Positions 1 through 20,000 of a DNA stretch of 20,000 nt are shown piece by piece. How positions within the stretch are numbered: the first letter of the stretch is position 1; each line of letters starts with the position of its first letter. Position numbers and translations under genes: made by a program. This DNA is from an uncultured virus (IMG/VR IMGVR_UViG_3300026549_000006). Lineage: Duplodnaviria; Heunggongvirae; Uroviricota; Caudoviricetes. The notes under the pieces were generated by a model, which saw only the letters and a program-made list of their open reading frames with translations, made no database searches and was not told the DNA's origin. The stretch is from positions 46,926 through 66,925 of IMG/VR virus record IMGVR_UViG_3300026549_000006; one strand, written 5' to 3'.

Positions 1-3
1 CAC

Positions 4-11
4 TATATTTG
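4..11 (+). promoter_or_regulatory. Bacteroidota sigma-A -7 element (TATATTTG), rightward early promoter
   Basis: Matches TAnnTTTG and is followed by CA; the -33 element would lie outside the window. Confidence 0.55.
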
Positions 12-92
12 CACCTGTGTTCGGATATAAACAACAAGTCCGAGTTCATCAGCGACGGAAGTTGATTCCCATCGGCACAATATAGTCACCTG

Positions 93-124
93 CAAAGATA
101 GGAAAAAACTTTTAAATCGCCAAA
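93..124 (-). promoter_or_regulatory. Leftward Bacteroidota promoter TTTG-N20-TATCTTTG
   Basis: CAAAGATA at 93-100 and CAAA at 121-124 on +, with a 20 nt spacer, match the consensus exactly. Confidence 0.65.
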
Positions 125-152
125 CAAAAACAACAAAATTATATAAACAAGA

Positions 153-374
153 ATGAAAATTACCGTCAACGACATCCGTAAAATCAAAGTAGGAAAGCCT
201 TTAATTAGGCTTCTCCCTGAGAGAAAAGAGTGTTACTACACGAGGAATTTGGTTACTTATGTAAACAATTCCTATCCCGTAGAAGGCTACCGCTACACCG
301 TCCACGTGACGAAGGAGAACATCGTGTCAATACAACTTGTAAAGAAAGACGAAAATGAAAACGAATGTGACTAA
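153..374 (+). CDS. Hypothetical phage protein (first early gene)
   Basis: 73 aa ORF with an A-rich leader; overlaps the next gene. Confidence 0.7.
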   Translation: MKITVNDIRKIKVGKPLIRLLPERKECYYTRNLVTYVNNSYPVEGYRYTVHVTKENIVSIQLVKKDENENECD

Positions 375-618
375 ACAAGCCGCTGTCAGCCGGTGCGACA
401 AACTCTTCCTTTCTCAGAAGGAAGCTGTCAAGTACATCGGGATGTCGAAAGACTGGCTCGAAGCACGACGCGAGGAGGGTGTCCTGCATTACTCCAAGGT
501 AGCCAACGCCATCTTCTATATAAAGTCGGAAATCGACCGCCTCATCACCGATGGAGCCTGCTCCGGCAGGCAGGCGTTTCGTCAGGAAGTAGCCAACAGC
601 AAATCCGAAGCCCTATGA
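355..618 (+). CDS. Excisionase-like helix-turn-helix DNA-binding protein
   Basis: FLSQKEAVKYIGMSKDWL...YSKV...IFY.KSEID fits the HTH_17/MerR-like excisionase pattern. Confidence 0.75.
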   Translation: MKTNVTKQAAVSRCDKLFLSQKEAVKYIGMSKDWLEARREEGVLHYSKVANAIFYIKSEIDRLITDGACSGRQAFRQEVANSKSEAL

Positions 619-746
619 TGACGTTTGTTATCCTCAGCTGCCTGGTCGAAGTGTTTTCCACACTTATGTTCGCAGCAGCGATCGTGTTGGGCATCCGCGA
701 AGTCATCCTCTACTTCCGCGACGTGCCGTTCCTCTTTAAGAAATGA
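615..746 (+). CDS. Small hydrophobic membrane protein (43 aa)
   Basis: ATGA overlap with the upstream stop; MMTFVILSCLVEVFSTLMFAAAIVLGIREVILYFRDVPFLFKK. Confidence 0.6.
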   Translation: MMTFVILSCLVEVFSTLMFAAAIVLGIREVILYFRDVPFLFKK

Positions 747-870
747 TATTAACCCGCCAGCCGTGAGGCCCGCATAACAAATACCGCCTGTAAAGGCAGG
801 CGTGCGGTGAAAGCCCGCCGACGAAAACTCATTAACCAATCCAACCCCGCCCTCTCGTGTGAGGGCTTTA

Positions 871-987
871 TGCCGCAGAAAGTCCGTAAGTGGATGCCAG
901 AATCAACTGGAGACAACCTACCACCATCCGCAGGAGCAACGGACAAGTAAATTTGGTTTGAGCGAGGGTTCGATTCCCCCTGCGGCA
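871..987 (+). ncRNA. tRNA-like structured RNA A
   Basis: Acceptor-like stem TGCCGCA/TGCGGCA; T-arm GAGGG-TTCGATT-CCCCC; nested internal stems GTCCGT/ACGGAC, GGATG/CATCC, CCAG/CTGG. Confidence 0.6.
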
Positions 988-1053
988 CTTTGGAACGTGA
1001 TACAGCCTTCATCTTAATAAGGCAGATTAGGCGCCTGCCCTGACGTTCCGCTC

Positions 1054-1063
1054 GTTCTTTGAC
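1054..1063 (+). promoter_or_regulatory. boxA-like antitermination element
   Basis: GTTCTTTGAC resembles the NusB/NusE boxA consensus (GYTCTTTAAC-like) and lies just after a stem GGAACGT/ACGTTCC. Confidence 0.45.
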
Positions 1064-1091
1064 TTCTTGAAACAAAAAATATCACTCGCTG

Positions 1092-1180
1092 GGAGGTGCA
1101 GTATGACTGCGCGGACGATGATTTACACTTTTAGCCATAATTACGAATTGTCCGTGAGCTGGGTAGCGCCAGCCGCCTCC
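1092..1180 (+). ncRNA. tRNA-like cloverleaf RNA B
   Basis: GGAGGTG/CGCCTCC closing stem, CAGT-ATG-ACTG arm, CGCGGACGA/TTGTCCGTG long arm, GCTGG-GTAGCG-CCAGC arm, then TTTTT. Confidence 0.5.
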
Positions 1181-1190
1181 TTTTTATATA

Positions 1191-1338
1191 TGGGAGCCCT
1201 CGGTGGTTTGAGACACTGAATCAAGAAAAGTATAACAAACCAGCATTCCAGTTCAGCAGTCCTGCCTCTTTAAAAGTTTTCTTGAGCTGAAGGGGCTGTG
1301 TAGGTCTCTACGGAGGAGTTCGATTCTCCTCGCTCCCA
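1191..1338 (+). ncRNA. tRNA-like structured RNA C
   Basis: TGGGAGC/GCTCCCA stem; T-arm GAGGAG-TTCGATT-CTCCTC; arms TCGGTG/CACTGA and TCAAGAAAA/TTTTCTTGA. Confidence 0.6.
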
Positions 1339-1345
1339 CAAAATC

Positions 1346-1449
1346 GGAGGAATGGGTACTGCGAAGTACAAGCAGAACCGCCGGACGAAACCTCCACGGA
1401 GTCCTCGACACTCTGTGACAGGTGTAGGGATTCGACTCCCCCTTTCTCC
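1346..1449 (+). ncRNA. tRNA-like structured RNA D (degenerate T-arm)
   Basis: GGAGGAA/TTTCTCC stem; GTACT-GCGA-AGTAC GNRA hairpin; GGGA-TTCGAC-TCCC; CCA follows at 1450-1452. Confidence 0.5.
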
Positions 1450-1571
1450 CCAAAAACCCGTGAGGGCGGTTCTCTTCTTTTATTACATTTTATATTCTTA
1501 TTTCATTTTGGTATTACAAGCCCGTGAGGGTGTTTTCCTGATTGACTTATTCATATTAATAGGTACATTTG

Positions 1572-1597
1572 GCCCACAGCGGTGGGCTTTTCATTTG
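1572..1597 (+). terminator. Possible intrinsic terminator
   Basis: GCCCAC-AGCG-GTGGGC followed by TTTTCATTT. Confidence 0.45.
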
Positions 1598-1721
1598 AAG
1601 TTTCTGTTTGTTTAATGATAAGTGCCAGCGGACAAAGGCTTTGAACCGATGAAGGCGGGCAATATACCCGCATTTTTCCGAATAACATTTTTAATTCATA
1701 TATGCAAACAAATAATTCTTT

Positions 1722-2084
1722 ATGAAACACCTACTCTTCACCTCCCTCCGCCAGTGGCGCATCTGCATGGCGGCAGGCTGCGCCAAGTTCCTATGGGGAC
1801 TATGGCGCATCGTCAGCGGCATCATCTTCGGCATCCTATCCGTCTTCTGGTGGATAGGACGGCTCGTCGAAGCCTTCTGCCGCCGTGAACCTATCGCAGC
1901 AGCCGTCATCGCCGTCCTGCTGCTCATCCTCTCGTTCGGGTGGCTCTCCACCTATGTATCAGCACGCACACACCTCACCACCGCCGAATATCAGCGCGAC
2001 TCCATCGGCTACGTCCTCGACCGCTACATGCAGGCATACGACTCCGTGGTGGTAGACGGCGACACGTTGAAATACCAAAACTAA
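1722..2084 (+). CDS. Hypothetical membrane protein
   Basis: 120 aa with two to three hydrophobic segments; phage-like codon use. Confidence 0.75.
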   Translation: MKHLLFTSLRQWRICMAAGCAKFLWGLWRIVSGIIFGILSVFWWIGRLVEAFCRREPIAAAVIAVLLLILSFGWLSTYVSARTHLTTAEYQRDSIGYVLDRYMQAYDSVVVDGDTLKYQN

Positions 2085-2090
2085 CTCTCT

Positions 2091-2390
2091 ATGCCGAAAT
2101 TACGCATCAACAGCGTGCTCAGCCACGAAATGCTCAGTACGTTAGACGACGACCAGCGACGTTCATTCGTCAAGGAGAACGCCGCTTTCATACTCACCAG
2201 AAGGACATCCGACAAAAAGGGGCCGCTTGTAGACATCGACGACATGAGAATCTACGACCTCGACATCGACTACCTCGTCTTCGACGCCCACTACAACACA
2301 CAGGGGCACCTCTATGCGAGCATCGAATGCCATCGCGTGAATGGTGAGATTGTAACCTCCGAACCCATTATAGATTACAAACATTATTAA
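2091..2390 (+). CDS. Hypothetical protein
   Basis: 99 aa ORF tightly packed in the operon. Confidence 0.7.
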   Translation: MPKLRINSVLSHEMLSTLDDDQRRSFVKENAAFILTRRTSDKKGPLVDIDDMRIYDLDIDYLVFDAHYNTQGHLYASIECHRVNGEIVTSEPIIDYKHY

Positions 2391-2404
2391 AAACCGAAAA
2401 AATT

Positions 2405-2680
2405 ATGATTAAAATCACATTTGAAATCAGCGAAGACTTTATTAACGAGAAAGCTGACATTACCAATCTTCCCGAAGGATTAACTGCATCAAGTGCTTTA
2501 AAATTTTTTGAAGATATGGTGAGTTTCACCTTTATTAAAGAGGCTATCAAATCAGGCACAACAGAGTTCTATGTAACTCCTGATAAATTAGGCGAACAGT
2601 ATATGAAGATATATAACCTATTTATAGGAGAAATATGTGCCCTTGCCGCCTTCTCCGAAACGGACAATAAAAAAGAGTGA
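2405..2680 (+). CDS. Hypothetical protein
   Basis: 91 aa AT-rich ORF; GTGA overlap with the next gene. Confidence 0.7.
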   Translation: MIKITFEISEDFINEKADITNLPEGLTASSALKFFEDMVSFTFIKEAIKSGTTEFYVTPDKLGEQYMKIYNLFIGEICALAAFSETDNKKE

Positions 2681-3264
2681 GCACATGTATGAATAGGATA
2701 ATAAAATTCAGAGGTAGAGTCAACGGCCAGTGGGTGTATGGCGACTATGCTCACGGCAGGTATATCAGTTGCGATGGAGTTCTTCACGATGTAGACCCAG
2801 ACACCATCGGTCAGTATTCGGGAGTCCACGACAAGAACGGCAAGGAGATATATGAGGGCGACATCGTAACGATGATGCGTACACCTGAAAACAAGAATAG
2901 GAAGGCCATGCTTACAAGGCACATCGTCACACCTTATTCCGTATTGGACTGGACGCTGAAATCTCTGACCAATGGCGTGTTGCCGCATTCAATGATGGGT
3001 TTCTCTGACAGGTGGAGTAGCTATAAGATGGAGGTAATCGGCAACGTCCACGACAACCCAGAGTTGACATACGAGGAAACGCTTCCACCGCCAAGGAGCA
3101 GAAAGAAAAAGAATGGCACTCTACAAGTGGAGTTCGTTGTAAAGGAAAACCCAAAAAGAGAGCCGTATATCGAGCGTTCCGGCAATAATGCGAAGGTCAT
3201 CTGCGAGGTAACACAAGAAGAGATGAATAATGCCGTCAATCAAGCAATAGACAGTAGAAAATGA
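2677..3264 (+). CDS. yopX: YopX family phage protein (alternative start ATG 2689)
   Basis: IKFRG...WVYG...TIGQYSG..DKNGKEIYEGDIV...EVIGNVHDNPEL hallmark motifs, plus a C-terminal extension. Confidence 0.85.
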   Translation: MSTCMNRIIKFRGRVNGQWVYGDYAHGRYISCDGVLHDVDPDTIGQYSGVHDKNGKEIYEGDIVTMMRTPENKNRKAMLTRHIVTPYSVLDWTLKSLTNGVLPHSMMGFSDRWSSYKMEVIGNVHDNPELTYEETLPPPRSRKKKNGTLQVEFVVKENPKREPYIERSGNNAKVICEVTQEEMNNAVNQAIDSRK

Positions 3265-3542
3265 GCTACAAAGACCAGAAACTCGCATGGCTTGCCAAAC
3301 ACCCACGCGCCACCACCGACGAAGCCTACGAAGCAGGCTACCTTCAGTGCATTGACAACTATTGCAGCAAAGAAACCTTTACTAAACAAAAACAATGTTC
3401 ACGCCAAAAGACGGACAATACTACTACTCGCCGCACGGATATGCCTGGGGCATCTGGCTCCACCACGACAACGGAGACGGCCATTCAAGCGCTGACTTCA
3501 TCAAGGATTGCTACACCAGAGAGGAAGCAGCCGCAGAAGTGA
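3261..3542 (+). CDS. Hypothetical protein; only the first ~40 aa look protein-like
   Basis: ATGA-coupled start; the C-terminal half overlaps the next gene in another frame. Confidence 0.5.
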   Translation: MSYKDQKLAWLAKHPRATTDEAYEAGYLQCIDNYCSKETFTKQKQCSRQKTDNTTTRRTDMPGASGSTTTTETAIQALTSSRIATPERKQPQK

Positions 3543-3562
3543 AAAAACTCAACAAATGGTAA
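3395..3562 (+). CDS. Small hypothetical phage protein (55 aa, not in ORF track)
   Basis: MFTPKDGQYYYSPHGYAWGIWLHHDNGDGHSSADFIKDCYTREEAAAEVKKLNKW; A-rich leader; stop 1 nt before the next ATG. Confidence 0.65.
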   Translation: MFTPKDGQYYYSPHGYAWGIWLHHDNGDGHSSADFIKDCYTREEAAAEVKKLNKW

Positions 3563-3563
3563 T

Positions 3564-3893
3564 ATGCTTTTAAACAATTTCATCACTAACGACCGAGGCA
3601 TCGTCATCAAGAAATGCTGTGCCTCGTGCATACACATGGAGCCGGAAAACGAATTTCGGCGGAAATGCAAGATAGGAGAGGGTTCCGTCAGGCCGAGCGG
3701 CCTATGCTCCGACTGGGCAATGCGCGAGAATCTGTGCAATGCCGGAAAAGGCGACGGGAAAATCAAGAAGAAACACTATCTCAAATACGTTCACGACTAC
3801 CAGCAGCCGCCAGACCCGCTGCCACGCGTCCCCATCAACACCATCCGACGCGAATACGAGGAAGAACATGGTTCAATCTATTTAAATTTCTAA
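3564..3893 (+). CDS. Cys-rich (putative Zn-binding) protein
   Basis: KKCCASC...C...LCSDW pattern. Confidence 0.7.
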   Translation: MLLNNFITNDRGIVIKKCCASCIHMEPENEFRRKCKIGEGSVRPSGLCSDWAMRENLCNAGKGDGKIKKKHYLKYVHDYQQPPDPLPRVPINTIRREYEEEHGSIYLNF

Positions 3894-3897
3894 CAAT

Positions 3898-4743
3898 ATG
3901 AACGAAGTAACAGTTACAACACAACAACCGCAGTCGCTCCAGCAGCTTATGAACAGCGGAGCGGTCATGAAGAAACTCAACGACGTGCTTGGCTCAGAGA
4001 AGAAGGCCGCATCGTTTATCTCGTCAGTAATCAGCGTCGCCAACGGAAACTCCATGCTCCGAAATGCAGCACCGATGACAATCCTCGGCTCGGCAATGGT
4101 AGCAGCGACGCTCGATCTTCCGGTCGTGCCAACACTCGGTCTTGCCTACATCGTTCCTTACAAGGGGCAGGCTCAGTTCCAGTTAGGCTATAAAGGACTC
4201 ATCGAACTTGCCGAGCGTTCAGGACAGTTCAAGAACATCATCGACGAGGTGGTCTATGAAGGCCAGTTGGTGAAGAAAAACAAGTTCACTGGTGAATACG
4301 AGTTCGACGAAGATGCGAAGACCTCCGACAAGGTCTTAGGGTACATGGCCAGAATGGATCTCGTCAACGGATTCTCCAAGACTATCTTCTGGACGAAAGA
4401 GGAAGTCGAGGCCCACGCCAAGAAGTACTCGCAAGCATTCAGCAGGGGATATTCCTCACCGTGGAAGTCAGATTTCGATGCAATGGCACGCAAGACAGTC
4501 CTGAAGGCGCTGTTCTCAAAGTATGCGCCTAAGTCTGTAGCCATGCAGCAGGCCGTCAAGTTCGACCAGGCAGTTATCCGTCCAGACGGCATCACCGAGG
4601 ACGACCTCGTAATTGATGCGTTCGATGCCGAATACATCGACAACGAGGCTCCCGTCGCCGAAGCCGCCACCGAGGAGGTAGACCCCTCCAAAGACCTCTT
4701 CGGAGACACCCCTAAAGACACGAAGAAAGGAGAGAAGAAATGA
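3898..4743 (+). CDS. recT: RecT family single-strand annealing recombinase
   Basis: LGLAYIVPYKGQAQFQLGYKGLIELAERSGQ and SPWKSDFDAMARKTVLK are RecT motifs. Confidence 0.92.
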   Translation: MNEVTVTTQQPQSLQQLMNSGAVMKKLNDVLGSEKKAASFISSVISVANGNSMLRNAAPMTILGSAMVAATLDLPVVPTLGLAYIVPYKGQAQFQLGYKGLIELAERSGQFKNIIDEVVYEGQLVKKNKFTGEYEFDEDAKTSDKVLGYMARMDLVNGFSKTIFWTKEEVEAHAKKYSQAFSRGYSSPWKSDFDAMARKTVLKALFSKYAPKSVAMQQAVKFDQAVIRPDGITEDDLVIDAFDAEYIDNEAPVAEAATEEVDPSKDLFGDTPKDTKKGEKK

Positions 4744-5507
4744 TAGAACAACGTTCTAACGAGTGGTTCCAGCAGCGATTGGGCATGATTACTGCCTCCG
4801 AGTTCTTTAACCTTATGAAGAACTCCCGTCAGGAAGTACCCATGTCGCCCGAAGAAATCGAAGCCTACAAGGCCGAACACCCGCGTGCCAAGAACATTCC
4901 GACGACGAAAAAGGTAGAGGTAGCGTTTTCCGACGCTACCTACACCTACCTCAACCGAAAGGTCATGGAGCGTTACATCCCGAAGGACACCGGCACCTGC
5001 GACGAATACATTGAGACCCACCAAATCTCAAATGCAGCCATGCGCTACGGCACTGACCTCGAACCGATGGCTCGCGATGCCTATGCCGAGAAAATGGGCT
5101 GCGAGGTGATGGAAGTCGAGTTCGTACCGCTCAAAGGTTTCGAGACTATCTGCGGCGTGTCCTCCGACGGCATCGTGCGCGGCGAGAAAGGTGGCATCGA
5201 ACTGAAGTGCCCGTTCCTTATCGAGCATCACCTCGACTATCTCCTCCTCGAAAATATTGACCAACTCCTCGAAATGAGGCCGGAGTATTACTGGCAGATG
5301 CGCCTCAATATGCTCGCATGGGATTTGGAGTGGTACGACTTCGTGTCCTACTGCCCCTACGTCTCGCCGTCAAAGCAACTCAAAATCCTGCGCATGTATC
5401 GCGACCGCGACATCGACGAAGAAATGCTCCGGCGACTCTCTCTCGCCCGCGACCACATGGGTAAACTCTTCACCAAGCTCAACAACATTCAAACCATCAT
5501 AAAATAA
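4740..5507 (+). CDS. yqaJ: YqaJ / lambda-exonuclease family protein
   Basis: EQRSNEWFQQRLGMITASE, MRYGTDLEP.AR, SSDG, IELKCP and YYWQ motifs; adjacent to recT. Confidence 0.9.
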   Translation: MIEQRSNEWFQQRLGMITASEFFNLMKNSRQEVPMSPEEIEAYKAEHPRAKNIPTTKKVEVAFSDATYTYLNRKVMERYIPKDTGTCDEYIETHQISNAAMRYGTDLEPMARDAYAEKMGCEVMEVEFVPLKGFETICGVSSDGIVRGEKGGIELKCPFLIEHHLDYLLLENIDQLLEMRPEYYWQMRLNMLAWDLEWYDFVSYCPYVSPSKQLKILRMYRDRDIDEEMLRRLSLARDHMGKLFTKLNNIQTIIK

Positions 5508-5520
5508 ACAATCCGACATT

Positions 5521-5859
5521 ATGAAAAATCTTTACGGGTCAATCGACCTCACCCTCATCGGGCGCATCGTCCGACAGCATCCCGAACTCATCCGCAAGGT
5601 GCAGTTCAAGGACGGCGAACACCAGCTCCTCAACATCGACATCCACGACAAGCGCGAGGCCGACCAGTACGGCAACGTCGCCTACATCAAGGCAGCCTGC
5701 AAGAAAGACCAGCAGCGCGAAGGTGTCAACTACTACCTCGCCAACCTGAAACTCTCGCAGTTCCAGGACGAACAGCAGCAGTCGCCCGTTCCCAACGCCC
5801 AGCCCTACAACCAACAGCAGGCACCAGCACCGATTGATGAGTCGGGACTTCCATTTTAA
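5521..5859 (+). CDS. Putative single-stranded DNA-binding protein
   Basis: Follows recT/yqaJ; beta-rich core, Q/P linker and acidic ...DESGLPF tail. Confidence 0.6.
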   Translation: MKNLYGSIDLTLIGRIVRQHPELIRKVQFKDGEHQLLNIDIHDKREADQYGNVAYIKAACKKDQQREGVNYYLANLKLSQFQDEQQQSPVPNAQPYNQQQAPAPIDESGLPF

Positions 5860-5954
5860 TATTCAGTGTGCTGCGGTATCACCGCAGCCACTCTTAAACC
5901 CAGTTTTAATATGGCCACAAGCATGGAGAAGTAAATTATTTAAGAAATAGCCGA

Positions 5955-6782
5955 ATGGAAAGAACATCATTCGTTTTTCATAAAGAATGGAGGTTAGCCA
6001 CAAAGAATCTGCCAACCGACGTCAGGGCTGAAATCTACGATGCCATAATAGAGTATGGCCTTTCGGGGACGGTTCCGGCGGGCATGAAGCCGATGGCAGG
6101 TGTAGCGTTCAACTTTATTAAAGACGATATAGATAAAGACTTGGAAAAGTATACTGCCATCTGCGAAAGAAACCGCGCTAATGGACGTCGTTCTAAAGGC
6201 AGACCGAAAACCCAAAGAAACCCAAAGAAACCCAGTGGGTTATCTGGGTTATCGGAGCAAAGCGAAAAACCCTCCGAAATTCCTTTATATAAAGGTGTTC
6301 CAGAAGAAAAACCCAGTGGGTTATTTGGGTTATTGCATGACGGAAAAAGCAGTCTAATAAAAGAAAGAAAAGACTCTTTCCCCTCTGCACTCCCTAATCT
6401 TCAAAAGAAAGAAAACAACACGTATATTAGCGCGCGCGAGGAGGAGGTTTCTTTTGAAGAATTTTGGAACGCTTACGGCTACAAGAAAAGCAAGTTGCAA
6501 GCAGAGAAAGCATGGAAGCGTCTATCTCCTGCCGATAAATCTAACGCCCTCGCCTCGATACCTGCGTACAAAGCCGACTGCCAATCATGCGGACGCAGCA
6601 TGAAATACCCTGCTACCTACCTCAATGGCAGGACTTGGGAAGATGATTTTAACTCTAACAATAACCCCTATGCAACAACCAAAACCAATCAGCAGCCTTA
6701 TCACGACAGCGACCACCCGACAAACGACGAATTGCGGCAGCAGACTGCCGACTACATCGCCAGCTATCTCGCAAAAGGCTGA
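5955..6782 (+). CDS. Phage replication initiator (DUF6291 N-terminal domain)
   Basis: SFVFHKEW...YDAIIEYG N-terminus; C-terminal FEEFWNAY..KK.K..AEKAW...YPATYLNGRTWED. Confidence 0.8.
   Translation: MERTSFVFHKEWRLATKNLPTDVRAEIYDAIIEYGLSGTVPAGMKPMAGVAFNFIKDDIDKDLEKYTAICERNRANGRRSKGRPKTQRNPKKPSGLSGLSEQSEKPSEIPLYKGVPEEKPSGLFGLLHDGKSSLIKERKDSFPSALPNLQKKENNTYISAREEEVSFEEFWNAYGYKKSKLQAEKAWKRLSPADKSNALASIPAYKADCQSCGRSMKYPATYLNGRTWEDDFNSNNNPYATTKTNQQPYHDSDHPTNDELRQQTADYIASYLAKG
6208..6333. repeat. Iteron-like repeats inside the initiator gene
   Basis: AAACCCAGTGGGTTAT(C/T)TGGGTTAT at 6228-6252 and 6309-6333; AAACCCA at 6208, 6218 and 6228. Confidence 0.7.
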
Positions 6783-7317
6783 CATCATCCGACGCCGCTT
6801 CGGCACGAAAGAGGAGTTCCTGATGAAGGTGAACCCCGATCTGCAACCATACTTCGCCGGAAATCTTCAAAAAGCCATCATGGGCGACTATCCGACACTT
6901 GCCGACATCAATCTCGCCTACGATGAGCAGTTCGCAAGTATGTGGCTCGTGGCGCAAATCGCCAACCTCGCATCCTTTACAGGCTCCAAAAACCTCTCCT
7001 TAGACCAGGAGCGCGACCTCGCACGCGTCATCGCCACCGAGTATCACTATTTCAAGATTACCGAACTCCTCGTCTTCTTCTACCGCTTCAAGGCAGGCCG
7101 TTACGGTCGTTTCTACGGCTCCGTAGACCCGATGGTGATAACTTGTGCCCTCCGAGAGTTTCGACGCGAGAGAAACGATTTAATCGACCTCTACGAGCAA
7201 CAGAGACGTGAGGAGGAGGAAGCCGAGTACAACAAGGCGCACCCTCCCATGACGCGCGACGAATGGATTGAAGTAAAAGCCATCATCGCCATGTACAACT
7301 CCAACTACACCGTCTAA
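6670..7317 (+). CDS. DUF6633-like replication-associated protein
   Basis: PTL...WLVAQI..L..FTGSK...ELLVFFYRFKAGRYGRFYGSVDP; sits downstream of the initiator; ATG 6670 preferred. Confidence 0.65.
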   Translation: MQQPKPISSLITTATTRQTTNCGSRLPTTSPAISQKADIIRRRFGTKEEFLMKVNPDLQPYFAGNLQKAIMGDYPTLADINLAYDEQFASMWLVAQIANLASFTGSKNLSLDQERDLARVIATEYHYFKITELLVFFYRFKAGRYGRFYGSVDPMVITCALREFRRERNDLIDLYEQQRREEEEAEYNKAHPPMTRDEWIEVKAIIAMYNSNYTV

Positions 7318-7336
7318 CCCTCAGTAAAATCTCCCT

Positions 7337-7474
7337 ATGTACTACAAAGACCCCGGTTATTGGCGAGATTGGTATTGGAACCGCGGAGGCCGCGAGAAAG
7401 TCCAAGCCAGACGCTACATCAACGAATACAAACGACTCCTAAAACGACAGCAAGAAAATGAAAAAGGAAAATGA
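7337..7474 (+). CDS. Small basic protein (45 aa, not in ORF track)
   Basis: MYYKDPGYWRDWYWNRGGREKVQARRYINEYKRLLKRQQENEKGK; fills the gap between flanking genes. Confidence 0.55.
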   Translation: MYYKDPGYWRDWYWNRGGREKVQARRYINEYKRLLKRQQENEKGK

Positions 7475-7940
7475 AAATAAACCCATTTACACCTTACGTC
7501 TCACCGAACGTCAGGCCAAACTCCTCTCCTATGCCTGTGACAGATTCTCTCGCCTTATCTGCGGTCAGGACGGCTCTTTCCAAGAACTCATGGAAGAAGC
7601 GTGGGAAAAACGATGCAAAGAGGCCGTAGGCGGTCACGGCATGGATAAGGAATGGGATGGCGGCTGGAGCAATATGCGGCAGGATGCCGAAGCCATCTGC
7701 AAGCAGATAAAGAAACGCTTCTGGGGCTTGGATTGGAGAGCCCTTTACGGAGTTAAATACGATGACACAGCAGACATTTTATTCGATATACACTGCGTCA
7801 TTCGGCATCAACTGTGGATCGACCGTCCAGAAAGCGAGAAATCGCACATCACCGTCGATGCCTACCCCGCCATGCGGTTCGGTAGCGAGCCGTTGGCTGA
7901 AATCACGAAAGTTACAAACCCTAAAACTGAAAAGAAATAA
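7458..7940 (+). CDS. Hypothetical phage protein
   Basis: 160 aa ORF; TAATG-coupled to the next gene. Confidence 0.75.
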   Translation: MKKENENKPIYTLRLTERQAKLLSYACDRFSRLICGQDGSFQELMEEAWEKRCKEAVGGHGMDKEWDGGWSNMRQDAEAICKQIKKRFWGLDWRALYGVKYDDTADILFDIHCVIRHQLWIDRPESEKSHITVDAYPAMRFGSEPLAEITKVTNPKTEKK

Positions 7941-8272
7941 TGAGCAGGACGATTAATTTTTCAATTGACGACGGAGAAATTTTAATCATGCAGGACAAGA
8001 TAAACGCTGCCAAAATTATAGGCAGCACGATTAAAGTGTGGTTAAATAACGATACTTTGAATGAGTTTAATTACGAAAATAGAGAAAAGGCAAAAGAGGA
8101 TTTTGCCAAGTTTAAGAAATACCTAAACGAAGATGATGAAAAAATTATAAATGAAAAGTTTATTGACAAGGCTTGCGAATGGTTAAAGAAAAACCGTAAA
8201 AACTATTCCTCAAATGCTCTTGGGGAAGAATATCTTATTGATGACTTTAAAAAAGCAATGAAAGGAGAATAA
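7940..8272 (+). CDS. Hypothetical accessory protein
   Basis: 110 aa AT-rich ORF ending FIDKACEWLK...DDFKKAMKGE. Confidence 0.75.
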   Translation: MSRTINFSIDDGEILIMQDKINAAKIIGSTIKVWLNNDTLNEFNYENREKAKEDFAKFKKYLNEDDEKIINEKFIDKACEWLKKNRKNYSSNALGEEYLIDDFKKAMKGE

Positions 8273-8275
8273 ATT

Positions 8276-8686
8276 ATGACGGCAGAACAATTTATTAAAG
8301 ATTACACTCGGACTGATAGTAACGAGCTTATTGCCATTGAGGATATACACGGCAAGAAAGTAATATCCTATCATGAGTGGTTGACTCCTGAGCAAGCGCT
8401 TAGGGCTGTTGAATTAGGAAGAAACAACCTTTGGAAGCCTGCCGATGGTGATTACTTGCCAGAGATAGACAGGGAGGTTGTGGTCTTTATCCAGAACTTC
8501 CCTGAAGATGCTGGCATTATGAAAGTCGCTATAGCACATCGTCCTAACCCTAATGGGTGGGATGGAAGAAATATATTAACAGGAGAGGTAGACCACTACA
8601 CACCAAAAACCTATGATAAAGGTGGTTGGAACATACCTGATGTGAGGTGGTGGTTAGACTTAGATTTACCTAAAATGGAGGAATAA
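8276..8686 (+). CDS. Hypothetical protein, DUF551-like C-terminal part
   Basis: WK......LPE.DREVVV...VRWWLDL.LP resembles the DUF551 W..LP...VTHW.PLP pattern. Confidence 0.65.
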   Translation: MTAEQFIKDYTRTDSNELIAIEDIHGKKVISYHEWLTPEQALRAVELGRNNLWKPADGDYLPEIDREVVVFIQNFPEDAGIMKVAIAHRPNPNGWDGRNILTGEVDHYTPKTYDKGGWNIPDVRWWLDLDLPKMEE

Positions 8687-8689
8687 GTT

Positions 8690-8938
8690 ATGACGGACAA
8701 AGAGAAATTAGATGCTATAAGAGCAGAAATACATAGACTTGTAGATGTTAGAGGTTATGATAGAGGAATGGCAAATGACTTGTTTACTTTTATGGACTCA
8801 CTTCCAAATGAGCCTGTAAGCAATGACTTGGAGAAAGAAATTATACAAGTATCAAAAAATGAGTATTTTGATTTTACTGATTGGAAGTCTATTGCTCGTC
8901 ATTTCTATGAACTTGGACTAAAAGCAATGGAGGAATAA
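8690..8938 (+). CDS. Hypothetical accessory protein
   Basis: 82 aa ORF ending ARHFYELGLKAMEE. Confidence 0.7.
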   Translation: MTDKEKLDAIRAEIHRLVDVRGYDRGMANDLFTFMDSLPNEPVSNDLEKEIIQVSKNEYFDFTDWKSIARHFYELGLKAMEE

Positions 8939-8941
8939 GTT

Positions 8942-9166
8942 ATGACAAAAGAAGACTACATGAAGCTTTCAAAAGAGAGACTGGCTGAACTCTTAGTAGA
9001 AAGAGATTCAAAGCCAGTTATTCCTATTTCCATTGGGACTTATCGCCCTTCCTGTTATGAAGGTGGCCCATGTACCAACCCATTTCACGATTGTATAAAC
9101 TGCCCACACCAAAATAGTGACGGAACTTATACAACTAATACATCAATGACTATTAAAACGCAATAA
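8942..9166 (+). CDS. Small Cys-cluster protein
   Basis: CYEGGPCTNPFHDCINCP (four Cys). Confidence 0.7.
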   Translation: MTKEDYMKLSKERLAELLVERDSKPVIPISIGTYRPSCYEGGPCTNPFHDCINCPHQNSDGTYTTNTSMTIKTQ

Positions 9167-9168
9167 TC

Positions 9169-9294
9169 ATGGAAGTATTAGAGATAGTAAAATACCTATG
9201 TGAGTTCTTCTTCACTAACTTTTGGCATTGGTTAGGGCTTATTATAGTCCTTGCTATTGTTAGTGGCTCAACCCTTATCAAAATCGAAAAATAG
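9169..9294 (+). CDS. Small membrane protein, CEFFF family copy 1 (41 aa)
   Basis: MEVLEIVKYLCEFFFTNFWHWLGLIIVLAIVSGSTLIKIEK; two paralogues elsewhere in the window. Confidence 0.75.
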   Translation: MEVLEIVKYLCEFFFTNFWHWLGLIIVLAIVSGSTLIKIEK

Positions 9295-9306
9295 GAGGAG
9301 TAGTCT

Positions 9307-9459
9307 ATGAATATCATCAAGAGATTATTCTGCAAGCATGACTATGAATTTGTCCGTAATATCTATGGCGATGAAATTAGGTATTTAGGATGGAAGCGTA
9401 GTGTGTGGAAATGTAGTAAATGCGGTAAGATTAAGTATTCAGAACATCTAAAAGAATAA
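9307..9459 (+). CDS. Small putative Zn-ribbon protein, DUF1660-like (50 aa)
   Basis: MNIIKRLFCKHDYEFVRNIYGDEIRYLGWKRSVWKCSKCGKIKYSEHLKE has a CxH...CxxC pattern. Confidence 0.7.
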   Translation: MNIIKRLFCKHDYEFVRNIYGDEIRYLGWKRSVWKCSKCGKIKYSEHLKE

Positions 9460-9462
9460 GTT

Positions 9463-9864
9463 ATGAAAGCAAATGAATTAATGGTTGGTGATTATGTCAC
9501 TGTAACACCGAGTGGCATGCTTATCCAAGTAGCTGCCACACATAAAAGGAAGGTAGCCTATCATGCCTGTACAAGTAAACTATCATGGGTAAGAGAAGGA
9601 CTATTAAGACCAATACCACTCACACTAGAAATATTTGAAAAGATAGGTTTTATGTCATTTTTTGCTTCGCAATTTATCTTACCTGTTGAGAGCACAGAAA
9701 TCTGTGTAATTATTGCTCCAATGGCAGGACTTCCAAATGCAAATGCTGAATGGATAGTGTCTATCAAAAACGGCTATACAGATGTAAAAATTCCAATAAC
9801 CTATATCCATGAACTTCAGCATGCATTGAAAATTTGTGGAATTAAAAAAGAGATTAAGTTATGA
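9463..9864 (+). CDS. Hypothetical phage protein
   Basis: MKANELMVGDYV...PIPLTLEI...YIHELQHALKICG. Confidence 0.75.
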   Translation: MKANELMVGDYVTVTPSGMLIQVAATHKRKVAYHACTSKLSWVREGLLRPIPLTLEIFEKIGFMSFFASQFILPVESTEICVIIAPMAGLPNANAEWIVSIKNGYTDVKIPITYIHELQHALKICGIKKEIKL

Positions 9865-10196
9865 AAAGTTATACAGATTTAGAGCAGTCCAAGAAGTTGG
9901 CAGAGATACTACCGATAGAAAGTGCGGATATGTTCTATTATAAAGACGCAGTAACAAAAGAAGATAATCCTCGGGTTATGGATTACTCGCAAGTACCTAA
10001 GAACAAAAGTATGTATTATACTCCTTGTTGGAGTTTTGCTGCATTGTTTAAAGTTTTGCCATCATCTACATTAGATAGTTCTAATGACCACTATTATAGG
10101 CTGCATTGCATGGAAAGATTCACTGAATGGTATGACAATCCTGTTGATGCTTGCGTGGAAATGATTATTAAACTCAATGAATTAAACTTGCTGTAA
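9861..10196 (+). CDS. Hypothetical phage protein
   Basis: MKSYTDLEQSKKL...PCWS...NPVDACVEMI; ATGA coupling. Confidence 0.75.
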   Translation: MKSYTDLEQSKKLAEILPIESADMFYYKDAVTKEDNPRVMDYSQVPKNKSMYYTPCWSFAALFKVLPSSTLDSSNDHYYRLHCMERFTEWYDNPVDACVEMIIKLNELNLL

Positions 10197-10202
10197 TATT
10201 AT

Positions 10203-10293
10203 AATAACCCACTATCCTATTCCAAGTATGACCTCTTAGGTAGAGCTTACGGTGTGTGGATAAAGACGCTTGGTAAAACCACACTGGGTTATT
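10203..10293 (+). ncRNA. Candidate three-way-junction RNA with kissing loops
   Basis: Stems AATAACCCA/TGGGTTATT, CTA(T)CCTA/TAGGTAG and GTGTGG/CCACAC; loop-loop complement CCAAGT/GCTTGG. Confidence 0.4.
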
Positions 10294-10324
10294 TTAAATC
10301 TCGCGAACTTAAAATGTTGTGATT

Positions 10325-10444
10325 ATGGAAATAGCTAAGTATTTATGTGAATTTTTCTTCTGTGATTGGGTGCATTATCTTCAGTTGGTATTGATTTTTG
10401 CAGTAGCATCAAGTAGTAGCACAGTAAACATCAGGAGAAAATGA
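10325..10444 (+). CDS. Small membrane protein, CEFFF family copy 2 (39 aa)
   Basis: MEIAKYLCEFFFCDWVHYLQLVLIFAVASSSSTVNIRRK. Confidence 0.7.
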   Translation: MEIAKYLCEFFFCDWVHYLQLVLIFAVASSSSTVNIRRK

Positions 10445-10496
10445 AAGCATCCGAATGTAGATTTAAGTTAGAAGAAATTGATAAAAAGTATAAGAA

Positions 10497-10700
10497 ATGA
10501 AGAAAATTGAAAGAATAAAGGACAAGGTTATCATTGCCCTCGTGTATCTGATAACCATCACCCTCGCAGTCCTCCTGCTGATGAGCTGTAATGCACGAAT
10601 TGAAAACTCCACCTCCAAACGTTGTTATTGCAACCAAGATAGCATCAAGGCGTACATACAGCAGGAAGTCTCCAAACAACTCACCGAAATCTACGACTAA
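10497..10700 (+). CDS. Putative lipoprotein
   Basis: Basic N-terminus, hydrophobic stretch and lipobox-like LMSC. Confidence 0.6.
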   Translation: MKKIERIKDKVIIALVYLITITLAVLLLMSCNARIENSTSKRCYCNQDSIKAYIQQEVSKQLTEIYD

Positions 10701-10701
10701 T

Positions 10702-10980
10702 ATGAACCAGAACAAAATCATCCAAGCAACACAAGTCGATGAAAGGTGTCTCAGTGACATCTACCGCCTACCGTGCGTGTATCAGATAGCAAAGCAATAT
10801 CCTATCGGTATAGACACTTGCGAGAAGGAATTGACATCGACGTATCGCAACATCGTTCTCGTAAACACCGGAGCCAATGAAGTTACCGATATGGCCGTCG
10901 ATACCGACTGGCTCTGCCAACTGCAAGACGGTACGTGGAAAGTACTCACAGACGAGCAGTATAAAAAGATTAGCAAGTAG
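10702..10980 (+). CDS. Hypothetical protein
   Basis: ATG 10702 (MNQNKII...) lies 1 nt after the previous stop; last gene of the + arm. Confidence 0.65.
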   Translation: MNQNKIIQATQVDERCLSDIYRLPCVYQIAKQYPIGIDTCEKELTSTYRNIVLVNTGANEVTDMAVDTDWLCQLQDGTWKVLTDEQYKKISK

Positions 10981-11103
10981 AACCATATATGATTGATTCT
11001 TTATTATATTTGTATTAGTTGCACTCAGCGGAGTGCGTGAATTGAAACGTCCGTGAGGATAGACTAAGTGTACATAGGCTTTAATGATTGTTTAAGATGA
11101 AGC

Positions 11104-11141
11104 AGCCCCACCCGTCCGTGATGGATAGGTGGGGCTTTTTT
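11104..11141 (+). terminator. Intrinsic terminator where the + and - arms converge
   Basis: AGCCCCACC...GGTGGGGCT stem followed by a T-tract. Confidence 0.8.
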
Positions 11142-11161
11142 GCGTTCTGTATGTTGCGATA

Positions 11162-11572
11162 TTATCGCAGCTCCCTGCACCTCGGACACAGCACCCAAGC
11201 CGCAGCAGGCCATAGCAGCCGGCCCAACTCACCCGACAGGTACGCCGATTCCTCGCTCTTCGGGTCTACGCCGTAGTAGTTGCTGATGTGCTCCACAATG
11301 TGCTTCTTCTCGTGGTCGATGGAGTCGTACATCTGCGAGGCATCCGTTGCCCTGCTGATGAACACCAGCGAGAACTTTCCCACGTAGTCCGTCAGCGTGT
11401 AGCCACTGTCGGGCTGCGAGAGCGTCATGCAAATCTCCTGTGCCTTGTAATCCGAGACACCCACGGAAAGCAGAGACTCGTACACCTCGTTCAAGTCCCT
11501 CTCTCCGTCGATGTCGAACGTCGCCATCACCCACCAGTCGCGCCTTCCGAGCCAAAAACCAGTCTGCACCAT
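11162..11572 (-). CDS. HExxH zinc metallopeptidase-like protein
   Basis: SIDHEKKHIVEHI...SEESAYLSG (HExxH plus downstream E..AY). Confidence 0.65.
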   Translation of the reverse strand: MVQTGFWLGRRDWWVMATFDIDGERDLNEVYESLLSVGVSDYKAQEICMTLSQPDSGYTLTDYVGKFSLVFISRATDASQMYDSIDHEKKHIVEHISNYYGVDPKSEESAYLSGELGRLLWPAAAWVLCPRCRELR

Positions 11573-11579
11573 AAGCCCG

Positions 11580-11984
11580 TCAGATAAAGCGTTCCCAATG
11601 AATCGGCATGTTCTTCAAGTCCATCTTGGCGCAGAAGCAGGCAAGCACAGCTTCCGGGCAACCGTCAGGGTCGTTGATGGTCTCGTCAATGTACTTCGCC
11701 TTCACCTCCTTCGTCGGCAGGCTCTCCTCGTAGTCGGCCTTAATCATGTTGGCGAGATACAGCACATCGTAGATGCACTCCTCGGGAATCTTGATGCCCT
11801 GCTGCTTCATCATCTCCTCCACCTCTTCAAGCGGTATGGGCGTGATGGCCTTCATCTTTCCCGTCGATTCATCCTTCTTCTCCATCATAGAGATGGCCCA
11901 GTCAGCCAGTTTCTTCGAGAAGTGACCTTTAAATTTTTCTTGGTACTGTGCCTCTGCCTCTGAAATAATATATCGTACTTCCAT
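11580..11984 (-). CDS. Hypothetical alpha-helical protein of the CCC operon
   Basis: GHFSKKLADWAISMM...YLANMIKADY...IHWERFI. Confidence 0.8.
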   Translation of the reverse strand: MEVRYIISEAEAQYQEKFKGHFSKKLADWAISMMEKKDESTGKMKAITPIPLEEVEEMMKQQGIKIPEECIYDVLYLANMIKADYEESLPTKEVKAKYIDETINDPDGCPEAVLACFCAKMDLKNMPIHWERFI

Positions 11985-12062
11985 ATTTTCTATTTCTTTC
12001 CAATTCTTTAAACATTGGAAAGGATGAGGTGCATTCTTCGCACCCCATCCCGTCCTCCCAGC

Positions 12063-12299
12063 CTACATGTAGCGTCCGCGAGAGTCGCGCATGCGCCGCC
12101 AGTTCTCATCCTGCTCGTGGTCACGGAATCCGTGCTCGTAGCCGGTGCGGTAGCCCTCGTCGTACTCGTTGTCACGGTAGTTGCCCATGCGAGGGGCATC
12201 ATCTACTCTGTACCCTCCGTTCATGCGACGGTACATCTCTTCACGGCGATAGCCGTCTTCCTTGTGCTTGTCATCGACAATGATAAAATGTCTGCCCAT
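12063..12299 (-). CDS. Low-complexity R/D/E/G/Y-rich protein
   Basis: 78 aa; contains EGYRTGYEHG and ends RRMRDSRGRYM. Confidence 0.75.
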   Translation of the reverse strand: MGRHFIIVDDKHKEDGYRREEMYRRMNGGYRVDDAPRMGNYRDNEYDEGYRTGYEHGFRDHEQDENWRRMRDSRGRYM

Positions 12300-12326
12300 A
12301 GTTATAATCGTGTGTTTATAGGATTC

Positions 12327-12854
12327 CTACTTCTTGGTCGAGGGGTTCGTCAGTTCCTTCATAAACGCAAGAATCTGGTCGAGCTTCGAGTCGGTTTCGC
12401 GACGATGCTCCACGAGTTCCTTGATGGTACGGTCGCGCTGCTTCTCGTCAGCGTAGCGCGGATTCAGCACCTCCATGAACCTCTCGCCCTCAGCAAGCAC
12501 CATCTTGTTGTAGCCTTCGCGCTCCAACTCTGCCTTCGATGCCTGCATCATCGCATCCACGGCCTGCATCATAGCCTGTGTACTACCCGTGTAAGTCACA
12601 TTGCCCTTGGCGGCAATCTCCACGTTCACAGGCACGTCGGGTATCACTCTGTCCGCGCCGTCTATCGTCGCCACAATTCTTACCATCTGCTGTGCCCCCA
12701 TGCCGTTCATGGCTGTCGGCACGGCCTGGAACTGATACTGCGGCTGCTGAACCACCTTTTCTTTCACGGTGCCTACTTCAAGAATAGGCTTCTGACCCTC
12801 GCGCTTAGTGAGGATGTAGAACGGACTACCCGCTCCAAGACTGTTGAAATCCAT
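12327..12854 (-). CDS. Hypothetical protein with C-terminal coiled coil
   Basis: 175 aa; beta-rich N-terminal half, helical C-terminal half. Confidence 0.8.
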   Translation of the reverse strand: MDFNSLGAGSPFYILTKREGQKPILEVGTVKEKVVQQPQYQFQAVPTAMNGMGAQQMVRIVATIDGADRVIPDVPVNVEIAAKGNVTYTGSTQAMMQAVDAMMQASKAELEREGYNKMVLAEGERFMEVLNPRYADEKQRDRTIKELVEHRRETDSKLDQILAFMKELTNPSTKK

Positions 12855-12889
12855 AGTTGTTTACTTTTTTGGTTGTTACTTTCCTTCGC

Positions 12890-13231
12890 TCACACAATAG
12901 TACGCGACATCAATGCCAGCGTGCCGTTGAAGCGGTCATTGAAAACGAGGAACACGTTCGTGGCAAGTACGTCTGCCACGGTCACAGCCGTTCCGTTGGG
13001 AAGCGTCAGATTGCGTGTCACTCCGTTCATTGTCAGCGTAACGGGCAGCGTGGTCGTGGCATCAGCAGGAATGGCATTCTCCATGTGAACGGTGAAATAG
13101 CCAATCGGCTGAATGCGACGGAAACCAAGTGCGATGTCTACCGTCTCTGTGCCTACAGTCACATTGGTATTGCTGATATAAGGAATACCACCCGCATTCG
13201 TCGTTATATTGCAGTTACAATTACAACTCAT
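12890..13231 (-). CDS. Small beta-rich protein with CxCxC N-terminus
   Basis: MSCNCNCN...; rich in T/V/N. Confidence 0.8.
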   Translation of the reverse strand: MSCNCNCNITTNAGGIPYISNTNVTVGTETVDIALGFRRIQPIGYFTVHMENAIPADATTTLPVTLTMNGVTRNLTLPNGTAVTVADVLATNVFLVFNDRFNGTLALMSRTIV

Positions 13232-13254
13232 ACTCTTACCTCCTATTTCCTTAA

Positions 13255-14208
13255 TCAGAATACCAAGTTACCATTGCCGAAGCCGTTCCATCCCTGTCCG
13301 TAGAAACCGCCGCTCACATAGGGGCTGGCATTCACGGCAACAAGGTTCGGGTACTCCACTTGGACCGTGTTCGGCATTTTGCATTTTATGTCGTCAACCT
13401 CCTTGGCGAGACCGGCGAGCTGTGCGTTCAGCGGAGCGACGGCCTGCTGCACGATGCCTGCGGTGAAGTTCTGCGACTTCAGCGTGGCAATCTCTGCATC
13501 CTTGGCAGCGAGCTCACGATCCTTGCGGCTCGACTCCATAGCGTCAATCTTATTGTCGAGCGAGAGGTAGTTGCGGTTCATCGTGTCCGTGAGAGCATAC
13601 GTCTGCTGGCACATGGCGAGCTGGTCGGAAGCGGCCTTGGCGGCAACCTGCTGACCTACGCCGTTGATGCTGTTCTGAAGAGCATTGGTCTGCTGACACA
13701 TAGCCAGTTGGTTCTGGCAGCAGCACTGCTGGAACTGCGAGGCGAGGCTTGCGTCGCCTGACTGGATGGCGTTGACGATCTGCAAGGCATTCACGCCCTG
13801 TGCGTTGGCAATCTGGTTCAGAGCGTTCTGCACGTTCTGCACACCTGCGTTCACGAGGTTGAAGTCCTGACCCAGCATCGTGCTCAGAGTCTGGATAGCC
13901 GTACGGCTTGCTTCGCCCTGATTGGTCACTGCCTGCATGATGAGCTCGCGGCCGGCGTCGTTGTTGATTTGGTTCGAGAGGAAGCCAGCGGCACCATTGC
14001 CGTTGCCACCGAAACCGTTACCCCAGCCACCGTTGCCCCAGCCGAACATCGAGGCGATGATGGCAAGGCCGAAAAGGTCAGCGATGCTGTTGAATCCGCT
14101 ACCATTACCGAAGAAGCCATTGCCTCCGAAACCACCCACGGGAATGCTGAAAGGAATCCCGTTGTTTCCACCGTTGTTGCTGTCGGGGATAGAATAAATT
14201 TCTGCCAT
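13255..14208 (-). CDS. Gly/Asn-rich, membrane-segment, CCC coiled-coil protein
   Basis: GN-rich N-terminus flanking LFGLAIIASMFGW; Q/N/A heptads with QQCCCQ; C-terminal GFGNG. Confidence 0.85.
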   Translation of the reverse strand: MAEIYSIPDSNNGGNNGIPFSIPVGGFGGNGFFGNGSGFNSIADLFGLAIIASMFGWGNGGWGNGFGGNGNGAAGFLSNQINNDAGRELIMQAVTNQGEASRTAIQTLSTMLGQDFNLVNAGVQNVQNALNQIANAQGVNALQIVNAIQSGDASLASQFQQCCCQNQLAMCQQTNALQNSINGVGQQVAAKAASDQLAMCQQTYALTDTMNRNYLSLDNKIDAMESSRKDRELAAKDAEIATLKSQNFTAGIVQQAVAPLNAQLAGLAKEVDDIKCKMPNTVQVEYPNLVAVNASPYVSGGFYGQGWNGFGNGNLVF

Positions 14209-14299
14209 AAAAGTTTAGTTTTTGTGTTGTTTGAAACTTTGTTCCGTATGCCGCGTTTTACATCCGCAGCTCCGTAGTTGTCATCGCGCTCTGACACCT

Positions 14300-14331
14300 C
14301 AAAGTTACACATTTCGCCACCGTGTAGCAAG
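14300..14331 (-). promoter_or_regulatory. Promoter for the CCC operon (CTTG-N20-TAACTTTG)
   Basis: CAAAGTTA at 14300-14307 and CAAG at 14328-14331 on +; ~90 nt upstream of ATG 14208. Confidence 0.55.
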
Positions 14332-14341
14332 GTTTTTCTTG

Positions 14342-14587
14342 CTATTCCTCTGCACCTATCTTGCAGTCCTTCGATAGCCTTCTTATCAGGTAATACACCT
14401 TCCTTTCGCTGATTCCGTATCGCTCAGAAAGTATCGTTACTGCATAGCTCGTCTTGCCGCCGCTGTCAATGATTCTCTTGTATTCCTCATACATCTCGAC
14501 GTATTTGTAATCATCAATCTTGATGCACGATTCTTGCAGTGTTTTCAACATTTCTTTGCCTAATTTCAGAACTTCTACTACTTTCAT
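14342..14587 (-). CDS. Mor-like / HTH DNA-binding protein
   Basis: C-terminal LSERYGISERKVYYLIRR helix-turn-helix. Confidence 0.75.
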   Translation of the reverse strand: MKVVEVLKLGKEMLKTLQESCIKIDDYKYVEMYEEYKRIIDSGGKTSYAVTILSERYGISERKVYYLIRRLSKDCKIGAEE

Positions 14588-14597
14588 TGGTGCAAAT

Positions 14598-14629
14598 TTT
14601 GGTTGTTAGATAATTATTTGTTATCTTTG
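14598..14629 (+). promoter_or_regulatory. Consensus Bacteroidota promoter TTTG-N20-TATCTTTG
   Basis: TTTG at 14598-14601 and TATCTTTG at 14622-14629. Confidence 0.75.
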
Positions 14630-14634
14630 CACCC

Positions 14635-14805
14635 GTCACCACCCTTACGACATAAAGCCCTATCAAGAGTGTCCGGGAACATATATCCCCCGACGCGCTC
14701 CTGATAGGGCATCGTGTCAAGTGGGTGGTGCTACTTTAACGAAAGTCGGGGGAACTTCAACCCCCTTAGTGGGGAGCAGGGTGACAGCGGTCGCCCTGCT
14801 TTTTT
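14635..14805 (+). ncRNA. Small RNA with long hairpin and 9-bp pseudoknot
   Basis: Own promoter and terminator; stems CACCACCC/GGGTGGTG, GACAT/GTGTC, GCCCTATCA/TGATAGGGC, GAGTGT/GCGCTC; loop TCCCCCGAC complements GTCGGGGGA. Confidence 0.7.
14775..14805 (+). terminator. Intrinsic terminator of the small RNA
   Basis: AGCAGGGTGAC-AGCG-GTCGCCCTGCT followed by TTTTT. Confidence 0.8.
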
Positions 14806-14839
14806 GTTGCTCTTTATTGCGACACCGTCGCAATAATCA

Positions 14840-15208
14840 CTACTTTTGTTCCGTCCCTTCCTCTTGCGATTCCATTGCAAGTTTCTTCCCCTCTTCCTCC
14901 ATCTTCTTCAGCTGCTCCTCCAGATACTTCATGCTGCTTGAAGGAGCGTTCCATGTGTGGCAGAACACACTTGCCATCCCCTGAAGCATCCCATAGTCAG
15001 GCACCGTGATGTTATCCACATCCTCAAACACCCGCATGTTCAGCACATTCAGGTAAAGCTCCATTGCGATCTTCTGATTCTTCAGCAGCAGCCTTGTGTT
15101 GTCACTCAGCTTGTAGTATTCCTCGCTGTTGATAAACTCCACCAGCTTCACAAACTTCTCTTTCAATTCCTTCTGTTCCACCAGAAGTCTAACTTTCCAA
15201 TCTTCCAT
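14840..15208 (-). CDS. crAss001_48-like helical protein with C-terminal extension
   Basis: W..RL..E..EL..K..KL..FI.....Y.KL......LL..Q...M..Y..VL..R pattern; ATG 15208 preferred. Confidence 0.65.
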   Translation of the reverse strand: MEDWKVRLLVEQKELKEKFVKLVEFINSEEYYKLSDNTRLLLKNQKIAMELYLNVLNMRVFEDVDNITVPDYGMLQGMASVFCHTWNAPSSSMKYLEEQLKKMEEEGKKLAMESQEEGTEQK

Positions 15209-15229
15209 ACTTAACACATTATTTAATTA

Positions 15230-15529
15230 TTACATAACAACATCCATTAATTTCTCCACTCTCATGCCGTTCTTCTCGGCATTTTCTTTCAGAACCTTTC
15301 TGACATTCTCGACACCTTGTTTGAGTTCTTCCATGTCTACACCGAGAAAAACTGCCAACTCCTGCATCTTGGTCTCGTCACCACTTTTTAGTACATCAAG
15401 TAGCAATGTGATACCTTTATTCTCGCCAGACGCTCCTAAGAACATAAACTGTAGAGTCATCAGACCGAAAAGATTATTATTGTCAGAATCCTCTTGTGCC
15501 TGCTGTGCTTTGTTCTCGTTTTCTTTCAT
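15230..15529 (-). CDS. Hypothetical protein
   Basis: 99 aa ORF packed in the - strand array. Confidence 0.65.
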   Translation of the reverse strand: MKENENKAQQAQEDSDNNNLFGLMTLQFMFLGASGENKGITLLLDVLKSGDETKMQELAVFLGVDMEELKQGVENVRKVLKENAEKNGMRVEKLMDVVM

Positions 15530-15544
15530 AGTCGATTGCTATTA

Positions 15545-15685
15545 TTAGTTACTCTGAGAGTCATTCTCCGTTTTACTCTTCCCGCGTCCAATACACACTA
15601 ACGGCGTACTAAATATTGCAAGGAGGTAAATTAATCCACCAAGCCAGTGCCAAAAATTGTCGAAGAAAAATTCGCAATATTCCAT
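15545..15685 (-). CDS. Small membrane protein, CEFFF family copy 3 (46 aa)
   Basis: MEYCEFFFDNFWHWLGGLIYLLAIFSTPLVCIGRGKSKTENDSQSN; preceded by AAGTT-ATG. Confidence 0.75.
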   Translation of the reverse strand: MEYCEFFFDNFWHWLGGLIYLLAIFSTPLVCIGRGKSKTENDSQSN

Positions 15686-15710
15686 AACTTTCTATTTTAC
15701 TTTGACACTA

Positions 15711-16025
15711 CTATCCTTCCATTCTTTCGGCAATAGTACTGAGCCATCTATCAATGCGAATGAATGGCTGCTCACAATAGTCTCCGTTGACGTCCAATGC
15801 ATCTTTTTGTGATGCGAGTTCGTTAATGAGTACCTTTATCTCTTTCACGATATGTGTATCGCAGTCGCTCCATTCTTTCTTGTTCTCAAGTTCGGGGAAT
15901 ATCGACTCAATGGTTCTTTTATCATAGAAACATTCCGTGTCGCATATTTCTCTCGCTTTTTCAAGAGCATTCAAATATTTTTCTTTATAGTCCATGATTA
16001 TCCTTTCTTTTACTCTGAGAATCAT
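15711..16025 (-). CDS. Hypothetical phage protein (alternative start ATG 15995)
   Basis: MDYKEKY..ALEKA...IFPELE...W pattern. Confidence 0.7.
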   Translation of the reverse strand: MILRVKERIIMDYKEKYLNALEKAREICDTECFYDKRTIESIFPELENKKEWSDCDTHIVKEIKVLINELASQKDALDVNGDYCEQPFIRIDRWLSTIAERMEG

Positions 16026-18247
16026 TCTTCGTCCATTATGCGCTCCAATTCCTCAAAGAAATACTCGTTGCCATAGTTGGAAAGATGCAAGCCGTCAGAA
16101 GTGTTCACAAGAGATTCCGTCGGCTGCTGGTATATCTTTTTCTGGGATATGTCAACCAATGCAATTCCGTTTTGTATAGCCACTTTCGCAGCCGCCTTTG
16201 TAATCGCATTCGTATCCATGTGCGTGGAGAACAAGAGCAATGCGACTCCGTGAGATTGTGCGATGTCATACAAATTCTTGTTTGCGGCCTGCCAGTCGGG
16301 CATTGTGTATGTGGCCAATCCACTGATATTTGCAAAATCGTTGATTGACAAGACATCACTTATAATTATCTGAGGTTTGTGCCAGTCAGACCAATATCCG
16401 TCGGTCATGCGTGCAACCTGCCCACCTGCGGTTGAACCACTGAATGCTTCCACGACAACATCAAGGCGCGGATTATTCCAAAATTCGCACCCCCAAAATG
16501 TGACATTTGCAGGATTTGAAGTCGGCTTGATGCGGATAACGTAAGTCTTTGTGTCATCAAGTTTGCATACCTTGTAAACCAGCATCTCATTGTGCTGCGA
16601 ATAGTTCTCGTTGCCGATAGTGCTTGGCAAATCAACCCCTGCTTCACTCGGTGTTGTGAAACTGCCGCCATCGACAGATACTTCAACACTGCAAGCCCAT
16701 GCACCATAAGTGTAACGCGACCAAACAAGTTTAAAGAACTTATAGCCGCTCACTGATATTTGTGCTGAATCGTTCAGAGAAGATGCCGCATAGGTTTCTA
16801 TTTCGTTAAACGTCTTGGTGCTGTCTCCGAAGCCATTCGGTGTGTTGAATCCAACCTTTGTCCAACCCGAGTGAGCAAGGTTTCTGAACTGGGTGTCTTC
16901 CCTAGCGAAGCGGTATTTGTCAAAAAACATCCTCGCCATAATCATTTTTGAAAGGTTAGGCGGGAAGTCTCCAGTCGAATATCCAGCGACCTGTGTAATG
17001 TCGTCAAGTTGTGAACCAATGATGCTGTCACCGTTGAAACTCACAACAAGGCGGTTGTCTTCATCGTTATAATACTTTGATTTATAAAGCGACAAGAACA
17101 ACGCCAATTTTTCTCGGTTTGCTACAACATTGTTGAACTTACCAATTTCCCCGCCCTCGAATGCTTCCACGGCATCCTCTACAATAGACGGCAAATATAT
17201 TTCAATCTTTTGCGTGTACGTCGCATCAAAACTCGTTGTCCAGTTGAATCGTAATTTGACGGCATTATCAGGTATTGTTAAACGCCTCAAGTATGCGTCA
17301 CCGTTACGCCCAACAAGCTGCACCCCTGACAATGTACCGTCAGCAAGAACGAATCCCATGTAAGCAGTCGTATCGTAAGGATAGTAGGCGTAAAAAGAAA
17401 TAGTCGCTCCAGACATGCCAGTAACATCAACCTCTGTGGCAATCCAAATAGAATTTGCACTAACCTTTTCAAGCGACGAATTATAAATAAACCCCGCGCT
17501 TTTGACCGCCGTATTGGTAGCATCTTGTGCGATACCATTTATTTTCTTGTTTATTTCGACAATTTCGTTGTCAACGGTAGCCAATTCCTCGCCAGTCACA
17601 ATTTGTTTCAGCGCAATATTTTCGACATCTTCCGTAAGATGCGCACCTGCTGAATCATTAGTCGTTCTGCTCCAAGCGAGATACTTTCCAGCTGGCACGG
17701 TCACCTGCCCGCTGCCCGAAGTTGCCACTATGGTGTACAGGTGATTTTTTACGGGGACATCATCGCACAGAACGATGCCCATAAGGCTTCCCGTTAAGGT
17801 GTAAGATATAATAGTTTCTTTGTCGAAATATCTGTAATTGACGTAATAGATTGAGCCTGCGCTCGCACCCATCATGTTTCCATCGTTTCTTATCCACGCA
17901 TCATCGAGTTTATCATCTGCTACTTCCGTTACATCCTCCGTAGACTGCGAAACCTCTAACATCTCGTCAGTAATAGGCTTCACAAACTTGTGCGCCCATG
18001 CGCTCATAATGCCCTGCGTACTCCCTGCTACTGGCTCTTCATCTGCAAGGTAATGAAGCGGCAATGACGTTGCAGCCACATTCCCAACACCGACAATGTA
18101 TGCATCAAAGTTCCCCTGCCCCGCTGCATTCATGCTATTATCGCTACTGACAAGGATGTACTCTCCAGCCGCAGGGGTTGGAACACTCTCAAGAGCATTC
18201 AAATTAGCTCTCTTGCATTTTGCATTTAATCCAACTATCTGTCCCAT
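16022..18247 (-). CDS. Putative tail-associated SGNH/GDSL hydrolase-domain protein
   Basis: VSFNGDSI (block I) and DGLH (block V); N-terminal GEYILV...VGVG...LP resembles phage fibre attachment domains. Confidence 0.7.
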   Translation of the reverse strand: MGQIVGLNAKCKRANLNALESVPTPAAGEYILVSSDNSMNAAGQGNFDAYIVGVGNVAATSLPLHYLADEEPVAGSTQGIMSAWAHKFVKPITDEMLEVSQSTEDVTEVADDKLDDAWIRNDGNMMGASAGSIYYVNYRYFDKETIISYTLTGSLMGIVLCDDVPVKNHLYTIVATSGSGQVTVPAGKYLAWSRTTNDSAGAHLTEDVENIALKQIVTGEELATVDNEIVEINKKINGIAQDATNTAVKSAGFIYNSSLEKVSANSIWIATEVDVTGMSGATISFYAYYPYDTTAYMGFVLADGTLSGVQLVGRNGDAYLRRLTIPDNAVKLRFNWTTSFDATYTQKIEIYLPSIVEDAVEAFEGGEIGKFNNVVANREKLALFLSLYKSKYYNDEDNRLVVSFNGDSIIGSQLDDITQVAGYSTGDFPPNLSKMIMARMFFDKYRFAREDTQFRNLAHSGWTKVGFNTPNGFGDSTKTFNEIETYAASSLNDSAQISVSGYKFFKLVWSRYTYGAWACSVEVSVDGGSFTTPSEAGVDLPSTIGNENYSQHNEMLVYKVCKLDDTKTYVIRIKPTSNPANVTFWGCEFWNNPRLDVVVEAFSGSTAGGQVARMTDGYWSDWHKPQIIISDVLSINDFANISGLATYTMPDWQAANKNLYDIAQSHGVALLLFSTHMDTNAITKAAAKVAIQNGIALVDISQKKIYQQPTESLVNTSDGLHLSNYGNEYFFEELERIMDEE

Positions 18248-18249
18248 AT

Positions 18250-18537
18250 TTATTTCTCTTTTAAATAATTGCGTTCTTCACAATACATAACATTGTTGGA
18301 ATCATGCTCATCCCAACACCCTCCAGCAAGTTCAATCTTTGACCCATAGAGACTTTCCATGATGCTTTTGAAAATGTGCTTTGCACTTCCAACACTCTTG
18401 CATTCTAAATCAATAGCATCTGCACCATTAAAATGGATTTCAAGTTTATTTGTTGGTTGTTCACCCTTGTAGACTATCTTGCACCACGCAATAGCCTGAG
18501 AGTTTATCACCAAATTATCCTTCAAAAATAGAATCAT
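18250..18537 (-). CDS. Hypothetical protein
   Basis: 95 aa AT-rich ORF, stop 2 nt before the next start. Confidence 0.65.
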   Translation of the reverse strand: MILFLKDNLVINSQAIAWCKIVYKGEQPTNKLEIHFNGADAIDLECKSVGSAKHIFKSIMESLYGSKIELAGGCWDEHDSNNVMYCEERNYLKEK

Positions 18538-18554
18538 ATTGTTTAATTTTTAGT

Positions 18555-19223
18555 TTATAATCCAAGATTAAATCTTTCATTGTCCACAGAAAAGTTCCTT
18601 AATTGTTCTTCTTGAGATAGTTTTCTGTTATAGATTCTAATGGCATATATTTCACCTTTAAAAAAGGTTCCTTGAGACCTTCTTCCTATCCAAAAATCAC
18701 TATTGTTCCAATAATCTGTACTGGAATTTTTTGAGATAGAAGCGCCATTCAACAATCCTCTATCGAGATTTAAAGATACTGAATATTTCTGATTAGCAGA
18801 CAAAGCCATAGTATACGTGTTTGCATATTGTGAAAATGTAATATTATTACCAGACTTATAAAATAGAATATTATATTGTGTTCTATTGTTACACGAAAAT
18901 AAACAATATGTATTTGTAGCTTCTGGTTTGAAACAAACTTCAACTGTATAATTCTCCGAACCAGTTAGTACAGTAGTACTATAAAAAGAAGAACCGCCAT
19001 TAAAATGCCAGCCATATTCTGTACTTGTAACATTTTTGTTAGTAAAAACAATGCCGCCTACAAGGTCTGTCCAAGTGCCTTCATTTTCTCCTTTTTCTAT
19101 ACCATCCAGTCTAAAAATTAAGCCGTCAGTAACATAAGGGTTCTCTGGGGTGGGTTCATCTCCACCACCTCCACCATCCACAGGTCTTGTGAACATCATC
19201 ATCAGTCTACGCATCTCACTCAT
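18555..19223 (-). CDS. LamG/ConA-like lectin-domain protein (putative tail/adhesin)
   Basis: YVTDGLIFRLDG...WTDL...TVEV...FKGEIYAIRIYNRKLSQEE; start MSEMRRLMM at 19223 overlaps the upstream stop. Confidence 0.75.
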   Translation of the reverse strand: MSEMRRLMMMFTRPVDGGGGGDEPTPENPYVTDGLIFRLDGIEKGENEGTWTDLVGGIVFTNKNVTSTEYGWHFNGGSSFYSTTVLTGSENYTVEVCFKPEATNTYCLFSCNNRTQYNILFYKSGNNITFSQYANTYTMALSANQKYSVSLNLDRGLLNGASISKNSSTDYWNNSDFWIGRRSQGTFFKGEIYAIRIYNRKLSQEEQLRNFSVDNERFNLGL

Positions 19224-19845
19224 AGTAGTACCCTCCATCAATTTCGGTTTCAATCTTATTTGTCGCCCAATCCTTTGTAGCATACTCAGGAGTACCGCCA
19301 CTACTTTCCGCAGCTACCATACCACTTGTGATGTAGACAGCAAGGTTATTAATAATACTAACCTCGTAATACTTATCCTGTTGGCAAGTCAAAGGTTGTA
19401 CCCACTGCACTGTAGAGGGAAGATTCAGCGTTGTAGGAGTGCTGCCGCTATAGAACCTGAACATGTACTCATTGGCAATGCCTGCTTCACCAGTAGCCAA
19501 AGTAAGAGTAAGGGTTGTTACTTCTCCCCATACATGATGAATGTTAGGAGTAAGTGCAAAAGTGGTGTCACTTGTGCCATGATTTATCTCTACAATCTTC
19601 TCTGCTTTACCATTCCATGAAGTGATGTTGCTTGATGTAATTCCTGATGCAGCACTTGCACTATACACAGGGTCTGTCTCCGTATAACTTTGAAGTGCAG
19701 TAGCACCTAAAGCAGCACCGCTTCTGATGGTAGCCAAGTCGCTGATGGTGTCCTGCTTGCCCGCCAGCTCACTCTTCTTGGCGAAGGTAGCCTTTATCTT
19801 CCCCCAGAAGTACGTCAGTCCTATCTTGTCGAGAATGTGTTCCAT
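19216..19845 (-). CDS. Tail-fibre-like structural protein
   Basis: LD..GL.YFW.KIK N-terminus, GKQDTISDL and ETDPVYSASAASGITSSNITSWNGK segments typical of phage fibres. Confidence 0.65.
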   Translation of the reverse strand: MEHILDKIGLTYFWGKIKATFAKKSELAGKQDTISDLATIRSGAALGATALQSYTETDPVYSASAASGITSSNITSWNGKAEKIVEINHGTSDTTFALTPNIHHVWGEVTTLTLTLATGEAGIANEYMFRFYSGSTPTTLNLPSTVQWVQPLTCQQDKYYEVSIINNLAVYITSGMVAAESSGGTPEYATKDWATNKIETEIDGGYYYE

Positions 19846-19886
19846 CTGTCTTCCCGTTTAGTATGTTGCGACCGTGTCGCAACTTG

Positions 19887-20000
19887 TTAGTTACTCGTAA
19901 TACTGTCAATCTCCGCATTCGTGATGGCACTCACGCCGCCGTCGTTCAGCTTCACGTATTCCGTGCCACCCCAACGGAACTGCGAGTTGGCTGCATAGTC
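19887..20000 (-). CDS. 3' end of a fibre-like protein (partial)
   Basis: ...SQFRWGGTEYVKLNDGGVSAITNAEIDSITSN*; open to the window edge. Confidence 0.6.
   Translation of the reverse strand, partial: DYAANSQFRWGGTEYVKLNDGGVSAITNAEIDSITSN

Follow-up and report, generated by a model that had tools for sequence, protein, structure and literature searches.

The window, as we call the whole stretch of 20,000 nucleotides analysed here, sits at the end of the record of a complete 66,925-base virus with direct terminal repeats. The stretch was found in gut metagenome runs from 10 studies, mainly bovine. The phage is of a rumen Prevotella type and carries, among genes predicted to be early, the cassette of structured RNAs described below, and a relative of its HTH protein is present in a rumen Prevotella genome (L101). 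All features lie on the plus strand unless stated otherwise. Upstream of the cassette, an ORF at 355-618 encodes an HTH_17 (Xis-like) protein (PF12728, E = 2e-4, under the curated cut-off), which marked the slot in related phages; downstream follow genes for YopX, RecT, an exonuclease and replication initiation. This position between the HTH_17 ORF and the recombination and replication genes places the cassette in the predicted early arm. A −7 promoter-like element of Bacteroidota type at 4-11 (pattern match only, to what we take to be the consensus) is a candidate start of the early transcript. A second motif of this type, at position 100 on the minus strand, points in the opposite direction to that at 4-11.

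Between the marker ORF and the first RNA unit lie an ORF for a hydrophobic protein of 43 amino acids (615-746, from translation; no Pfam family over the cut-off) and, by folding, an adjacent hairpin pair (784-818) whose motif recurs in related slots. The motif of the second hairpin was seen in nine of ten HTH loci. The pair was conserved in the majority of slots, L003 2880-2915 and L005 720-760 among them, with UGAAAG as second loop, and the second loop is the T-loop sequence in L008. Rfam gave nothing above cut-off for this pair, which could be a put-like antiterminator or an additional RNA family. Short GC-rich hairpins with a GUGA loop, possibly boxB-like, are repeated around the cassette (759-770, 849-866, 1456-1468 and 1519-1531); the last two, identified by fold and sequence, enclose an AU-rich stretch within 1456-1531. 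A motif at 1054-1063, found in 10 of 11 related slots, is presumably a boxA-like antitermination site. A terminator-like hairpin with a U run follows at 1571-1591 (consensus match only). The first ORF past the cassette (1722-2084) encodes a hydrophobic protein with no assigned function and precedes the YopX, RecT, exonuclease and replication genes. A tie of this ORF to the cassette was dropped, as an array lay directly upstream of it in only 2 of 13 loci. Run X2 carried 2405 additional bases at 1707-1721, right ahead of the same ORF, which indicates that the end of the cassette also accepts insertions.

A shared tRNA frame

As the original prediction had held, four elements, at 871-987 (unit 1), 1092-1180 (unit 2), 1191-1338 (unit 3) and 1346-1449 (unit 4), each carry a 7-bp acceptor-like stem on a T-arm-like hairpin. 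All seven pairs form in each acceptor helix (871-877/981-987, 1092-1098/1174-1180, 1191-1197/1332-1338 and 1346-1352/1443-1449), and the T-arm-like hairpin precedes the 3' strand of the acceptor in all four. The frame shows a T-loop variant in unit 2 and a mismatch at 1430 in unit 4. Fold z-scores for units 1 to 4 were −2.84, −3.54, −2.22 and −1.04, so that the fold energy of unit 4 alone is not above chance. A loose helix-on-hairpin descriptor applied to 850-1470 returned four ends, three of them true units and one spurious; unit 1 was missed because of an A-C mismatch. In 300 dinucleotide shuffles, the same descriptor never returned four ends and returned three ends once. Folding also revealed a fifth structured module, a three-way junction without T-loop, at 992-1049. 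The region around it (988-1091) had a fold z-score of +0.11, and its only homologue was found in the near-identical contig L001, where the first pair is altered on both bases.

It had been expected that tRNA scanners would miss the units, and this was borne out: ARAGORN called no tRNA gene and no tmRNA in the window, and an Rfam scan of 1-3000 gave three matches, every one under the gathering score, with nothing for RF00005 at E ≤ 5. The best match was a tmRNA-end fragment at 1292-1341. With 16 bits against a cut-off of 47, no G3-U70 and no tmRNA call by ARAGORN, tmRNA identity was rejected. G3-U70 was absent from the family A and B rows checked and from units 3 and 4 (row L082a was left out of the family A row inspection for length, D-loop GG and G3-U70). 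CCA is encoded by none of the four units, as in most host tRNA genes examined.

Other parts of the prediction had to be revised. A normal anticodon arm had been denied to all four units. The canonical arm (5-bp stem, 7-nt loop, U33) is indeed absent from units 1 to 3, but at 1398-1414 unit 4 forms a stem of 5 bp that closes a loop of 7 nt. The D/anticodon half, thought to be replaced, does have a family-specific interior, whereas a D-like hairpin is kept in units 1, 2 and 4. Nor are the units four variants of one mimic: judged from their relatives in other phage contigs, they are members of four unrelated RNA families, A to D. Profiles built without the window recovered units 1, 3 and 4 strongly and unit 2 weakly. 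GenBank phage records held no match to the region or to families A, C and D.

Families A and C

Model R1, from which the window had been left out, assigned unit 1 (871-987) to family A with 52.4 bits (E = 1.3e-12) and bounds at 871-988. The unit consists of an acceptor, an AAAG linker, a D-like arm, a short middle hairpin and a T-arm, and its D-like loop has kept GG and taken up an insert of 41 nt. A scan with a pattern that included the T-loop gave 16 matches, four of which were dropped as chance matches while 12, including three duplicates, were real. In the family A alignment of 13 sequences, with members from L011 and L021 included, 13 of 15 pairs were changed on both sides. Pairing amounted to 88.7%, compared to at most 49% in slid controls, and covariation to 0.643, compared to 0.186 in shuffles that ignore relatedness among the sequences, none of 500 reaching the observed value. 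Members typically measure 74-81 nt and have a D-like loop with GG. The frame accepts inserts at different arms, in the D loop in the window and at the anticodon position in L082. No Rfam family matched family A.

In the family A copies at L021 3773-3850 and L106 1501-1581, the UUCGA T-loop was swapped for GCGUUA or CCGUUA, and a loose end at 979 in run X20 also carried a substitute of this type; the GUAGCG loop of unit 2 may be a similar one. A hairpin element starting with GAUGACAGCC, sometimes repeated and without a match in Rfam, recurred just upstream of family A units in L036, L037, L046, L050 and L106.

Unit 3 (1191-1338) was recovered with 126.6 bits by a family C HMM built without the window and L001. 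Its parts are the acceptor, two hairpins, a hypervariable stretch (1234-1253), a long variable arm (1299-1312) and the T-arm. The two hairpin loops are complementary over 9 nt (1221-1229 and 1277-1285). These putative kissing loops exhibited no covariation, since both 9-nt strands were invariant in five of five sequences, as was the family core. In the acceptor, the T stem and the long variable arm, the sequence varied and pairing was kept. The hypervariable stretch, 13-23 nt long, had its own sequence in each copy, L001 included, and also differed in many read variants. Only 4 of 12 matches of the family C pattern scan were real, one of them the contig of L001, and the eight chance matches were dropped; for more members, 401 Prevotella and 401 order-level genomes gave matches at chance level only. 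In L058, L059 and L063, a tRNA-Arg(CCU) lies within the same 3 kb as family C.

Family B and the antisense question

Unit 2 (1092-1180) is probably an eroded member of family B. Besides its fold z-score, this assignment draws on a score of 17.7 bits (E = 0.007) with model R2, a model on which unit 1 scored 18.2 bits through the bare frame. The HMM gave unit 2 only 5.7 bits. Fourteen loop bases are identical between unit 2 and L010, and both D-loop GG and T-loop consensus are missing; membership is likely, not firm. The unit comprises an acceptor, a D-like hairpin, a long arm at the anticodon position, whose loop shows GCCAUAA (1134-1140), and the variant T-loop. In its relatives, acceptor, D arm and T-arm are normal, and the anticodon arm is opened into a large AU-rich loop. 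With anticodon loops larger by about 25-50 nt, these relatives scored 42-58 bits as RF00005. High-scoring hits to ordinary tRNAs or Rfam families, which the original prediction had counted as evidence against itself, were lacking for the units of the window and were obtained for these relatives, which speaks in part against the prediction. Among ten family B sequences without the window, 96.2% of cells were paired and all seven acceptor pairs were changed on both sides, which argues that the shape is kept and the amino-acid identity is not.

GCCAUA was invariant in 12 of 12 aligned family B rows, three of which had been found with the motif in the pattern. A motif-free metagenome scan gave 33 matches; GCCAUA was present in all ten that were tRNA-shaped, several of them repeating earlier lineages, and in none of the 23 chance matches. 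The family B copy of L101 carries GCCAAAA, and it shares a run with the loop UUGCCAA of the host tRNA-Gly(GCC). The motif allows three readings: a Gly anticodon loop, a CAU triplet, and a sequence complementary to a start codon followed by an Ala codon. The idea that it is always held as a hexaloop was dropped, as closing pairs were inconsistent across 16 rows.

The excised RNAs might be antisense regulators like C4 RNA of P1 and CI RNA of P4. In that case, family B loops would seed on start-codon regions with UUAUGGC, and family C would use its hypervariable loop as an exchangeable guide. The constancy of GCCAUA in the motif-free scan speaks for this, as do the complements of the family B loops, which read as an AU-rich leader, AUG and an Ala codon, and the finding that no start context was commoner among the ORFs of this phage than TTATGGC (3 of 47). 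C4 and CI are also RNase P substrates (PMC5499578, in its available part). The search for targets did not confirm the hypothesis, however. In the complete genome, the longest perfect complement was 10 nt to unit 2 and 13 nt to any unit, with G-U pairs unscored. A 16-nt complement occurred in 2 of 201 Prevotella genomes, compared to one for the control, and the GCCAUA-type seed matched 5 of 220 host ORF starts. No convincing site was present in the records cognate to L004, L006, L021 and L101, the best being an ORF start in the phage of L021 with two mismatches. Besides, the motif is also readable as a Gly anticodon loop. As none rose above chance, specific family B antisense targets were rejected. 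The loop of the host tRNA-Ala(GGC) was considered as a pairing partner of the motif as well; this tRNA was not among the 24 distinct tRNAs obtained from 30 of 50 loci. On the whole, we consider antisense regulation by the excised RNAs unlikely.

Family D and a possible role in translation

Unit 4 (1346-1449) is an eroded copy of family D, as detected by an HMM built without the window (30.6 bits, E = 1.5e-8). Besides acceptor and T-arm, the unit has an extended D-like arm, an anticodon-type arm and an extra hairpin. The anticodon-type arm had a stem of 4-5 bp and a 7-nt loop in eight of eight members, and the loop triplet was UUG in six of them, UCG in the window and CCG in L067. Unit 4 has C at 33 in this loop instead of U33, and a lengthened body. 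In an alignment of five rows, in which the other helices are out of register, the D-like stem was 100% paired with four of seven pairs doubly changed. For the whole structure, the count of doubly changed pairs was not significant, being reached by 210 of 500 shuffles, which ignore relatedness. D-loop GG is absent from unit 4, and position 1430 is A, as opposed to G in six of six DNA runs; RNA run X19 agrees with the window at this position.

It is conceivable that some units are aminoacylated and serve in translation or rescue ribosomes, be it as unusual tRNAs, as tRNAs with an intron or as tmRNA-like molecules. Such a use would be in line with the family B relatives that exceed the RF00005 cut-off, with the 7-nt loop retained in family D and with weak tmRNA-end matches on family A and C units. 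The variable triplets of family D, the missing G3-U70 and an acceptor identity that is not kept are, however, at odds with it. The inserts of about 25-110 nt did not match an Rfam intron either, with no Rfam intron family found on 1-3000 of the window or on the loci of relatives. Low-threshold ARAGORN intron calls were noisy and inconsistent between relatives. We regard a role in translation as very unlikely.

Turnover of units behind the HTH gene

Eleven related loci were found through the HTH protein (10 + 1), some of them of the same lineage (L003 and L004; L006 and L009), and their plus strand was scanned. Within 1 kb behind the HTH gene, 23 acceptor-plus-T-arm units were detected, spread over 11 of 11 loci; the remaining 55,773 bases of this strand contained none. 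The unit content of the slot varied among the loci, and true tRNAs occurred in it as well: Arg-UCU in L006, Lys-UUU in L007, Ser-GCU in L101 and Trp in L026 and L029. That true tRNAs share the slot in relatives makes handling of the units by tRNA enzymes likely.

The units might instead be cis-acting handles, at which cuts by RNase P and a 3' nuclease punctuate and stabilise the early transcript while the units, the boxA-like site and the hairpins control read-through into the replication genes. This explanation fits the location of the units, which follow the HTH gene and precede the genes for recombination and replication, as well as the boxA-like motif shared by most slots, the terminator-like hairpin at 1571 and the freedom of acceptor sequences to vary. 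It also fits a minimal unit in L034 (about 1365-1402), reduced to acceptor stem and T-arm with a 9-nt linker. A single handle would, however, suffice, and the interiors are kept per family. The same families were also found singly in unrelated gene contexts (L022, L037, L042 and L067). We find the explanation by cis-acting handles rather doubtful.

Units were lost as wholes. The near-identical L001 is without exactly unit 4, and its break falls in short repeats found at the 3' end of both unit 3 and unit 4. Six DNA runs were compared through joints with short sides of 24-89 letters: X7 and X6 had the joint 1338-1451, skipping unit 4 as in L001, X2 and X12 had joints that skip unit 3, X16 had a loose end compatible with loss of unit 3, and X9 had no joint. 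The breakpoints of these losses fall within spacers. Two RNA runs, X19 and X20, yielded one contig each (depth 2.5 and 2.2), for which DNA carry-over is possible. One of these contigs spans unit borders, RNA ends were not visible in either of these low-depth contigs, and neither run provided evidence that the cassette is expressed.

Free loss of units, the erosion of units 2 and 4 in the window and the closeness of family B bodies to a tRNA-Trp in the same slot of L026 could mean that the units are tRNA pseudogenes in decay, or selfish inserts derived from tRNAs, which gather in an intergenic slot that tolerates them. Compensatory stem changes and invariant new motifs across distant phages argue against decay, as does the erosion at 1430, which was absent from all six DNA runs, and a complete genome without reverse transcriptase. 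For A to D as families, this reading is largely refuted, and we hold it to be highly improbable. The compensatory changes in families A and B and the gain and loss of whole units rather uphold the predicted discrete, conserved tRNA-shaped genes in an early operon.

Further tRNA-framed elements were observed. At L005 443-627, about 110 nt are inserted into the anticodon arm of a tRNA frame that has no relation to families A to D. A short tRNA-shaped family with an 8-bp stem at the anticodon position and a 6-nt GGCCAU loop has members at L003 2594-2671, L004 4347-4425, L010 1561-1637, L073 742-821 and L094 583-662, most of which ARAGORN miscalls as tRNA-Arg(ACG). In a different phage, L032 carries on the minus strand (about 1360-1740) three tandem tRNA frames with enlarged loops that have a CAGCAA motif in common; the protein downstream of them looks like what we take to be DUF2828. 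A separate pattern scan gave 12 matches, from which three intron-type tRNA genes on contigs resembling eukaryotic viruses and one unrelated array were rejected.

Proposed role of the cassette

The analysis confirms that RNAs from four families, all built on a tRNA frame, form a cassette with swappable units. As judged from the alignments, selection acts both on the shape of the tRNA frame and on the family interiors, and the units turn over as modules. RNase P and the CCA enzyme recognise their substrates by the acceptor and T-arm, which is why the early transcript is probably cut into stable small RNAs. Somewhat below even chances, and thus tentatively, we propose that stable RNAs without a decoding function are released by host enzymes, and that each family uses loops of its own to bind host defence factors or to act as a decoy for them. 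The early position, the accessory-like turnover and the interchange with tRNAs all point to counter-defence by decoy or binding.

The four units would be co-transcribed from the early promoter, with the boxA site aiding read-through. Host tRNA-processing enzymes would then make the 5' cut (RNase P), trim the 3' end and add CCA. The excised RNAs presumably do not decode mRNA and presumably stay uncharged, the latter because families A and B are free to change their acceptor sequences. The frame would supply stability and the interior specificity. Families B and D might distract anticodon nucleases, family B with a Gly-type UGCCA run in an enlarged loop and family D with its 7-nt loop, mostly UUG. 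Families A and C, which have conserved non-tRNA motifs, might instead bind particular host proteins. Neither the long core that is invariant in family C nor the family A motifs look like nuclease substrates, so that B and D are better candidates for a decoy than A and C. None of the four families could be linked to a defence system or a partner protein. Units 2 and 4 lack elbow features (D-loop GG, a canonical T-arm), so that the window copies may be inactive.

A bolder version of this counter-defence reading is possible, if doubtful. Bacteroidales phages would possess a natural system for expressing RNAs on a tRNA scaffold, in which one constant early slot is filled with exchangeable RNA effectors. 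Every effector would be an RNA class of its own, new to science and matured by tRNA enzymes of the host, that inhibits a specific defence protein. Family C would carry a re-writable guide loop of 13-23 nt on an invariant pseudoknotted frame.

Comparison with known systems

Phage tRNAs offset the tRNA-targeting defences PARIS and PrrC. A phage tRNA-Tyr likewise offsets Septu and retron-Eco7, for which the available portion of PMC13096335 proposes a role as decoy or supplement. The cassette resembles these systems in that its slot holds true Arg, Lys, Trp and Ser tRNAs in relatives. Anti-defence phage tRNAs are canonical, however, whereas the units are not and three of four are without a usable anticodon arm. 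Families A and B resemble the engineered tRNA scaffold for RNA expression, a laboratory tool in which cargo is placed in a tRNA frame and of which the cassette would be a natural, evolving version.

Y RNAs (YrlA) are non-coding tRNA mimics and substrates of tRNA enzymes that are known to occur in phages (PMC4201824, available part). According to the same part, they share T and D arms with the units but are permuted (T arm, acceptor-like stem, D arm) and stand beside Ro60, while our units follow tRNA order. A Ro60/TROVE gene (PF05731) was absent from the one complete genome, compared to 2 of 14 control rings with such a gene, and Rfam gave no Y RNA match on the units. With neither Ro60 nor the permuted order, the units are not Y RNAs.

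C4 and CI pair with sites in their own genome. These small RNAs of P1/P7 and P4 are cut by RNase P from an operon transcript and, as described in what is available of PMC5499578, are without a T loop; our units have T-arms. With no own-genome target among perfect complements, the units are not of the C4/CI type. UG27 consists of variable structured-RNA arrays in Bacteroidota prophages that gain and lose single units; in the accessible part of its description (bioRxiv 10.64898/2026.09.22.753630), the units have one fold of about 135-167 nt and need a reverse transcriptase and two partner proteins, whereas four tRNA-framed folds are found here. A reverse transcriptase (PF00078) was not detected in the one complete genome at E ≤ 1, a search that a very divergent enzyme could escape. 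A UG27 array, or any other template array for a reverse transcriptase, was rejected on this ground.

A catalogue of viral RNAs lists 10,006 unannotated candidates (PMC10690425, available part); six contig ids and six motifs were absent from those of its tables that could be searched, and some of the families may still be listed unnamed elsewhere in the catalogue. The available parts of PMC5737381 and PMC9897764 contained nothing specific to the cassette or its families. A literature search that covered few subscription journals gave no description of families A to D or of such a cassette, and the combination of four families of structured RNA that share a tRNA frame in one cassette is apparently undescribed. 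If our proposal is true, counter-defence, whose known phage factors are mostly proteins or true tRNAs, gains an RNA layer, made up of tRNA-framed RNAs that do not decode and whose cassette shows the turnover of accessory genes. Gene finders overlook this layer, as ARAGORN calls none of the four units and the relatives of unit 2 would pass as ordinary tRNAs. The cassette provides four testable RNA families and natural variants with and without units 3 and 4.

RNAC and RNAD of T4 undergo tRNA-like processing and are the nearest analogue of the cassette, whose context fits RNAs of this kind. They were set beside it by description, the sequence comparison consisting of the negative searches of phage collections. 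As the units would be, they are small phage RNAs from a tRNA region, with a role given as unknown in the available parts of PMC3014915 and PMC9697503. T4 has two fixed RNAs, classed as late, whereas here unrelated families swap in one predicted early slot of temperate-type Bacteroidales phages. All in all, the cassette offers a handle on the role of stable tRNA-like RNAs of the T4 type.
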